64,000 bases of DNA from the NCBI GenBank assembly GCA_964270895.1, contig OZ185445.1; one strand, 5' to 3'. Positions 1 through 64,000 of the stretch are shown piece by piece. Source of the stretch: Podarcis filfolensis. Lineage: Eukaryota. The notes under the pieces are model-generated. The model was not told where the DNA came from, ran no database searches, and saw only the letters and a list, made by a program, of their open reading frames with translations. Within the stretch, counting starts at the first letter, position 1; every line of letters begins with the position of its first letter. The position numbers and the translations under genes were made by a program.

Positions 1-1367
1 ATGGCTCCAAGTGACTCAAGAGACTGGATGAGGCACCACGCTATGGGGGAAGTGGGGGTGGAGAGGGGCCTCAGGATCTAGCAGAGAGGCTCAGGTGTGT
101 GTGTGGGGGGGGAGAAAACCCACTCATAACCCATAAAAGGCACTGAAGATGAGCAAGACCCATCCCATGATCCATCCCAAACAGAATGACACAGCAAAGA
201 GCTGCACACCATACAGAATCCCGGCTGCAAGTGGGCTGGTGCCAGGGGGTCCAGATGCTGCCAGGAAAGGTTCAAAGTCATCTCTGCCTGACCCCCAGCA
301 TCAACGAGGCCACAACAGGGAGCACAGCTAACTAGCCTGCTGGTTTTACAGACCGCCTTAAAAGATGCACCAAATTAGGAAGCAGCTGGGAATAAAATGA
401 TCCAGTGCCCAGGAACCTAAGCCTCCCTGCCTCTGCCCAGCGCTCTGAGGCTCTGAGAGCAAGGACATTCCCAACGCCAAGACATCCTTCGCTGCCTCTC
501 CTGGGAAGCAAAAGCAGCAGCAGCAGCAGGAGGAGGAGGGCTCTCCCCACCTGAGACTCCCAGGAGCTGGGATGCAGAGCAGAGCCTCCTGTTGCTTCAG
601 CTCCTGCTTAGGAATCTGGAGCAAGAGCCTCTCTGCTCAGCTCCGCCCTTCCCCTCCAGCAACTTTCCAGCAAGACTTTCTCGCCAACTCTATTAATTAG
701 AGAGTGCTTCTCTCCTGTCATGTCTCGTGACATAATCCCCTTTCAAGCACTGTTTTCCCTTATTTATAGCAGTTTTTCTTTGATTGTTTACTTTAATCAT
801 CCCACAAGCCCTAGTGCTGGGGGAATGAGTTTTAAGTTTTCCTGAGGGAGGGTTTCTTTTCTGCACTTTAATGAGAGCAATTAAATGAGAAAATGCAAAT
901 GAGGCCACTTCCTTCCTGAGGATGGCAGGATGAGCCCAGAGGAACCTACAAGCTCCCTGAGCCTCCCTGGGGGACCTGGATCCAGTTTCCCCAAGGGGAG
1001 CACCAGACGCAGTCTGCTGCAGCCCCACCCGGCCCTGTCTCTGGCATCCCAGAATAAGGGAGCAGCATTAAGACACATGGCAGCAGCAGAAGATACCCTG
1101 CAGTTGGCAAAACTGGCATTTTAAATGGAAGTCTGATGGCCGACAAAGGCCAGGATCATATTCTGCAGAAGAGTGTGCGGAAGGCAGGTTTTTAAAGGAC
1201 GATGGTTCTCAAAAGTCCCGCCATCACAACTTCCTGAGCTGCTCTCAGACTCGACTTTCTCGCATCAAACCCAAGCCCGCCCCTTCCTAACCAGGAAACC
1301 TTTCTGCAATGGAGCTTTCCGCGGCACCCGGGGTGAAAGGGATGCTCAGCATCGGGCAGGAACTCAC

Positions 1368-1531
1368 GTCATGGCCTGGTAGATGGACTCGATCCCGTAG
1401 CGCATGGCAAACTCGTCCACAATCTCCTGGCCCGTCTCGTCAAAGTAAACCTTCCAGGCGTCGTCCCCTTTGGCATCAGGAATCTTCACCACCCCGTTTC
1501 CTTGCACATCTGTCAGGTGGTGGAAGAGGTT
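1368..1531 (-). CDS. UNC13B: UNC13B exon, 164 nt (start of the MUN region); the gene continues left of the window
   Basis: [55 protein letters not shown]; sites ttctgctccAG| and AC|GTGAGT. Confidence 0.97.
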
Positions 1532-3538
1532 CTGGAGCAGAAAAGGAGGAGACCAGCACATCAACGCAGGGGCTGCTGCTGCTGCTGCTGCTGCCACAGA
1601 CACGGACACAGCACTGCTTCGGGTGTGAACCCAACAGAAGGTCAGAGTGGTACACAGCACCCTCATAGTTAGGTTTACCTTTATCATTGACATACACGGG
1701 GTACTCTTAAAGAACTCAGAAAGCAGCTGCCCAGTGGCCAAAGTCCACCTGCTTTCTTAGTTTGGGGAAACTTGTGGGGTTTTATCCCCCACCCTCGCCT
1801 TTCCCCGAGCCTGAAGGCTGCTCTCTCCTCCAGCATTGCATCCTGACAACCTCTGCTGTCCCTCCCAAATCTTTTCTGGTTAATCAACCCCTTCTGCAGA
1901 AAGCTAAAGCTCAAGGTGAGGGCTATTGCCAAGAACTTGTGTGAAGAGTTCAAATCCTCCCTGCGTGACCTCGACACCCTTTCTACTTCACAGGGGTGTT
2001 GTGAAGATAAAATGGGCAGGGGATCGAATCAGGGCATGTCACCCATGAGCTCTGTGCAAAGGTGAGATAGAAGTGACTATAGAGATGCTGCCCTCGATGC
2101 CTGAGTGGTGGCATGCAGGGTCCAAAATGCTCCTCTTCTGGGTCTGAGCTACCAAGATCAGTGTGCTGCTTCTCTCCAACTATCCCTCTGCGTGGAGCAG
2201 GCTCTTCTTCTGTTCTCCACAAGTGATCAGGAAACCGTGATGGGGACAGAACCAGGTCACAGACTGGGCAGCTCTGCTGGGCAGGCAAAACCAGAGAAGG
2301 TTGTGAGGCCGGCCTGGATCAAAGCGCTTCCTTAAACAGGCCAGGCAGCCCCAGAGGATGAGCCAGTTGGCGACGAAGGCCTGATGGCGAACCAGCTTGC
2401 CTGCTTCAACTCAGGTGGAATTTGAATCACACTTCCCCGAGCAAAATGGGACTCCCTAAAGTGACCCCAATTAACCCCCCTTTTGGAGGGGCTATGAAAC
2501 CATCAGGTGGCTGGGCAGAGAAAGAAGGCGAGGAAATGGCTTAAGCAGCTCACATACAGGTGTCCTGCTAGACATTCATTACTCGCCAGCTTTCTGTTCT
2601 TGGCTGCTGTCATGCAAATGAATTTCCTAATGACATCCCCACAGGCTCAATTTCAAGCACAAATCATCTTTGAGCTTTCCGTCTTGTCAGGCTGCTCAGG
2701 GACAGCTCTTGTCCGCTCTGGAGCTCAGTAATGAACCGTCACACCACTGCAAAAGGCCCTTCAGCCAACGCAGCCTGAAAAGGACAATGTTGGGAAGATG
2801 GAGTCCATCTTTCTTTCCATTTGGTTCCTTGCTGAAACTTTGAGGACATGACCGTCTAATCACTGCAGAACCAGGATTCTTCCAGGAATTTAATCGGAGC
2901 CCAGAGGCTGCAGTGCAGGAGATGCCAGCAGGCCATGAACTTGCTCATTCCAGAGCAGCAACTAAAAGTCAGCTAATAAATAAGCAAAGGAAACGGACGT
3001 GCCACTTTCCCTAGGCAGGGGGCCACCCTGCACAAATCGAAGCAGGCTGTGCCCACAAGAGCAGGGGACTGTTTTGGGCAGCAGCCTGCAAACCTTTTCT
3101 GGAGAAGCTAACAAGGTGCCTGAAGCCAAAACAGGACCTGGCATTCAGAGGCATCCCTGCCACCAACAGGGAAGGCAGAGCAAAGCCAAGGAGTCTCGTA
3201 GCCATCAATAGCCCTCTCCTCCTCCTCCACGAATCTGCTTCATCCTTCTTTAAAGCAGTCCAAGCTGGTGGCTGTCATGGCATCTTGCAGGAGCGCAATC
3301 CATAGCTTAAGCATGTGTGAAGAAGGACATGCTTCTGTCTGTCTAGAATCTCCCCCCATTCTGCCCCACTAGCCTGCCAGCTTCCCCTGGAGTCCAAGAG
3401 AAGCAAGCAAGGGAGAGGGGTTTCCAGAGTCTGAGGAATCGCCTTTGGGGATGCTGAATTCGCTGTGCCCCAACATTCTTTTTGCAAGAGGAGAAAAGAC
3501 GCTGCCGCCTTGGGCCTCCACCATGCTGCGGAGCTTAC

Positions 3539-3654
3539 CTCATGAAGGCAGGTGTACTGGACATGGTAAGGGGCCACCTTTTCTTCACCTTTAATCTCCA
3601 CGTTGATCTGCAGGCGGATGGCACCGGACACAGCAGACTTGTCTGTTCTTTTTT
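3539..3654 (-). CDS. UNC13B: UNC13B exon, 116 nt (end of C2B)
   Basis: [39 protein letters not shown]; sites tttccttttAG| and GAG|GTAAGC. Confidence 0.97.
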
Positions 3655-5184
3655 CTAAAAGGAAAAACGAGCCCATTTTCAAGAGGGAAACCCTGAGCCT
3701 CCCCTAACACAGTTTGGGTGTCCACAAAAGCACAGCAAGGTTGGCTGGAGGAAGAAAGGAGAGCGGCAGCCGGAGCCAACCCTGCGAGCGTTAACGTAAA
3801 ACAAACAGCTAAACGTATTATTAAGAGAAACTAAATAATAACTTAAAGATGGAGCAATGTGGGAAATGCAGTATAGAAATTTTAAACAAAAAGAAACCAC
3901 AAAGGGGGGGGAGGGAAGTCAAATATATGTGTATCAGAAAAATATGTGATTTGTGTCTTTGTAATTTGTATGTTTGTAAGTCTTTGAAAAACCAAAAAAA
4001 AATATGAAACCTTTTCTTTTAAAAAACAGAGTTAACCCTGCGCTCTGTACCCCAAGGCTAGAACTGCACCCCTTCTCCCATTTTGGGGCCTCATAAAAGA
4101 TCAGCGTTGGGGCTCTGCAGACAGAGAGCCGTGCCAACAAGACAGCCCTGCTCCTGCCTACCTGGCTCACAAACAAACTTTGCAGCCCATTCTCTGCAGC
4201 CCTGTGTCCCCTCAGTCACTGCAATGTCAATGGCAGGATCCTGCCCTTGGCTATAAAATCCTGGAGTTGGAGGCCTTGGCCTTCAAGAAACTGAAACAGC
4301 CCTTTCCTCCCAGGGGATCCAATTCCAGAGGAAGGAGACAAGGGAAGAGGCAGGAGAAGACTTCCATGTCTTCAGAGCCCTGGGGTGGCTCAGCCAAAAG
4401 TCAACTCAAGGATGCCCTGGGAGCACCTGCATTGAAGCTGCCCATCAGGAAGATGGAGAACAGGACAACTTCACAGGCTGTGAGAGGAGGTAGAGTTCCC
4501 TCTGTGACACAGCCAAGTGCCCCTCTCTGAAATGTCCCCCCCACAAACCTTCCCTCCCCACGAGAGCCCAGGCAAGAAAGCAGGAGACAGCTCAGCAGAG
4601 CAGGGGGGCAGCGGAGGACTATTGCAGGCAACCAAGCCCTCCCCCCCAAACCCAGGCACCATCTGCCTGGAGCTCTCACCAAGCCAGACTCTTCCCCAAA
4701 TATTGCTGCCTCGTGGGGGGTGTTAAAGAGAGGTGTCTGCGGACGGCTTTGCTTCTGCCCACAACACTCTTCTGGGGGAGTCTTCACGGCAGCTGTTATC
4801 TTACTTGTGTGCGCAGTGAGAGGCAGCGGATCTGGGTTCTGAGCCCAGTCAGAGGTTGCAGACACTCCTGGCACTGCAACCGAGTCAGAGCTCAGAAGGC
4901 AGCCCTGCAGGGAAAGGCTCAGGGAAGCCACTTCTGTGGCCTCTCTGCCAGACTCTGACAGGACTTCCAGGTGGAAAGATTTTGCAGCTTGTATTTTTGA
5001 GGCCCAGAAACTAAATTATTGGCTGAGCACAGACTGAAGTAGGTCTCTCTCTGTGTTTCTCTCACACAATTTCCCTTTATTTTTGAAGGTAGTCTATCCA
5101 CATGTCTACAAAGCTGTATTTCCAACTGAAGCGAAGCAGCGTAGGCCCAGGAACATTGAACCCGCCTACAAGGCAGATGTTCTA

Positions 5185-5541
<357 letters not shown>

Positions 5542-6499
5542 TCAAGAGCTCCAGCCTATCTCTCAAGATGTTCAAGGGACACAGAGCAAGGAGGGAGCGC
5601 ACTGTCGTGTAGCTCAGTCTCTTGTCTTAAAAAAGCATCCCCCTCACTCCTCCACTGCCCCAAATGCCCTCTGCTGTATCAGGCTCAGCTTTCCTAAAGA
5701 AATGCACCATTTGCTGAGGAAAGGAGGAAGGGTTGAGGGATTCCAGGCCAAAGGAAAAAGATGCAAAGCCACTGCTTTGCATCCGTCCTCACATCCAGCT
5801 GAAATCTTGTACATATAAGCTGAGCCCACCAGATGACGTTTCCCCCACCCAGAAGGGCCTGGAGAGCTCTGCCAGCTATGAGGTTGGGAGACCTGAGCCT
5901 TCTCAGAGGGAGACAACTGGCAGAGGGAGCTGGGCTCTGCCTGGCAATCATCTCTTTCCCAGGCAGCCCAATATGATGTTTCCTCAAGATGTGAAGACAG
6001 GCTGCCGTTCGCTTTTCACATCAGTTTAAAGCCATTGATTCTCCAGTCGATACAAAAACAACCCTGCGTGTGATCTTGGCACGGAGTGTGGACAATCCCC
6101 AGCAGAAGCTGAGCTCATTCCTAGAGGAAAAAGCTATAACCCTCTTCCTTGGTCCTGGACCCCCACAGGAATGCTCTTTCGGAACCTGTCCGCACGGCTG
6201 CTTATTGCGACACAGGTAAAAATCACTTGACATGAACATTTGCCACTCCTGCGGCTGTTTCCTGGGGTGCTACACTGAGCAGAAAGGAACCAAGCCAGCA
6301 TCTCCCAGCTTGCTCTTGAATCCTTATGGAAAACCTGCTTTCCAGAGGCATGCAGCCTTTTCAGAAGTCATTCTGGAAGCAATCTCTGGTGTGCAAATGT
6401 GATATTGAAGCCAACCTGAAGGTACAAGGGACAGAGGATGCATGCGTTTGGACTAAAGTCATTTTTGGGTCCACCTCTCTCCCCGCAGCCCCAAAACAG

Positions 6500-6521
6500 G
6501 TGTGTGTGTGTGTGTGTGTGT
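6500..6521. repeat. (GT)n microsatellite
   Basis: Direct reading. Confidence 0.95.
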
Positions 6522-7151
6522 AGCAAGATGGGTTGGCTCCTGTGGCAAATGTCTCAGCTCACAAAGGGCAAGTGATAGAAAGGATGGAATGAAAGGCAGA
6601 GGCCCAGGTGGACCCATGAAGGGAACAATTACTCATCCTAACCAGCCCTGGCAACTACCCAGCCTGGGGAGGAAAATGCACGACCTGCCTCATCGCAGAG
6701 CCTGTGCTCAAGGCTTGGGATTTAGCCTTTTTAAGAATGCACCATCTGTTGCCAAGCAACCCGAAGAAAATGAAGAAGAAAGTGAAAAAATGGGTCATGG
6801 GCGAACTGCGAAGCTTCTGTCAATCAGGACAGTGGCATTTCCCTTGCTCTCCCCCAAGCCTTTGTGGGGCTTCCAGTTGCCACTGACCTGTAACTCGGGA
6901 TCCATTAATTGACACCTTTTAAACTCCTGGCAATTTGTATGGCTGAGAGTGAATTAAACGGGAGACGTTCCCAGGGAGGCTGCCGTCCATCCGAAACCTT
7001 TCTGCCTTCGGCTCCCACTGGGAAGCAGAGCTCCATTTGGACTCACGGAAGGCCTCTCTCTGACTGGGCTCCTCTCGCTCCCCGGGGGTGGCGCTGCTCT
7101 GCCCTCTCTGCCAAGAGGATGGGCCAGGGGGTGCCACCTCTCTTTTCGGGC

Positions 7152-7230
7152 TTAGAATCATAGAACTGCAGAGTTGGGAGGGACCCCAAGAGTCATCTAG
7201 CCCAACCCCTGCAGTGCAGGAATCTCAACT
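7152..7230 (-). mobile_element. Short CR1 3'-end fragment
   Basis: tagaatcatagaactgcagagttgggagggaccccaagagtcatctagcccaacccc is the reverse complement of the CR1 terminal ATTCTRTG repeat and 3' UTR. Confidence 0.7.
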
Positions 7231-7285
7231 ACTCTGGAAATGCTGCATCAAGCAGGCTTCTTGAGAGTCAAACGCACCAGTAGTT

Positions 7286-7286
<1 letters not shown>

Positions 7287-7319
<33 letters not shown>
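7287..7319. repeat. (GT)n microsatellite
   Basis: Direct reading. Confidence 0.95.
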
Positions 7320-7320
<1 letters not shown>

Positions 7321-9281
7321 AGAGAGCCTGAGATGCATATAATAAGCCCAAACACTGTGTTTCACAGAAACTCCAGTTTCTCCCTTTAGAAATCCCCATC
7401 CAACTTGGACTCCCTTCTCTCTGAGCATTTCTGAGCATGGGAATCTCACCCAGCAGCTCCTTAAGCTTTTTGAAATTGGCCTTTTTAGAGTCCAGAGTGC
7501 ATGCTGGACCTCACCTTCTTGGCAGAGTTTGCATTCCAGCAGATATCGGGGAAGCTGAAGTTTCCCATGACTACTATATCTCTCTTTTCTGAATGGTTGG
7601 TAATCTGCATCACCCAAGTCTTCAGTCTGGCTTGGAGGTCTATAGCAGACACCCCCAGTAAGGTGCTTCTGTCTCCTATAGTTTTTAGGCCTATACTCTC
7701 AATCTGTTTTCTATGCTCCAGTCATATATTTCTTCACAAGTCTACACATGCTTCACACAAAACCTGACTCCTCTCTCAGAACTACACTCTGTGCATTTTT
7801 AACAGGATGACACAGCAAGTGGTCAAATGTGGGTTGTCTCTCTCTGCCCAAGTCATGCCAATGTTTCAGAAGCTGCCAGGCATGGTATTCTTCCAGCCAC
7901 ATGGCAATGTAGCTGGGTGCTTTGTGGGGAGGGGGAGGGGAGTTAGCGGGGTACTTTTGTGATATATTTATTCCTTCACTACCAAAGCCAGTCCAGCTGC
8001 TACAAGAGATGAGATGCCTCCCTGCAGCTGATGATCAATATCAGGTGTAGATGAGGCAGCCGCATGTAACAGTTTTGATTACCATTAAATCCTCTCCAAC
8101 TAGCCAGCTGGGTGGTTAACTACAGTGTCGCTGCTTAAAAGCTTCCGCCTGGCTCTGTAATCTTTCTTGCAGGGGCCCAGCCTATTATCACGCTCAGCAT
8201 CTCACCAAAATCCTGTGTTTATGCGTGATTATTCCCCTGATGAGCTGTGCTTTCTGATTCCCCCTTTGAGACAATTACATCTGGAGACGTCAGCAGAGGT
8301 TCGACGTGCCCATGTCTCGGCTTTCCAGCTCCAGCCTTGTGAGCAGGCAGCTCTTCTGCTTTCCCAGGTGCTGGCATTGAACGGGCAGTGAACGTCCGGA
8401 GGAAACTGGCTTCCCAGCCCAGAGGGAAGAGAAACTCCACTCTCGGTGCTGAACCCGCCCTGGGGCAATAGGAAGGGTCACTGGGTGGCAGCTGATCCCT
8501 GGGATGTTCATGCACCCCTTTCAGCCCAACGCAAACCATCTCTCCTCCATTCACGCTCTTAAACCTGGAGGTGTCTCCGCAAACTATCGACGGGTTGCAG
8601 AATCCATCAGGCCTCCTGTGGACAATTCTAAAGACCAGAAAGGCTTCCTCATCCATCCAAGCAAAAGCTTAGTCTTTGTAACATGCACAATTTTCTTGAA
8701 AACACAAACTGCATCTTACACTCAGAATGGAGTGAGATCCACCAGCTCTAGCTCACAGAAGACCCACTTCGTCCATTTTCATTCAAAATCTGCTCTCAAG
8801 GAAGAAGAGCCTGGGCAGCTCAGATAGCCGACAAAAGTACCAAACGAAAAGGTCCCTTGGCTGACACTTTGGGGTCTTCCGGGGGTAATGGGGCTCCTTT
8901 GCCCAGGGAGGGAGGAGGCCAAGAGGAGGAAGGGAAAAGCTGGCCAACTGCTGTCGAGGAGGAGACCCTTTTAAAGAAGCAGAGCACCCATCGAACAAAG
9001 CTGTTCTGCAGCAGCCGTCTCCGCTTTAGGTTTAGCGTTAATTAAATGTGAAACGACAGCAGCAGCAACTTGAGGGCATCTCTTGTTAACTTGGCAACCA
9101 CTTTGCAGACTAACAAAGTCCTTCACTGCAGCTTTCTGTGCTCTCTAAGTCACCGTGCTGCCCGCCAGGTTTCATGCCACTTGGGCACAGATACAGGGGT
9201 TGTACTGTTAACCGAGAAGCACCCTGCAGGCACCCTGCTGCCCTTCCTAAAGCAAGCTGAAGGGAGCATAATCCCTCTAAC

Positions 9282-9479
9282 CAGGGCCGGCCCAAGACAT
9301 TTGGGCACCTGAGGCGAACCACAAAATGTTCTCTCCTTCCCTGCTTGGGAATAAGGGCTGAATGAAGATCTACATCCATAACAAGGGGGAATAAAGATCT
9401 ACATTGGGATCTGCTGCACCCGTGGATCCTGCCGCCCGAGGCGGTTGCCTCACCTTGCCTCATGGGTGGGCCGGCTCTG
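9282..9479. mobile_element. hAT-type MITE, 198 bp
   Basis: TIRs CAGGGCCGGCCCA / TGGGCCGGCTCTG with a perfect 8-bp TSD, CCTCTAAC, on both sides. Confidence 0.9.
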
Positions 9480-10727
9480 CCTCTAACAGAGAACCAGAGG
9501 CCCATGTAAGTTTACTTTTTTCCTTTTTCCTTTGCCTTGTCCTGAGGGCAGCTTACAAAGAACCACTTAAATATCATTGATTTCAATAAAAGGAGCAAAA
9601 GTAGAAACAATACTCAAAGTACTCAGAAATAAACAGTACAAATAAATATAAAACCTAGTAATGATGATGGATCCCAAGTTCTGTTAAAGGGTCAGGAAAG
9701 CAGGAGGCTTAGCAGAGAGTAATGAGGAGGCCAGGTTAATGTGTCTGGAGCAGGCAAAGAAAGTGGGACACCCCCACAGAAAAGGCCCTCTCTGCAGTGA
9801 CAGCCCCCTCTAGCTTCTGGAAGGGCCTGATCAGATCTCCACTGAAAGGAAGGTTCTTACAGGAGAAGAGCCCCCAAGCTATAAGTAGCTTTCTTGGTTA
9901 GAATCAGCACTTTCCACTGGAAATCAGAAGCCGGTGAAGTTCCCCCAAATGAGTACCATCTTGGCTGCTGTGCTCTGGAATAACTGACATTTCCAAATGT
10001 TTTGCATAGGCAGCCCCATATATACCGCACAGCAGTCCTCCAACTGGATGGATATCCAAGACAAGATCATCCCTTCCCAGAAGGGGAATCAGGTTGCACA
10101 ACGTCTGGAGTCGTTGAAAGGCATCGGTTCTACTTAGGCATCTCTCAGCAAAGCTGGCTCAAAAGGCAGCCCTGAGCTGCCCACAGGGAAAGTGCAGTCC
10201 TGTCTACCTTTCCTGGTCCAACACATCACCCAACAGCAGCATCTCCACCTTCCCTGGACTGAGCTCCAGCTCATCAGCCCACACCCAGCCCATCATGGAG
10301 CCCAAACGTCCACAGCCTCTTCTGGATCAGATGAAAAGGCAGATACCCAAATCCCTGGCAACCCTCCCCTGTCGGTTTCAAGAAGACATTGAAGAGCTCG
10401 GGGGACAAGACAGAGCCCTGCAAAGCTATACTGTACAATCGCCGCAGACTCAGCACCACCTTCTCAGTCCAACCATCAGAAAAGAGCAGCTCTGCCACAG
10501 CACCCCATCTCCAACTCCCATCTCCAGCAGGTAATTTAGATGATCACCGCAGTTGTACCTCCTGCCTCTACCAAGCAATTTCACTACACAAACCAGACAA
10601 GAAGCCAGACAACTGGGCCCCTTTCAATTGTCTTTCTCCAGAAATGCCTGTGGGTGACTGGCTACCCTCTTCTTGCAACCCTGGATGCTGCTATCTTGAA
10701 TTAGGGCTAAATAGATTAAATGTGTCT

Positions 10728-10812
10728 TATTATTATCATCATCACCATCACCCTCACACTCACCACCACCATCAACAACAACAACAACAACTTTTGGCCT
10801 TTTTATTATTAT
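10728..10812. repeat. Compound trinucleotide repeat (TAT/CAT/CAC/CAA)
   Basis: Direct reading; about 110 nt into the intron after C2B exon 1. Confidence 0.85.
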
Positions 10813-10923
10813 TGAGATATTTGGTAGGTATTTGTGTCCCCCCCCCCAAGGTGTTTTGTAAACAAAAAGGACAACACGGGAATCTATGAAAGAGGAGTGG
10901 AAAAAACGACACACAAATACTTA

Positions 10924-11088
<165 letters not shown>

Positions 11089-11201
11089 TCAGAAAAACAC
11101 ATCATTGTAACAAGAAAGTACAGCTAAAGAAATACACAAGGCAGTTCCAGGAGCAGCTAAGGCACCTTCACCCCCCTAACGGCTCAGGCCGCCTTGCTGA
11201 C

Positions 11202-11429
11202 CTGTGATGGTAATTTTTGCTGACCACTTGGAGGTACCGTCCAGAACGCTCTGCTTGACCGTCTTCATCTGCTGAGAGTGGGTCATTTTGCTCTCACTGA
11301 AGACATCTCTGATCAGGTCAAAGATCTCTGGCTTGTTCCTCTCTCGGATCTTCATGCGATCCTTCATGGCCATGATGATGTTCTGGGTGCGATCCTCGGC
11401 TCCATGCTTCGAGGACTTCTCTGCCGCTC
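11202..11429 (-). CDS. UNC13B: UNC13B C1-C2B linker exon, 228 nt
   Basis: [37 protein letters not shown]...[10 protein letters not shown]; sites tttgcAG| and G|GTCAGC. Confidence 0.97.
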
Positions 11430-14400
11430 CTGCAAACAATGCGGAAAGGATTAGCAAGGGAAGGCTGGCAAAGAGCTGACCCCGTCGATCTTCGATCTGG
11501 CCGGAAAGAGGGCAGGGGAGCAAAACTGCTCTTGGAATCATGCTAGCTTTCCAGGAAGTAGGACCCAACTCAATTCCCCTAAGCCAGGGCTGTGTGATAT
11601 GCAAGACTGAGATTCCTGATGCCACCCAAGGCTCAACTGCGATAGCTATGTAGCAGTCGGAAACAGAGCACTTGTTGCTAATGGGAGAGCTGCAAAGATG
11701 GAGCGGTGCATGGGCACACACACACACAGACAGACAGACAGACAGAAACAGCGTTTATAAGTAGAGGCTGAGTAGGGGGAAAGGGGATCCTGCTAGCCTG
11801 TAACTTAAAGGTCTTTTCCTGGCCAGATGACAGAACAGCATCCCAGCCTCAGGAGCCACCCCCCCGTGGCTTCTGGCTCCCCCAGCATCTTGCGCAGGGT
11901 GGTCACAAGGAGAGGGAAGCCTCCAACAGAACGTGCTTGCTGCACAGGAACTGGGGATCCCCTCGGGAGTTTTCCCCCAAGTGCCATTTGCCTTAGTGGA
12001 GAAATGTGCACCTTCCTCCTGCTGATGGTATGGGGGACATCTGTTAGGTAGGAGGGTAATGCCTGAAAATGATTTGTTCTTGGAACCCTAAAATAGGCTT
12101 TGCGATTTAAAATAAAAACCAGTGTTCCTTCTGCTGCCCAAACACTTCTTGACAGAGAGCCTGTGACGAAACTGGCGCTCACAAAAGTTGCACTTCAATC
12201 ACCACCTGAACACTCAGCACCAAGGTTTGTAAAAGGAAGAGAACGAGAATTCCCAGCTGCATCAAGCTGCCCCTTTTGATCAAACAACCAGAGCGGAGTC
12301 GGAAGTGAACCAGCTCCCAAAGCGGCTGGTTGGCTTCCAGGGTTTGAGTCAAGGATGCTGCAGCCTCACAGCTAAAAGCCCTGCAAGATGCGCCAGGGAG
12401 GGGGACACCCTCCTCTCCCCCCTTACCTTCATTAGGGGAAATAGTCTCTCGCCTCTGCTCTGCCGGGGGGGGGGGGTTGAGGATGGTTTGTGATGGGGCT
12501 CCAGACCTTAATGGAACGTAGGCCAGCTACATGCTCCTATCAAACTCAATTCAAAATGGCGCAGAACTGGCACCAAGATAAAGTGTTTGCACGAACTACG
12601 ACTTAAGAAATAAGGATATGAAACCCAAGAAAAGGGGGCATCCAAATGGCAGAGTCTGTTTTCAATCCTTTGTTCTCCTGCAGGAGTATCCCAAAGTGTA
12701 CAGACTTTTATGTATGTCCAAATAATGATTCCAGGTCATGGCATTCATGGCATACAAGCAACTTTTCTGAGCCCCTGTGAACTGTTGCTCCTGCCCTGAG
12801 AGGAGGCCGCAGGGTCAGCAGCTGAGGCTGGACCAGGTATCTGGCTCCCAGCTGGATGCCCAAGCACCTACAGAACCAGAGTCTGGACCCTCCTGGGCGT
12901 CTTCTCCCAGGGCTCAAGGAACCTAGTGCCTCCCCTGCTGCCTAGACAGTCTGACAGCACCAGCCATGGAGTGCAGGAGAAGCGCTTGTGTTCAGACCAC
13001 AGAAGGTCTACTACTCCAAAAGGGGTCAGAACCTTGGAGGGGCAGATTTGTGGGCTTGAAAGGGCCACAGTTCCACCTCCAACCCTCTTTGGAGCAAGTT
13101 GCTCCCTGGGAGCTCTCCTTGGTGCTGCGGAGGCCCACCCGCCTTGCTCCACCGGCTCCTCCTTGGTTGGGACCACAACAAAGCCCACTCACAGCCACTT
13201 CAAGTCACAGATAGAAAAGGGAACCTGCAGAGGAACAGACTTGACTTCTGGTGGGAGTGAAGTTGCTCCCTTCTCTAAATGTTGACATTTGCAGCTGCAG
13301 ATTCTTGCCATCTAAATTACTGCACAAATTTTGCTGCAAGATTTCTCATGCAGCAGGGAGGAAGACACAGCAACAGACACGACAAGCATTCTGCCTAGTT
13401 TGTCCAGTGCAGGACGCTCCCTCTAAGTGCTTTCCCCAGGTCCTGGACTATGGTCTCTCATCTCTGCCCTGTTCCACACACCCCACAGATTTCCTTTCTG
13501 CATTCAGAAAGCAGGCCTCTTGACAAAGCATGGTCGTGATTCAGATGAATAATATCAAGCAGCAATGACCCGTCTAGTTCAACTCTAGGAAAAGATGGGC
13601 TGAGCAGGCAGCCTCAGCAAGTTGCCAGCAGTGGGTCAACTCTCAGAAAACCAAACCAAAATTAGGCCTCATAGCTTCCCTGCAGGATTTGCCATCTGGG
13701 CATCAATGCATCTGCCGCACCTGTTGCATTGAAAATGTGAGATTTCTATTTCTGTGAAGCTGCAAACCAGGTGGACTTCTTTTTCTTTTTTACCTCCCTC
13801 ACAGAGCCATCTGTCCTTCACAAGACAAAGGAGGCAATTTGCACACACAAAAACAAGAGTCAACTCTTCCTGGGACTCCATGGTTGAAATTAAAATGATC
13901 CACTGAGACCAAAATGCTACTTGGCTAAAACATTCAGGTGCCAAGAGCAGAGGCAGGAAAGGAAACACAAAGTCCGGCTGAGTATTGATGTCCTTCCTGC
14001 TGCATCAAGGGAGAGGGATGGGGCCAGCCCAGAACAAAGCTACTGCCCAAAGTGTCAGCTTTTCTGAGCTTTAACTCTTCCCAAAGACAGGAGGCCAAAG
14101 AGGTCAGAAGCTTACGAGGAAACAGCTTGTTTTTTCCATGGAGGGAGAAAGAGACCTCTCCTCCAAGAAGAGAAAGACAAAAACACAGCTTTATATTTGT
14201 GATACAGACAGAAACTCACAAGAGTAAACTTATTTTATTTTGGCTTTTCCTTCAACAAAAAGTAAAAAAAGGGGGGCCCTCCCAGGACAGCTGACATCAG
14301 TGAACAACCGTGGACTGCGTCAGATCCAGAGGGGAGGTTACCAAGCAGTCAGATGCTCTCAGTCTAGAGAGGACACAGCTGTCTGCAAGGTCTTCTGGCC

Positions 14401-14825
14401 ACTGAGGTCACTTGGGTCTCCTGTGCCAAGGCTGGGTTGAAGAACATCTCCACCTCCTGCAGGGCAGAGCTGGCTCACCTGATGCCCCACGGCAGGTGCT
14501 GCTGGACTCCAACTCTCCTGCGCCTCCAGCCCCGATGGAACGAGGGGAGCTGTAGCCCAGCAACACTTGGTGGGGCCACCCATTACCCAGCCCTAGCCAG
14601 AGCAGACGAAGCACCATCACCAGGGAGACCCAACAGTGTCCTGACCGCTGTTCAGAATCTCAAGAGCCTTCTCTCCATTTCCTGACCCCCATTTTTTAAG
14701 CCTTTCCATTCATTTGCCTCATTCCTCAAAAACAAGCCACTGAGAAATGCAACAAACGTGGCTGCCCTACAGGCCCCCACCCACCACCCCCAGCAGTTCT
14801 TGCCCCACAGGAAACAGAGGGGCTA

Positions 14826-15125
<300 letters not shown>

Positions 15126-15966
15126 TTAGGGATCAGGCCCCGTTTTCTTGAAGGGTCAGAATACGGGACCCGGCCTCACCTGCCAGCTTTATGGGATGCC
15201 TGCCGGGGTCAGCCCTGAAGCAGAGCCGCCATTCCAGGCAGCGTGCAGAGAGCAGCACTTACGGCGAACAGCTCCTTGCCAAACTCAGCAAGGATGTGTT
15301 CAGGGCCTGTGTTTCCAAACCAAAAGAGGCCGGGGGGGGGGGGGGGAGAATGCTTCATCGCAGGAGAAGAGCTCCTCGAGTGTGCTAGCTGCCCCTAGTA
15401 ACCAAAGCCAGAGTGGTGGGGCCTGATCCACGTAGGCTGAGCAAGCAGAGCCCTCCTCTCCTGTGAGCTTCCTTTCAACAAGGCCCGGCACCCGACCAGG
15501 CCGGCAATGCCTGCATTGTGTCGTGGTGGCGGCGTGTGGGGAGCCCTCCGTGGCCCCCGCCCCATCGCCCCTAAGAGTCAGGCCCTGGGCAGCACTTTCA
15601 AAGGACAGGCAAGGAGCAGGAGACTTGATGGAAACAGCAGCGCAAGAGCCGCTCGGTTCCGTCTCCTCAGGTGCTGCTGCTTTTCCTTTCAGCAGTCCCA
15701 CGTAGGTAATTAACTGCCCCCCCCCCGGCACACACCCCATTGTTCTTGTAATGGCTGTTCTGTGGGAGCAAGTTCAGCTCTCTTGGCTGCCTTTGAAAGT
15801 CTCCCCCTTTCATGCTATTTTGATCTCGCCTGTGCCGACGAGGGCGGACTTTCCACGCCAGCTTCGCTCTGAGACGGCTTTTGTGCTCCACGCAGAGCGC
15901 GAGGGGCACTCAGACCACAGACCAGGGCCTGCCAGAAGGGGGAGGCGAGCTCTCCGGCTCCCTTAC

Positions 15967-16041
15967 CAGCTCCTCGTCCTTGAGAGAAGTTCGGGTGGCC
16001 ATGGCTGAGGTAATTCCGGCCTTCCGGGACTGGACCAGCGA
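15967..16041 (-). CDS. UNC13B: UNC13B exon, 75 nt ([25 protein letters not shown])
   Basis: Acceptor ttttctttcccAG; donor CTG|GTAAGG; the peptide is the UNC13B-type version, not UNC13A. Confidence 0.97.
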
Positions 16042-17066
16042 CTGGGAAAGAAAAGCAGCCTCAGTTATTCTGCACCCTTGTGCTTCTTTCAAGAGCATCG
16101 TTCACAGCTCAAGGTGGTCCCTGCGCATGTTGCTGACCCCCAAGTCAGACGCCCTGAGCTCCTTGAAGGGAGGGCAGGAAGCCAAACTAATAGGAGCGCA
16201 ACAGATGAGAGGCTTCCGTGCTCCAGCAGCCTTGCCTGCTCTGCCATTCCCACCCCAAAGCCAGCTCCTCTGCCCCTGAGAGGAAGAAGGGCCCCGAAGG
16301 AGGTCACCCACTTGGCCCCCCAATTAGCTGCTCATCAAAGGGTCGCTAGTCGGCCCTTCCTCGTGTCACAGGCAGGGCACAGAAGGAAGGTCCAAGGGGG
16401 ATCACATAAAGGGATCCAACAGACCTACTGAATCCAGCCTCTTGCTTGGGAAAAAAGGCAAGATGTACCCAAAGCATCCCCAACAGTTAGATTTTTGCCC
16501 AACATTTTGAGGGCAGCCTTCAAGGAAGCTGGCATCTTCCATTGCAGGATATAGTTCGGACCTTCCTCCCAGGCTGTGGGTGGGGGAAACCAGCAATTCT
16601 CCTCCGTGCAAGAGAGACAACCGGGACCAGAAGGGGCAGGCACCACGCATGGAGGGTTGAGTAAGGGAGAAGTGGGCATGCATGTCTGGATCCGTCCGCA
16701 TGCCATGTTCGGCAGCCACTGACTGAAATGAGCTTGCCCACTGGCTGCTCCCACTGTCAAGTGCACAGGGGGCCAGGAGGCGGATCAGGGCCTCATCCAC
16801 GGAGCCCTCCAGCCACACTCAGGCAAGGTGATGATGCTCACTCTGAAGGTGGCCCAAGCCCCAAAAACTAGGGCCATTTCACAGCAAGACTGTGTGGGAT
16901 CCTTAAGGCCCTGATGGGCAAGGAAGGGAAATGTGGCAGAGTATCCCCATTGAGCAAGCTGCAGAAATAAACAAAAAAAGAGGGGGGGAGGGAACAGCCA
17001 CCAGAAAGGGAAATGCAACTAAATAGGTGGTTGTAGGAAGGAGTGTATGGTTGGATCTCCACTTAC

Positions 17067-17072
17067 CATCGC
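17067..17072 (-). CDS. UNC13B: 6-nt microexon GCGATG encoding Ala-Met, between ...LVSDL and SLVQSRK...
   Basis: ttctcttcctacAG|GCGATG|GTAAGT has a perfect donor and a good acceptor, is phase 0-0, and reproduces the 'AM' insert seen in Munc13-1 (LVSDLAMSLVQSRK). Confidence 0.88.
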
Positions 17073-18777
17073 CTGTAGGAAGAGAATGTCAGCATACAAG
17101 AGAAGCATAACAGGTTAATTCCATTAGTCCCCCCATCACTAAAGCTACAAACACATTGCCCAGGCTTCCTCTTTGCAAGGTTACAGATGCAATTCTCCAG
17201 TTAGCTATTATTCTTAATTAAGCAAGACTGATCTTGCTGCCAGTGCAGAAACTAAGTTCACTGCTTTCCTTTGCTTTTGCAGAAATGTTTAGGAAGTACT
17301 ACTCCCATCTCAGTGTCTAGAGGAATTGGTGACACTGGCCTTGGTCAATGCTACTGATAAGGAAGTGGAAGGACTCTTGTGCTCATCTAGTGTGTTCCTG
17401 AAATCTGTTGTTAAGTCTCAGTAATGTTAATCAAAACCTTTCTTGCTTTTAATTGTGCAGCTCTGAAAAACCATGGAAGCCTTATCACCAACCAGTGGCA
17501 TAGCGTGAGTTGCCAGAACCCAGGGCAAGGCAAGTATCCTTGGCACTGCCCACTGATAGGCTGGAAGAAAGGGGCAATAGGTCGGTGGCAGCAGCGATGT
17601 CCCGTGAGCGTCAAGCATGGCGAAGAACAGGACAGGGGATTGGTCGGGAACGGGTATCTTTCTAAAGCCCTTTAGGGGGCACCCTAGCAACCAGCTGCCA
17701 CCCAAATCCTCTCCTCAGTCCACCCTGTGAACTTTGGGAAATTTTCTGTGTGAGGGGGAGGGACTACGATTGATTGATTATTGCTACTTTCTCTTTTCTT
17801 CCTTTCAAAATTTTGCACCTTTAAGAATTTTGCACCCAGGCCAGCTGCCCCTGTGACCCTGCCCACCACACTATGCCACTGTAGCCAACCAAATGGCACG
17901 ATTCCTCTATATAAAGGAATCTCCACAACTCGTTTGCCATCCCCTTTTCACCAGTTCCCAATACAGGAGGCAAACACCCAAAGGAGCCTTTGTTCAGAAC
18001 AAGGCTCTTCCTGATGCCTAATTTTAAGCCTGCTGCATGTAGCCAATTCTCTTTCCAAATTTGTATCCCCCCCCCCTTAGAGCACCACCTGTGCCTTCAC
18101 CCACTGCCCATGACTCCGGCTTTGATGTTTTCTGGTGTGTTTTGAACAAAGATTTACATCGCCTTGATTTACTGACTCTGATAATCTCTCCACCGTCTTC
18201 CTCTGCCAAATGCAAGGCATGAAAGCTGGCTCTTCGGTCATGAGTGAGGCCTCTCTTCAAGAAATCAGTGTTGGATTGGGTGGAAGAGACAGAGCCCTCA
18301 TCTGGGCAAGAGACCATGTCATTTCCAAGTTGCATGTGGCACACAAGACCCTGGGAGGGCTAAATAAATGCTGAACGGCGGCAGCAGCATATAAAGCGAA
18401 ACAAGCAAGACTTGAAAAGAGGACAGTCTGCAAAATACATCCACACAGCAGAGAGAGGCAAACGCGACACTAACACATTTGTTTCAGAGTCTACAAAACA
18501 GAGGAAACGCTTGGGAAAAGTTTTGTCTCTTCCCTGCCTTCCTCCCTTTTAGTTTAGCTGGACTGAGGGCAGGAGGCTGCCATGCAGAGGCCTCTGGAGA
18601 AAACTTGCTCCATCAAGAAGCTGCAGCTTTTCAAATGAGAGTTTGCCAGGAATCCACATTATCCAGGTCTAACTCATCATAAGAGCCTTGTTCCTATAAC
18701 ATTTCTGCACTTGAAGGAAAAGCAGTAAATACCACTTCCATTATATTCATGGAGGGGAGATGGGGGGCAAGTCTCAC

Positions 18778-18856
18778 CAGGTCACTGACAAGTGGGGTGG
18801 GCTTCTTCTTGCGCAGGTCAGGCATGCTGTCGATGCCATAGAGACCCCCGGCTGGC
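18778..18856 (-). CDS. UNC13B: UNC13B exon, 79 nt, phase 2-0 ([26 protein letters not shown])
   Basis: Acceptor cctttgctttctAG; donor CTG|GTGAGA; near-identical to the mammalian UNC13B peptide. Confidence 0.96.
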
Positions 18857-20877
18857 CTAGAAAGCAAAGGGGGAAATGCATGAGGGCAAGCAGTGATGGC
18901 AAGCCACGAGTTATCATCTGTCAGCCAGGTGCTCTTGAGGGACCCACGTGAGGTCTCCTGCAGACTTAAGAATCACGCGGGCAATGCAGGATCTCGCCTC
19001 GGCCTGGAGAAACCAACACCTAAAAACACATCAGTTCAACAAGGCAAGAAATGCTCCACGCTACAAGGAATAACCATGACGTGACTGGATGCCGAGCGGC
19101 TTTTGTGCGGCTTTAAGTCTGTGAATTATTCCCGTCAGTTCAGGTTACACAGCACAGGCGCCCCTGACAGTTTTGAAATCAAGGGCGCCTTGCTCAAATC
19201 CATCCCATGTACAAATTAAATCAGGTTTTGTTCTCTTCTTTCCTCCAAAGAGGCATGGCAAGCAGCAATGGGGAAGGTGTCAGAATTCATCAGGCCATCA
19301 TGGCAGCACACTCTTTGAACTCCAAAGAGCCACAACAGGAAAGCTCTTCAGACGCCTGTAATCTACATTTTAAAAGAGAAAAGCACCTGCTCATCAGGAG
19401 AGCCAGCGAGGGGGAGAAGGAAGCCCTTCCCATCCCAGACCCCTCTCTCGGATGGGGGAGAAGATTACCTGTGGATCTGGGATGAGAGCCTTAGACAGGT
19501 TTGGGCTTCAAAATGATCTGATTCTAACCTGTGCCCTCCAAATGCTGTTGGGCTACAGTTTCCATCACCTCTGCCCATTGGGGCAGGAGAGCAGAAGGGT
19601 CTGGCTGCCCTACAGGCCCAATGCCTGCCTCCTTTCCCTCGGTGGCAAACTGATTTGGACCTCATCAGGGAATAGGCAGAGCTCGCATTTTGTGGCCCAA
19701 TCAGTATACAGAAGCACATGCACTACTTTAATGGCATTTGCCTAGTTTGGACAACTTCTTTTCGGACTCCTCACAGCCCCGTTTCCTTCCTTCCTCCCTG
19801 AGCCATACATGGCATCACCACCCCATGCAGATCACTTAGGAGCACGTTAAAAAGGCCCAATTCCGTCACACACCACCCTTCGGCAGTGAGGCAGGAGGAA
19901 ATTCTGGCAGGCAAGGGAAAAATGCAACCATTTCACTGCTCTGGAATCCATCTCTGCCGCCTCCCTGTTGCGCTGCAGGTGAACAATAACACGGAGTGAA
20001 GCTGTCAGCGAAACTTTAAATATTGCTGTACTAAGTTACATATATTTCACATTGAATAACTCCGGGGAGTGTGTTATCTGCACTGTGCTGGAAGTCTATT
20101 GCCCTCAGGAGAACGCTTGTCAGCTTTGATAATACCTTGTCACGCTGATGCGCACAGACGCTTGGTAAAACGTGAGCGGCAACGTTAGAGACGAGCGGAT
20201 GGGGATAATTGGCTTGTGCGCAACAAGCACATGGCTAATTATCTCTGCAAAGGCAGCATGGAAAGGGAACCTCAGACCCAAGCCAGGAAGCCTTCACCCA
20301 GAAGGGAGACAGGATTCGGGGCACAATACTGCCTCCCACTCAGCACAGCCCAATCCCCTGGATCCAGACACCCCCATAGGCTTCCTTCCTCGTCTCCCCT
20401 CAAGCTGGACGTCCTCCAGTCTCCCTGACCCCAGCTCCTTTCTTTCCCTCTCCAGCCGCCCTGCCTTGCTCCTGCCCTCCTGCCCTTTGCTTCGATTTCC
20501 ATTTGCTCAAGAGTTTTTACAGAAGGGGGGGGGGTAGAGAAGGAGGCCATGGCAAAGCTTATGGGGCCCAGACTTAGGGGGTTCTGCAGAGGGACAATGG
20601 AAGAGAGAAGTGGCCAGGCTAGTGGCCTTTGGGATCATGTGTCCACACCCCAAAGGCTCCATTTCTGTTATCTATGATGGCAACAGGTTAAGCAGAAAGC
20701 CAGAGAAGGTGCCTTAGGGAGCCAGTTCACACTAGCAAGTTAGTGCAAGTGGCCCCAGGAAAGAAAGGTTGGTCTCTTGCCAAGGACAGGAGGTGGTGGC
20801 GGCTCAAGCAAGCATGGAGCCTCAGCTTCAACTCTCTGTCTGACACCTTCCCTGCAGCCTCTTCTCCAAGGCACCAT

Positions 20878-21080
20878 AATAATAATATAATAATAATTTA
20901 TTATTTATACCCTGCCCAACTAGCTGGGCTTCCCCAGACACTCTGGGCGGCTTCCAACAAAATATTAAAATACCGTAATACATCAAACATTAAAAGCTTC
21001 CCTAAACAGGGCTGCCTTCAGATGTCTTCTAAAAGTCTGGTAGTTGTTGTTCTCTTTGACATGTGGTGGAAGGGCGTTCC
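20878..21080 (-). mobile_element. L2-type LINE 3' terminus with an (AAT)-rich tail
   Basis: ttattatttataccctgccc...ctctgggcggcttccaacaaaa...cagggctgccttcagatgtcttctaaaag...agggcgttcca, recalled as a common lacertid repeat end. Confidence 0.7.
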
Positions 21081-22831
21081 ATGACCCTCAATGACACTGC
21101 CCCCTGCAAGGCACACTTTTGGCCAGGATAACTGCCCAGGGCTGGCTGATGCTTCCGTTCAGCAAGGGGAGGGTGATGGGCTTTTGAGTTTTCCCCTAGT
21201 TACAGCTGGCATAGCTGGAGTGAAGCACGCTGGAGTACATCTGCCCCTCTTTCAAGGCAGCTGAGTGTGTGCAATTCACAAGCAGCTCATGTGAGGAGGC
21301 GCTTCGCACACCTGAAGAAACAAAAACAGTTCCCTTGCCGCCTCTGGGGTGATGGCCCACAAACCTCCCAGCACAGGGGGAGTTGCTAAGCAGCGCGGCA
21401 CATCTGCGGGTGTGACAGGAGGAGACGAAAGAAAGAAGCCAGCTCAGGAAAGAGGCTCATTGAAATTAAAGCCTCCCCTCGTTTAATTTCATGTTTGATT
21501 AGTTTTGCCTAATTCATTGTTTGGAAACCTGATTTATATGCAGGGAGAGAGGCAAGTCAGTCTCAGGCAGACGTTTCGGGGTGGAGCCTCCAGTGCCCCC
21601 CTGCTCAGTCCCGCCGGCTGCAACAGCACACCAGCCCTCGGAGGGAGCAGAATTCAAATATTACAGATCAAAGCCATATGGCTCTCATCAAACACACGAA
21701 CACATTTAAAATCAAACAGCATGTAAAATGGTGCCTTCCCGTCTTTCTCCTGGCAAGCCTTCAGTTCCTAATGGGGGAAGGCGCAAGAGCAGGTGCAGAG
21801 ACACCCAGGAGGAGCAGGAGGAGGAGGGAGATCACACCAACTTCACCGGCTGCCCTCAAAAGGTCCTTTGCAGGGCAGGCGAGAAGCTCCAGGCCAACCC
21901 CTTAAGAGAGAAGCTGAGGGGGCTGCAGCCGAAAGAGGCACAAGTAGGGCTCACCACCGTCCCTGCCCTGGCCTGCCCTCCAACTCCAAGGGAAGCAAAA
22001 ACGGGGTCTGCCAATTCACATCTGCCCACATTTCCCAATGCAGCCACAACCTCGACAAGTGGTTGTGTGCACAGGAACCTTATTTTGCCACATTTCCTTC
22101 ACGGAAGCGATAATCCATATGAGCCGTCTATGGTGGGCGAAACCCTCTCTTGCCTCTCTTGCGCAGGGAGGAAAGGAGTCTTCCATAACCCAGTGACTCA
22201 AGGCAGAGGCTGTCCTCTTGGCACAAAGGGGGGCAGATGAGAAAGGACTTTCTCACGCAGTGCACAGGTCTCTCTTGGGGTACTTCTGAAAGGAACAGCC
22301 TCTATGCAGCCTGAGAAAAGCAAAGGGGACCAGGCTCCCACCACTACTGCTGGGAACCTCAAGGATTTTTTTGGGTGGGGGGTTCAGCTGCATGGCTCAG
22401 GGAGCAACCTGCAAGCCTGCTGCACTGCTCAGGGGACTCAGCTACATAGGTAGGACATGGTGGGCTTGGGCTGGGTTTGATGCTTCGAAGGGCTGCAAGC
22501 AGGGGGGGTGTGAGGCTCAGAGAGGGGCTTGGCGGCAGGGAGCTCTGGGAGCAGGACCAGATGGGGGGAGAACCAGCCAGAGAGGTGGGGGGGTGCAGCG
22601 GAGTTAAGAGTTGGGGGGGGACTAAAGTTTGATCAGAGGAGGCCCCCTGAAATGAAGGGATCTAACTTAGTGTCTGCCTCCCTCCCTGAGTAATTGAAGC
22701 TCATGCACTAACACAGAGACTCTGAGAGGCTTGTGTGCCATTATTACTTATTAAATTACTATACTGCCCTTCATCCGAGGATCATAGGGCAATTTGCAAT
22801 ATAAAAACAGAAGTTGTCAAAGGCCACTTAC

Positions 22832-22878
22832 CCTCCTTTGAACCACGGTGACTTGGACGGATCGCCATCATCCGGACC
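22832..22878 (-). CDS. UNC13B: UNC13B shared exon, 47 nt, phase 0-2 (GPDDGDPSKSPWFKGG)
   Basis: Acceptor after a (CT)-rich tract ending tttaAG; donor GG|GTAAGT; homologous to mammalian IPDDGDPSLPQWLPEG. Confidence 0.92.
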
Positions 22879-25309
22879 CTTAAATGTTTTTTTAAGAGAG
22901 AGAGAAGGAGAGAGAGAGAGAGAAGAATTAATTGTGCTGAGCAAAGTTCCAGCCAGCTGCAGAGTTCAAAATCAGGGAGGACGTTTCATGCACGAAAATG
23001 CACACAAAGCGCTTCATGTTCATTAGCACCTCAGAGGACGGCAGGGAGGCTGTGCTGCCCAGTGGTGTGGACACGGCAGCACACACAGGAGAGGGGCCAA
23101 AAGAGCCTGTTCAGTGCAATGTGCTTTTGAGGGGGAATCAACCCACAAACATTTCTTTAAAAAAAACAAAACCCCAAGAGTTTGGCAAGAGCAGATCCTA
23201 CGAGTTTGATTTGAATCTGTGAAGTCCTAATGTTGCTGAGAACATTTCCAAAATACTTATTCATTGAGAGCACACAAACAAACAGAACAAACGGACGTAA
23301 GGCTACGGACACTGGAATTGAGTCACGCATCTGCCTTCCCTTCGGCCCCTCTGAAACCAGGGGAAAGTGTCTGGTCTCACACTGCTTTTCAATCCCTAAG
23401 CCAGGAAACAGCCGGGGAGGGCACTTCTGTGAGGTGCCAGAGGAGCCTGCCAGCTGTTCCTGGCACCTGCACCACCAAGGAGCTGCAGCAGCAGCAGCAA
23501 CCATTTAGTAGCAGCCTGTTTCCTGGAAGAACAAATACATGCTAGACAAATTCCTGAAAAGCAGCCATCCTTGCCTAGAGAGCACAAGGGAACAAAAGGC
23601 TCATGCAGGCAGCAGCATCCAATTCCCCAGCCTGAAGAGAGCACAAGAGAGAGGGCTCTGCCACCTCCATGGCTGGCGTCCAAGGCTCTCGACACGAGCA
23701 GCCCCACAGTCTGTGCAGGAAGCTGCCAACAGGATGAGCCCCAGAATGAGCACCGAGAGGAGGCAGGCTAATTCAATAGGAAGCCACTTATTCCAAGGTC
23801 CACAGCACTGTTGGAACCAGAGCAGCCAAGCAGTGGAACAGAAGCAGGCAAACAGTGAATGGTGAAAGGAGGAGCCCCTTTTGGTCAATTGCTCCCTTGT
23901 TCTTGGCCCCCTCAGTAGCCAACTGCCAAGTTTCTGCTAACTGCGCCAAGGAAGGCAACTGGCCCTTTGAATGAGGAGTTGGAGGGCAATTTCCACCCAG
24001 ACCCCTCCCTGGGAATCCGTGGCTGCCCAGGACTAACTCTCAGAGGAATTCCTATAAGAGCAAAGGTGGAGGAATCAACAGGAAAGCTGCCTGCGCCAAG
24101 CAAGTCACAGATCAATCATGTGGCATTCAAGAAATCCACTCATGTGAAGGCACGGCGCCAGTGCTAGCAGAGATGACGTGGCCACTTTGACTCACTCCTG
24201 TGACACACGAGAAGGGCAGCACAAGTGCTGGCTCACTCCTGTCGTGCTTCTGAACTAGCTGCAGGCATCTGCAAGAACAGGATGGTGGCCCAGACAGACC
24301 TCGGGTCTGATCCAGCTGCAGGTCTCCTCTGAGGTGCCTGGGCTTAAGTCTGCTGGCTTTGTGCAAGGATGCAGTCAGATTAAAGCGACAGAACATGTAT
24401 TTGGAGTCCAGATCGGCAGTCGAATGAAGCAAGCCCACTTGGGGAAGCACTATTTAGACAAACATAAGCAAAGGCCTCTGGATGCACAGCCTTCTCACCC
24501 TGGAACTTGTGCATGGAGACTATCAAATCTTAAACCAAAATGTCAAATGCATGATCTCGCTAAGAAACATGTAGACAAACCTCAATTAGAAACCTGCTTT
24601 GCTTTTTACAGAACGTTGCTCTTGGGCTTCATCCCTCTGGTGTCTGACTTCTGAATAAAATGGCTAGAAATGGACAATGAGTCTTTTGAGTTCAAGGAAG
24701 CACAAGGATAAAGCCCTTGTTGCTTGTAGCCTGCAGACCCCTAAAGACCATTTCTGCCCATCAGTTTGCACAGTTTGCACAATTGCAAAACAATTTTGCC
24801 CAGAAGCACCAGAAGAAATGGTGGCTCTGCCAATCCTTAGAATTAGAAGTAAGTCTTCTGCCAAAGTGACAAACACAAAATAATATTTATATTTTAAGTA
24901 CTGCTGCCCAAGAGGTAAGAGTTGAGCCTCTGTGACCCACAGATACACACACACACTCCAGGTAACCTTCCCACGCCACACAGTACATTTATCCTCTGCT
25001 GGGACTGGGAAGGAACTGCGTGCGCACAGCAGACATGGATTTGCAACATCAACAAGGTGTTAAGTAGGAATGTTTTCTTCCTTTATAAAAGCTACCTGCA
25101 CTGAACAGACTCCTCTCAGTTCATACACAAGATCAGGAATTCCTCCCAAGACTGTCGCATGCTGAACTTGCCAAGAGACTTGGCGGGGGGGGGGGAATAC
25201 TTCAGGGGTCAGCCAAACAGCCAAGTGACAATTCCACAGGGCATGCACAAATAACACACTGGAGTGTCAAAAGTAGGAGATACACTGGTTAGAATGAACA
25301 GTATATAAC

Positions 25310-25332
25310 CTGAAGTTCTCCTCTACTTCCTT
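25310..25332 (-). CDS. UNC13B: 23-nt microexon, phase 1-0, encoding (E)GSRGELQ; joins the bMunc13-2 exon to the shared exons
   Basis: Branch-like ttaac, a long pyrimidine tract (ctctcctttcctctcctttgtgtccccccacccctttctcctttgcAG), exon AAGGAAGTAGAGGAGAACTTCAG, donor GTTATA. It restores frame exactly and resembles rodent EGKREALQ. Confidence 0.85.
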
Positions 25333-26640
25333 CTGCAAAGGAGAAAGGGGTGGGGGGACACAAAGGAGAGGAAAGGAGAGTCACACAGTTAACACGGAAA
25401 AATTATGCTGTTGACCAAGTTTGGAAAATGAAGCAAAGCAGTGCAGAGATGTAAAATTTCTGTATCACCCCCAAAATCCCTAGTAGGAAAGGTCCATTTA
25501 GCTTGAAAAACATAGGCTCAACTTTGTACACTGAAGGTGCTGGAAGGTTGGGGTGGTTATGTTTTTAAAATTAATTTCTGTTGCAGTTTCAATGAAACAC
25601 TCAGATTTCATTTTCTTCTTAGCATCAACAACATATTGTGGGCACAGAATCTTAATGACAAGTAAACCTTTTAATTAGCATAGCATAGTCACACCTGCCT
25701 CGAAATCCACAACAGTACCAGGAACCTAAAAAAATCTTGACTCACTTAAGAAGTCATGTCCCCTCTCCTTAATGATGACCCACAAAGCTCCAGGGATCCC
25801 GAGAGTAGGCTGGCTCCCACATCCTCCTGAGAGGATGTCTTTGAGCCTGCGGCAAAAGGGTCCAGGGAAGCTGTGGTGACACAACATTCAGATAACTTTT
25901 TGTTCCATAAGGAAGGGAAAAGCCAAATGCTTCTGTTACAAAACTGCGGCACTGTCCCAGAAGCTAATACTTTTAACGAAGAAGGTTGGATAAAACACCA
26001 CACACTGATTTATCACGTCTAAATAACAAATCCATCAAATGCTATTGAAGCCTTCTCTGAACATTTTAAAAAAAAAAAAAATGCTGTGAGGTCTTGTCCC
26101 TCAGGACAAGCAAGCTAGCAGGGAAATGGATATACAGCTTTTTAGCAAACCCTTCAATTCAAAACACTCCACCTTGTGTATAAAAAAATGTTATGAAGGT
26201 TATTAGTGGTTCTTGGAACATTTGTTACACCAAAGGAGTCCAATGAAAGGCCAATGAGTGGCACAGGCAGGGGGGTCTTTCTCTCCCTCCCTCCCTCCCC
26301 ACTTGACGCACTCTTAAGGCTCAGGCAGACTTCCTCTTGCGCTGCGTTTCTGGGCCCAGGTCTGCACTTTAAAGCTCCATGTCTGAGCAGTTTCGTTTTC
26401 TCTTCCCTGCTGCTTTCACAGGTAGAGCCCACGTTTTACCACTGAATGAAGCAAACCACAATTGGGTTCCCCGCAGATTGCTATTTGCTCCGATTCAGCA
26501 GTAAAATGCGGGTTTTTACCGGGGAGGCGCCAGGACAAAACAAACAAAATGCTTGGACATGGAGTTTAAAGCCTGGAAAGTGTGGTGCAAAATGAAGTCT
26601 GGATGAGTGTTCCTGGCAGCTCAGTAGGCAAAGCCCTCAA

Positions 26641-26661
26641 TTCAGCACCTTGGACAGCAGC
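26641..26661 (+). promoter_or_regulatory. RE1/NRSE (REST-binding) motif
   Basis: TTCAGCACCTTGGACAGCAGC matches consensus TTCAGCACCnnGGACAGCGCC, with both half-sites and the 2-bp spacer intact. Confidence 0.75.
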
Positions 26662-29600
26662 ATCTCAGCGTCTCACAGCTACTCAGCTTCCCTCCCCAAA
26701 AACCTGATATAGATCAAAGGGCCCAGGAAGCCCAAATCCAGGGGGGCATGTTCAATCTGATTTAATTTGAGATTAGACCATAAATTGAGTGTACATGCAT
26801 CATGCGGTAGAATATGGCTTTTTACTTTTAAGAAAGTTGCATGGATAGTAATTTGAATCCATAATGGTGACTGCTGGCCAAAAAAAAGGGAGGGGGGAGC
26901 CAGAGTGGCAGTTATTGTCCAAAAAGTAGATGACCCTTGGCTTTCAAAAAGTGAAATAAAATTGGTAAGGGGGTTAGGATTATGCCTAGAGAGAGAGCCC
27001 CGTGCCAGAAGAATCTAATTTTCAAACAAAGAGCTGACATACCAGAAACACAGCCAACCATTACCTCAGAAGTTCATCTGAAACTGTCCCAAGGAAAATA
27101 CCTGACAGGGTATGCTCTGAATCAAGCTTCTTTATTACAACAAAAGCACATTTTCTTAGTAAATGTCATCTAGTTTTTCTTGGGCATAAAAGAGCAAAGA
27201 AAGAATTGGGGACCTAGGAGTCTGAAACATCAGGCCCACCTTTGCCCCATTCTCTCTCTCTCTCGCTCTCTCTCTCTCCTGTTTCAAATTCTAAATCTCC
27301 CATTCCCTAACGAAAACATGCACAAAAGGAACACATATGAGCAGTGATTTAACAGGTGGAGGAGAAATAAATCCTTCTCCCATCTGTTTTCGAAAGAGAA
27401 CTGAAGCATTACTTGATAAATCTAGCACAAAATTGCTGGCAGATTTTAGCAACTGTTCCCATTTCAATTTTGGTAAATATTTGTTGTCAAATCAAAAGAA
27501 CAAGAAATTAGGAAAATGAATAGTTTGTCACAAGCTCCCCAATGGCACCACAATGTCAGCCACTTATTTCAAAGGTCTCCCATTGTTGTTCTTAATTGTT
27601 ACCTGAACACAAAAGGCTAATGTGGTTTGCAGTCAGAAACTGCCTCTACTTAGAAACCAGCTATTCTGAGTAAGATCAAGGTTTCTTATGAAGGAAGATG
27701 GCAAATGCTCCAAACTTTTGCCATCCCTCAGCAGAAACAACTTCTCTGCCTCCAACCCTAATAAGCTGATTTTATAAAGACCTGGAATAAATTTTCTAGG
27801 CCACAGGATGGATGGCTAGGGCATATTAATTTACTAGAATTATCATTACCTGGGACCATTTTGTGGCAGGATCCTTGCCTCATAAAAACCCCTATTTCCA
27901 TAGTAATATTGAGCTCATTACAGCCTCAAACCTTCTGCACTATCCATAGCTCTGCTAGAGAATTTTACGACCCATGATTTATGAAAATCATTTAAAGTGT
28001 TGAAAGTACCGTGCTGCTTTCCTTCAGTCCTGCAGAGGAGGAAATCCCCAACAACCCTGTTTTAGAACGGCAGAAATCAAATGGCAAGAGGTTTCAGCCT
28101 GCCCTGAGTGGGAATTGCAGCCAATCACAGCTCCTGCAACTTTCCCACGTCTTCCTTGCATGCATCTCGCCTTCAAGCATCAAAGCAAAGTGCGCATCAG
28201 GGAAGTGGTTGTTCCCCTAATGTGTGGAGCAGCCTTCAGTCTGTGAGTGAGCAAGGATGAGAGTCCAGCTCTCCCAAGCCCAACACTTGTTCAACTTGAT
28301 GTTCTTCCTTCTGAAGCACAGCTACGACACAACACGTTAAAAGTATTTGGAAAACTGCTTTAAGCAGGGAAAGATGAAGTATTGGGGGAAGACATGAGGC
28401 TTCTCTTGGAAAGTGGGAGTTGGTGTCATCCCACCATCCAGAGCCCTGTCATACACTGCAGAAGCACTGAGTGCCTTCCATGTGTGCATCTGGTATGCCC
28501 CATAAATGTGGGAGATGCACATGCAGAGTACACTATGACTTGATGTTGCCGCTGTGGGAAGCCACTGTGGTTCTGGCCTGGGCGCATGGACTGCAGGGTT
28601 CTGAGAGAAGTCATTCTCCCACACGGGGCAATGTGTCAAACTGTCCTAGGCATGATGTTCCGTCTTTGTATACTGCACACAGCAGAAGGAGGAGGGGAGA
28701 GAGAGCCTCATCTTTATCCTTGGAGACAGGTGCTGCTGCCAAGTGTGGTGGAGGGGGCTACCACTTGGGCGCAATTTCAGGAAACATGCATCACACATGA
28801 GAGTCTGGAATCAGGTGGGAAACTGAAAGCGCCTTTGCCACTATACCCAAGGGTCAACTGCAAAGGTGCAATTTCAAATATGTGCAAATCTTTTGCTTAT
28901 TTTAGCGAGTGAGCAGGTGGTGCCTCCCCCCGCCCCCAAGACATGGTCCTTTTGCAGCTCAGTAGTACATAAGGACCAAAGCAGCTCCCTGAATCTTACT
29001 GGGTGACGCTTCTGATGAATTTTGCTTCTGCTCTTCCGCTTTGCTCTCCTTCAAGTCTCCTTATTGCTGCCTAAAGTCAAGCTCCACTGTTCTGAAGTTT
29101 GATTTTCACAAACCCTCAAAGGTAAAACACGAAGCCTAACCCAAATGGAATCTCAAGTGCCTACAATCGCTAGGAAGCAGCTCACATGGACCCCACAACT
29201 GATTATCATCTGAACAGTCCTCAATATAAACTCCACAGAAGAGGGCTCTTGATATAAGGCGCATGACAAACATAACGGAGGGTACAATCCACATGAATTC
29301 TGCACTCCAACAGAACACCTCTTCTGTGGATTTCTCAAGGGGCATCATTACATGGAGGGAAACAGTGTTCTAGCGGAGCTCTTCCTTGGGGGTGGTTATT
29401 TAAACATTTCAGGCGATTTCAGCTTCCCTGGCAAATTTATATGGGAAATGGCAACTGGCTCCTGGTTCAATATTTCCTGTGAAAGTAAAGAGACATGGAA
29501 AAGCTCATGCTTCCAAGTGGATGGTATTGGAAACACTTTCCCAACATGCTTTCAGTTTGCCAAGAAGCAGATCTGAAGTCAATGTCTGCTTCCTTGGAGA

Positions 29601-29849
29601 TAGAACATCACAAATCATTTGGCAGACCTCCAGAAACTGGGGTTTTGTGTTTTTTGTTGTTGTTTTGTTTTTGCATTTGTTAAGGGTGCAGAGATAGGGC
29701 AGCCTTTGTCTTTGGCTCTTATCATCTGCTATCTCTGACCAAACTTCAATAAACCATTTCTATTTAATCATTCTGCCTGCAGCTGCTAAACTTTCTGACA
29801 AAAAATGAGCAAGCATTTCACCAGCAAATCTCAAGAACTTTGGGAGTAC

Positions 29850-32196
29850 CTGAATGAATCTCTTCAGCCGAGGAAGTCCAGCTTGCCTCCTGGGCCAGTT
29901 CCTTCAAGAGCCTCCGACGCATCTGCCTCTTTTCCCTCAGGACATTCTTGAAGTTGTTGATGCACTTGTTCAGGTAGATGGTCTCGGCACACACCTTCTC
30001 AAGGCTCATAGGTCGGCACCCGCCGGGCTGCACAGGCGCAGAACCCGGATCCTGCTGGGCCTCTCCAGAGGGGAAGGGCTGCTCCACACAGCTCTCGGAA
30101 TCCGGTGGGGGCACCAGGTCGGGGACCGGAGCTTTGTCAAGAGGCAATGAAGCACTGGGAAGAGTTCTCTGCATCAGGCCCACACTGTCACTGCTCACAG
30201 TCGTGTTAGCCTGGCTCTCAGAAGACTGACTAGGGGGAGTTTCAGCAAAGGTATCCAAGCTGCCATGCACACTTGGGCTACGGAGGGCAGGAGCTGGCTC
30301 ATTGTTCATATGGAAGCTCTTTTCCCCTTCAAGGAGGACTTCTGGGTCCCCGGTCTCCAGTTTGTGGAACACCACCTGCAGCGCAGACCGGAAATGATTC
30401 AGTGCTTTGCCCAGTTTGTTAGTGTAAAACCTCATGTCCACAAGATCAATGCTGTCCCGAGAGTGCTCAAGGAAGTACTGGGAATTTTCTAGGACATCCC
30501 TGAAGACCTGATCAGTTGGGTCTTGCTCGTTCAGGTCAATCTGGATCATGTCTTTGAGCGTCTCACTGCTGTCAACCAATTTGCGCAGAGCGCCATCACA
30601 GCCGGGAGTGGTCATGGCCACCGGTGCCTCCTCCAGGAGACTGACTTGCTCAGGACTGAGAAACTCCAGCGTGGTGGCATCACAGTCCGTCTCGCTTTCC
30701 CCTGGAGTCAGCCCTCCTGCTTGGTCCTCTTCCACAGGGGAGGAGCTGCCCTTGGTGGCATTTTCAGCATCTGAGGCACGTCCCCCTCCTCCCTCACACA
30801 AGGCGGGCACCTTGCCCAAGTACTCCGGGGATGGCAAGGAATCCCTGCCTGTGTTCTCATGCCCAGGGCCTTCCAGCTTCTTGTGGGATGCATCAAGGAC
30901 TCCAGCAGAAGAGCTGCTTTTGTGCAAAGTCTGCTCACTACTGCCCATTATTTGCACAACTCTCCCCACTTTTTCTTCAAGTTCACCAATTAAGTTGCTC
31001 TTCCTAGGTAGGGTGGATTTTGGTTGAAAGTTAAGCCTCTCCCCTACGTGGCGGTGAACCTCTTGGCAGGTGTTTTCCTGCTGAGCCTGGCAAGAGTCCA
31101 CTTGGAGCTGCCCATCTCCGTCCGTCCTGACCACCTCCCCACGAATGTGCAAGGAGCCCCAGTGGTTCCCACTCTGGCCTGGCGAGGGCAAGGTGCCCAG
31201 CTGTGCCCCAGGACCCACCTGGCCATTCTGCTGGCTTTGCTCACCACTGGCCACAATGGTAACTCCTGCACTTTGCAAAAGAATCGATTTCTGGAGAATG
31301 AAGTCTCGCTGCTCAGCGTTAGCAAGCTTTACAACAGCGGGTCGTGGGGCCAGCTGCTTGCCTGTTGCTGCACCAGATCTGTAAGCATCCTTGATGTACT
31401 TGCTACGCTGAATGCCATTGAAACAGTGGTACTCTGACAAGAAACGGTGGACTAGCTCCTTGGTGTTCTCCCCCTCCTGCTCTGGGATGCCATAAAAATA
31501 CAACACTGGCTCTCTGATGGGCCCTCCCAGGAGGGGCTCCCTGACCTTGGCCTTTGGCAATGGGGAGTTTTTGCTGGTGGGGCCAGAGCTGCTCTGCAGG
31601 CCCTCAATCTCGCTCAGAACAGTGTCCACGCAGCTGGAGACTTCGTCCACAGAGCCTTTGATCAAGGTGAGGTGCTGCTGGAGCTCAGCAATCTCGGTCT
31701 GGATGCGACTTATCCCTTGGAGCTCTTTCACGATGTACTCAATGACATCGGCAGAGCGGTCTCTGGGCCCAGGGCTGCAGGGAGTGTAGGCAAGGGGCTT
31801 ACTTGGAGGGCAGGGCCCTTCCCCTTCTCTTTCCCCAGCAACTCCCCTCCAGCCGGTGCCAAGGCTCAAGGCAGCGAGATCGGCTTGCCCCTTGGGGCTC
31901 TCCATTTGCTCCAGAAGGCTCTCTGCAGCCAGGCGGCCAGAGACGCCCCCTAAGTCACACTGGCTTGGAACTAACGCTCGTGGGGCTTCGATGTATCCAT
32001 CCCAGTCCAGCCCACCTTTACTGGCCTCCCTGGTCCCAGGGCTCCTCCCCTGAGCAGCGGAAAAGTCACTGCTTGCAGATTTCCTATTGACGCCACACAC
32101 AAAGGCGTCCGTTTCTATTTCCACGAGGGAAAGCTGCTGGTGGTGATTCTGGCTCAGGGAGAGCTCGCTCGCCGGCCCTTGCAGAAGCTTCTTCAT
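29850..32196 (-). CDS. UNC13B: bMunc13-2 (brain-type) alternative N-terminal exon, 782 codons + 1 nt, starting MKKLLQ
   Basis: ATG at 32196 in an AAGATG context aligns with rodent bMunc13-2 MKRLL. It carries ELQGISRIQTEIAELQQHL, LGKALNHFRSALQVVFHKLE (30355-30414) and CAETIYLNKCINNFKNVLREKR (to about 29896), the last two being the bMunc13-2 CaM sites. Donor TCAG|GTACTC is phase 1. An alternative in-frame ATG lies at 32325. Confidence 0.92.
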
Positions 32197-32503
32197 CTTC
32201 TCCTCCAGAAACAGCAGGGCCTTCTGCTTCTGAGAGGGCTGCCCAGTTAGGAGTTTCACAGCAGACGTTCTAAGCACAGAAGCAATGTCATCTTCTAGCC
32301 TTAGGGTGCCTCTGCCGGCGCACATCCTCAGTGGCCGTGTTGGCGCCCTCTCATCATGCCACAAAGCAGCAGAGGCCTGTGCCCCTCGCTGCCCGCCCAG
32401 CAAGGCTCTCTCGGCCAAGGATTAAGACTCATCAGAAGCCGCTGTCAAGAGAAGGGACAGAGACGCTGTGTATCGGAGTCAGTGGAGAAAAAAGCGATGC
32501 ACA

Positions 32504-32507
<4 letters not shown>

Positions 32508-32540
<33 letters not shown>
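32508..32540. repeat. (CA)n microsatellite, (UG)n in the pre-mRNA
   Basis: Direct reading. Confidence 0.95.
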
Positions 32541-32543
<3 letters not shown>

Positions 32544-33637
32544 CTTGGGCCACGTAATCGAACAAAATTGCACCCGTGCAGCAGGACAAATCTATTTTTG
32601 CAAGCATGCCGGTATAACCTGCTGTTCCATTTCAGCCTTCCAACTGAATGAAGGTCCTGGGGCTAAGTGGTGTGCAGGAAGGTCTCCCTGACTCTTGCAA
32701 CAAGTAAAGGCTGCCTTCACCTTCCCCCAAATTTGCCTTATGAGAATGGTTTCCTTTTCCACCAGGGAGACTGGAATTTTATCAAAACTGAAGTCTTAGC
32801 AGCAGAGCCCTCTCTATTTATCCCCCTCAAGTACAATACCCTGGCGTATCCATTACCTGCCTAAAGTGCTCCTTGGCATGCAGCCAGCAGCTCTGCCCTG
32901 CTCCCTAAGAGGCGCAGGCACAAGCCAGTTCCAGCTTCAAGGTACGTCTTTGTATGGGCACAGATTTGTCTGTGTGCAGCTATCATTTTCGCAAGAAAAA
33001 TGATGAAAGAACACACAGAAAAGGCCTTGCCTGCATACAGAAGCTTTCTTTTTATAGCTTTAAGGTCATCTGCTAATATCCGAAAATCAGTTAAGGGAAG
33101 GCTCAGCACAACCACTTAGTCCTTGTCCCTTAATGAAGATAGAGGCAAGTGAACAGAACATTCTCCCCCTCCCCATGTTGAAGGTTAGATTGCAATCTCC
33201 TTGGCGGCAGGAATACACTTCTTTTTATGAATTTAACAAAATTTGCGTGCCACTTCACTGCGCAAAAAAACTTAAGCGGTTTGGAAGAAGATAGGTGCCT
33301 CTTTCCTTGCTGTTACTCCAGTGGGCCCTAGTGGCATGAGATGCGTATATAATGCAGAAGACATTTTTATTGGGCCACCTCCTCACAACTGTGAAATAGG
33401 CAAGGTTTCACAGCATTGAAACCTTGGACAATTACATAATTCTACACCAACTGCGACTGGCCTAGTGAGCAAGAAACTCAGCCAGTTTCTGCAACTATTA
33501 TTTTGCATCGGTAAGAAAGATTTACCATAAATCTGGTGAGAGTTAACATTTGCAGTTGTTCCTTAAAAATAAATAGGGGTAAAATAGTGGGTGCTGAAGG
33601 GTCCTGGAGGAGGAGGAGGAGGAGGAGAGGAACAGGC

Positions 33638-33806
33638 ACTCGAGGCAGAGCCAGGAAGTCCAGTTAAACCCAGTGACACCACTGAGACCGAGAAAGCTAA
33701 GATCCAGGACAAAGCAGGCATTCCCCCTGACCAGCAGAGGCTGATCTTTGCTGGGAAGCAGCTGGAAGATGGCTGCACGCTCTCCAACTACAACATCCAG
33801 AAGGAC
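33638..33806 (+). pseudogene. Truncated ubiquitin retro-fragment
   Basis: Translates LEAEP...[46 protein letters not shown] versus ubiquitin [49 protein letters not shown]. It lacks the N-terminus and the C-terminal LRLRGG. Confidence 0.9.
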
Positions 33807-36800
33807 CCTCCTCAAAAAGGGGTGCCCTCTGTTCCAGCAAGCACCCCAGCCTGGCCCAGCACAGCGGGGTCTGCCGACACTCAGCTCCATTCAGAAACTG
33901 CTGGAGCAGCGAAACAAAACCCGCTTTTCCATGCTCAGTATTCAGCATCCCAGAGCAGCATATTGTGTGAAGCACCGTCTCTTTCCCAGTTCTACTGAAA
34001 GCTGTCTGCTTTTCTGCTTACTTTTCTGACTATGGACTGGAAGGCTGGGGCGGAAATCTTAATAATTAAGAAGACAACTTTTTTCCGATGGAAAAAGCTT
34101 CAATTTTGTTTAAGAGAAAAAGCCGCCGGACTGTTTGGGACGTGTCTGCAGGATTGGCCTGCTACTTGTGCGTTCTCTTGAGGGCGAGCGGCATCGCCCT
34201 GCAAAATCTCGTTTCTTCTGAGGGCACATCAATGACAGTGCCACCGTTTCAGCCCACAGAGTAAGCAGCCATTCATTTCCAGCGTCAAAGAACACTAACT
34301 ATCTCTAAGTGACTAAGCACATTGGAGCAGGGGGGGCAGGACTGGAGACGCAGGCATTGGAAAGAGGGGTCTGTACCGAAAGATGGCTGCCCCCCAGATG
34401 AAGTTTCACACCTCACCCCAAGTGCAGGAACAATCTCCTAAGAGGAGATGCACTGCTTTGGGAGTGGGGGCAGGAAGAGAGGCATTTATCGCTAGAAACC
34501 TTGTTTGAAGTTTGCTGGGCTTGCAACTTCCACTGAAACCGTTAAGGACCGTAATGGGAACGGGTGCAAAAAAAAAGCTTATCCCCAGAAGCTCAGGCTG
34601 GATAAGCAGTTTATGAAAATATGCAATAAAAACATTCTAAGTTGTTAAAAGCACTAAGACCAGCCCCAGAAAGGAAATATTTTATTTTTTCATGTTTAAG
34701 CTTTGCAGTCAGCAGAGAAAGGACACTCCTTAGCTGTGGGGCACCCCACAAGAGCCCCCACCTACAAGCCCCTGCTATTCAAAGCTGGCCTGACAGGCAG
34801 AGGGCACCATCCAGCAGCCACGTTGTTCCTAATGAGCCGCAAGGGAGTCGGCAAGTAAAACCCCAAATTGCTGCCAAGGAGGTGGCAGAGACCTAGCAGG
34901 GAGCACAAGGGAAAACAAGGTGCAGGCCCTTTGGGTGCCATCACATGCTCTGTATCAGGGTGGCTAAATTGTGTGCAGGCTGAGAACCACATTGGCCCTC
35001 TGGGGGTAGCATATCAAAGGGGGAGGGGCAGAGCACATTGTGGGCATCTTTCAAAAGGGCACACGGGGGCAGGTCTTGGGGAGCTACAAAAAACCCCCCA
35101 CCTCTTGGCAGCATGGTATCACAGCAGGGAACCTAGGGGAAGTAGTCAATAATAAAAAAATTAAAATGGGGGAAATTGGGGGGGGGTCCTATCTGGGGCA
35201 CAAACTTCTGGGCATCATGGAATCACAACAAACCAATTACTCTTTTTTGAGTCTGGAGTTCTATGACTCCCCAAGGATATTTGTGTTCCTGGAGAAGACA
35301 AAGGCTTGGAGAAGGAGAATCGTGGCCAAAGCAACAAAGTTTGGGAACTGGCAGGTGGAGGAGGGGATTTATAGCTTTCAGCTCTCTGCCAGTCCAACAG
35401 TGGGTAGGGAGGGAACATGGAGGGCAGTGTCAGGATTTGACCTTAGGATTTCTTCTGGTCCTAAACTCATCTCAGCAGCAATCAAACTGGATCTTGTGGT
35501 TGCAGCATACAGCTGATCAGATACCCTGAGCAACCACCACAGCAACAAGGGAGAGAGAAGGGGAGTTTTTATAAAAGCACTCCAATCTCCAACCCCACCC
35601 ATGGGGGGCTGATGGATAGCAGCAGCACATCTAGGATGAGACAAGGAAAGAGTCCCTCTCCTGCTGAGATCTTCCTCCAGTAGACTCTCAAAATAGCATT
35701 CAAGAAGGCTGCACATTGTGAACATGTGTATCTGCCTCTTACGGTGACTGAAACTATGGGGAAATAAAGAGCAAGTGTGACGATAGCTAGGTAGCCTTGC
35801 AATTCTGCTAACCAGCTTTCAGGTGATAAAGGATGCTCCTTTGGTATTAAGGGCCCAGAAAAACTCATTTGAAGATAAGCTGATCCAGTCAAAGATACTG
35901 TTGCCTTGCAATAATGCAGCCATTAAGATGCTGAAATAGCTAACTGTAGCTCCTGGGAAAGCCAATCAAGTTGGAAACATTGATCAAGAAGAGTTAAACA
36001 GCAAGACACTCCTTGTCTCCTAATGCTAAGGATCACCCAAGTAAACTGATTGGAAGCACAACACAGAACTCACACACAAAATTCACCACCGCAAGGCACC
36101 ATGTGGCGAAATGGCTGGGGAAGCTTTTTTCAAGGCTGACACAAATCTGTCTGATAGACACGGGCAAAGCTATTAGCCATGGAAGATGGGCTAGTGTAGG
36201 TTTTCCATCTGTCTTTGGCAGCCGTCTCGCTCTGGAGAACCTGAGCAACCTCAGCAACAAGGCCTCCGGGCTCCTCCCTCCTGCCAGTCTTGTAAGCCTG
36301 GACAGCAATGGGCTGGGTGGGCCTGGGCCTAATCCTGCAAGGCAAACCTGGCCGCCTTGCTTTGGGTTAGGCTTGCAAGGCTACAGCAGAAGCCGGAGAA
36401 TGAAAACTCACAGCTGAGTGCCAAAGGAAAGGTTGCTATGGCAGCCCTTCTCGACATGCGGCAATTCTGACACTTGCTGGGAATTCTTACACGGCACCTT
36501 TTATGGCCAACGGAGGACTGCGCCTGCTTCAAACGAGGCCTGGCCAACGTGCCGGGATGATGCTGCTTTCTTGGCTCCATCATCCCTGGAGGCTGGCAAG
36601 CAAAGATTGCAATTGCAATTTGATGACACTTCAGGACGACAGTTTCTGTCCTCGTCGCTTGCTTCCCAAACTGTTTATTTTCTAAAGCCTGATCTGCCAA
36701 TAAGCAAGCTGCTAATCTCAGCGAGAGCTGAAGCAGGCACTACGCGGCTGGATGAATCACATTTCGGAAGGTAGAGAGCCGAATGAGAACGCTTATCAAA

Positions 36801-38958
36801 GGGAAAATATTCTAAACTCCAGCCAGAGCAAGCACATGCGCTAGCAAGTCGCTCACCAAGCTCAGAAGGGAATTGAGACTCAGATCAAAATGTTTATAGA
36901 AGAAAACGGGAAGCAAAGAGAAGGATGCAAAATAAACAGATGTGGAGAAGATACAGCTGCCTGAGATGCTACAGCTGCTGATCAGGGCAGACAATGCTGA
37001 GCTCAATGGGCCTGACTCCTAGGTTTCTACATCCATCTCACTTGTTGCCAATCGCACCAAGATTCATGGGAGCCATTGCAGAGGCTCAGACTGGCACAGC
37101 CTCTTGTGCCAAGGAATGCATTTGGGAATGTAAAGGGACTCAGGCATCCCAAAACAAGCTACAGGTCCCATGACATCCTAGTTACATGGCAGTCAGAGGG
37201 GACACATGTGGCAGAAAGCAACAAAGCTTTCTGGGGATGAATGACAAGAACAGAACACAAACTGATTGGTACAAAAAGCCGGTGATAGAACTTGTCAAGT
37301 CACTCAGCCTTGAGTAACCAGTGCTGATTGCTGCAAGGCTCTGTCAGCCTAACCGCTTCCTCCTACGGAAGGGAGAGAAGCCACCTTGAAAGACCTTCCC
37401 ATTCTCCTCCTTGCTAAGAAAGCTTATCATTAATGCCTCATCAAGATAAGCTCTATGAACAAAACTGAGGCACCCATTAAATTTAGTTAACGTTAGAAGC
37501 ATTTCAACAATTGGCAGGTGACAATTTTCCTTCAGAAAGGTAAGTAAGCGTAAGGGTAAGCAAAAGTAAGCCTACGCAGACTAACCTACTCTTTGAACAA
37601 TCTAGAAGCAAAAGTCAACAGACATGGAAACCTACTCTTAGGAGCAAGGTATGAAAATTCCAGTGACATTCTCCATAGTTGAAGGAATAACAGATACATT
37701 GCAGCCAGATTCAGAAGACATTTGACCAACTGAGTGCAAAGTGCAAACACTTGAAATGTGCTTGGAAAGTCCTCTGGGAAAACCTGAAACTGGGGGCACA
37801 GATGCCCGGGGGGGGGGCAGTGGATTGGCCACTATTTGATCTATATGCTAAGAAACATGTTTCTTGTTGGCGAGAATGAAGTTTGGTTTCTGACAGCACG
37901 GCGAGGTATTTTGTCTCTGCTCCGCACGAGGATTCAAAGCAGGTTTTTAGCCAGGCAGACATGAAGCGGCAAGAGGCATGGCAGCTTCTGTATCCAAGGG
38001 TGATGCCAGCGCCCCTGGGAGAGCTGCAGGTCGGCCGCGGCCCATGCCAGGCTCCTCAGATCTCTTTCCCTCCAGACTCCTCTGCAAGGAAATTTGAAGC
38101 ATGCCAGTTGTTTGCACAAGGAACTTGGGTAAGTGATGTCTTGGACAATGGAGGCTGCCCGCTAAAAGCTGTCCTGGTGACACCCAAAAAGAAAAGCAAA
38201 CCACCTGCAAGCCTCCTGTGTCATTGATTTTATGTTTCTGAACAATCTCCATAAAAGAAATGAACTCTGGTGAATCTGTGCTAGATTGCCATTTCCAGGC
38301 AGCTGGCTGTGAAAGTTCACACCCCCTTTCCAAGACTGTGGGTCATCACTAACATGGGATTCTAACAGGAGCAGCAATGTGCACCCCTGTGAGGAAGGCT
38401 GCCTTTTTTCACTCCCAGTTAAACTCCAGGGCCTGGCAAACGGGGCTTCTGCAAAACCAGGACCAAAGTGCCCAGCCTGGGAATTAGAATGGCAAAGCAA
38501 GACTTCAAACAACAGTGAATTTCAGCACTCCCATTCCTCCCTGAGGAGCAACTCTCTGTCTCTTGTTCTTCCTTGTCAGCTTCACAAGTGGCGTCACACA
38601 ACAACTATGTGAGGCAGCAAGAAGCTTTTCCTATTTCTGCCTCTCGTGCAAAGCAGAATCCCAGCCAGGGATACTCACAACCCCCAACCCAGAGCTGGCT
38701 TCAGCCGGGAGAGATGCCAGGGTTCTCTTTGGATGAGGCAGAAGAAGGAATCGCAAGGCGCTCGGCACTTACGGCTCTGCCACCCACCAGCCTGTCTCCA
38801 GCCCCAGACGGGGGAAAGAGTTCAAGGGCAGAAAATATCTTCAGCTTTGTGTGCATGTGTGCTTCAATTTGGCGAAGTCGCTGCTGAACAAAATAATTCA
38901 ACAGGCTCCCTAACCATGTGCCCTTCAAATAAGATTCTTCACCATAAAGTAAGTAGTC

Positions 38959-39158
38959 NNNNNNNNNNNNNNNNNNNNNNNNNNNNNNNNNNNNNNNNNN
39001 NNNNNNNNNNNNNNNNNNNNNNNNNNNNNNNNNNNNNNNNNNNNNNNNNNNNNNNNNNNNNNNNNNNNNNNNNNNNNNNNNNNNNNNNNNNNNNNNNNNN
39101 NNNNNNNNNNNNNNNNNNNNNNNNNNNNNNNNNNNNNNNNNNNNNNNNNNNNNNNNNN
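38959..39158. other. Assembly gap (200 N)
   Basis: A run of exactly 200 N, probably a placeholder size. Confidence 0.99.
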
Positions 39159-39254
39159 AGTTTTATTATCCATTCAGTGGCAAAAAGCAATGTGACAAAA
39201 AGCAATGAACGAGCTCCTCCTCGGGAAAGATGAGAGCAGGCAGCACAGCAAGGC

Positions 39255-39256
<2 letters not shown>

Positions 39257-39292
<36 letters not shown>
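39257..39292. repeat. (AC)n microsatellite
   Basis: Direct reading. Confidence 0.95.
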
Positions 39293-39295
<3 letters not shown>

Positions 39296-40480
39296 GCAGA
39301 GCACCCACAACTGATTTCTTCACAGCTCGCTAGGAAAGGGAGAGGTTGCAGGGGCTGCAGCTAATTGCAATTGCATAGTTGCGGGTGGGGGGGTCTTTTT
39401 TATCCCGTATCTCTTCATCACCGGCTGTACACCCACTCCGGCATCAACTGCCAAAACATCATCACTGGTGCATGCAAACTTGGGCACGGAGACGGTGCTT
39501 CAGAGAGAGCAAGGTGGCTCTCCAGCAGCCCTGGAGAGCGGCTAGCCGACAACCCAGCCTGTGTGACCTCAACGCCCAACAAGAACTAAAATTCCCTCTG
39601 CCCAAACCTCTCCAACTCCTGCTGTTACGCTTTATATTACTTTAAACTGACTTGCATTTATGCCTACTCCTCGCTACTAGTTTAATCGGTTTCCTGCCTT
39701 TTGCTGCACAGTTATTATTTTTTACCATATTTATGACTTGGAACTTGGAAATCACCTTGCAGCCTTTTGGGGGCCCAAAAGGAGAGGTGGAACTCTCTCA
39801 ACAAGGTTGGAGCTTCTCCTCTGAAGGCTCCACTTCATGAGGCTTCCTCAAGACCAACTTGTCACCCCGAGGCTCACATCAGCAGGTGCTCCTCACGTCT
39901 CTTCTTGAGAAGCGTGCAAAGTACCGTCCCACCCCACAAAACACAAGCTCTTCATCCCCTCCTGAGAACCTGGTCAAAGTTTTCAATGCTTGTTTGTTGG
40001 GCAGTCCTCTGTGTGTGTTTGGCTCCCTCGGTTCACAGACATCTCTGGTGGAGTTTTAAGGACACACCCTCTCAAAATGGGAATAGGTGGATGGGTTGTA
40101 GCAGCATTGAAGAACACAGCCTTAGTCCCCGTAAGACACAAAACGGAAGTCAGAGGATCTCTCCCAGCTGCATGAATGGGCAATAAAATGGCAAACGAGG
40201 TTCAATCTGAATAAGCATGAAGTGATGGAGGGGGGGGGAAGTGGGGAGTATATCCCATATATACTGAAGGAGTCTGAGCTGGTGACAACTGACCAGGAGA
40301 GAGATGTTGGGGTTGCAGTTGATAAATAAATGGAAATATGGAGCAGTGTGCAGCAGCAGCAGCAGCGAGAAGACAAATTTCATGCTACAGAGTATTAGGA
40401 AATAAAGTTTTAAGTACTGTACTGCTGCTAGTGAAATTTGTGGTGCAACCACATCTGGAATAATACAAATATATAAAAAT

Positions 40481-40682
40481 AAAAATATTGTCCAGTTGCA
40501 CCTTAGAGACCAAGTAAGTTTGTTCTTGGTATGAGCGTTAGGTATCTGAAGAAGTGTGCATGCACACAAACACTCATACCAAGAACAAACTTAGTTGGTC
40601 TCTAAGGTGCAACTGAACAATTTTTTTATGTTTCATATATATTTCTACTGCATCAGACCAACACGGCTACCTACCTGAATCT
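40481..40682. mobile_element. Penelope-like element terminal (pseudo-LTR) fragment with an inverted partial duplication
   Basis: ctgaagaagtgtgcatgcacac...ctcataccaagaacaaacttagttggtctctaaggtgc...gaccaacacggctacctacctgaatct resembles reptile PLE ends (from memory). 40481-40539 is a 59-bp inverted copy of 40569-40627. Confidence 0.75.
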
Positions 40683-40689
40683 GGAATAT

Positions 40690-41100
40690 TACAGACACTT
40701 CTGGTTGCCTCATCTCAAAAAAGAACATCACAAGAGTTGCAAAAGGGACAGAAAACATGGTTCAAAATGATCAGGGAACTGCAGCACCTCCAAGAAGAGG
40801 AAATGCTGACTTTTGGAGATTTTTAGACAGATGGAAGTTGTGTGTATGAAGTGTGGAAGGGGGAGCTTAGTGCAGAGATTACACACAGTATATGGGAAGC
40901 AAAGGTTTTGCTTCCCACCAGATTTTCCCCTCTCTCTTTTGATCACCTAGTGAAACTGACTAATAGCAGATTCAGGACACAAGAGAAAATTCCGCTTCAC
41001 ATTTTTAATTAACTTACAGAACTCGCTGCCGGAATATGTGATTATGGCTTCTAGCTTAGATGGTTTTAAAAGGTTTAGAGAAATTCACAGGGGGATGAGT
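40690..41100 (+). mobile_element. Old CR1 ORF2 3' fragment
   Basis: ttctggttgcctcatctcaaaaaagaacatcacaagagttgcaaaagggacagaaaa... is a degenerate FWSPHLKKDI-ELEKVQKRA-type segment, followed by a 3' tail with tagcttagatggttttaaaagg. Confidence 0.6.
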
Positions 41101-41129
41101 TCACTGGCAGCCTTCAGATCTGCTACAAG

Positions 41130-41330
41130 CAGCAGGTCACTGCTTTCCGTGGGAGTTTTTCACCTTAAAGTCCATAAAACAAAAGCAGTAACTCAGAGCA
41201 GGGCTTTCCATGTGGCAGCCCCTGTTTTGTGGAACAGAATCCTTGCCGAGATACAATAGGGGCCAACTATCTGTACTTTCATTAACAATTAAATATGTTT
41301 TTGTTTGGGAAGGCTTTTGCAGTTGGATGA
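41130..41330 (+). mobile_element. L2-type LINE 3' fragment
   Basis: Encodes ...SRAFHVAAPVLWNRIL..., like the RAFSVAAPxLWNxLP end of L2 ORF2. Confidence 0.55.
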
Positions 41331-41984
41331 AGAGGTCTCTGCTTTCAGTGCTTATTCTGTATTGTTTTTAAACCCACCGTGAGTTTGTTTTTAAACCTAT
41401 TTTTAGCCATTTTTATGGTACGTTGTGTTTGGAAAAAGGCATTTTAATTAATTAATTAGTCACAGCATAGTAACTGCTGTTATTTTGGTTTGCATTGGCC
41501 TGCTGTTTCAATTATACTTCCTTGTTTCTGAGCATGTACCTGTCATCAACACATCTTTTTTTCTGATCTGCCTTCTGAGTGAGAGAGAGATGAAGAGATT
41601 GTGTAGCTATTTTCAAAAGGCCACAGAAGAATTCGATGGAAATAAATGACCAAAATGCTTTAGCGGAGGGCGAGTGATGGGAGTTGCCCAAGATTATGGG
41701 GAAAGGGAAGGGTCTGGAGAAGGCAAAATAAGCCCTGGTTGTCTCAGGTGAGTGTGTGGCAGCTCGTGTCAGGTGTGTGTGCAGGAGCCAGGCCCTGTGA
41801 CCAATAGGACTTTGCAGGACTGGGGCCTTCCTAAGATTGTTCTGAAGAGGCAAGGCGCAGCCACACAGGTGAGGCTTATTGGTAACTCACAGCACCTGGT
41901 GGCTAGAGCTGGGAAGGGATATAAGGTCAGCATTTCCCTTCGGCTTTTTACCGCAGCAGCACATTTCCTGCCTTGCTGCATTTG

Positions 41985-42175
41985 GCTTCTTGCTTCCTGA
42001 TCCTTGAACCTCTGCTTCTTGACTCCTTGCTTCTTGATTCTCGGATCCTTGACTTCTTGACTCCTTGCATCTTGCGCCTCGAACCCCTGACTTCTTGACT
42101 CCTTGCTTCCTGACCCTCGGACCCTTGGCTTCTTGACTCCCGGCTCTCTGACCCTCGGACTCTTGGCTCCTGGAC
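41985..42175. repeat. 38-bp minisatellite, about 4.5-5 degenerate copies
   Basis: ttcttgactcc recurs at 42016, 42054, 42092 and 42130. Confidence 0.8.
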
Positions 42176-43637
42176 CCCCCTTCCTGCTCCCACCCCGCCA
42201 TCTTGCCCCCGGTCCTGACGTCCCCTGCCAGGACTTCAATCGCCCGTGAACCGGACTGTGACAGCTCAAAAGACAAGCCACACCAGGGCAGGTCATCCAA
42301 CATGAAGCTCACTCCCAGACCAGAGAGCGGAAGGAAGAAAAAGAGATCACCTCCAGACCTAACCTGGGGAACCTCCCGATGGTCCAATGTCAGGTTCAAA
42401 GGCCTGACAGCCACAACCTGTGAGAGACTCCAGGAGCCTCCTGCCAGGAATGCAGAGCACCAACAGGGAGGCTCTCCAAGCAGTTGTGTCGACCTCACCA
42501 GGGAAGCTGCTTTCTAATAGCAGCGCCTCCTCAGAACAAGCTGCCGCCACACAGAAGCTCTCTGGATGCATTCCTCGTGGAGGCAGAACAGGGCTTCAGT
42601 CTAGATACCAAGGAATTTAAGGTAGCAAAAGACAATCCACAGAGGAAGGGGTTGGAAGAGGTCCACTCTGAGCTGCAGCAGCTCTCCAAGAAAGCTTTAT
42701 TCGGATGAAGCTGGAGAAGGAAGCTGGGAGCTTCTGCAGGCAAAGCGACAGCCTTTCCCTGGGGTTCCACTTCCAGTTAGGAGTTTAAACATTTTGCACA
42801 GTGGGGGCCTTGAGTTTTAATTCACTGCTAAGACTTAATTTGGGGCTGAATCAGTAAGGAATTATTAAAACTGATAAAGAAAGAGTTCAGCAATGTAGGC
42901 CAAGTGCTTTGATGTCTATGAGGTATACATAATTCTATATTTAAAAAATCCTAGTTATCTCTCTACTTCATTCCAACTTCCTGAAGAGTAAAGCTCTGAA
43001 CTCCAGATAAACTGTATGGTAAGCAATTCTTCCCTAAGCATGTGGGTGGATAAACCACAGAAGATGCAGCTGAGCCTCTAGCAGAAAACGGCCCGTCAAA
43101 TGAACACCAGAGCCCTCTCCCCCCGCCTCTCTCTCTCTCACACACACACACAAAGGCTCCTGCTCTAGAGAAGGGTGCAAATGCATTAGTGACTGACTGT
43201 ACAGGGAGAGGAAGACCAATGCTCTGGGAGAGGCGAGGCAGGGAGGGTAACATCCATCAGATGCTAGACAAGAGGGGCTTGAGCTCTCATCTCAACCATC
43301 TTCTCAGCCCCAGCTCAGCATAAACCACAGAGCAGAAGAGGCTTCCCTCAAGTGTCTAGATAGAAAGAAATTGTGTCAACCACCCAGACCAACTTCTGAT
43401 TTCAGAGACTGGCCTTGTCTACAATAAACTTCCCAGAACCATTTGGATCCATTGGTCTCTGGAGGCAGAACACATCCACACGCCCTGCTGCCCCGTGGAG
43501 TCTAAACTAGGGAATCATCTAACCATAACAACAAGGGAACTAGACCAAATTCCTCAGGTATACAGGACCGAGGCACAAGCAGGGAGGGGCAGGTAGCCCT
43601 TTGGCACATCCCAATGCCGAATCAGGCAACAGCTGGT

Positions 43638-43658
43638 GCTGCTGACCATGGTGCTGAA
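43638..43658 (-). promoter_or_regulatory. Second RE1/NRSE-like motif
   Basis: The reverse complement reads TTCAGCACCATGGTCAGCAGC, with one change in the right half-site (GGTCAG for GGACAG). Confidence 0.55.
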
Positions 43659-44147
43659 GGGCAGCTCAGCATGTTCCTCTTGTTTCACCACCTTGTCTCT
43701 TAGGTCCACTAACACGGCTAGCTCTGTATCTTAGCTTGAATGACAACAGGAACATCTCCTGCGCCTCCTCCCTGGCAGGCTGTCTCTCGCTGAAAACGCA
43801 CACAAAGAACCTTTCCAGTGAATATAACTCAGGTTGTCCCAGTCTGCGTCTCTATTAGAAATTGTTTTTGTATATGCAGCTGTTTTAAACTGCACATACA
43901 GGATAGTTTGCATATATGCAATTGTTTTTATTGTTGACGATTTTACTGTGAAATCGATTCAAGATATGTCATGAGAAGCAATTCACAAAAGGAATAGGTA
44001 AGAGGGCAAATGAGCAGGAGAACATGGCCCAAAACTGTGTCTCGGTGATTCCTTGACTGTGAGAGGGTGACCTCAGGATATTCTCAGCTCTTTTCCTGGG
44101 AAAAAGTCTTGGATGCACAAGCTGGTGGTACTGACAAGGTTGGGATA

Positions 44148-44168
44148 GTTGTTGTTGTTGTTGTTGTT

Positions 44169-44222
<54 letters not shown>
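44148..44222. repeat. Compound (GTT)n(AAT)n microsatellite
   Basis: Direct reading. Confidence 0.95.
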
Positions 44223-44467
44223 GAATTTATTTACTGCCCTATAACCCAGAAGTTATTGCTATCCCTGTTCCAGAGATTCCTTTCATTGTGATTTTTAATC
44301 CCAGTATGGGGTTCTATTGTTCTAACCTTTGCACAACTGTTAAGACAATTTGTTCTATGAGGAATCTCATATATGCAGTCAATGTAAACATTTTGCAATC
44401 CTCCTGAAGAGCAAAAAAACAACACCTGCCGCCTCCTATCATGTGCACTACACTTCCCTTTAAGCCA

Positions 44468-44600
44468 CGGATGGGGAACACTTGTGGTCCTCCAGATGTT
44501 GCTGGACTCCCAGCTCTTACCAGCTCCAGCATCCAGCATGGCCAATGAGCAGGGATGGTGGGAGTTGGGAGTCCAATGTGGTCTGGAGGGCCAGGGAGGG
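44468..44600. mobile_element. Degenerate copy of the same palindromic MITE family
   Basis: tccagatgttgctggactcccagctc ... gggagttgggagtccaatgtggtctggag arms. Ends are approximate. Confidence 0.55.
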
Positions 44601-46120
44601 GCACCCCTGCTGTAAACTGACCCATCACCCCTCCAAACACATCCAGTCAGCCACAGCAGCAAGGCTGTATTTGCTGCAGAGAAGATTCCCTCTGCTGTTG
44701 GTCCTTACAAACTGTGCCTCATTCCATTAAGGGAGCTTCCCCCTGCACTGAACCAGAACTGACACAACAATGCTACTTTAGGCAGACGCTTAAAATCTCT
44801 CCACTGCACCCGCCACAAAAAGCGGGACCCTCCAATTAAAGCTGCTGAGATGAGATAGCTCTCAAAAGCCCAGGGCGAGGATAAGCTCTGTTTGAAGAAA
44901 GGGCTGTGAAGCCCCACCTGAGAAGAAGGCAAGGCTGAAGGATGGGGCGAAGTCAAACAACGGAAACCCGTTAGCCCCAAAGGCAGCAGCCAGCCAGTGT
45001 TTGCAGCAGAAGGATTAAGCGGATCAAGCTCTCTAGCCTGCTCTCTTGATTGCATTTCTGCCAATGAGTCTCCCAGCCAACAGATGGGAACTGCAGGAGC
45101 TTCACCCCTTCGTGCATTTGGAAACCCAGGGTTACTGCTGGCATTTTAGCACTGATTTAAATTTAACCCCTTCAATATGCAGCTCCTGGATAATTTTTGT
45201 TGCCGGGGGACTGCACAACATCTCCCAAGCCCTTCAGTGCCATCCAAGTGCCTCTGAACACCAGCTGCTGGAGATCCTCTTGGGCTTCTCAGAGGCGTCT
45301 GGCTGGTCATGGCATGAACAGGATGCCAGACTAGACGGGCCCCCATTTGTCTCTCCAGCTTCAGAGATCTCCTGATGCTCTTATCAAGGTGCCGCCTTTG
45401 CACCTCTCAATAGCTCTAACAATTTGCTCTTTCTGAGTATTACCCGCTGTGACATATCTCCTGGGGTGCCCTGTCCACTTAACCTCATTTGATAGACAGA
45501 TAAATAATAGAAAAACTATGCCCTGCGCCTCTCCTGTTTATTTCTATGGGGCTCAAAAGAGGGATATTCCCAGATGATTATGTCTTCAGCTAGAGAAGGT
45601 TCCAAATGGGAGAAGACTATGTTTGCAGGGCTTTCTTTCTCCCAAAAGCAAATGCTTCCTGTGCACAAACGGTTTGGACTTCATCTGCATAATTTATTCC
45701 CCAGAATTCTGTTTCACATATTTGCTTTGGCTTAACGTTCAGTATCCCTTCTGCTTGGGAAGGACTTCTGAGTCCTAATGACAGTCCTCGCTCATTATTT
45801 AAACAGAAAAGCAGCCGCTGATGTTTACCAAAGTGCCCACAACTCCTGTGTTCTGCCTCCACTCCAAACGGGTTGTCCAGATGGCACCCCTGACCACAAA
45901 AATGCCCATTGGTGCATCATAATGGGTCTCCAAAACACCACCAAAAAAGCATACTAAACCATAAGGCCATGACAGATGAGCCCCGTTTATGAGATTATTG
46001 GACACTTTTCAAAAATGAGGCAAAGAGAATATGGAAAGAAAAAATGCATCCACATCCTAAGCTGACCATGTCTGAAAAAGGAGCCGCAACTTACCTGTGC
46101 ACCTGCCTGCTTCTGTGCTA

Positions 46121-47135
46121 GGGGGAGGGCTATAGCTCAGTGGTCCAGCATCTGCTGTGCCTGCAGAAGGTCCCAGGTTCAATGCCTGGCTTCTCCCGAC
46201 AGGGCTGGGTGAGACCTCTCTCTGCCTGAAATCCCAGAGAGGTCTGGCCAAATCAAAGTAGACACTTGTCAGAGCTGCCCAAGGTCCCAGCTCACAAAGG
46301 ACCAACGCTGCTTCGTTGTTAAGTACAAAAGTCTTTATTGAAGTTCAGTTTCACTTCCAGAGCCGCAGCGCGCAGCTCTACGTCTCAACTGTCAGACCAC
46401 TGATGCTCCGTCTGAGTCTCCTCCCCCCAGACACCAATTTAAGACTCTCGCCTTACTCCACCTCTTCCTCTGTTCCTTCCGCCTCTGGTTCCGCCTGGCC
46501 GTTGGGGTCTCGCCCTTTCTAGACTCTTCTGACACTGAGTCCCCTGAGCCTTCTCCCTCCCTCCGGCGGGCTTTAGGAGCTGGTTCCCCATCCAGGTCTC
46601 CTGCTGTTCCCCACGCCTGTACATTTGAACTTGGCACGCGCGCCCAGCCGGTAACTTTTCTCCTGACCGTTTCACTGCTGCTGCTGTCACTGCTTCCCCC
46701 TCTGGGGGGGCTAGCTGCAACTGACCTCCCCTCCGTTGGAGGCGTGGTCAGCCCTGACTCACTTTCTCTCCCCGCTGGAGGAGACGCTGGCCCTGACACA
46801 TGTGACTCTTCCCCGCCACTACGCTCTGGTGGGGAAACTGGTCCCGATCCCCCACTGCTGCTTTGGGGTTCCCCTCTGGCTCCTTGTTTCTGGTGCGTCC
46901 CCCCTGGGACCCCCCTTGCCCTGACCATCGGCGCCCCCTTCTGGGAATCTTCTGATTCGCTGGAGAAGCTCATGGAATCTCTCGGGCCACTGTCATACTC
47001 CCCTATGCTGCCCTCGGATTCTTCCCCTTTGCTCTCCATTTCCTCTCTCCCCAGTGCTCCTGCTCCTGAGCCCCTGACAACACTGATGATGGGTCATTGC
47101 TCTGACTCACTATACGGCAGTCTCCTTTGCTCCTA
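46121..47135 (+). mobile_element. tRNA-derived SINE (Squam3-like), split by a solo LTR; SINE parts are 46121-46266 and 47080-47135
   Basis: Head has A-box tagctcagtgg and B-box ggttcaatgcc. The body ...gtagacact resumes after the insertion as acactgatgatgggtcattgctctgactcactatacggcag. Confidence 0.75.
46267..47079 (-). mobile_element. Solo LTR, 813 bp
   Basis: TGTCAG...CTGACA termini, a 5-bp TSD (ACACT) on both sides, and a minus-strand AATAAA at 46334-46339, about 70 nt from the end. Confidence 0.85.
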
Positions 47136-47638
47136 AAGGTGATGGACTGATTTAAAAACACATGAAGTGGCAGGTTCACTCCCCTGGGCAAACTGCTAGC
47201 AGGTCAACCTTCCCAGAATGGTCAAAATGCAAAACATTCTTGGGTGCCTGTTTGGGCTCTTTTATTCGGTGTGCTATTATTTTCAGACCAGTGAGTTGCA
47301 AAGGGAAGTCGAGATGCTTTCTGGCATTTGTGCATTCACTACTACAGCCACTAAGTATAACCAGCAACTTCCTTTACAGTTGACTGAAGGAGGATTGGCC
47401 CGGCTGTTGTGTAAAAGCACATCTTAAACAAACTCCTTAAAAAATGGGGCCACAGTCCAATTTTTCCCAACACCGACTGGCTCATCCAGTGAAGGAACAC
47501 ATCCAAGCTGCGTTTTCCTATGGAAACAGAACACAGATTCATTCCACTTGCGAATGGACCTGTTATACCACTGGCTGGAAATCCATAGCCCAGGAAGCAC
47601 CTGGAGCTTCATAAAGTTCTGACTGGACAAAACCTCTG

Positions 47639-47771
47639 CAGCAACCTTCCCCAACCTGGTGCCCTCTAGAAGTTTTGAACTACAACTCCCATCCGTGCAG
47701 CTCCATGGGGACGGTGCAGATGGGAGTTGTAGTGCAAAACACCTGGATGGCGCCAACTGAGGGGAAGGCTG
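47639..47771. mobile_element. Related palindromic MITE copy
   Basis: ccttccccaacctggtgccctctagaagttttgaactacaactcccatc ... gatgggagttgtagtgcaaaacacctggatggcgccaactgaggggaaggctg, forming inverted arms. Confidence 0.7.
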
Positions 47772-48224
47772 TTCTATGGGCTTCTGTGAACTGCGTGGAG
47801 AAGCGCTTTCTTTTCTCTGTCCTGAATACTCCAAGATGCAGCTATGCTGGATGCCCACAAGTTCCAGGGTTATGAGAGAGGGAGAAAATCTTTCCTCTAT
47901 TCACTGTCTCCATGTCAGGCATCATTTCATTATCATTTAAAAGGCTGCCCTTTTCTGAGCCTTTTCCAACTGTACGGCATCCTTTTTTCAGGCAAGGTGA
48001 CCAGAACTGTACAAAGCATTCCAAAAGAAGACATCCCACAGATGTGTAAAACAGAAGTATGATGTTGGTAAGTTTTATTTTCAATTCCTCTCAACTGCCA
48101 TTTTATGACCCATTCACTCAGAATGCAGAGGTTCTTTTTGGGCTCCTCAGAATCCCTTTTTTGTTTTAGCAACCTAAACGACTTAGAATCAGCAGCAAAC
48201 TTGGCCACACCCCTAACTCTAGAT

Positions 48225-48471
48225 CAGGGGTCAGCAAACTTTTTCAGCAGGGGGCCGGTCCACTGTCCCCCAGACCTTGTGGAGGACCGGACTATAATTT
48301 GAAAACAAAAAACGAATTCCTATGCCCCACAAATAACCTAGAGATGCATTTTAAATAAAAGCACACATTCTACTCATGGAAAAACACGCTGATTCCCGGA
48401 CCGTCCAAGGGCCGGATTTAGAAGGCGATTGGGCCGGATCCAGCCTCCGGGCCTTAGGTTGCCTACCCATG
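48225..48471. mobile_element. hAT (Charlie-like) MITE inside the CR1 relic
   Basis: Ends CAGGGGTCAGCAAACT / AGGTTGCCTACCCATG; flanked by CTCTAGAT and CTCTAGGAT. Confidence 0.82.
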
Positions 48472-48480
48472 CTCTAGGAT

Positions 48481-48617
48481 CAGCAGTTCTCAACCTGTGG
48501 GTCCCCAGATGTTGTTGGACTACAACTCCCATCATCCCTGAGCACTGGCCTTGCTAGCTAGGGGTGATGGGAGTGTATTTCAACAACATCTGGGGACCCA
48601 CAGGTTGAGAAAGGCTG
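48481..48617. mobile_element. Palindromic hAT-type MITE, 137 bp, in tandem with the previous one
   Basis: About 58-bp inverted arms (cagcagttctcaacctgtgggtccccagatgttgttgg... / ...caacaacatctggggacccacaggttgagaaaggctg), followed by CTCTAGAT. Confidence 0.85.
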
Positions 48618-51600
48618 CTCTAGATCATTTATGAACAAGTTTAAAAGCACAGGTCCCTGGAGGACTCCCTTCCTTCCTTCCCTCCAGCAGAACTGCTCAT
48701 TTATTTCTACACTCTGCCTCTTGTTACTGAACCAATTCCTGGTCCACAAGAGGACCTCTCCGCTTATATCATGACTGCTAAGCATACTGGAGAGTCTCTG
48801 ACAAGGTACTTTGCCAAAAGCTTTTTGAAAGTCCAAGAACACAATGTCAGCCAGAACACCTCTATCTATATGCCTCCTTAAACTCTCAAAGAACTCTTAA
48901 TAGGTTAGTGAGACTCTGCTTCAGCAAAGGCTTCTTCTTCTATATGCTTGGCTATTTTTATTTGACAATATTTTTCACCCGTTTTCCCAGGACAGACGTT
49001 AAGCTAAGCGACCTGTAATTTCCAGGTTCCCCCCTCCCCACGCCTGAATCCCTTTTAAACGTATTTGTGTCACATTGGACATGTTCCAGTCCTTGGGATC
49101 TTAGGGACAAGTTCCACGTTTCTGTTAGGAGATCAGCAATTTCACATTTGAGTGCTCCTAAGAACAAGGCTCTTTGTTGCATGAACCTTTTGACTCAGTA
49201 GAAGTCTGCTATCGTGAAACAGGCAGCACAGTCCGCAGCCCCATAGCAAAGAATGTGAAACTTAAATGGACTGTATTTTATAAAACCGAAAAGGAAAAAA
49301 AACACAAGAAGGAAAATTAACAAAGAACCAGTATGTGTATGTTTATCTTGTCTGCCAAGACGGGAGGGATTCTAGGGGAGGCGCCTTCTGCCTTGGGTTG
49401 CTAAAGCAAATCCAAGGGGGCACTCGCAGCTCCCCTTCTGCAACTTCTAGTAAAATGTGATCTGGCCCCTCACTGCAATCCAGATCAGAAGATCCCCATC
49501 AGTTCCTCAGAGAATACACATTGCTACCTCCACGTAACATTACAAGGATTTCCAAAATGGTCCTCCTTTGCCAACAACAAGAAGGTAAGACACATTCATT
49601 TGTATCAATTTAATAAGCCTGGCTATTGACATAATTCTCTCCTGACTCTCATTCCAGATGGATTCACTTTCAATTTACCCAGAAAGCCCTATGAATATTC
49701 ATCAACCTGGATATAAGTGTCGAAAACTTTATTAAGGACAACATGCAGACTTTGCCAATATTCAAGCTACTACGCCAGGAGTTAATGCGTGTAAATACCC
49801 CCCCCCACACACAAAGGACTATAATCTCATATGGAAATGTAAACAGCTTTTTTAAAGGGAAGTCAAAAGTATATGCCACATAACACTTTTAGAATAATAC
49901 TACATATGTATAGTCTTTTCTACGCTATGTGAAACATATTTGTTATTTTGCACCCCAGATGTAATGTTTCCACACCAGTAGCCCCGTACAGGAACCTGCA
50001 ACTCCAAGACAGACAGGTGTCTCTGACCAGTCTTTCGCTTCATAGTACTTAAATCTACAAGACACACAAGGCTCTCCTTGTCCGTTTTGCTTTCCACACA
50101 CAACAGCTGTGGTACCAGCTGCTGACAAACACAGCAGAGCAAAATTCACAGTCTGGCTTGCTTGCCTGAACTCCAAGCGTATCTGGTGTGAAAGGATTAA
50201 GATTTCAGCCAAACGTTCACTGCTTTCAAGTCCCGATTTGACCCAGGACTGGTTAAGGTTCATTTGCAACAGAGGAGAACCCCAAAATGTGGAAAATTCA
50301 CCCTTTAACCAGTGTGCACCTTTGCATTTCAAGAGTGTCCCATGGCCCAAGGCCCACACAGGGGAGGCAGACTCTGCCCAAAGCAAAAGAAGGCACCCAT
50401 GTTCCAAACCTTTGATTTGCCTGATGACACAGACCATGTGGGTTGCACACATGTGCAAGGGCATGGCTGAATTGCCAGGCTCCAGTTTGGGTCAAATGAT
50501 TTCAGGAATGGAGCCTACTCCACCAGGTCCATTATTGAAACATGTTATTTCCACTGGAACCAAATTCCAGTTGGGACGATAGTTTGCTATCCTGAACAGC
50601 TCTGCAATGGGTGCCACTGAGGATGAGTATTGCAACTATAAGAGTTTCCAAAAAAAGGTTATAGAAGATGCAAAGGGGGATACCCATCTTATTGTTGCTG
50701 CTACTGAATACAACTCTCTTCCGTGAACAGTGAAACACGACACAAGCACAAGCCAGAATAACGAAAAAGAGTTAATGTACCCATCTTGACAGGCGCGCAA
50801 GGAACCTTCCTGCTCACAGCAGACAAGTTTGTACTCCTATCTCCCGCTCCCAGGAGACGCATCAAGAGAAAACCTTGGTGCTTCTGGAGAGACGCCAGTG
50901 CAGCATCTCCACGGCGCATCCTGCCAGTTTCTCTGCCCCACAAGAAAGCAGACGGAGGGGGGCACGTGAAGGCAGGAGGGGTCTGCTTGCAGCATCAAGA
51001 GCCGCTTGTCGTTCACACACCACCAATTCTCTTTGTGCGCAGAAGCCTCCAGCGCTCTTGAGAGTTTTACTTTTCAAAACAATTCACTAAATGATTCAAA
51101 GCAGCATTTTTCAGAAGACAGACAAACTCGCCGGGTTGTTCTGTTAAAGCTCTTGGGTTGACGGCTTTTTGTAAATATCTCACATTTCTTACACCCGTCA
51201 GGATCTTTTAATTCAACTCAACAGGCTTCTGACTTGCTTAAGAATTACAAAAGTGTTTTGATACTCTGTGTAGCAAAACACAGTTTCTGCCCTGCGTGAG
51301 AAACTGCTAAGAAAGCCTGACATCAGTGTCAGATAGGTGCTCCTTTTGCCTGCTCTTATTTTGCAGAATTCCCTAAAACTACCACCCTGTATTTCCCCAC
51401 TTTAAGCTCAGATTTCCCCTTTCCATGAAAAATATCATTGCTGCTAAGGACCCTTTTGTGATACCTCAACAACACAGTTGCAATGCTAAGCTCACTCTCG
51501 AAGAGCCCGGTGACATTGTGTAAATTCTGATCCATCTAAAACGGCATGGTTGCAAACATGAGCCTATTTTGATCCAGGGCACATCAATGGCCTTCCACTG

Positions 51601-51789
51601 GCCAGGGCAGCATCCAAATGGCACAAGTCAACAACAACATGGGGCAGAGAGGGAGCCTGCTGCCACTCTCTGCTCCGGCCTGTTCAGACAACACTCGGCT
51701 TCTGGGTGCTCTCTGGAGTGAAATCGGGAGGCCGCCAGGAGCAGCACAGTAGTTCATGGAAGGGTCTCCTCTCCCACACACCCACAATG

Positions 51790-51920
51790 GGTTGGGAAAG
51801 CATCTGGAGAGAGCATTCCACAAATGGGGAGCCACGACAAAAAAGGCCCTTTCTTGTGTTGTCACCCTCCAAACCTTTTGGGGAGAGGGAACATAGAGAA
51901 GGGCCTCAGAAGACCAACTA
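51790..51920 (-). mobile_element. L2-type LINE 3' fragment
   Basis: Minus-frame ...TTQERAFFVVAPHLWNALS.... Confidence 0.55.
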
Positions 51921-51987
51921 CAGGCACAACGGAACAGTGGTGTCAACACAACACTTCCATAAATAATCCTGGTTCTTCTACACAACA

Positions 51988-52118
51988 CAGGTAGCCAAAT
52001 TGGTTCCCCAATATGTCGCTGAGCTCCAACTTCGCCCCAATCCCAGCCCTGTTGGCTGTTGGGGCTGAGGAGAGAGTCTAACAAAATCTGGTGGGGCACA
52101 AGTTCTGCACCCCTCTGC
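51988..52118. mobile_element. Highly degenerate copy of the palindromic MITE family
   Basis: caggtagccaa...ccccaa...ctccaact...ccagcc...caaaatctggtggggcacaagttctgcacccctctg; weak similarity only. Confidence 0.35.
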
Positions 52119-52321
52119 CATGGGGTCAACAAATTAAGCCCACCACAGTCAACTTCAGCAAGTTGTTGGTACCAGAGAGGAACATGCACCGTTTGTGCAG
52201 TTGCCCCAGAATGGTGTCTCCCTTAGACAAGCAAAGCAACCTTCAGACAAAAGTCACGGCAAGGTTTACAAGCGCAGACACAGGTGGAAGGATGGGGGAA
52301 GGGACATTTCGCAGACCCTAC

Positions 52322-52412
52322 CTCTTCAAACTGAAGCCGCACTTTATTAATGGCTCGGATCCAGCGGGCTCTTGCAGCGGGAAGAAGGAGAAGTTCATTT
52401 TCATCAAGGTGA
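52322..52412 (-). CDS. UNC13B: UNC13B ubMunc13-2 exon, 91 nt, phase 2-0, with the Ca2+/calmodulin-binding motif (ARARWIRAINKVRLQFEE)
   Basis: Acceptor gtttttcttttttgcaAG; donor GAG|GTAGGG; WIRAxxKVRLQ is the known Munc13-1/ubMunc13-2 CaM site. Confidence 0.95.
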
Positions 52413-52664
52413 CTTGCAAAAAAGAAAAACAAGGAAAAAATGAGCGCTGGAAATTCAAGAGCGGTCTCATGAAACTCAACACATGAAAAGAACCTTTTAT
52501 TGTAATGGTGGGAACAAACGCTGAGAACAGTTGGCCCCAAGAGAACTGGGATGGCCAGCAAAAGACAGAGAATGGCATGGAAAGAACAGGAAGTGTGGCC
52601 AACAGGGACTGTGGTAGAGAACCCTGTAAGGGATGCACCCCATTAGTCACTAGATGGGTGTAAA

Positions 52665-52697
<33 letters not shown>
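52665..52697. repeat. (ATG)n microsatellite
   Basis: Direct reading. Confidence 0.95.
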
Positions 52698-52699
<2 letters not shown>

Positions 52700-52885
52700 G
52701 AGGAGGATTAATGAAGATTTATTTAATGAAGTTTGTCCCCCCCCTTTCTGACCCTAGACACCAGTGGACTACTCAAAACCAGCTATGGCACTACATCCAT
52801 ATCCTGTTTGTCTCTCCCAAGATCAACCAGAAAAATGGCCTCGGGTTCAACTCCAAGGAATCCATGGCCAACGTGCACCACCTAC

Positions 52886-53182
52886 CTGCCCGGTGTCTTT
52901 GTGGCTTCTTTGGGCTCGTCCACTTCAGGAGGTAGTTGAGGTGTGGCACGCTCTTTCACCTTCCCCTCTCCTTCCCTGTGCACTTCCTGGGGCTCATGCG
53001 GCTCGCTAGATGGTGCAGGGCCCTCTGTCGGGTGAGGAGGCACAGCAGCAGGCACCCCTTCTGCGAGCTCGTCCTCGTGTTCGGAGCAGGGCACACTCCC
53101 GTGATATTGGTCCAGCTCACTCTGCTGAGAGCTTCCCTGACTGATGTTACAGGAGGAACCAAACTTACTACTGCTGGCAGGA
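52886..53182 (-). CDS. UNC13B: UNC13B ubMunc13-2 exon, 297 nt, phase 2-2 (S|PASSSKFGSSCNISQGSSQQSELDQYH...)
   Basis: Acceptor tactaatgtcttgctctctcacAG with a branch-point-like TACTAAT; donor AG|GTAGGT; open frame; homologous to mammalian [28 protein letters not shown]. Confidence 0.93.
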
Positions 53183-54483
53183 CTGTGAGAGAGCAAGACA
53201 TTAGTAAGTCAAAAGGTCTTGGCAACCAAGAAACAGCACAATGCATGCACACAGAGAGAGAGAGCGCAAATCCTAACTACACCAGGCCAAAGCATCAAAT
53301 GGAAACTCTAGCCAAGCAAATGTCTCTTGCACATTGCAGCCACTGTTCTCAGTCGCCCGCCACTTCCAAGTTTGTGTTTGCAATTTTTGTGCTGGGCTTA
53401 AGCCTCTGGACCCTATTGATATATCAATCAGGAACAGATAGCATCATCTGCGGCGCATCCTGTAAATTGTTTGCAGGCCATAGGAAAATTAAGAAAGGCA
53501 GCAAAAGTTTCGTGCACATTGAACCTCTAAGCTGCTAAGCGCAACACCTTCTTACGTTTGCCTCTAGCATGTCAACCGCACTTGCATTCTGGGACATGAG
53601 GGTTTCATCTTCACTCCCATTTCATTAACACATTCTTAAGTTTCTCCAGCGGCTGAGAATGGATCCTGTTGCAGATGCTGTTTAGAAAAATCAGCCCTGT
53701 CTTCCAGCACAACAAGGGCCCATTGCTGTTGCTGCTTGGGAGTGACTGATTATTATAAGGTTGGAGTTACTGCACCAGGGGCTGTTAATTCAACAAGACA
53801 CCCACACACTCTCTCTCCATTGTGGAATTCTAAGAGGGAAGGGCCACAAATGCATCTGGGCCGCTACTGAAGTGCCGCCTGGCTTTTGGCAGCCCACATA
53901 GGCAGAGACATCTGCAAGAGGACCCAAGGCAGCTACACTGTGAAAATCCCATCTATTCCTTGGAAAACAGGCTGGGCAGAAAGGAAAATGCTTGAAGCAG
54001 GATCCCTGCTGGGCCAATTGTCTAGAGATGGCGGGTGAGGAGTGCAGATTTAGCAATGATTTTAGTGACGAGCAGTTCTGTAACTAGGGAGGGGCAGCAA
54101 GAACACCGGCCCAAATCATCCCCTGGAGAGGGGTAAACAGGGAGCAAAAGTCACTAATATACTGATAGCTGTAACATGAAATCACTGCAATTCTCTTCAA
54201 TATGGAATTAAAAAAACATGTTTTTGAGATATGGTAAACCAGAAAACCAGTTATCAGCTTGCTTGCTTGGAGCTCCTCATTGGCTCCAGATGCCTGCAGC
54301 CTAATACAGAAAAGCACATTCAGCTAAAGCCGCTGAATACAGCTGGTAAAAGTAGAGAAAAACTGAATCATGTTAGCTGGGCAGTAACAGCTTCCAAGCA
54401 GCAAGAACTAGATGTTTCTGCATTAGTACCTTTAATAGTCAACGGCCATGTTTAACTCCTCCTGGTGGGAGGGAGGAGGTTTT

Positions 54484-54705
54484 CATCACAGAATCTTAGA
54501 ATGGCAGAGTTGGAAGGGACCCCCAGGGGTCATCCAGTCCAACCCCCTACAATGCAGGAACCACAGCTCAAGAATCCATGACAGATGGCCAGGCAACCTC
54601 TGCTTAGAAACCTCCAAGAAAGGAGAATCCACCAACTCCCCAGGGAGTCTGTTCAACAGCTGCTACTGTCAGAAAGTTTTTCCTGGTGTTTAGTCAGAAC
54701 CCCCT
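54484..54705 (-). mobile_element. CR1 3'-end fragment
   Basis: cacagaatcttagaatggcagagttggaagggaccccc...catccagtccaacccc...gcttagaaacctccaagaaaggagaatccacc...tcagaaagtttttcctggtgtttag. Confidence 0.75.
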
Positions 54706-55211
54706 TCTGGGTGCTAGAAAAGTTATGCTGCAGGTGACTGGACTGCAACCACTTAAACAGCTTTTGCTGCCATCTGGGTCTCTCTCCCACCTTAAAACGT
54801 GAATGCCTTGTATGCTGTCCAACTAAGCTTTCTGCAAACCAAGAGAGCCCCCGATTTCCTCCCTCCCACCATGTCATCTAGAGGTACAGGTTGTTTTCTC
54901 ACGCACACAATTAGGCTACGGAAGGTTAATGAAACTAATACTCAAAGCAGCTCACTCACAAGGACACAGCACAAACGGAGAGCAAAGGGGAAGCGTCATC
55001 GCAGCCTTTTGGAACAAAGGAAACCAGAAGTTGAGAAGGAGAAGGGCAGGAGAGGCTCTGGGTGGGCAGTCTAGCAACTAGCATTCACGACTCTACCTAC
55101 CACTGGGTACTACTAATGCCAAACACAGCCTAGAGGAGTCTGAACTACGAGGTCAGGCATCTACTGTTACGGCACTTGCATTATAAATGGCTCACAAGTC
55201 GGCACCATTTA

Positions 55212-58200
55212 TCATGCTGTTTTGGCTACTGGCCTTTTCTTCCTGAGTGCCTCAGGGCTACTCTGCTCCGCCGGCTGCAGTCCAGTGGCAAGTGTTTCCG
55301 TTTCTGGACAAGGGACACTTTCCTTCTGCTCTACTTCATCCAGAACCTGTGTGGCGCCTTCTGCTGGTTCCTCCAAGGGGAGCCCAGGAGGCTCGCTGGA
55401 AATGGTGCTTGGCTCATCTTCCGTTTCTCTGGAGACCTCAAGCTCCAGCTCTTTGTTGGGCGCAACTGGAATGTCAGGCGTGGGACCATCGAAGCATTCG
55501 TTGCTCTTGCTGTCGGGCTGCTTAGAAGAAAGGTCTGAATCAGCAGCACTGTCAGCTGGCTGGTCAGAGGCAGAGAGGTTTGGGCTCCCATCAGCCCCGG
55601 TCACATCCACTGCTTGTTCCTCGGCTTTCGAGACAGCTTCTGGTGCCTTCAAATCTAGTTTGGATGAAGCAATTGGGGCCACCTCCTGTTTGGAGGAAGC
55701 TTTTGGTGTTGGCACATCTGGTTCCTTCTTGAGACTTGCCTCCTTGGCATCTTTCTGCCACGGAAATGAGAAGTCCAGCTTCTTTCCAAACACAGCACCC
55801 GGCGCGCCCTCTACTTTACCTGCTTTCTCATCACTTCCTCCACCAAACAGACTTGAGGAAAACTTGTTGAAGCTGGACACGAGGCCTGGCTCAGGCACAG
55901 GCTTGCTTGCCGAGGGCGGCTGTGCAGAGAAGAAGGAGCCAAATGGCTTGCTGCTGTCTGCAGAAGACATGAAGCCGAATTTGGGCAAAGTGGGCATGCT
56001 TGGAATTTCAAACATGGGCTTGGTGCTGCTGGCCTCTGTAGGAGCACTGGCTGGCTTGCTCTTACCAGCCAAACTGCTTTTCAAGGGAGCAGCTTCTGGG
56101 GCTGCTTCGCTCACGGTTAGAGGCTCTTTCTGCTCAGGAGGAAGATCAGGTTTTATTTCAGGGACCTTTTCTATATCCTGATGGGGCAAGTCATGGGCCT
56201 CATCTGCAGCAGCTTTGGGTTCCATCTCCAGGGTCTCAAACGTGTCTGGTGGGCAAATATCAACATCTGCCTCATTCTTTATAGTTACTTCTTCAGTGGT
56301 TAGTGAAGTATCCGTCAGTTCTGGCAGTTTCAGGTGTTCATCTTCCTCACCAACCTTGGGTTCCAGCTCATGTGTACTGTCCAAATCCATTTGGCCAACG
56401 TCTGTTTCTCCTGCCAGGCTCACTTGCTCTTCAACAGCAGGGACAGCATCATTTTCTAAGGGCTCCACAGGCACTTCACTCTTCTCCTGCAGCACCACCA
56501 TCTCAACTGCATCATGTACCTCTTGACTACACGGGGCAGCCTTCCCTGCTTCATCAGATGCCAGTAAGTTTGTGTCCAGCTGCACCACTTCAGGGCCCTG
56601 ATCCCTACTTGAGTCTAAAGTTTCTGAAGCATTAAGGGAGGATTCCAGACCATCTTCAGGTCTTCCACTGCTTTCAGCTTCCAATTCTGCCCTACATTCT
56701 TTTCCCAAACTCTCATCTGCTAAAACAGAAGGGGCATCTTGTTTCAAGTCACTGCTAGCTTCTTTCTCTGTAGGTTCAGCCCTAGAGGTTTGGTCCGGTT
56801 GTTTCAAAACACTGCCGGCATTTGTCCCTAAAAGTTCATCCCTAGAGGCTTTATCTTGTTTTGCGAGACCTTTACCAGGAACTGGGCCCACAGCCTCCTT
56901 TGCCCTGGAGCTCATTTCCTGGGGTTTTGAAGTGCCTGCGGTCTTCCCTGCAGGCTTTGAAAGGGTCTCATCTGTTGCTCCTTTAAAAATGCCAAAGAGA
57001 TCACTTGTAAATGCTGGAGGAGGCCCAGTGGGCAGGGAGGAAAGGCCGAAAAACGAAGTGCTCTTCTTTTGGGCACTAGGAGCTGCTGGAGTCTGAGGCT
57101 GGGAAAAGAAGCCAGATAATGTTTTGGTTGGTTTCATCTTCGTCATGAAGCTGGAAAACATTTCAACTGAGGAATCTAGAACTGATTTGTCAGCCTCAGG
57201 TTCTTTAGGTTTCTCCTGCAGGTTAGGTGTTGCTGCTGCCATTTGAGGGAGAGGCCTCTGGCCCTGAGCCTGCTGCTCTCCTGCAGTATTTGGGGTCCTA
57301 TCAGGTTGCTTGGGCTCCGGGGGCTTGACTTCAGGGGCGCTTGGTTTTTCTTCAGGTACAACCTCCTGTGAAAGGTCTCCAGGAGCAGGAGATGGCTCAA
57401 GAGCCACAGAGGTCTCATCACAAACTGGACCGGGCTCTGCCTTTTCAAAAGTCTCGTTCCCAACTAAAGGAACAAATTCCTTCTCAGAGGACATCACAAT
57501 ACCACCATTCTTTTCTGCATTGTCTTGCAGCTGCTCCTCTGGTTGTGGAATCTCCAGAAGGGAAGGTGCAATGTCTTCCTGCAGCGTAGGGACCTGAGAG
57601 CCAGGATCAGGATAGACTGAGTGGTCTTCTCTATCTGCACCATCATCAGGAGGTTTACTGGCCACAAAAGGTATCTCTCCCTCATTTTCCACTTCTGAAG
57701 CACTGGCCGCAGCATGCTCAGCCACGGGAGTTTTTAACTCACTTGCCTTGTGCTCCGGGCCAACAGCCTCTTGCTTTCCAAGTACTGCTTCTATAACACC
57801 CGCAGCTGCCTCTTTATCCTTCAAGCCCTGCTGTCTGGCAAGTCCAATGCCAGAGTCAACAGAAACACACTGCTTCATAGATGGCTTTGCGTCTGCTTGC
57901 CTTTGAGGCGGCCTTCCCAGGTTGCTTGCTTGCTGCTGAGGTGGCTTTGCAATATTCCCCTTGTCAGGAGCAGCTGCCGGTGGTTTGTCATCCAGGAAGG
58001 AGGTCAGGTTGAAAAAGCTGAAGCTGGAGCTGCTCTGAGGCACGTTCTTCTTTGCGGTGGGCCCTCCCGAAAAGAAAGAAGGCATCTTGAACAGACCCTC
58101 TGCTTCCAGGGGCTTGGCATTAGGAGCTGCTGGAGCTGGGGCAGGGGCTTTCTCTGGGGCACCAAAGAAGGAGGAGAAGATGCTCTTGCCAGCCGGCTGT

Positions 58201-61200
58201 GGTGCCTGCGGAGGCTTCGAAGGTGCTGCCTGTGACAAGCCAAAAGGCAGGCTAAACCCAGAATCCCTGGGTGGCTGACTGGCTTTTCCTGGCTGAGTTT
58301 TACCAGGTATGGCTCCTGCATGGCCTTGCGGTCCCGGTGCAACAGCTGGTCCGTGGGCATGCTGCCCTGGAGAGTGATTTGCTTGGTCCATTCGAGGGCC
58401 TGCCTGCATGGGAGGCTTGGGTTCTGCACTCCCTGCGGTGGGGATGTCCTCCTTCTTCACTTGAGCAGCTTCCTTGCCTACTTTCCCATGCTGTTCTTCC
58501 TTAGGGACTGCGGCCTTCTGGGCAGCTTCCCCACGAGCCTGCTCCACGGGGATTTGAGGAGCAGGAGTGCTGCTCTTACTTGGCTCTCTGCTACGCTGGT
58601 CCGCGTTGTCATTCAGTTTCAGGGAGGTGTGGGTTCCACTCTTTGGTGGAGTAGCAGCACTTGGTGGGGCAGGGGCTGCATCGACTTTGAAAAGATCCCC
58701 TATGGAACCAAAGAATGATGAAATGCCTGGGGGCTCCACTTTCTCCTGAGGCATTTTCTTCTCGGCTTCATTTTTCGGCAGATTTGGTTGGGGTGCTGGC
58801 GGTGGCTGTGGGGCTTTGTTGACCTGCGTTTTAAAGAAATCAAAGAAGCCGGGGCCTTGACTTTTATTGGGTGCTGCAGTTGTGGAGGAGTCTTCTCCCA
58901 GGCTAAGAATCTTGAGAGCACTTTTAAACAACGTGCCCTCAGCCTCCGTGGGCGCTTGGCTGGGGGCTGGCTGGGTTTTCTTGGGTTCATCCTCACCCAC
59001 TTTAGGTTTTTGTTGACTTGGGAGGGGAGCAGGCTTAACACTTTTATCCAGCTGACTGGTCTTGCTGTCCAAGGGACCCTGGCTTAGCTGAGAGGAAGAC
59101 CTCACCAGCTGAGGCTTTTTCTGAGAAATCACTGGCTTTTCATCCCTAACAGACTTAACTAATCTGCCTCTCTCTTTTCTCTCTTGTTCATGCTCAGTGT
59201 GCTGCTGGTTTTGCATATCCTCTCCTGTTTTCCTGGGTGGCGAAGCTGGAAGACCATCGTTTTTGTGTCCCAACACCACCGGTTCTCCTTTCTTCACAGC
59301 CGCGTCTTCCACTGTCTCATGAGCTTCCATACCCTTACCCATCAGGCCACCCAAAGCAGAGAATAAAGATGCGACTTTATTCAGAGGTGGCTTTTTATCT
59401 TCTTCAGTGGTTTTGACTTCTGTAACACTCTGAGATGCCGATGAAGGCTCAGGCTTAGCAGAAGACTGGAATATATGGAAACCAAACCGTTTTGACTGTG
59501 CACTTTCGGAAACTGTCACAGCAGGGGTCCTGTCCAGATGTTTGGGTAGAGCATCATCTTTTAGCCTCCCACTGGAAGCCACCCTGGAGTGAACTCTAAG
59601 GTCAAGGGTCAGGGGAGGCTCTTCTGAGTGCCACTCCATGTCATTCTCAGGCCTAAAGTCTACTTTGAGTTTTTGAAGTTTGTACCCTGAAAAGTCTAAA
59701 GGCTGCTCTCTCTGGTAATAAATGGACTCCTCAAACATCTGCGAAAAGGTCTCTAAATTCATGTTCATAAGTTGATCACTTCTCTGCAGAGCTACAGACA
59801 AATCAAGTGGTTTGTTTACAGAGTAATTATCCAATTGCTCCTCTTCAGCAAACCAGAATAACTCGTCTTCATTACTAAGAGGCACTTTGAAACCGCAAAC
59901 GGCAATCATGTCATCTTCCAAGACAGTGTTCTGCAAAATGCTCTGCGGATAATTATAATCCCAGTAGTCTGGGTAGGTGTAAGTGTCAGGAGTGCAAATG
60001 TAGACATACTGCCCAGTGGGGTCGGTGAGCAGAGAATAAACAAACTGACCGTCCCTGTACATGTAATATCCACAATCGCCATCTTCCGATGGCCACCACA
60101 CGCCCTTCTCAAGCAGCATCAGCCAGTCCTGGTACTCCTGGCTATAAGATGAATAGACAAAACTGCCATCCAGGCTCAAGGACTCCTGATCAATTAAGGT
60201 CCACATATTGCCATCACATGCTGACGAATAGCTTAAGTCCATGGGCATCTCTTCCAAAATATAGCTGCAGTCATCAAATGGAGGAAAGTTTCCATTCAGA
60301 GAATGCGTTGTCCACATTTCAGTTTCTTCTAGACCTAAATCTTGTAAGTCTAACTGATCAAACGATTCGTGGGACATGACACTGAAATCCATGCTCAGAG
60401 CATCAAAATTCGCATTTGACCTCCAATCCACGACATTGGCATTGCCATCTTTTTTACACAAGTTCACTACAGCATCACTGGAGTCTGGCCATTCCAGGAA
60501 CTCAGCCAGTGGGACAGAATTCTGCTGCAAGACGTAGTAAACTGGCAAGGAAACCTGGTGGGCGTTAAGAGAAAATGCTCCTGTATCATATTCCCAGTCA
60601 AAGCTAGAGTGGCTCCTTGTTTCCTCAAGAGCAAGATGCTGCTCTGAGTGGCCATACAATTTAGCATTCAGCAAAGAGGAATTGAGAAATTCATTTGACC
60701 TTTCGTTGAGAACTGCTTGATAAATATTGGATTCCGTAGGTTGTCTATAAAGAGTTGGCTGCCCCGATAAGTCTTGTATCTTTGGCTGTGAGCTTAAAGC
60801 ATTCTGAGAGGGGGGGTGCCAAGGGACGGGCCCATGTCCGTTCTCCATTTTGCTCAGTTCTGGGTGAGGCAAATGACCATTCGCCTTTGCCGTCTCGGTC
60901 ACTGCCTCCTCCACTTTTTCTTTTGGCCTCTGCATGAAGTTCTTTATGAAGCTGCCCGTCTCCTGTTTCCCCCCAGTGCTTTCTTGGGGACCGGGAGTCA
61001 CATGTGAGCCAACGGACTTGTCACCAGAACTAGTCTCTTCGCTCCTCTCAAAAAACTTCATTATGCCCAGAGAGCCTGATTTTGACTTATCTGGCATACT
61101 TTCGGTCAGGTTTTCACTTGAAGCAAACCTAAATAATCCAGAAAGTAAGCCAGCTGATCTGCTCTTCTGGCTGTCCGTTTCATTTTTAGCATTCGACTCT

Positions 61201-64000
61201 TCCGTGTGGGTTATGTGGTCTGAAGACGGCCGCCGGAAGAGGCCCGAGAGCAACCCCTGCCCTGGCTGTGGGGCCTTCTTCGGAGTATCATCCATTACCT
61301 GGTCCTCTCTGATTCCACCAGGAAGCACTGGCTTTCCTGCTGTAGTCTTTAAGTCAGGTTCTTTTGTGGGGGCTGCCACCTCCCCCCCGGATTTGGAATC
61401 TTTGTGGTCCAGAGCACCCATGCCTTTGGTATCATGATCCATGTGTGCAATTTTTGAAGTGTCTGAGGTACCCTGCTTTTTATCTCCACTTTTTGGTGCA
61501 CCCAGACCATCTTCTTTACTGGTTTCTTTCTTCCTCGCCGGCTCCTCTTTTCTCTGCTGTGCCTCGGGAACTGCCTGAGACTTTGACGAGTCCATTTTGA
61601 CAGCTTCCGTGTTGCTGCTTTTGTGACCCTCTTCAGCCTTTGCTGGCTTGCCACTAAAACTTGGTGGGGCAGTTTGATCTTTAGAAGCTGTCAGGTTTTC
61701 CACAGAAGCAGCTTTCAAGAAAGAAGTGAAAATTCCTGGCTTCTCTTTGTTGTCCTGCGGTGGTTTGTCTGAAAAGCCAAAACCGCTCAAAAAGGGAATC
61801 TGGAGCTTACCGGTGAAAGGGAAGTTGGGTTCGCTGCTTGCGGAGCTCGTTTTCCTGACATCATCTTCAGAACGGTGACTTTTCCCCAAGCCCGGTGGTG
61901 GCTCCTTTGGCACAGTTTCAGTAGCAGAAGAAGGGAGTAGCATCTGGCTGAAGGATTTCTTAAGTGGACTGAAAAAGCTCTCAGATGGTTCCACCTGCTC
62001 CAACGGCGGAGCGTTACCAGCCTCCTTCTTGGCTTCACTTGGCTTGTTTTCTGGCACTTTCCCTGCAGGTTGTGGACTTCTTGGCATGTCTGGGTGTTCT
62101 TTAACAACTTTATCTGGCTGACTTGTGGCCTGTGGCGCCACATCAGAAGCCTTCTGTGGCCCACTTGCCTGCTTAGGAACAGCCAGACTCTCAAAACTGG
62201 CTTTCAAGCTGAAAGAACTAACGGAGCTCGACAGCTTGCCAAAGATGGAGGAGACGGGGCCGCTGCTTGCGCTCGCTTCTGCCTCGCTCTTGCTCGTTTC
62301 GGGAGGCGCAACGTTGGTGGGTTTTGTCGCGTTGCCTTCAGCTGCCTTCCCACCTGCCTTGGCTTCAGAAGCACTGGCATGCGTGGCTTCCACCTTCACA
62401 GCCTCCTCCTGTTTTGCAGTCTCTTTTTTCGGTGCTTCCTTTTCAGAGAAGATTTTCAAAGGGTTGAACATGCCGAAGACGGAGTTCACAACTGAGCTGG
62501 GGTCCAGAGAAGGGGGCGGAGCAGCGTTTGCCGAAGCATCCTGGACACTTGGAGGAGCCTTGTTGTCTCCTCCTGTCTTTTCCGGGATGCTGGCCTTGGC
62601 ATCACTGGCTTCTCGCTCACGGCTACTCTGGGTCACAGAAGGGGAAGCTGCAGTGGGCAACCTGGCATCCGATTTGCTTTCTGCTTTCAGTTCTGGAGAG
62701 GCACCCTCAGACTTAGGCTTACTTGAAAACAGACTTGTGATGCCTCCCTCAGGTTGACCAGGGGCTTCAGATTTCTCTGGTGTGGGAGATACAAGTTTTT
62801 CAACTGAGGCTGTTAAGTGCTTTGTTCCTGAGCCCACTTTTTCGGTGAAAGAACTAAATAAGGAGCTGACCGTGTTCTTTACCCCAGACAAGTCTGGCAA
62901 TGCCTCTGTTATGCCTTTGCTGCCCTCGCTCTCCTCTGTGGCAGAAGCAGCTGGCTTTGCAGGTTCCAAAGGGGCACTTTCCTCCGCCAACTTATCAGCA
63001 CTGGCCAGTTTGGGAGAGGCACAATCGCTTGCATTTTTGCTCGCAGGAAGGGTTTCAAATTTACTAATCTCCTCCTCTTTTTCAGCTAAGTATTCAGACA
63101 CAGTTTCAACTAAGCACTGCAGTTCATCCATTGTGTCCACGTATTCTTCCGTTGGCTCTTCAACAGGAGAGAGGGTCAAGTCTTGCTTAAGAAAGCCGTG
63201 CTTTCCTCCTCTCATCCTATGTGAGTTTTTGTCCCTTGGTAACAGGGATATGGCACTTCCAGTACGGGCGTCAGTAAGGTCTCCAACATGGCGAACACTG
63301 GATTCACGCCATGCTTGGGAAAGTATTGCTATTTCTTCCATTTCCTCATCATCATCCGAAACTGGGGAGTACAGCAGTACACTGGACGAACAGCTGCCAA
63401 ACTCTTTAAGGGCACCCATTGGCACAAAAGAGTGAGCTGGCTGTTCTGAATGGATCTCATTTTCACCATCAAAATGGACTGATCCCGAGTCATGCTTTGC
63501 GCGTTGGTTAGCGGACAACTTGCCACTCTTGACTAGAAGGCCATTCTTGTATGGACGCAGAACTGGATATTCCGGTAACTGTTCTTCACTTTCAATGGGG
63601 CTGCTGCCCCATTTCTCAGTTTCATCATAATCAGGATATAGGTTATGTTCAGTTCTTGCTTTAATGCTGCCTGAAGAAAATCTCCGGTTACCACTGCTTT
63701 GCAGTATAGTTCGGTCGCATTCTTCAAAATTGTTATATCTCAGCTTCTTCTTTCTTCTCCTGTCTATTGTGTCATACTCCTCTGGATAGCAAGGGACATC
63801 AGGATTTCCCGATTCTGGGCAAGCCTTCCGTGAGTATCTTCCTCTTTCATGATGGCCAAAGTTCTCCCTTTTCGAGAGCCTCGGGCTCCTTCGTCCCTGT
63901 GAACTTCTAGTCCTGTGACTTTTTTCTAAAAAATCTTCTATTAACTGTTTGCCTAATTCCTCATAGTTCTCTTCACACTCTTCCTGTTCTTGGCCAACTT
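55212..64000 (-). CDS. UNC13B: UNC13B giant alternative exon (about 2,930 codons in window, open at the right edge), mostly low-complexity and probably disordered
   Basis: The 2768-aa track ORF begins at a TTG. Translating by hand, the same frame stays open from 63518 to 64000 (...VGQEQEECEENYE...EYDTIDRRRKKK...LRPYKNGLLVKSGK). Motifs EYDTIDRRRKKK and LSPVEEPTEEYVDTMDELQCLVETVSEYLAEKEEEI match my recollection of the long mammalian UNC13B isoform. The ORF ends in TGA at 55212-55214. Confidence 0.88.
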   Translation of the reverse strand, partial: VGQEQEECEENYEELGKQLIEDFLEKSHRTRSSQGRRSPRLSKRENFGHHERGRYSRKACPESGNPDVPCYPEEYDTIDRRRKKKLRYNNFEECDRTILQSSGNRRFSSGSIKARTEHNLYPDYDETEKWGSSPIESEEQLPEYPVLRPYKNGLLVKSGKLSANQRAKHDSGSVHFDGENEIHSEQPAHSFVPMGALKEFGSCSSSVLLYSPVSDDDEEMEEIAILSQAWRESSVRHVGDLTDARTGSAISLLPRDKNSHRMRGGKHGFLKQDLTLSPVEEPTEEYVDTMDELQCLVETVSEYLAEKEEEISKFETLPASKNASDCASPKLASADKLAEESAPLEPAKPAASATEESEGSKGITEALPDLSGVKNTVSSLFSSFTEKVGSGTKHLTASVEKLVSPTPEKSEAPGQPEGGITSLFSSKPKSEGASPELKAESKSDARLPTAASPSVTQSSREREASDAKASIPEKTGGDNKAPPSVQDASANAAPPPSLDPSSVVNSVFGMFNPLKIFSEKEAPKKETAKQEEAVKVEATHASASEAKAGGKAAEGNATKPTNVAPPETSKSEAEASASSGPVSSIFGKLSSSVSSFSLKASFESLAVPKQASGPQKASDVAPQATSQPDKVVKEHPDMPRSPQPAGKVPENKPSEAKKEAGNAPPLEQVEPSESFFSPLKKSFSQMLLPSSATETVPKEPPPGLGKSHRSEDDVRKTSSASSEPNFPFTGKLQIPFLSGFGFSDKPPQDNKEKPGIFTSFLKAASVENLTASKDQTAPPSFSGKPAKAEEGHKSSNTEAVKMDSSKSQAVPEAQQRKEEPARKKETSKEDGLGAPKSGDKKQGTSDTSKIAHMDHDTKGMGALDHKDSKSGGEVAAPTKEPDLKTTAGKPVLPGGIREDQVMDDTPKKAPQPGQGLLSGLFRRPSSDHITHTEESNAKNETDSQKSRSAGLLSGLFRFASSENLTESMPDKSKSGSLGIMKFFERSEETSSGDKSVGSHVTPGPQESTGGKQETGSFIKNFMQRPKEKVEEAVTETAKANGHLPHPELSKMENGHGPVPWHPPSQNALSSQPKIQDLSGQPTLYRQPTESNIYQAVLNERSNEFLNSSLLNAKLYGHSEQHLALEETRSHSSFDWEYDTGAFSLNAHQVSLPVYYVLQQNSVPLAEFLEWPDSSDAVVNLCKKDGNANVVDWRSNANFDALSMDFSVMSHESFDQLDLQDLGLEETEMWTTHSLNGNFPPFDDCSYILEEMPMDLSYSSACDGNMWTLIDQESLSLDGSFVYSSYSQEYQDWLMLLEKGVWWPSEDGDCGYYMYRDGQFVYSLLTDPTGQYVYICTPDTYTYPDYWDYNYPQSILQNTVLEDDMIAVCGFKVPLSNEDELFWFAEEEQLDNYSVNKPLDLSVALQRSDQLMNMNLETFSQMFEESIYYQREQPLDFSGYKLQKLKVDFRPENDMEWHSEEPPLTLDLRVHSRVASSGRLKDDALPKHLDRTPAVTVSESAQSKRFGFHIFQSSAKPEPSSASQSVTEVKTTEEDKKPPLNKVASLFSALGGLMGKGMEAHETVEDAAVKKGEPVVLGHKNDGLPASPPRKTGEDMQNQQHTEHEQERKERGRLVKSVRDEKPVISQKKPQLVRSSSQLSQGPLDSKTSQLDKSVKPAPLPSQQKPKVGEDEPKKTQPAPSQAPTEAEGTLFKSALKILSLGEDSSTTAAPNKSQGPGFFDFFKTQVNKAPQPPPAPQPNLPKNEAEKKMPQEKVEPPGISSFFGSIGDLFKVDAAPAPPSAATPPKSGTHTSLKLNDNADQRSREPSKSSTPAPQIPVEQARGEAAQKAAVPKEEQHGKVGKEAAQVKKEDIPTAGSAEPKPPMQAGPRMDQANHSPGQHAHGPAVAPGPQGHAGAIPGKTQPGKASQPPRDSGFSLPFGLSQAAPSKPPQAPQPAGKSIFSSFFGAPEKAPAPAPAAPNAKPLEAEGLFKMPSFFSGGPTAKKNVPQSSSSFSFFNLTSFLDDKPPAAAPDKGNIAKPPQQQASNLGRPPQRQADAKPSMKQCVSVDSGIGLARQQGLKDKEAAAGVIEAVLGKQEAVGPEHKASELKTPVAEHAAASASEVENEGEIPFVASKPPDDGADREDHSVYPDPGSQVPTLQEDIAPSLLEIPQPEEQLQDNAEKNGGIVMSSEKEFVPLVGNETFEKAEPGPVCDETSVALEPSPAPGDLSQEVVPEEKPSAPEVKPPEPKQPDRTPNTAGEQQAQGQRPLPQMAAATPNLQEKPKEPEADKSVLDSSVEMFSSFMTKMKPTKTLSGFFSQPQTPAAPSAQKKSTSFFGLSSLPTGPPPAFTSDLFGIFKGATDETLSKPAGKTAGTSKPQEMSSRAKEAVGPVPGKGLAKQDKASRDELLGTNAGSVLKQPDQTSRAEPTEKEASSDLKQDAPSVLADESLGKECRAELEAESSGRPEDGLESSLNASETLDSSRDQGPEVVQLDTNLLASDEAGKAAPCSQEVHDAVEMVVLQEKSEVPVEPLENDAVPAVEEQVSLAGETDVGQMDLDSTHELEPKVGEEDEHLKLPELTDTSLTTEEVTIKNEADVDICPPDTFETLEMEPKAAADEAHDLPHQDIEKVPEIKPDLPPEQKEPLTVSEAAPEAAPLKSSLAGKSKPASAPTEASSTKPMFEIPSMPTLPKFGFMSSADSSKPFGSFFSAQPPSASKPVPEPGLVSSFNKFSSSLFGGGSDEKAGKVEGAPGAVFGKKLDFSFPWQKDAKEASLKKEPDVPTPKASSKQEVAPIASSKLDLKAPEAVSKAEEQAVDVTGADGSPNLSASDQPADSAADSDLSSKQPDSKSNECFDGPTPDIPVAPNKELELEVSRETEDEPSTISSEPPGLPLEEPAEGATQVLDEVEQKESVPCPETETLATGLQPAEQSSPEALRKKRPVAKTA

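Follow-up and report, generated by a model that had tools for sequence, protein, structure and literature searches.

The 23-nt microexon found on the minus strand at 25310..25332 of the window (the whole 64,000-nt stretch of Podarcis filfolensis DNA that was analysed) is regarded, with a probability of about 0.85, as the lizard orthologue of the linker exon of bMunc13-2, the inclusion of which would be helped by RBFOX proteins and the mismatched products of which would be filtered by NMD, no direct coupling of splicing to the promoter being needed. bMunc13-2 is the brain form of Munc13-2 (UNC13B), a gene of the nerve terminal, and the microexon links its brain-specific N-terminal exon to the portion that every isoform shares. 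Its identity as the linker exon rests on the sequence, on conservation from frog to mammals, on gene models and on a curated rat isoform. The microexon is already known, being annotated in the sister lizard Podarcis muralis, in about 100 other amniote models and in rat isoform b. The present analysis adds the conservation, from frog to mammals, of its length, its weak donor and a downstream UGCAUG, and identifies the frameshift exon (FSE) of the ALS field with the bMunc13-2 linker exon.

Methods

The loci compared were those of eight tetrapods, namely the lacertid of the window, Gekko kuhli, Tiliqua scincoides, the snake Ahaetulla prasina, the bird Eurypyga helias, the frog Ascaphus truei and the two mammals Chinchilla and Galemys; the alignment was made with MAFFT. 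Gene models were collected by searches with the b exon and by a protein search with a stretch around a marsupial model's junction as query, which returned 201 proteins, the best 120 of which were taken; the 113 proteins of at least 900 aa from the two sources were scanned. Single exons or database proteins served as the queries of all searches, and joined translations were used for frame arithmetic only. The comparison with the human gene is that with three primers printed in PMC8891020, which provide 21 nt of FSE sequence. A premature stop was taken as the mark of a poison exon when a later exon junction follows it at a distance of more than about 55 nt.

Sequence and splice signals of the microexon

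The microexon is read on the minus strand as 25332..25310, has the letters AAGGAAGTAGAGGAGAACTTCAG and is flanked by AG and GT, being preceded by ...ctcctttgcag and followed by gttatatac; its body is 78% purine in base composition. A sequence-only reading of the window had placed a 23-nt exon here, and its coordinates are exact. The acceptor region (25333..25382, minus strand) is a pyrimidine tract ending in ...tttgcag with UGC at -5..-3, and C and T make up 87% of the 47 nt from -50 to -4, in agreement with the very long tract claimed in that reading. The donor, GTTATA following CAG (25304..25309, minus strand), also has the letters reported for it and is sub-optimal as was claimed, carrying T at +3 and lacking G at +5.

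Downstream of the donor, the RBFOX-type motif TGCATG (UGCAUG in the RNA) is present at 25242..25247 on the minus strand (+63..+68), where the same reading had placed it; it lies 63 nt past the donor and is invariant in all the eight tetrapods. A second GCATG occurs at 25158..25162 (minus strand, +148..+152) and a single GTGTGT hexamer at 25254..25259 (minus strand, +51..+56). The UG-rich context claimed for this region stands as far as that one hexamer is concerned, but the richness is only modest, G and T together accounting for 57% of the positions from +20 to +80. The window carries 200 N.

An adaptor between two reading frames

The exons around the microexon follow one another on the minus strand in the order 32325..29850, 25332..25310 and 22878..22832. 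The first is the large exon specific to bMunc13-2 (29850..32325, minus strand), which is coding from the ATG at 32325 and ends as ...GAG ATT CAT TCA G|gtactc at 29850 (donor CAG|GTACTC), leaving one codon base and hence phase 1. It is contained in a long ORF (32418..29818, 866 aa) and shares 96% identity, along 825 aa, with residues 1-825 of the P. muralis protein XP_028604624 ('protein unc-13 homolog B'); its best relatives in the protein search are squamate, and a Pfam search of this exon gave no match. The N-terminus of UNC13C (Munc13-3) is a relative of this exon. The third is the shared 47-nt exon (22832..22878, minus strand), which encodes GPDDGDPSKSPWFKGG and starts in phase 0; the shared 79-nt exon (18778..18856, minus strand) comes next after it. 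The last exon specific to ubMunc13-2, of 91 nt (52322..52412, minus strand; …ARWIRAINKVRLQFEE), encodes ...RLQFEE at its end and ends in phase 0. Upstream of it lies an ORF of 2768 aa (55212-63518, minus strand), for which a Pfam search gave no match; at the snake locus there is a UNC13B model of 4364 aa, in which the exon of this ORF may be included.

An exon of 23 nt (2 mod 3) is needed between the b exon and the 47-nt exon, because the former ends one codon base in and the latter starts in phase 0. Frame arithmetic on the window confirms this: the frame is open when the b exon is joined through the microexon to the 47-nt exon, phase 1 being converted into phase 0, and the microexon, preceded by the G that the b exon leaves over, is translated into the eight residues EGSRGELQ. 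Direct joining of the b exon to the 47-nt exon gives GGG TCC GGA TGA, with the stop at 22870..22868, the immediate TGA on skipping of the microexon being due to the GAT GAT of the 47-nt exon. The phases, the exact bridging and the stop on direct joining are thus as the sequence-only reading had given them.

The reverse holds for the ub exon, as was also claimed. The frame from the ub exon directly into the 47-nt exon is open, whereas insertion of the microexon after 52322 leads by the same arithmetic to about 74 out-of-frame codons and then to a stop, TG|A at 15968/15050, which spans the junction of the exons 16041..15967 and 15050..14830, three exons downstream. At least five further coding blocks follow this stop in the window, which places it further than about 55 nt upstream of a later junction, as expected of a poison (NMD) exon. 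The claim that the exon works both as an adaptor and as a poison exon can be divided: the adaptor is genuine, and the frameshift and the premature stop in ub transcripts follow from arithmetic, while the NMD itself is documented for the human exon (PMC8891020).

Frame arithmetic alone proves little: within the 6,971-nt interval, 365 stop-free AG...GT segments are able to bridge the two frames, and 19 of these are of 23 nt. It is the conservation, together with the gene models, that singles out this segment among the 365.

Gene models containing the microexon

An 8-aa peptide of the form E-G-x-R/Q-x-x-L-Q was found at the junction in 104 of the 113 models by an automatic pattern scan (the junction-centred search contributing the best 120 of its 201 proteins), most of the supporting proteins being automatic models that may copy one another. 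Two more models with the 8-aa peptide or a 7-aa form were recognised by eye; 12 models are without the anchor motif on which the pattern scan relied. The models with the peptide belong to placental mammals, marsupials, birds, a crocodile, turtles and the lizards P. muralis, P. raffonei and Sceloporus.

The junction of the P. muralis model, ...AEEIHS EGSRGELQ GPDDGDPSKSPWFKGG PAGG..., is identical to the conceptual splice of the window, and EGSRGELQ itself is identical in the Podarcis, crocodile, turtle and Sceloporus models. At the same junction the curated rat Unc13b isoform b (NP_074053.2) has EGKREALQ. In both XP_028604624 of P. muralis and NP_074053.2 of the rat the linker thus occupies the same place, following the b N-terminal exon and preceding the 47-nt exon, and is likewise an insert of eight residues; nothing of substance distinguishes the exon of the window from them.

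The microexon is missed by the Ensembl P. muralis model A0A670J7R2 (P0186), by models of Microtus (P0132) and Glossophaga (P0149) and by a metaclust sequence (P0026). The peptide of A0A670J7R2 at this place is translated intron, consisting of read-through of the b donor and of the pyrimidine tract that precedes the 79-nt exon; the rodent and bat models lacking the microexon similarly translate a pyrimidine tract (NFFL.FLK). Judged by these translations, the few models without the microexon are recognisable artefacts. The matches to a fragment of a database protein that spans the junction (P0011:690-850) were genomic ORFs only, with no spliced transcript contigs among them.

Small variations of the peptide also occur. 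Two chicken (Gallus gallus) isoforms, P0181 and P0182, have an extra Val after ELQ, which suggests an acceptor of the 47-nt exon shifted by 3 nt, and a cuckoo isoform (P0172) is without the first Glu.

Conservation from frog to mammals

The length of the microexon is 23 nt in all the eight species, from frog to mammals. The lacertid of the window, Gekko and Tiliqua share it without any nucleotide difference, whereas the b-exon protein is just 69-75% identical among them. The snake matches the window at 22/23 positions, the bird at 20/23, the frog at 18/23 and the two mammals at 16-18/23. The splice signals are retained along with it. The donor is GTT(A/G)T, with T at +3, in 8/8 species; the acceptor tract is 79-96% pyrimidine across the eight; and the acceptor reads ttgcag in six of them, the exceptions being Chinchilla (ttgcgg) and the bird (tcacag).

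TGCATG is found at +53..+95 past the donor in every species, and a second GCATG at +89..+162. In Tiliqua the second GCATG lies at +89, and the column aligned to the second site of the other species reads GCGTG. The alignment is invariant at the exon core, at CAGGTT.T, at a short G.GT block and at GCATG. Calculated from the local hexamer density, the probability that TGCATG occurs by chance within 60 nt is about 0.013-0.04 at each locus; for four independent lineages together it is about 3e-7. A conserved sub-optimal donor combined with a downstream UGCAUG is the sequence signature of a regulated, and not merely a constitutive, exon.

Runs of (TG)n of 8-13 nt between the donor and UGCAUG are found just in Chinchilla and Galemys (L005:23699-23711 and L007:12210-12242), and the GTGTGT of the window aligns with these longer runs; in the bird and the frog there is no (TG)n run of at least 6 nt between the donor and UGCAUG.

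In Chinchilla lanigera the dinucleotide at the acceptor is GG and not AG (…ccttgcGG|AAGG…, L005:23625-23626), and the NCBI model still uses the exon; this represents either an assembly error or a non-canonical acceptor.

Relation to the human UNC13B frameshift exon

An annotated frame-shifting exon situated between exon 10 and exon 11 of human UNC13B was described by Brown et al. 2022 (PMC8891020). It is included on TDP-43 knockdown, as the sequence-only reading had stated for TDP-43 loss, its inclusion rises with CHX (cycloheximide) or UPF1 knockdown, TDP-43 iCLIP peaks lie near it, and it triggers NMD of ub transcripts (PMC8891020). The FSE and one of its junctions also belong to the 'shorter isoform UNC13B-210', and it is this isoform that is expressed in brain tissue and not in the cell models (PMC8891020). 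In normal GTEx tissues, Sinha et al. 2025 noted a high PSI for the UNC13B 'cryptic exon', which they regarded as probably normal alternative splicing (PMC12297563).

The published primers place this exon at the position of the microexon. The exon-10 forward primer matches the 91-nt exon of the window at 14/20 positions and the RT-PCR reverse primer has 18/20 matches in the 79-nt exon (PMC8891020 for both), while the 'within FSE' primer aligns at offset 2 of the microexon, where its matches number 15/21 in the window, 18/21 in Chinchilla and 19/21 in Galemys. Read in the b frame, the 'within FSE' primer encodes EEKRGALQ, the mammalian consensus. By these matches, the lizard microexon is the orthologue of the human UNC13B FSE, and the human counterpart at the same place that the sequence-only reading had suggested is borne out.

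The resemblance extends beyond the primers. The human FSE, like the lizard exon, has the orthologue of the 91-nt ub exon before it and that of the 47-nt exon after it; it frameshifts ub, and a brain-expressed shorter isoform shares it. The human 'frameshift' or 'cryptic' exon accordingly appears to be an obligatory coding exon of bMunc13-2; within the literature library searched on bMunc13-2, UNC13B and TDP-43, no paper was found that names the FSE as the bMunc13-2 linker exon. Two differences are seen. The stop after inclusion lies three exons downstream in the lizard, whereas it is placed at the start of exon 11 in human (PMC8891020). Long UG repeats, of a kind compatible with TDP-43 binding, are found beside the exon in the two mammals examined, whereas the lizard has one GUGUGU. 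Control of the microexon by TDP-43 in the lizard is doubtful because the long UG runs occur just in the two mammals, and the mammalian (TG)n runs may be the place where such control was added in the mammalian lineage.

Comparison with neural exon classes

Downstream (U)GCAUG enhancers are a feature of RBFOX-activated neuronal cassette exons. The microexon resembles these exons in having UGCAUG within 100 nt downstream, in the conservation of this motif across tetrapods and in its position beside a brain-isoform exon; with the conserved motif at +63 in the window, it falls well inside the ~300 nt of downstream intron considered for this class, and a role of RBFOX is predicted here.

SRRM4-dependent neural microexons are reportedly of 3-27 nt and have a UGC placed after the pyrimidine tract and ahead of the 3' splice site. 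The layout of the microexon is of this type (23 nt, with UGC before the AG as part of ttgcag in 6/8 species), and it shares with the SRRM4/nSR100 microexons a length of at most 27 nt, a strong tract with UGC, conserved flanks and a neuronal gene. It differs from them in that its length is not a multiple of 3 and in that it is obligatory for the b frame and destructive for ub.

A 6-nt microexon of Unc13b is known to be regulated by nSR100 (SRRM4), and the paper concerned covers that Unc13b exon only (Quesnel-Vallieres 2015, PMC4387716). An identification of the 23-nt exon with it was considered and rejected, the 6-nt one being a separate exon at 17072..17067. This exon, GCGATG (Ala-Met; minus strand), lies 8 kb downstream of the 23-nt exon, with the 79-nt exon before it and the SLVQSRK exon (16041..15967) after it, has the acceptor ...ttcctacag and the donor gtaagt, and is orthologous to the microexon that Quesnel-Vallieres 2015 describes. 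Some gene models include 'AM' and others lack it.

Proposed mechanism and the question of promoter choice

bMunc13-2 arises from its own promoter together with alternative splicing (Kawabe 2017, PMC5379939). Transcripts from the ub promoter have the microexon inside an intron, and its inclusion there is predicted, from the arithmetic and the orthology, to bring a frameshift and a premature stop in the lizard. The microexon is probably too short and its donor (GTT(A/G)T) too weak for unaided recognition, which would rest instead on the strong pyrimidine tract, the purine-rich body and the conserved downstream UGCAUG. RBFOX proteins would bind UGCAUG and promote inclusion in neurons, inclusion being favoured there because these proteins are present. 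NMD would then remove both the product of b transcripts that skip the exon and that of ub transcripts that include it, so that the two in-frame mRNAs accumulate, and the level of inclusion would split the output between b and ub with no coupling of promoter and splicing.

The sequence-only reading had concluded that splicing must be coupled to promoter choice. This does not follow, since NMD alone would leave just the two in-frame mRNAs. Both the mismatched products carry premature stops, and NMD would therefore be enough to make splicing look promoter-coupled.

The b start lacks a CpG island (observed/expected CpG of at most 0.49), and nothing is therefore said on the promoter from the sequence. 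A candidate acceptor, …ctcttgacag|cggc…, is present at 32430-32445 on the minus strand, about 115 nt upstream of the b start codon; this acceptor, together with the lack of a CpG island, makes it possible that the b exon is preceded by a separate 5'UTR exon.

Alternative readings

True coupling, in which the exon is included just on transcripts of the b promoter and skipped on those of the ub promoter, is considered rather unlikely. It could be achieved if the cap-proximal b donor prefers the strong acceptor of the microexon, or through promoter-dependent elongation or loading of factors, and the geometry of the window fits it, the b donor being 4.5 kb and the ub donor 27 kb from the acceptor. 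In human, moreover, the FSE junction reads of brain accompany UNC13B-210, and cell lines with ub only have little baseline inclusion (PMC8891020). However, nothing in the sequence requires coupling to the promoter. Human cells with ub only do include the exon, and more of it with CHX, UPF1 knockdown or TDP-43 loss (PMC8891020), which indicates that it is accessible to ub transcripts; and given the conserved UGCAUG, the differences between tissues are equally well explained by cell-type regulators.

The 23-nt and 47-nt exons are both 2 mod 3, so that joining the ub exon through the microexon directly to the 79-nt exon would be in frame. The two exons might thus be mutually exclusive in ub, with KEVEENFR replacing GPDDGDPSKSPWFKGG. 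The translation of this combination (52322-52412, 25310-25332 and 18778-18856 of the window) is indeed open and rejoins the shared frame, and the ub-frame reading of the microexon is stop-free in 8/8 species. A purine-rich 23-mer is, however, readily stop-free in two frames, and PMC8891020 describes the FSE as followed by exon 11. The junction occurs in none of the fetched proteins, all of which were selected for the b exon, and their silence is accordingly a weak argument. This arrangement is held to be quite improbable.

It is very hard to credit that the microexon is unused in the lizard, with the b exon joined through another donor (TG|GTGAAA, 29822) to the acceptor at 18856, or ended by read-through. 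The Ensembl model A0A670J7R2 does join sequence read through the b donor to a 79-nt exon that is extended upstream, and by phase arithmetic the TG|GT donor is in frame with 18856. Against this, the Ensembl peptide stems from intron, being a translation of the pyrimidine tract that precedes 18856, the NCBI models of two Podarcis species and Sceloporus include the microexon, and its sequence is nucleotide-identical across far-diverged lizards, with flanks conserved from frog to mammals.

That the microexon is merely one of the 365 stop-free AG...GT segments of the interval, or of the 19 of 23 nt, that happens to fix the frame is refuted by the fact that this segment only is conserved in sequence, length and flanks in eight tetrapods and matches an annotated peptide.

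Significance

An RBFOX-assisted linker exon with NMD as the filter is thus the reading preferred here for the exon of the window. For this genome, the analysis confirms the correct annotation of a microexon that is hard to find, and the Ensembl Podarcis model, along with those of some other pipelines, provides an example of the loss of microexons in automatic annotation. A modest point concerns work on ALS/FTD, in that the FSE appears to be the coding exon that the b isoform needs, with splice signals kept from frog to mammals. If so, this would explain its high level in normal brain and its poor value as a marker of TDP-43 loss.

As a tentative and more speculative extension, which may well prove wrong, the microexon might have acted as a reciprocal gate throughout tetrapod history, inclusion making b productive and ub a target of NMD and skipping doing the reverse, with the ratio set by RBFOX and a further, mammal-specific layer of control by TDP-43. 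If such a gate exists, repression by TDP-43 through expanded UG repeats would be a later layer confined to mammals, and the ratio of RIM-anchored ubMunc13-2 to ELKS-anchored bMunc13-2 in each neuron would be set post-transcriptionally by way of a weak donor.

Follow-up and report, generated by a model that had tools for sequence, protein, structure and literature searches.

The analyzed window was a 64,000-nucleotide stretch of the Podarcis filfolensis contig OZ185445.1 (assembly GCA_964270895.1). The minus-strand translation of positions 31255–31749 gave 165 codons with zero stops, and the coil and motif strings that the original prediction had quoted from this segment were both recovered letter for letter. 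The surrounding open frame extended over 866 codons (29818–32418, minus strand). UNC13B orthologues mapped to this frame without interruption, each as one tblastn segment, and continued in small exons shared among UNC13 proteins. Therefore, a squamate-like UNC13B gene lies on the minus strand here, with the 866-codon frame as its large alternative first coding exon.

This exon, of the bMunc13-2 type, occupies 29850–32325 on the minus strand. It starts at an ATG (32325–32323), contains 2476 coding nucleotides (2.48 kb), and ends in phase 1 at the donor CAG/GTACTC, with the last exonic base at 29850 and the GT at 29849–29848. The exon was joined to a 23-nt microexon (25332–25310, minus strand), and the junction reads ...SEGSRGELQ, the same as in the bird orthologue P0016. 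The shared UNC13 exons downstream were located by tblastn on the minus strand at 18855, 16041, 15050 (C1), 11454 (C2B), 5427, 3679, and 1540. The predicted placement of the module in one intronless alternative exon was thus borne out by the single exon 32325–29850 spliced to UNC13 exons; in UNC13B, ORF1p-homologous sequence lies within a host coding exon that is spliced onto host exons. In four raw RNA runs from a close relative, for which the tissue was not recorded, 2 reads were found across the 3-kb exon, a count that does not bear on expression either way.

The module was found in squamates, birds, mammals, frogs, and one shark. Its closest matches came from lizards and a snake (about 75%), followed by birds (about 71%), and mammals and frogs (about 55–62%), and the P. 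filfolensis sequence fell among the squamates in the RRM tree. Identity to 13 orthologues was compared along the 825-residue exon. The values were 0.74–0.86 in the coil, 0.61–0.74 in the RRM, and 0.29 in the linker between them, and dropped to 0.23–0.41 past the RRM. Elsewhere in the exon the identity was mostly 0.1–0.35, with two more conserved islands at approximately residues 626–650 and 776–800. The coil and the RRM are thus conserved islands, and the best-conserved part, of a fast-evolving exon, and their conservation across species indicates constraint at the sequence level.

The coiled coil comprises 55 residues (RSADVIEYIVKELQ...SEIEGLQ; 31594–31758, minus strand), as supported by the AlphaFold2 helix, the heptads, and conservation. 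The helix covered residues 8–62 of the model with a pLDDT of 92–98. The heptad register was unbroken, with hydrophobic residues, mainly Ile and Val, at 14 of the 15 a/d positions, and 25 coil positions were invariant across 47 tetrapods. The coil stands directly N-terminal to the RRM, as in ORF1p, whose own coil it matches collinearly. In mammalian orthologues, it was aligned at approximately residues 139–190. By this alignment, the UNC13B coil here is orthologous to residues 145–187 of rat bMunc13-2, where ELKS1 binds. The rat coil binds the C-terminal coiled-coil region of ELKS1, and active-zone accumulation and priming were reduced in bMunc13-2 lacking residues 145–187 (Kawabe et al. 2017, PMC5379939). 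The homologous Munc13-3 coil did not bind ELKS1, and the N-termini of bMunc13-2 and Munc13-3 were called unrelated apart from the coil in the same study (PMC5379939).

Three copies of the coil were modelled together, giving a parallel, in-register bundle with a score of 0.55 compared to 0.02 for the best control, in which trimer and dimer are not separable. The run agreement was at least 91%, and the partner pLDDT was at least 78. Among proteins with solved structures, 21 of 30 pairs attained the score mark applied here, compared to 0 of 23 single chains; the calibration was done with two copies, so these counts are approximate, and coiled coils score easily in multimer modelling. The model supports self-association of the coil and leaves the oligomeric state unfixed.

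A disordered linker of 26 residues (31516–31593, minus strand; pLDDT 37–50, conservation 0.29) leads from the coil to an ORF1p-type RRM of 90 residues (31246–31515, minus strand) with the order β1-α1-β2-β3-α2-β4. This domain continues to 31246, three residues beyond the end originally proposed. Three motifs of ORF1p-type RRMs were located within it. YGIPE at the end of β1 (31480–31494, minus strand) corresponds to G(I/V)PE of ORF1p; its counterpart in the alignments was GVPE in 2w7a/2ykp and GIpE in the ORF1p-like profile. IKDAYRSG in β2 (31372–31395, minus strand) corresponds to I(D/E)RAHR(L)G in the hhalign columns, and PRPAVVKL in β3 (31324–31347, minus strand) corresponds to PRPIIVKF / PRHIIVRF of ORF1p in the profile alignments. 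The collinearity of the GxPE, β2, and PRP motifs in the profile alignments upheld the prediction that their order and spacing are those of ORF1p.

The fold was modelled by AlphaFold2 with 47 tetrapod sequences as input. The model displayed a long helix, a disordered linker, and then a compact domain with a pLDDT of approximately 80–88, and was disordered past residue 180. The domain has the β-α-β-β-α-β topology, whereas any other fold would have spoken against an RRM of ORF1p origin. A Foldseek search against 350,542 PDB chains, which had been proposed as a further check, returned human LINE-1 ORF1p for all of the top nine matches. The best match to the RRM was 2w7a_A (E 1.6e-4, TM 0.64 on the target, rmsd 3.3). 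ORF1p was ahead of ordinary RRMs structurally by 1–2.4 Z units; this lead is real but small, so that the structure by itself establishes an RRM fold without settling the family. Shape neighbours in the ESM Atlas were clusters with Transposase_22 together with Tnp_22_trimer/dsRBD, Baculo_FP_2nd, or a NADAR fusion. The Atlas feature search yielded leads only (0.86–0.92).

Single sequences carried little signal. When the single exon or module sequence was searched against Pfam and PDB, only coiled-coil noise was obtained, and scanning each of the 47 tetrapod orthologues singly against Pfam returned no match. The gathering threshold of Transposase_22 (PF02994, 22.4 bits) was not reached, with a best value of 17.3 bits for UNC13C and no match for UNC13B. 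Pfam RRM_1 was likewise not matched, with cutoffs of E ≤ 10 for UNC13B here and E ≤ 1 for the modules of UNC13C. Profiles gave a different result. The coil and RRM profile of 47 tetrapods matched ORF1p chains in PDB at E 0.014–0.09. With a cutoff of E ≤ 10, the RRM-only profile retrieved four PDB sequences in total, each of them ORF1p (E 0.006–0.03), with GxPE aligned onto GVPE and PRPxVVKL onto PRHIIVRF. The profile search that had been suggested therefore came out as anticipated in PDB, where ORF1p was the only match, but no Pfam Transposase_22 match was obtained for UNC13B here.

The 97-column RRM profile was also searched exhaustively against 1.84 billion representative proteins, giving 67 matches at E ≤ 1e-3. 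These were UNC13B proteins, a basking-shark protein (E 1.7e-15), a 1911-residue Munc13 (E 3e-16), a mormyrid UNC13C (E 5.8e-5), and approximately 55 short proteins of 150–450 residues. The ORF1p-type signature was common to these short proteins, and ORF1p-type proteins were matched at E 1e-6 to 1e-3, which makes the motif block more than a chance resemblance. A few of the short proteins match Pfam Transposase_22 or Baculo_FP_2nd singly. Their joint profile matched the human ORF1p trimer 2ykp with an E-value of 1.8e-14, covering the coil, the RRM, and the first CTD residues. The alignments of these natural ORF1p-like proteins were used solely as search profiles. By hhalign, the UNC13B profile aligned to the ORF1p-like set with 99.4% probability over 86 of 97 columns, and over 140 columns when the coil was included; this value is inflated because the set was chosen by the UNC13B profile itself, and the case for homology does not rest on it. 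Taken over these searches, the UNC13B RRM is, at the level of sequence profiles, significantly homologous to ORF1p RRMs. On the two contigs examined for the ORF1p-like matches P0162 and P0095, no adjoining LINE ORF2 was found, and no claim is therefore made that either is an active LINE ORF1. The contigs were repeat-rich and eukaryotic and carried genes of LTR elements as well as a NADAR ORF.

The paralogue UNC13C provided a route to ORF1p that is independent of the set selected by the UNC13B profile. In BLAST, the module aligned to UNC13C of gar, bichir, bowfin, zebrafish, and mormyrid over 175 residues of coil and RRM at 33–35% identity (E about 1e-25). A profile of 12 fish UNC13C sequences in turn matched 2ykp at E 6.8e-6 in a collinear alignment that began in the coil and ended shortly after β4, and its top four PDB matches were ORF1p. 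Single UNC13C sequences matched Pfam Transposase_22 at E 0.006–0.07 at the expected position, and UNC13C keeps IDIAHRLG and KPRPVIVIF. Accordingly, homology connects UNC13B with UNC13C, and UNC13C in turn with ORF1p. The suggested relation to the Munc13-3 N-terminus was thus confirmed over coil and RRM, with a UNC13C profile that reaches ORF1p by itself, and derivation from an ORF1 gene was supported by the fold, by the PDB profile matches, and by this route through UNC13C.

A maximum-likelihood tree of 81 RRMs over 97 columns was constructed without a root. The UNC13B and UNC13C RRMs formed one clade (99/96), within which UNC13B, including the shark, was supported at 99/99 and UNC13C at 90/86. 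The stem branch was 0.84 changes per site for UNC13B compared to 0.30 for UNC13C, a 2.8-fold difference. Furthermore, the coils of the two paralogues were approximately 50% identical, an exon island at residues 621–655 showed 51% identity to UNC13C, and the resemblance to ORF1p ended approximately 10 residues after β4 in both. The single clade, the common island, and the same end point suggest a single capture before the paralogue split, which would date it to the ancestor of jawed vertebrates or earlier. The UNC13 clade was nested within the ORF1p diversity with weak support (84/45). Since the tree is unrooted and this nesting is weakly supported, the element-to-host direction of descent that we infer rests on taxonomic breadth: ORF1p-type proteins are widespread in animals, and the UNC13 module was found in jawed vertebrates only.

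The requested comparison with fish and amphibian orthologues gave a mixed outcome, as frogs and the shark have the module but the four teleost UNC13B-type proteins found do not have the RRM. These four proteins were collinear with the exon and kept the coil, and no RRM signal was detected in them with all HMMER filters off. Some of what the exon does, at least, thus appears not to require the RRM.

The composition of the UNC13 module was compared to that of ORF1p. No CTD (dsRBD-like) was found after the RRM, where the profile alignments ended approximately 10 residues past β4 in both paralogues. The mean net charge and pI of the RRM were −1.9 and 6.4 in UNC13B, +5.0 and 9.3 in UNC13C, and +6.2 and 9.5 in the ORF1p-like proteins. 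By this charge proxy only, the UNC13B RRM does not qualify as a basic nucleic-acid-binding domain. In L1 ORF1p, the CTD forms one half of the RNA cleft, as established from work on 2ykp. Because the UNC13B domain is non-basic and the CTD is missing, RNA binding by this RRM is doubtful. Its charge and composition suggest that it no longer acts as a nucleic-acid chaperone and has probably been kept as a protein-interaction or structural/spacing module beside the ELKS1 site. The UNC13C RRM, which is basic and ORF1p-like, may still bind nucleic acid.

We consider it likely that the coil, linker, and RRM of the bMunc13-2-type exon are a domesticated LINE ORF1 remnant acquired in one capture, with the limit that the direct UNC13B-to-ORF1p E-values in PDB were just 0.006–0.09. 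Another explanation would be an ordinary or convergent host RRM whose resemblance to ORF1p is a motif coincidence. This explanation is very improbable, since generic RRMs appeared in no sequence search, the PDB profile matches were exclusively ORF1p, and Pfam RRM_1 was never matched. The significant matches across the protein library all had the ORF1p signature, with the joint profile reaching 2ykp as given above, and the coil-then-RRM order and the register of the three motifs agree with ORF1p. As none of the sequence searches returned a host RRM, descent from one was rejected. That UNC13B and UNC13C took up ORF1 sequences separately at similar positions would have precedents in the repeated exonization of ORF1 in vertebrates (MYL4, RFX5, NUP42, USP4; PMC12129022). 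It is scarcely credible here, given that the two RRMs form one clade, that the coils are about half identical, that the island at residues 621–655 is common to both, and that both modules end just after β4; independent capture in the paralogues was rejected on the tree and the shared flanking islands.

The remaining alternative accepts the same origin and supposes that the protein still works like ORF1p, with bMunc13-2 trimerizing by its coil and its RRM binding RNA at active zones. The RRM fold has been retained and conserved for more than 400 million years, and the Ile/Val-rich a and d positions together with the three-copy model would suit such a coil. In addition, β1 (LYFYG) holds two nearly invariant tyrosines, which strand alternation would place at the stacking-aromatic position of canonical RRMs. 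However, the UNC13B RRM is neutral to acidic whereas its ORF1p-like counterparts are basic, the CTD that makes up half of the RNA cleft in L1 ORF1p is absent, and the RRM was dropped while the coil was kept in the four teleost sequences. ORF1p-like working is therefore unlikely. A broader form, in which both bMunc13-2 and Munc13-3 are obligate parallel trimers via the coil and the retained RRM, certainly basic in Munc13-3, binds RNA or RNP, is similarly doubtful. If it were true, the coil would join three MUN/C1-C2B units at one release site and fix the stoichiometry of ELKS1 anchoring. The RRM would also link a priming factor to presynaptic RNA, with a retrotransposon chaperone reused as the oligomerization and targeting head of the machinery that primes synaptic vesicles.

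Under the domesticated-remnant reading, the ORF1 protein of a LINE, with coiled-coil/RRM/CTD architecture, would have been captured once, ahead of the separation of UNC13B and UNC13C, and the CTD would have been lost early or left out at capture. The coil may keep the parallel self-association of the ORF1p coil, and ELKS1 may dock onto the coil bundle or exchange into it. With its basic surface and CTD gone, the UNC13B RRM would serve as a folded interaction or spacing module.

Part of this has been reported before. In a screen that compared RefSeq isoforms with the ORF1ps of Dfam, Kitao, Ichiyanagi & Nakagawa (Genome Res 2025, PMC12129022) noted a UNC13C exon with an ORF1p-like coiled coil and RRM in the Methods and a supplementary figure without further analysis. 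Fig. S6 of the preprint (10.1101/2024.04.25.591049) presents an AlphaFold view of mouse UNC13C labelled CC and RRM. UNC13B is not mentioned by Kitao et al. 2025 (PMC12129022). In the searchable literature, no paper pairing UNC13B with ORF1p was found, and only that paper and its preprint link UNC13C with ORF1. The original statement that no description was known thus holds for UNC13B, on which nothing was found, but not for the UNC13C exon. The coil as an ELKS1-binding motif and the UNC13C exon as a published aside were already known. The new elements are the UNC13B copy of the putative ORF1p-derived module, the assignment of the ELKS1-binding coil to an ORF1p source, the proposed single ancient origin of the UNC13B/UNC13C module, and the divergent, non-basic UNC13B RRM that was lost in the teleost sequences found.

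The one-paragraph aside of 2025 on UNC13C is thereby extended to its paralogue UNC13B, with a dated single origin. The N-termini of bMunc13-2 and Munc13-3 have in common a two-domain module of approximately 175 residues with a definable origin, and the element that experiments showed to target bMunc13-2 to active zones would be a coil that came from a retrotransposon protein. A folded RRM stands 26 residues from this targeting coil and has been conserved since before the divergence of sharks and bony vertebrates. The UNC13 capture would be among the oldest ORF1p domestications proposed.

The UNC13B module was compared with several known systems. Its nearest relative, UNC13C (Munc13-3), also has a coil and an RRM without CTD in a large N-terminal exon and is its sister in the tree. 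Unlike UNC13B, the UNC13C exon is constitutive, its RRM is basic (pI 9.3), and it is much closer to ORF1p; UNC13B uses an alternative first exon, has the longer stem (2.8 times), and is non-basic. The best structural match was human LINE-1 ORF1p (trimer 2ykp/2yko/2ykq, RRM 2w7a, RRM-CTD 2ldy; PF02994). Both have a coil, parallel in ORF1p, followed by an RRM with GxPE, xxAxR, and PRxxxVxF in the same order. In contrast to ORF1p, UNC13B is without the CTD/dsRBD-like domain, has a 26-residue linker and no basic surface, and its module is below the Pfam threshold and lies in a spliced host exon instead of a bicistronic element.

Lyosin (MYL4, sauropsids) and L1-RFX5 (catfish) resemble UNC13B in carrying an ORF1-derived alternative first coding exon on a host gene, and their exons are conserved under purifying selection. 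Unlike UNC13B, they are lineage-restricted, keep the coiled coil, RRM, and CTD, and are found by plain sequence search at E < 1e-10. Compared to them, the UNC13 capture appears far older, as the shark is included, and is truncated, and its UNC13B copy is detectable with profiles only. L1TD1 is likewise a host protein descended from L1 ORF1p. It is a stand-alone, RNA-binding gene product restricted to mammals and almost wholly derived from ORF1p, whereas the putative ORF1p remnant of UNC13B is a small module in a 1900-residue synaptic protein.

The N-terminal exon of UNC13B of the bMunc13-2 type (b-exon) contains a conserved 25-residue island, IDLVDMRFYTNKLGKALNHFRSALQ (30376-30450, minus strand), which showed an identity of 0.75 across 13 orthologues. 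The paralogue UNC13C also carries this island, with 51% identity over 35 aa. Because the island is common to both proteins, the paralogy of the two N-termini extends beyond the coil and RRM.

Four teleost proteins (P0083-P0086) were found to be UNC13B b-exon orthologues. In each, the N-terminal portion was retained along with the coil and the island at aa 620-670, but unrelated low-complexity sequence had taken the place of the RRM. In Aldrovandia, one of the same teleost species, UNC13C (P0251) still has the RRM.

In birds, numerous proteins bear the name 'UN13C protein, partial' or 'unc-13 homolog C-like', as does one from a rodent. The proteins with UNC13C-type names were P0007-P0050 and P0016, P0028, P0032, and P0077. 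By identity, these bird and rodent proteins are UNC13B b-exon orthologues, not UNC13C, and such names could mislead isoform screens. In the unrooted maximum-likelihood tree of 81 RRMs, P0016 and P0024, the only two bird proteins included, fell in the UNC13B clade.

The b-exon ends in phase 1 at 29850 and is joined to a 23-nt microexon (25310-25332, minus strand). The microexon continues in frame as EGSRGELQ, and its counterpart in the bird protein P0016 is EGGRGELQ. The highest conservation in the b-exon (0.90) was observed at 29926-30000 on the minus strand, followed by the basic run QMRRRLLKEL. This stretch resembles an amphipathic basic helix and may correspond to the Ca2+/calmodulin-binding site reported for bMunc13-2. 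Upstream of the b-exon, a plus-strand open frame (approximately 33693-33803) encodes a ubiquitin-like protein stretch, probably a fragment of a ubiquitin-derived retrocopy.

Proteins with an ORF1p-type RRM encoded on invertebrate-like contigs (alignment A3; loci L001 and L002) overlapped Pfam Baculo_FP_2nd, domain 2 of baculovirus FP25K. Some such proteins were fused to a NADAR domain or had one following them. The beetle protein P0100 combined an ORF1p-type RRM with a Pao-type retrotransposon protease and DUF5641. This overlap, association, and domain combination suggest an ORF1p-RRM superfamily wider than the coverage of Transposase_22, the Pfam family of L1-type ORF1p.

Follow-up and report, generated by a model that had tools for sequence, protein, structure and literature searches.

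A giant optional exon of UNC13B (Munc13-2) holds conserved PxDLS-type motifs, a candidate docking array for CtBP/RIBEYE

Translation of a 64-kb stretch of DNA from the lizard Podarcis filfolensis (hereafter the window) revealed that the giant optional exon of UNC13B, the gene for Munc13-2, carries five short peptides within one anciently conserved island that is predicted to be largely disordered. Two of them, PMDLS (site 1) and PLDLS (site 2), are canonical CtBP-type PxDLS motifs as judged by sequence, and the array may bind CtBP or RIBEYE, a reading that we regard as plausible and adopt tentatively; its ribbon-specific version appears unlikely. Two open questions are how vesicles on synaptic ribbons are made ready for release and why the loss of Munc13-2 has only a mild effect at photoreceptor ribbon synapses; with the candidate array, a possible link of priming to the CtBP/ribbon scaffold can be put to a direct test. 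Munc13-2 would be a second presynaptic giant with such motifs, here joined to the protein that does the priming and retained from the common ancestor of sharks and tetrapods onward. Whatever the partner, the giant exon is under constraint, appears to hold a new mini-domain, and is predicted to give rise to two very different products.

The giant-exon frame comprises at least 2,928 open codons on the minus strand and is still open at the window end (63998), with its acceptor lying beyond the window; residues are numbered here from the TTG at 63518 (aa 1). Across tetrapods, our sequence search retrieved homologues under the name unc-13 homolog B, with identities of 80% in Phrynosoma and 76% in Anolis, and the unc-13 homolog B models that include the giant segment are 4,100-4,660 aa long and contain PF00168, PF00130, and PF06292 (C2, C1, and MUN). 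The exons at 53182, 52412, and 18.9 kb, and on down to 1.3 kb, match toad ubMunc13-2 (1,589 aa) from residue 250 onward, and none of the residues before 250 mapped inside the giant frame. The assignment to Munc13-2, already proposed in an earlier note on this DNA, is confirmed by sequence comparison, through the named orthologues and through flanking exons for the calmodulin-binding site, C1, and later parts. The giant exon is placed after the C2A domain and before the calmodulin-binding site and C1 (Table 1). A Pfam scan of the exon in three overlapping pieces returned no family, and our literature search found no description of a UNC13B giant exon or long isoform.

Table 1. Positions of the giant exon, its motifs, and neighboring features in the window
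Feature	Position	Strand	Basis or remark
Giant optional exon, UNC13B/Munc13-2	55234..63998	minus	open frame, homologues, flanking exons
Conserved island with all five motifs, aa ~965-1310	59589..60626	minus	alignment
Site 0, VVNLCKK, aa 1017-1023	60450-60470	minus	translation
Site 1, PMDLS, aa 1092-1096	60231-60245	minus	translation
Predicted small folded core: four β-strands with a helix (aa 1127-1177), and CGFKV (aa 1208-1212) as fifth strand	59883..60140	minus	AF2
Site 2, PLDLS, aa 1237-1241	59796-59810	minus	translation
Predicted conserved helix MNMNLETFSQMFEES between sites 2 and 3	59724..59768	minus	AF2 (model residues 316-324); kept in fish
Site 3, PLDFS, aa 1273-1277	59688-59702	minus	translation
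Site 4, TLDLR, aa 1304-1308	59595-59609	minus	translation
Candidate phase-2 GC donor AAAAG/GCCAGT	55232..55233	minus	joins exon at 53182 in frame
Following constitutive exon SPASSSKFGSSCNIS...	52886..53182	minus	ubMunc13-2 resumes here when giant exon is skipped
Exon with calmodulin-binding segment ARARWIRAINKVRLQ	52322..52412	minus	match to ubMunc13-2

The earlier note had placed five motifs within about 290 codons without stating the strand; minus-strand translation gave a span of 292 codons. Its coordinates were exact for PMDLS, PLDLS, PLDFS, and TLDLR, whereas VVNLCKK, put at about 60452-60472, begins at 60450 and ends at 60470. When the sequence was shuffled, the strict pattern P[LVIM]DL[ST] was expected 0.03 times in the whole frame (2 seen, P = 0.0008) and 0.005 times in the 401-aa island (2 seen), and the loose pattern [LMIV]D[LF][SRT], which was picked post hoc, 0.24 times in that island (6 seen). 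The ELM-style CtBP consensus, which we take to be P-[LVIPME]-[DENS]-[LM]-[VASTRG], was matched twice in the whole exon against an expectation of 1.2. This regex is loose, so motif counts by themselves leave the matter undecided, and we judge the array to be real because it is conserved.

Between the lizard and placental mammals, identity reached ~45% in the island and ~33% over the whole giant exon. In an alignment of 53 tetrapods, 11 of the 26 invariant columns fell inside the motifs, which total 27 residues (hypergeometric p = 6e-8); mean column identity was 0.88 in the motifs and 0.61 in the rest of the island, and against the direct flanks the values were 0.88-1.00 in the motifs versus 0.41-0.71. 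Our profile search also recovered this array from sturgeon, bowfin, arowana, Astyanax, and a catshark, and the motif residues have stayed near-invariant across roughly 450 million years. The conserved peaks are 5-10 residues long and are divided by variable, indel-rich stretches. Non-conservation in orthologues had been named in the earlier note as an outcome that would refute the proposed CtBP/RIBEYE link; the proposal withstood this check, with the motifs forming the conservation peaks from shark to mammals. At the protein level, alignment shows the giant UNC13B exon to be under constraint.

Site 2 was the best-kept site; of 86 sequences, 83 agreed there with the CtBP consensus as taken here. 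Its variants (PVDLS, PMDLT, PINLT, PMNLT, PIDLT, PVDLT, and PEDLT) differed by L/V/I/M/E at position 2, D/N at position 3, and S/T at position 5. Site 1 fitted the same consensus in 51 of 53 tetrapods, as PIDLS, PMDLS, or PVDLS, and in 7 of 16 aligned fish; its DLS was invariant across the tetrapods. In many teleosts site 1 is degenerate or lost, an observation that counts against CtBP as the partner. The remaining sites are conserved equally with the canonical ones, yet lie off consensus: site 0 reads x[VMI]N[LF]C[KQ]K in tetrapods and ALNL[ST]xK in fish, site 3 reads P[LVM]DF[ST] in nearly every vertebrate sampled, and site 4 reads x[LI]DLR in tetrapods and x[AIVF]DL[TS] in fish. The label of CtBP/RIBEYE-type motifs, given to all five in the earlier note, thus suits PMDLS and PLDLS and does not extend to PLDFS, TLDLR, and VVNLCKK. 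Site 3 strictly retains at position 4 a Phe that is non-canonical for CtBP; this residue is to our knowledge not a known CtBP variant, and it too counts against CtBP binding.

The motifs are predicted to lie in disorder around a small β mini-domain. AF2 modeling of the 401-aa island gave a mean pLDDT of 34, with only a helix and four strands modeled, and values below 50 at all five sites, which fits accessible linear motifs; the alignment was shallow and vertebrate-only (53 fairly close sequences), so that a low pLDDT is only weakly indicative of disorder. When aa 1118-1232 were modeled separately, pLDDT rose to about 77 in the core, which is near-invariant from shark to mammal. A Foldseek search of this model against the PDB yielded no match at E <= 0.001, the best hit of a wide VIA-align search (Z 5.1) was under the tool's stated noise level, and an ESM Atlas feature search with the island gave no usable match. 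The sole match of our profile against PDB sequences, 4dey_B (a CaV1.2 fragment), had E = 1 and was taken as chance. The modeling and searches together show a β mini-domain of the giant exon that appears to be new.

Sites 2 and 3 are, by alignment and model, part of a conserved module of ~55 aa that includes the predicted helix. Conservation there extends beyond the pentapeptides (PLDLSxA[LFY]x[KR]G and P[LV]DF[ST]xY[KR]LxK), and the starts of the two sites lie exactly 36 residues apart in 76 of 88 sequences. The starts of sites 3 and 4 are 31 residues apart in most tetrapods, and the spacers are 31 residues between sites 2 and 3 and 26 between sites 3 and 4. Sites 0 and 1 are 58-154 residues apart, depending on the sequence, and sites 1 and 2 are 134-160 apart. 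Because of the conserved helix and the fixed spacing, the site 2-3 part exceeds a simple linear motif.

The five peptides are best explained as functional short docking motifs, of which sites 1 and 2 would most likely enter the PxDLS cleft of CtBP1, CtBP2, or the RIBEYE B domain as short strands, with sites 0, 3, and 4 as weaker look-alikes that may add avidity. CtBP and RIBEYE form tetramers or filaments, and a chain with several motifs would consequently cross-link or coat them, in the manner of the multivalent PxDLS scaffolds that organize RIBEYE or CtBP, namely Piccolino (bioRxiv 10.64898/2026.04.28.721253), RAI2 (PMC11187106), and ZEB (PMC2749851). The forms PLNLS, PLNLT, and PLDLS bind CtBP (PMC2749851, PMC4231743), the Piccolo site is PVDLT (PMC10760060), and even without the proline, ALDLS binds at ~5 µM (PMC11187106). 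The substitution spectrum of site 2 is confined to forms for which CtBP binding is reported or expected, which counts for CtBP; D/N, S/T, and L/V/I/M are the commonest conservative changes, which makes this spectrum weakly diagnostic. Photoreceptor and bipolar ribbon synapses use ubMunc13-2 as their Munc13 (PMC11536687), ribbons carry CtBP1 and RIBEYE, and in living cells ribbons can be labeled with PxDLS peptides. An RRT-type second CtBP motif was absent from the giant exon, which counts against CtBP. In the literature searched, we found no paper linking Munc13-2/UNC13B to CtBP, RIBEYE, or PxDLS, in agreement with the earlier note, which had not seen such a link described, and nothing on several of the motif variants together. 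It is from these sequence features and precedents that we infer the partner, the multivalency, and the site of action of the array.

The fixed 36-residue spacing and the helix between sites 2 and 3, retained from shark to mammal, suggest a larger interface than that of a CtBP linear motif and argue against CtBP, and the ~55-aa module raises the possibility of a different partner. It is possible, if somewhat doubtful, that the motifs bind another partner or self-associate and that their PxDLS likeness is coincidental. In one version, the β mini-domain would take up xΦDΦ[ST] strands by β-augmentation, driving oligomerization or condensation of the giant isoform; in another, the module of site 2, helix, and site 3 would fold on an unnamed partner. 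The co-conservation of mini-domain and motifs in one island from shark to mammal agrees with this, as do the constant spacing across a conserved helical linker, the conserved residues past the pentapeptides, and the three of five sites that are off the CtBP consensus. Against it, AF2 docked no motif onto the mini-domain, no family, fold, or solved structure offered a lead, and we know of no reader of P-Φ-D-L-S/T besides CtBP. The readers of SUMO-interaction motifs, clathrin boxes, TRAF6 sites, and pLxIS motifs were considered and rejected because the proline and aspartate positions misfit.

That the whole island is a folded domain beyond the reach of the shallow AF2 alignment, with the motifs as buried β-strands or turns, seems improbable. 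The island is aromatic-rich, part of it does fold in the model, and the closeness of the 53 sequences weakens the pLDDT argument; the short peaks amid indel-rich stretches, the elastic distances between sites 0, 1, and 2, the teleosts that can lose site 1 with the core intact, and the proline-flanked, polar character of the motifs all point the other way. Chance PxDLS-like strings in a 2,900-residue low-complexity protein, which the count for the loose ELM-style regex might allow, are effectively refuted by the conservation data, given that both matches and the three look-alikes sit in one conserved island, are near-invariant over so long a time, and include a strict pattern hardly expected at all.

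The proposed docking on CtBP/RIBEYE has a close parallel in Piccolino, the ribbon-specific isoform of Piccolo, whose C-terminal PxDLS array bundles RIBEYE B-domain filaments (bioRxiv 10.64898/2026.04.28.721253; PMC10760060). Both are giant, mostly disordered presynaptic scaffold isoforms made by alternative processing, and in both a disordered stretch carries several conserved motifs of PxDLS type, with spacers of tens of residues. Piccolino differs in having seven ITC-verified motifs with a periodic ~25- and 45-residue spacing, whereas Munc13-2 has two sites of canonical sequence ~140 residues apart that flank the mini-domain, plus three non-canonical ones. In RAI2, two or more CtBP-type motifs (tandem ALDLS) lie in a disordered chain with a 21-residue linker, and bivalency cross-links CtBP tetramers into polymerized CtBP (PMC11187106). 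The 31- and 26-residue spacers among sites 2-4 resemble that linker and the Piccolino spacing, with only site 2 canonical here, and RAI2 shows that motifs with a non-proline first position bind. RAI2, a nuclear protein, has an unstructured linker, in contrast to the conserved helix between sites 2 and 3 and the Phe at position 4 of site 3. The ZEB1 series PLNLS-PLDLS-PLNLS combines a strong central PLDLS with weaker auxiliary variants within ~100 residues that add avidity (PMC2749851). Munc13-2 resembles it in its central PLDLS and putatively weaker auxiliary variants, and differs in that ZEB1 is a transcription factor whose auxiliary sites are still on consensus. Bassoon and Piccolo are scaffolds of the active zone and anchor CtBP1 in conventional synapses. 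Their PxDLT (PVDLT) site binds CtBP1 (PMC10760060); it is a single site, and its carrier lacks a domain for priming. UNC13B also yields the conventional isoforms ubMunc13-2 and bMunc13-2, which have the common C1-C2B-MUN-C2C body, ubMunc13-2 also having the C2A N-terminus, and which differ in skipping the giant exon and with it the island and motifs; ubMunc13-2 joins straight to the exon at 53182.

Since the exon lies between the RIM-binding C2A and the calmodulin-binding site/C1/C2B/MUN/C2C, the full-length isoform would hold a CtBP/RIBEYE anchor on a flexible tether of ~2,900 residues running from the active-zone anchor to the priming domain. A read-through isoform would consist of C2A and tether, devoid of priming activity. 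We think it quite unlikely that the giant isoform is a Piccolino-like filament with its own priming enzyme, in which C2A binds RIM, the array binds RIBEYE/CtBP1, ~25 Phe-rich amphipathic motifs hold vesicles on the 2,900-residue tether, and MUN primes, with the truncated form as a regulated competitor or cytoplasmic CtBP sink; if true, priming on the ribbon would be physically linked with the scaffold throughout the jawed vertebrates.

Tethering of the priming machinery requires a splice onto C1-C2B-MUN and hence hinges on the weak candidate GC donor. No phase-2 GT donor was present in the last 490 nt of the giant frame, which led us to the GC donor; a phase-0 GT at 55229 was ruled out because both downstream exons need phase 2. 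Two products are predicted from the weak donor, the full-length giant isoform and a truncated one lacking MUN, as a TGA at 55212-55214 stops read-through past it. At this position, the long models continue as K/SPA.. and the short ones as K-R-P-V..stop. Read coverage came only from contigs of a related species, which we presume to be RNA (their RNA status is a guess); they run straight through the donor and favor the truncated form, a product that appears to be supported at least as well in this lizard.

Translation of the minus strand and a regular-expression scan recovered all five PxDLS-type peptides that the earlier note had reported in the long optional (giant) exon of UNC13B, with its coordinates correct to within 2 nt and the strand minus. 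They lie in a single very long open reading frame, listed as 55212-63518 (2,768 aa); the frame is stop-free as far as the end of the window at 63998 (2,928 codons), leaving the listing short by 160 codons (63519-63998), and the giant-exon acceptor therefore falls outside the window. Residue numbering starts at the TTG at 63518. With aa 940-1340 as query, a word-indexed protein search returned 131 relatives, the closest named being Phrynosoma (80%) and Anolis (76%), which points to an iguanian-like lizard as the source of the window; many are annotated 'unc-13 homolog B', and the long models among them (4,100-4,660 aa) contain C2, C1 and MUN Pfam domains. These annotations, together with the flanking exons located by tblastn, bear out the assignment to Munc13-2. 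When long models and a conventional 1,589-aa toad ubMunc13-2 were placed on the window by tblastn, the latter contained none of the giant frame and picked up again at residue 250, in an exon starting at 53182 (SPASSSKFGSS...). This makes the giant exon a cassette: before it comes the N-terminus with C2A, beyond the window, and after it come the calmodulin-binding site and C1 domain.

Positions of features in the window, with conservation of the five sites in 53 tetrapods (flank, ±10 residues)
Feature	Residues (aa)	Window position	Strand	Basis	Motif identity	Flank identity
Paired-Phe/Leu motifs		55215-63518	minus
Site 0, VVNLCKK	1017-1023	60450-60470	minus	translation, regex	0.71	0.59
Sixth motif copy		60381-60395	minus
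(Y)ESFDQL element		60351-60377	minus
Site 1, PMDLS	1092-1096	60231-60245	minus	translation, regex	0.90	0.60
Mini-domain		59883-60140	minus
Site 2-helix-site 3 module		59688-59810	minus
Site 2, PLDLS	1237-1241	59796-59810	minus	translation, regex	0.98	0.60
Site 3, PLDFS	1273-1277	59688-59702	minus	translation, regex	1.00	0.71
KVDF	1285-1288	59655-59666	minus
Site 4, TLDLR	1304-1308	59595-59609	minus	translation, regex	0.88	0.41
Read-through tail		55212-55240	minus
Last base of giant exon		55234	minus
Calmodulin-binding exon (next after the 53182 exon)		52412-52322	minus	tblastn
200-base N run (assembly gap or masked)		38959-39158
C1 and later exons		18.9 kb down to 1.3 kb	minus	tblastn

The motifs stood out as conservation peaks in the 53-sequence tetrapod alignment. 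Searching 1.84 billion representatives with a profile returned 68 proteins, among them named members from sturgeon, bowfin, Astyanax and the catshark Scyliorhinus and an arowana UNC13B, and site variants were read from the alignment of these matches to the profile. Site 2 fits the ELM-style CtBP consensus in 83 of 86 sequences (PLDLS, PVDLS, PMDLT, PINLT, PMNLT, PIDLT, PVDLT, PEDLT), site 3 is P[LVM]DF[ST] nearly throughout, and site 4 reads x[LIVAF]DL[RTS]. Site 1 keeps the canonical form in 51 of 53 tetrapods as well as in shark, sturgeon and bowfin, and is degenerate in many teleosts; site 0 takes the form ALNL[ST]xK in fish. Since the array is found in shark and bony vertebrates, its sequence record places it before the split of the two lineages. 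The motifs are thus kept in orthologues and peak over their flanks from catshark to mammals, so that the observation of a cluster is confirmed and considerably strengthened. A sixth copy varies by lineage: the window has SMDFS, turtles and birds have S[IL]DLS, catshark has LLDLS, and placental mammals have lost it.

Both downstream exons require a phase-2 donor, and the last 490 nt of the giant frame hold no phase-2 GT donor; a candidate phase-2 GC donor (AAAAG followed by GCCAGT) lies at the exon end and is matched exactly by protein models of other species. Long models (box turtle, eagle, crow, wallaby, macaque, elephant, whale, cheetah, squirrel) continue from K into SPA(G/D)SSRYGSSC, whereas short models (painted turtle, softshell turtle, birds, axolotl and the window itself) read through as K-R-P-V-x-x-x-A-stop, with K-R-P-V also in hamster and Xenopus; the two alternatives occur in models from turtles, birds, amphibians and mammals. 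The R-P-V tail, R-P-V-A-K-T-A-stop in the window, is common to the short models because the donor sequence itself is translated. Given this weak, conserved donor, two products are predicted: a giant Munc13-2 of full length, and a truncated protein that has C2A and the tether and lacks MUN. The giant exon is covered by contigs that come from small assemblies of a related species and are guessed, not recorded, to be RNA; one of them is collinear across the donor and continues for 230 nt or more past it, to the edge of the stretch compared. Relative to the window, they carry in-frame indels of 6, 3, 3 and 24 nt at 56499, 56900, 58447 and 60803, and one of 2 nt at 59197 in a single low-depth contig (depth 4). 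Four of the five are multiples of three, as expected of coding sequence, a pattern that fits constraint on the tether at the protein level.

Published work backs the logic of the earlier proposal that the cluster may tether the priming machinery to CtBP/RIBEYE. CtBP1 is located on ribbons. PxDLS/T peptides, which label ribbons in live cells, bind in a cleft on the surface of CtBP1, of CtBP2 and of the RIBEYE B domain (PMC10760060). Variants with D-to-N or S-to-T bind (PMC2749851, PMC4231743), as does ALDLS, without the proline, at about 5 µM, and a pair of ALDLS motifs separated by 21 residues polymerises CtBP (PMC11187106). In Piccolino, RIBEYE B filaments are bundled by seven conserved motifs whose spacers are about 25 and 45 residues long (bioRxiv 10.64898/2026.04.28.721253), and photoreceptor and bipolar ribbon synapses use ubMunc13-2 as their Munc13 (PMC11536687). 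Neither a Munc13 link to PxDLS, CtBP or RIBEYE nor a paper describing the giant exon was found in the literature searched. Sites 1 and 2 would serve as docking sites for the CtBP family, assisted by the weaker sites; we tentatively regard this candidate docking as the best explanation, and its specifically ribbon-based version as unlikely. The CtBP/RIBEYE interpretation is partly supported: conservation speaks for it, but just two sites out of five have the canonical form, and the link to the priming domain rests on a weak splice site. Giant Munc13-2 is a candidate new multivalent PxDLS client of CtBP/RIBEYE, of a kind already known.

The main rival, somewhat less probable than CtBP docking, is a different partner or self-association via two co-conserved elements. 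The first is a mini-domain of ~50-90 aa that combines one helix with a sheet of four or five strands (aa 1127-1177 with CGFKV, 1208-1212); its core, with the pattern WWPSEDG...GYY.Y...YSLLTD...YVY, hardly varies between catshark and mammals. The second comprises sites 2 and 3 and the conserved predicted helix MNMNLETFSQMFEES between them: conservation reaches past both pentapeptides, and their starts lie exactly 36 residues apart in 46/53 tetrapods and 30/35 fish, with spacing variable elsewhere (58-154 residues between sites 0 and 1, 134-160 between sites 1 and 2). This is one ~55-aa module rather than isolated motifs, and its spacing has been kept for about 450 million years. That the signal is an artefact of a folded domain is improbable. 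In AF2 models, built on a shallow alignment, the mini-domain taken alone reaches a pLDDT of about 77, and the 401-aa island holding all five sites has 34 overall, with every site below 50. Pfam has no family in the giant exon, and structural comparison gave the mini-domain no convincing neighbour (best Z 5.1). Chance is very improbable. The ELM-style expression is loose (2 observed vs 1.2 expected by shuffling), making conservation the real test; strict P[LVIM]DL[ST] occurs twice against 0.03 expected in the exon, and the 27 motif residues hold 11 of the 26 invariant tetrapod columns (p = 6e-8).

Other short elements were also apparent in the exon. The (Y)ESFDQL element, acidic, aromatic and kept across tetrapods, resembles an Atg8/LC3-interaction motif, and KVDF, in sauropsids and amphibians, matches the RVxF pattern for PP1 docking, which mammals have not kept. 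Along the whole exon run some 25 short motifs rich in Ser/Gly/Lys and containing paired Phe or Leu (e.g., SLFSSF, SVFGMF, SFFGSIG, GLFRF, FFDFF, SIFSSFF, FGIFK), separated by Pro/Glu/Ala/Ser-rich tether. They may act as amphipathic elements that bind membranes or vesicles, for which the lipid-tether model of Piccolino offers a comparison (PMC13394108).
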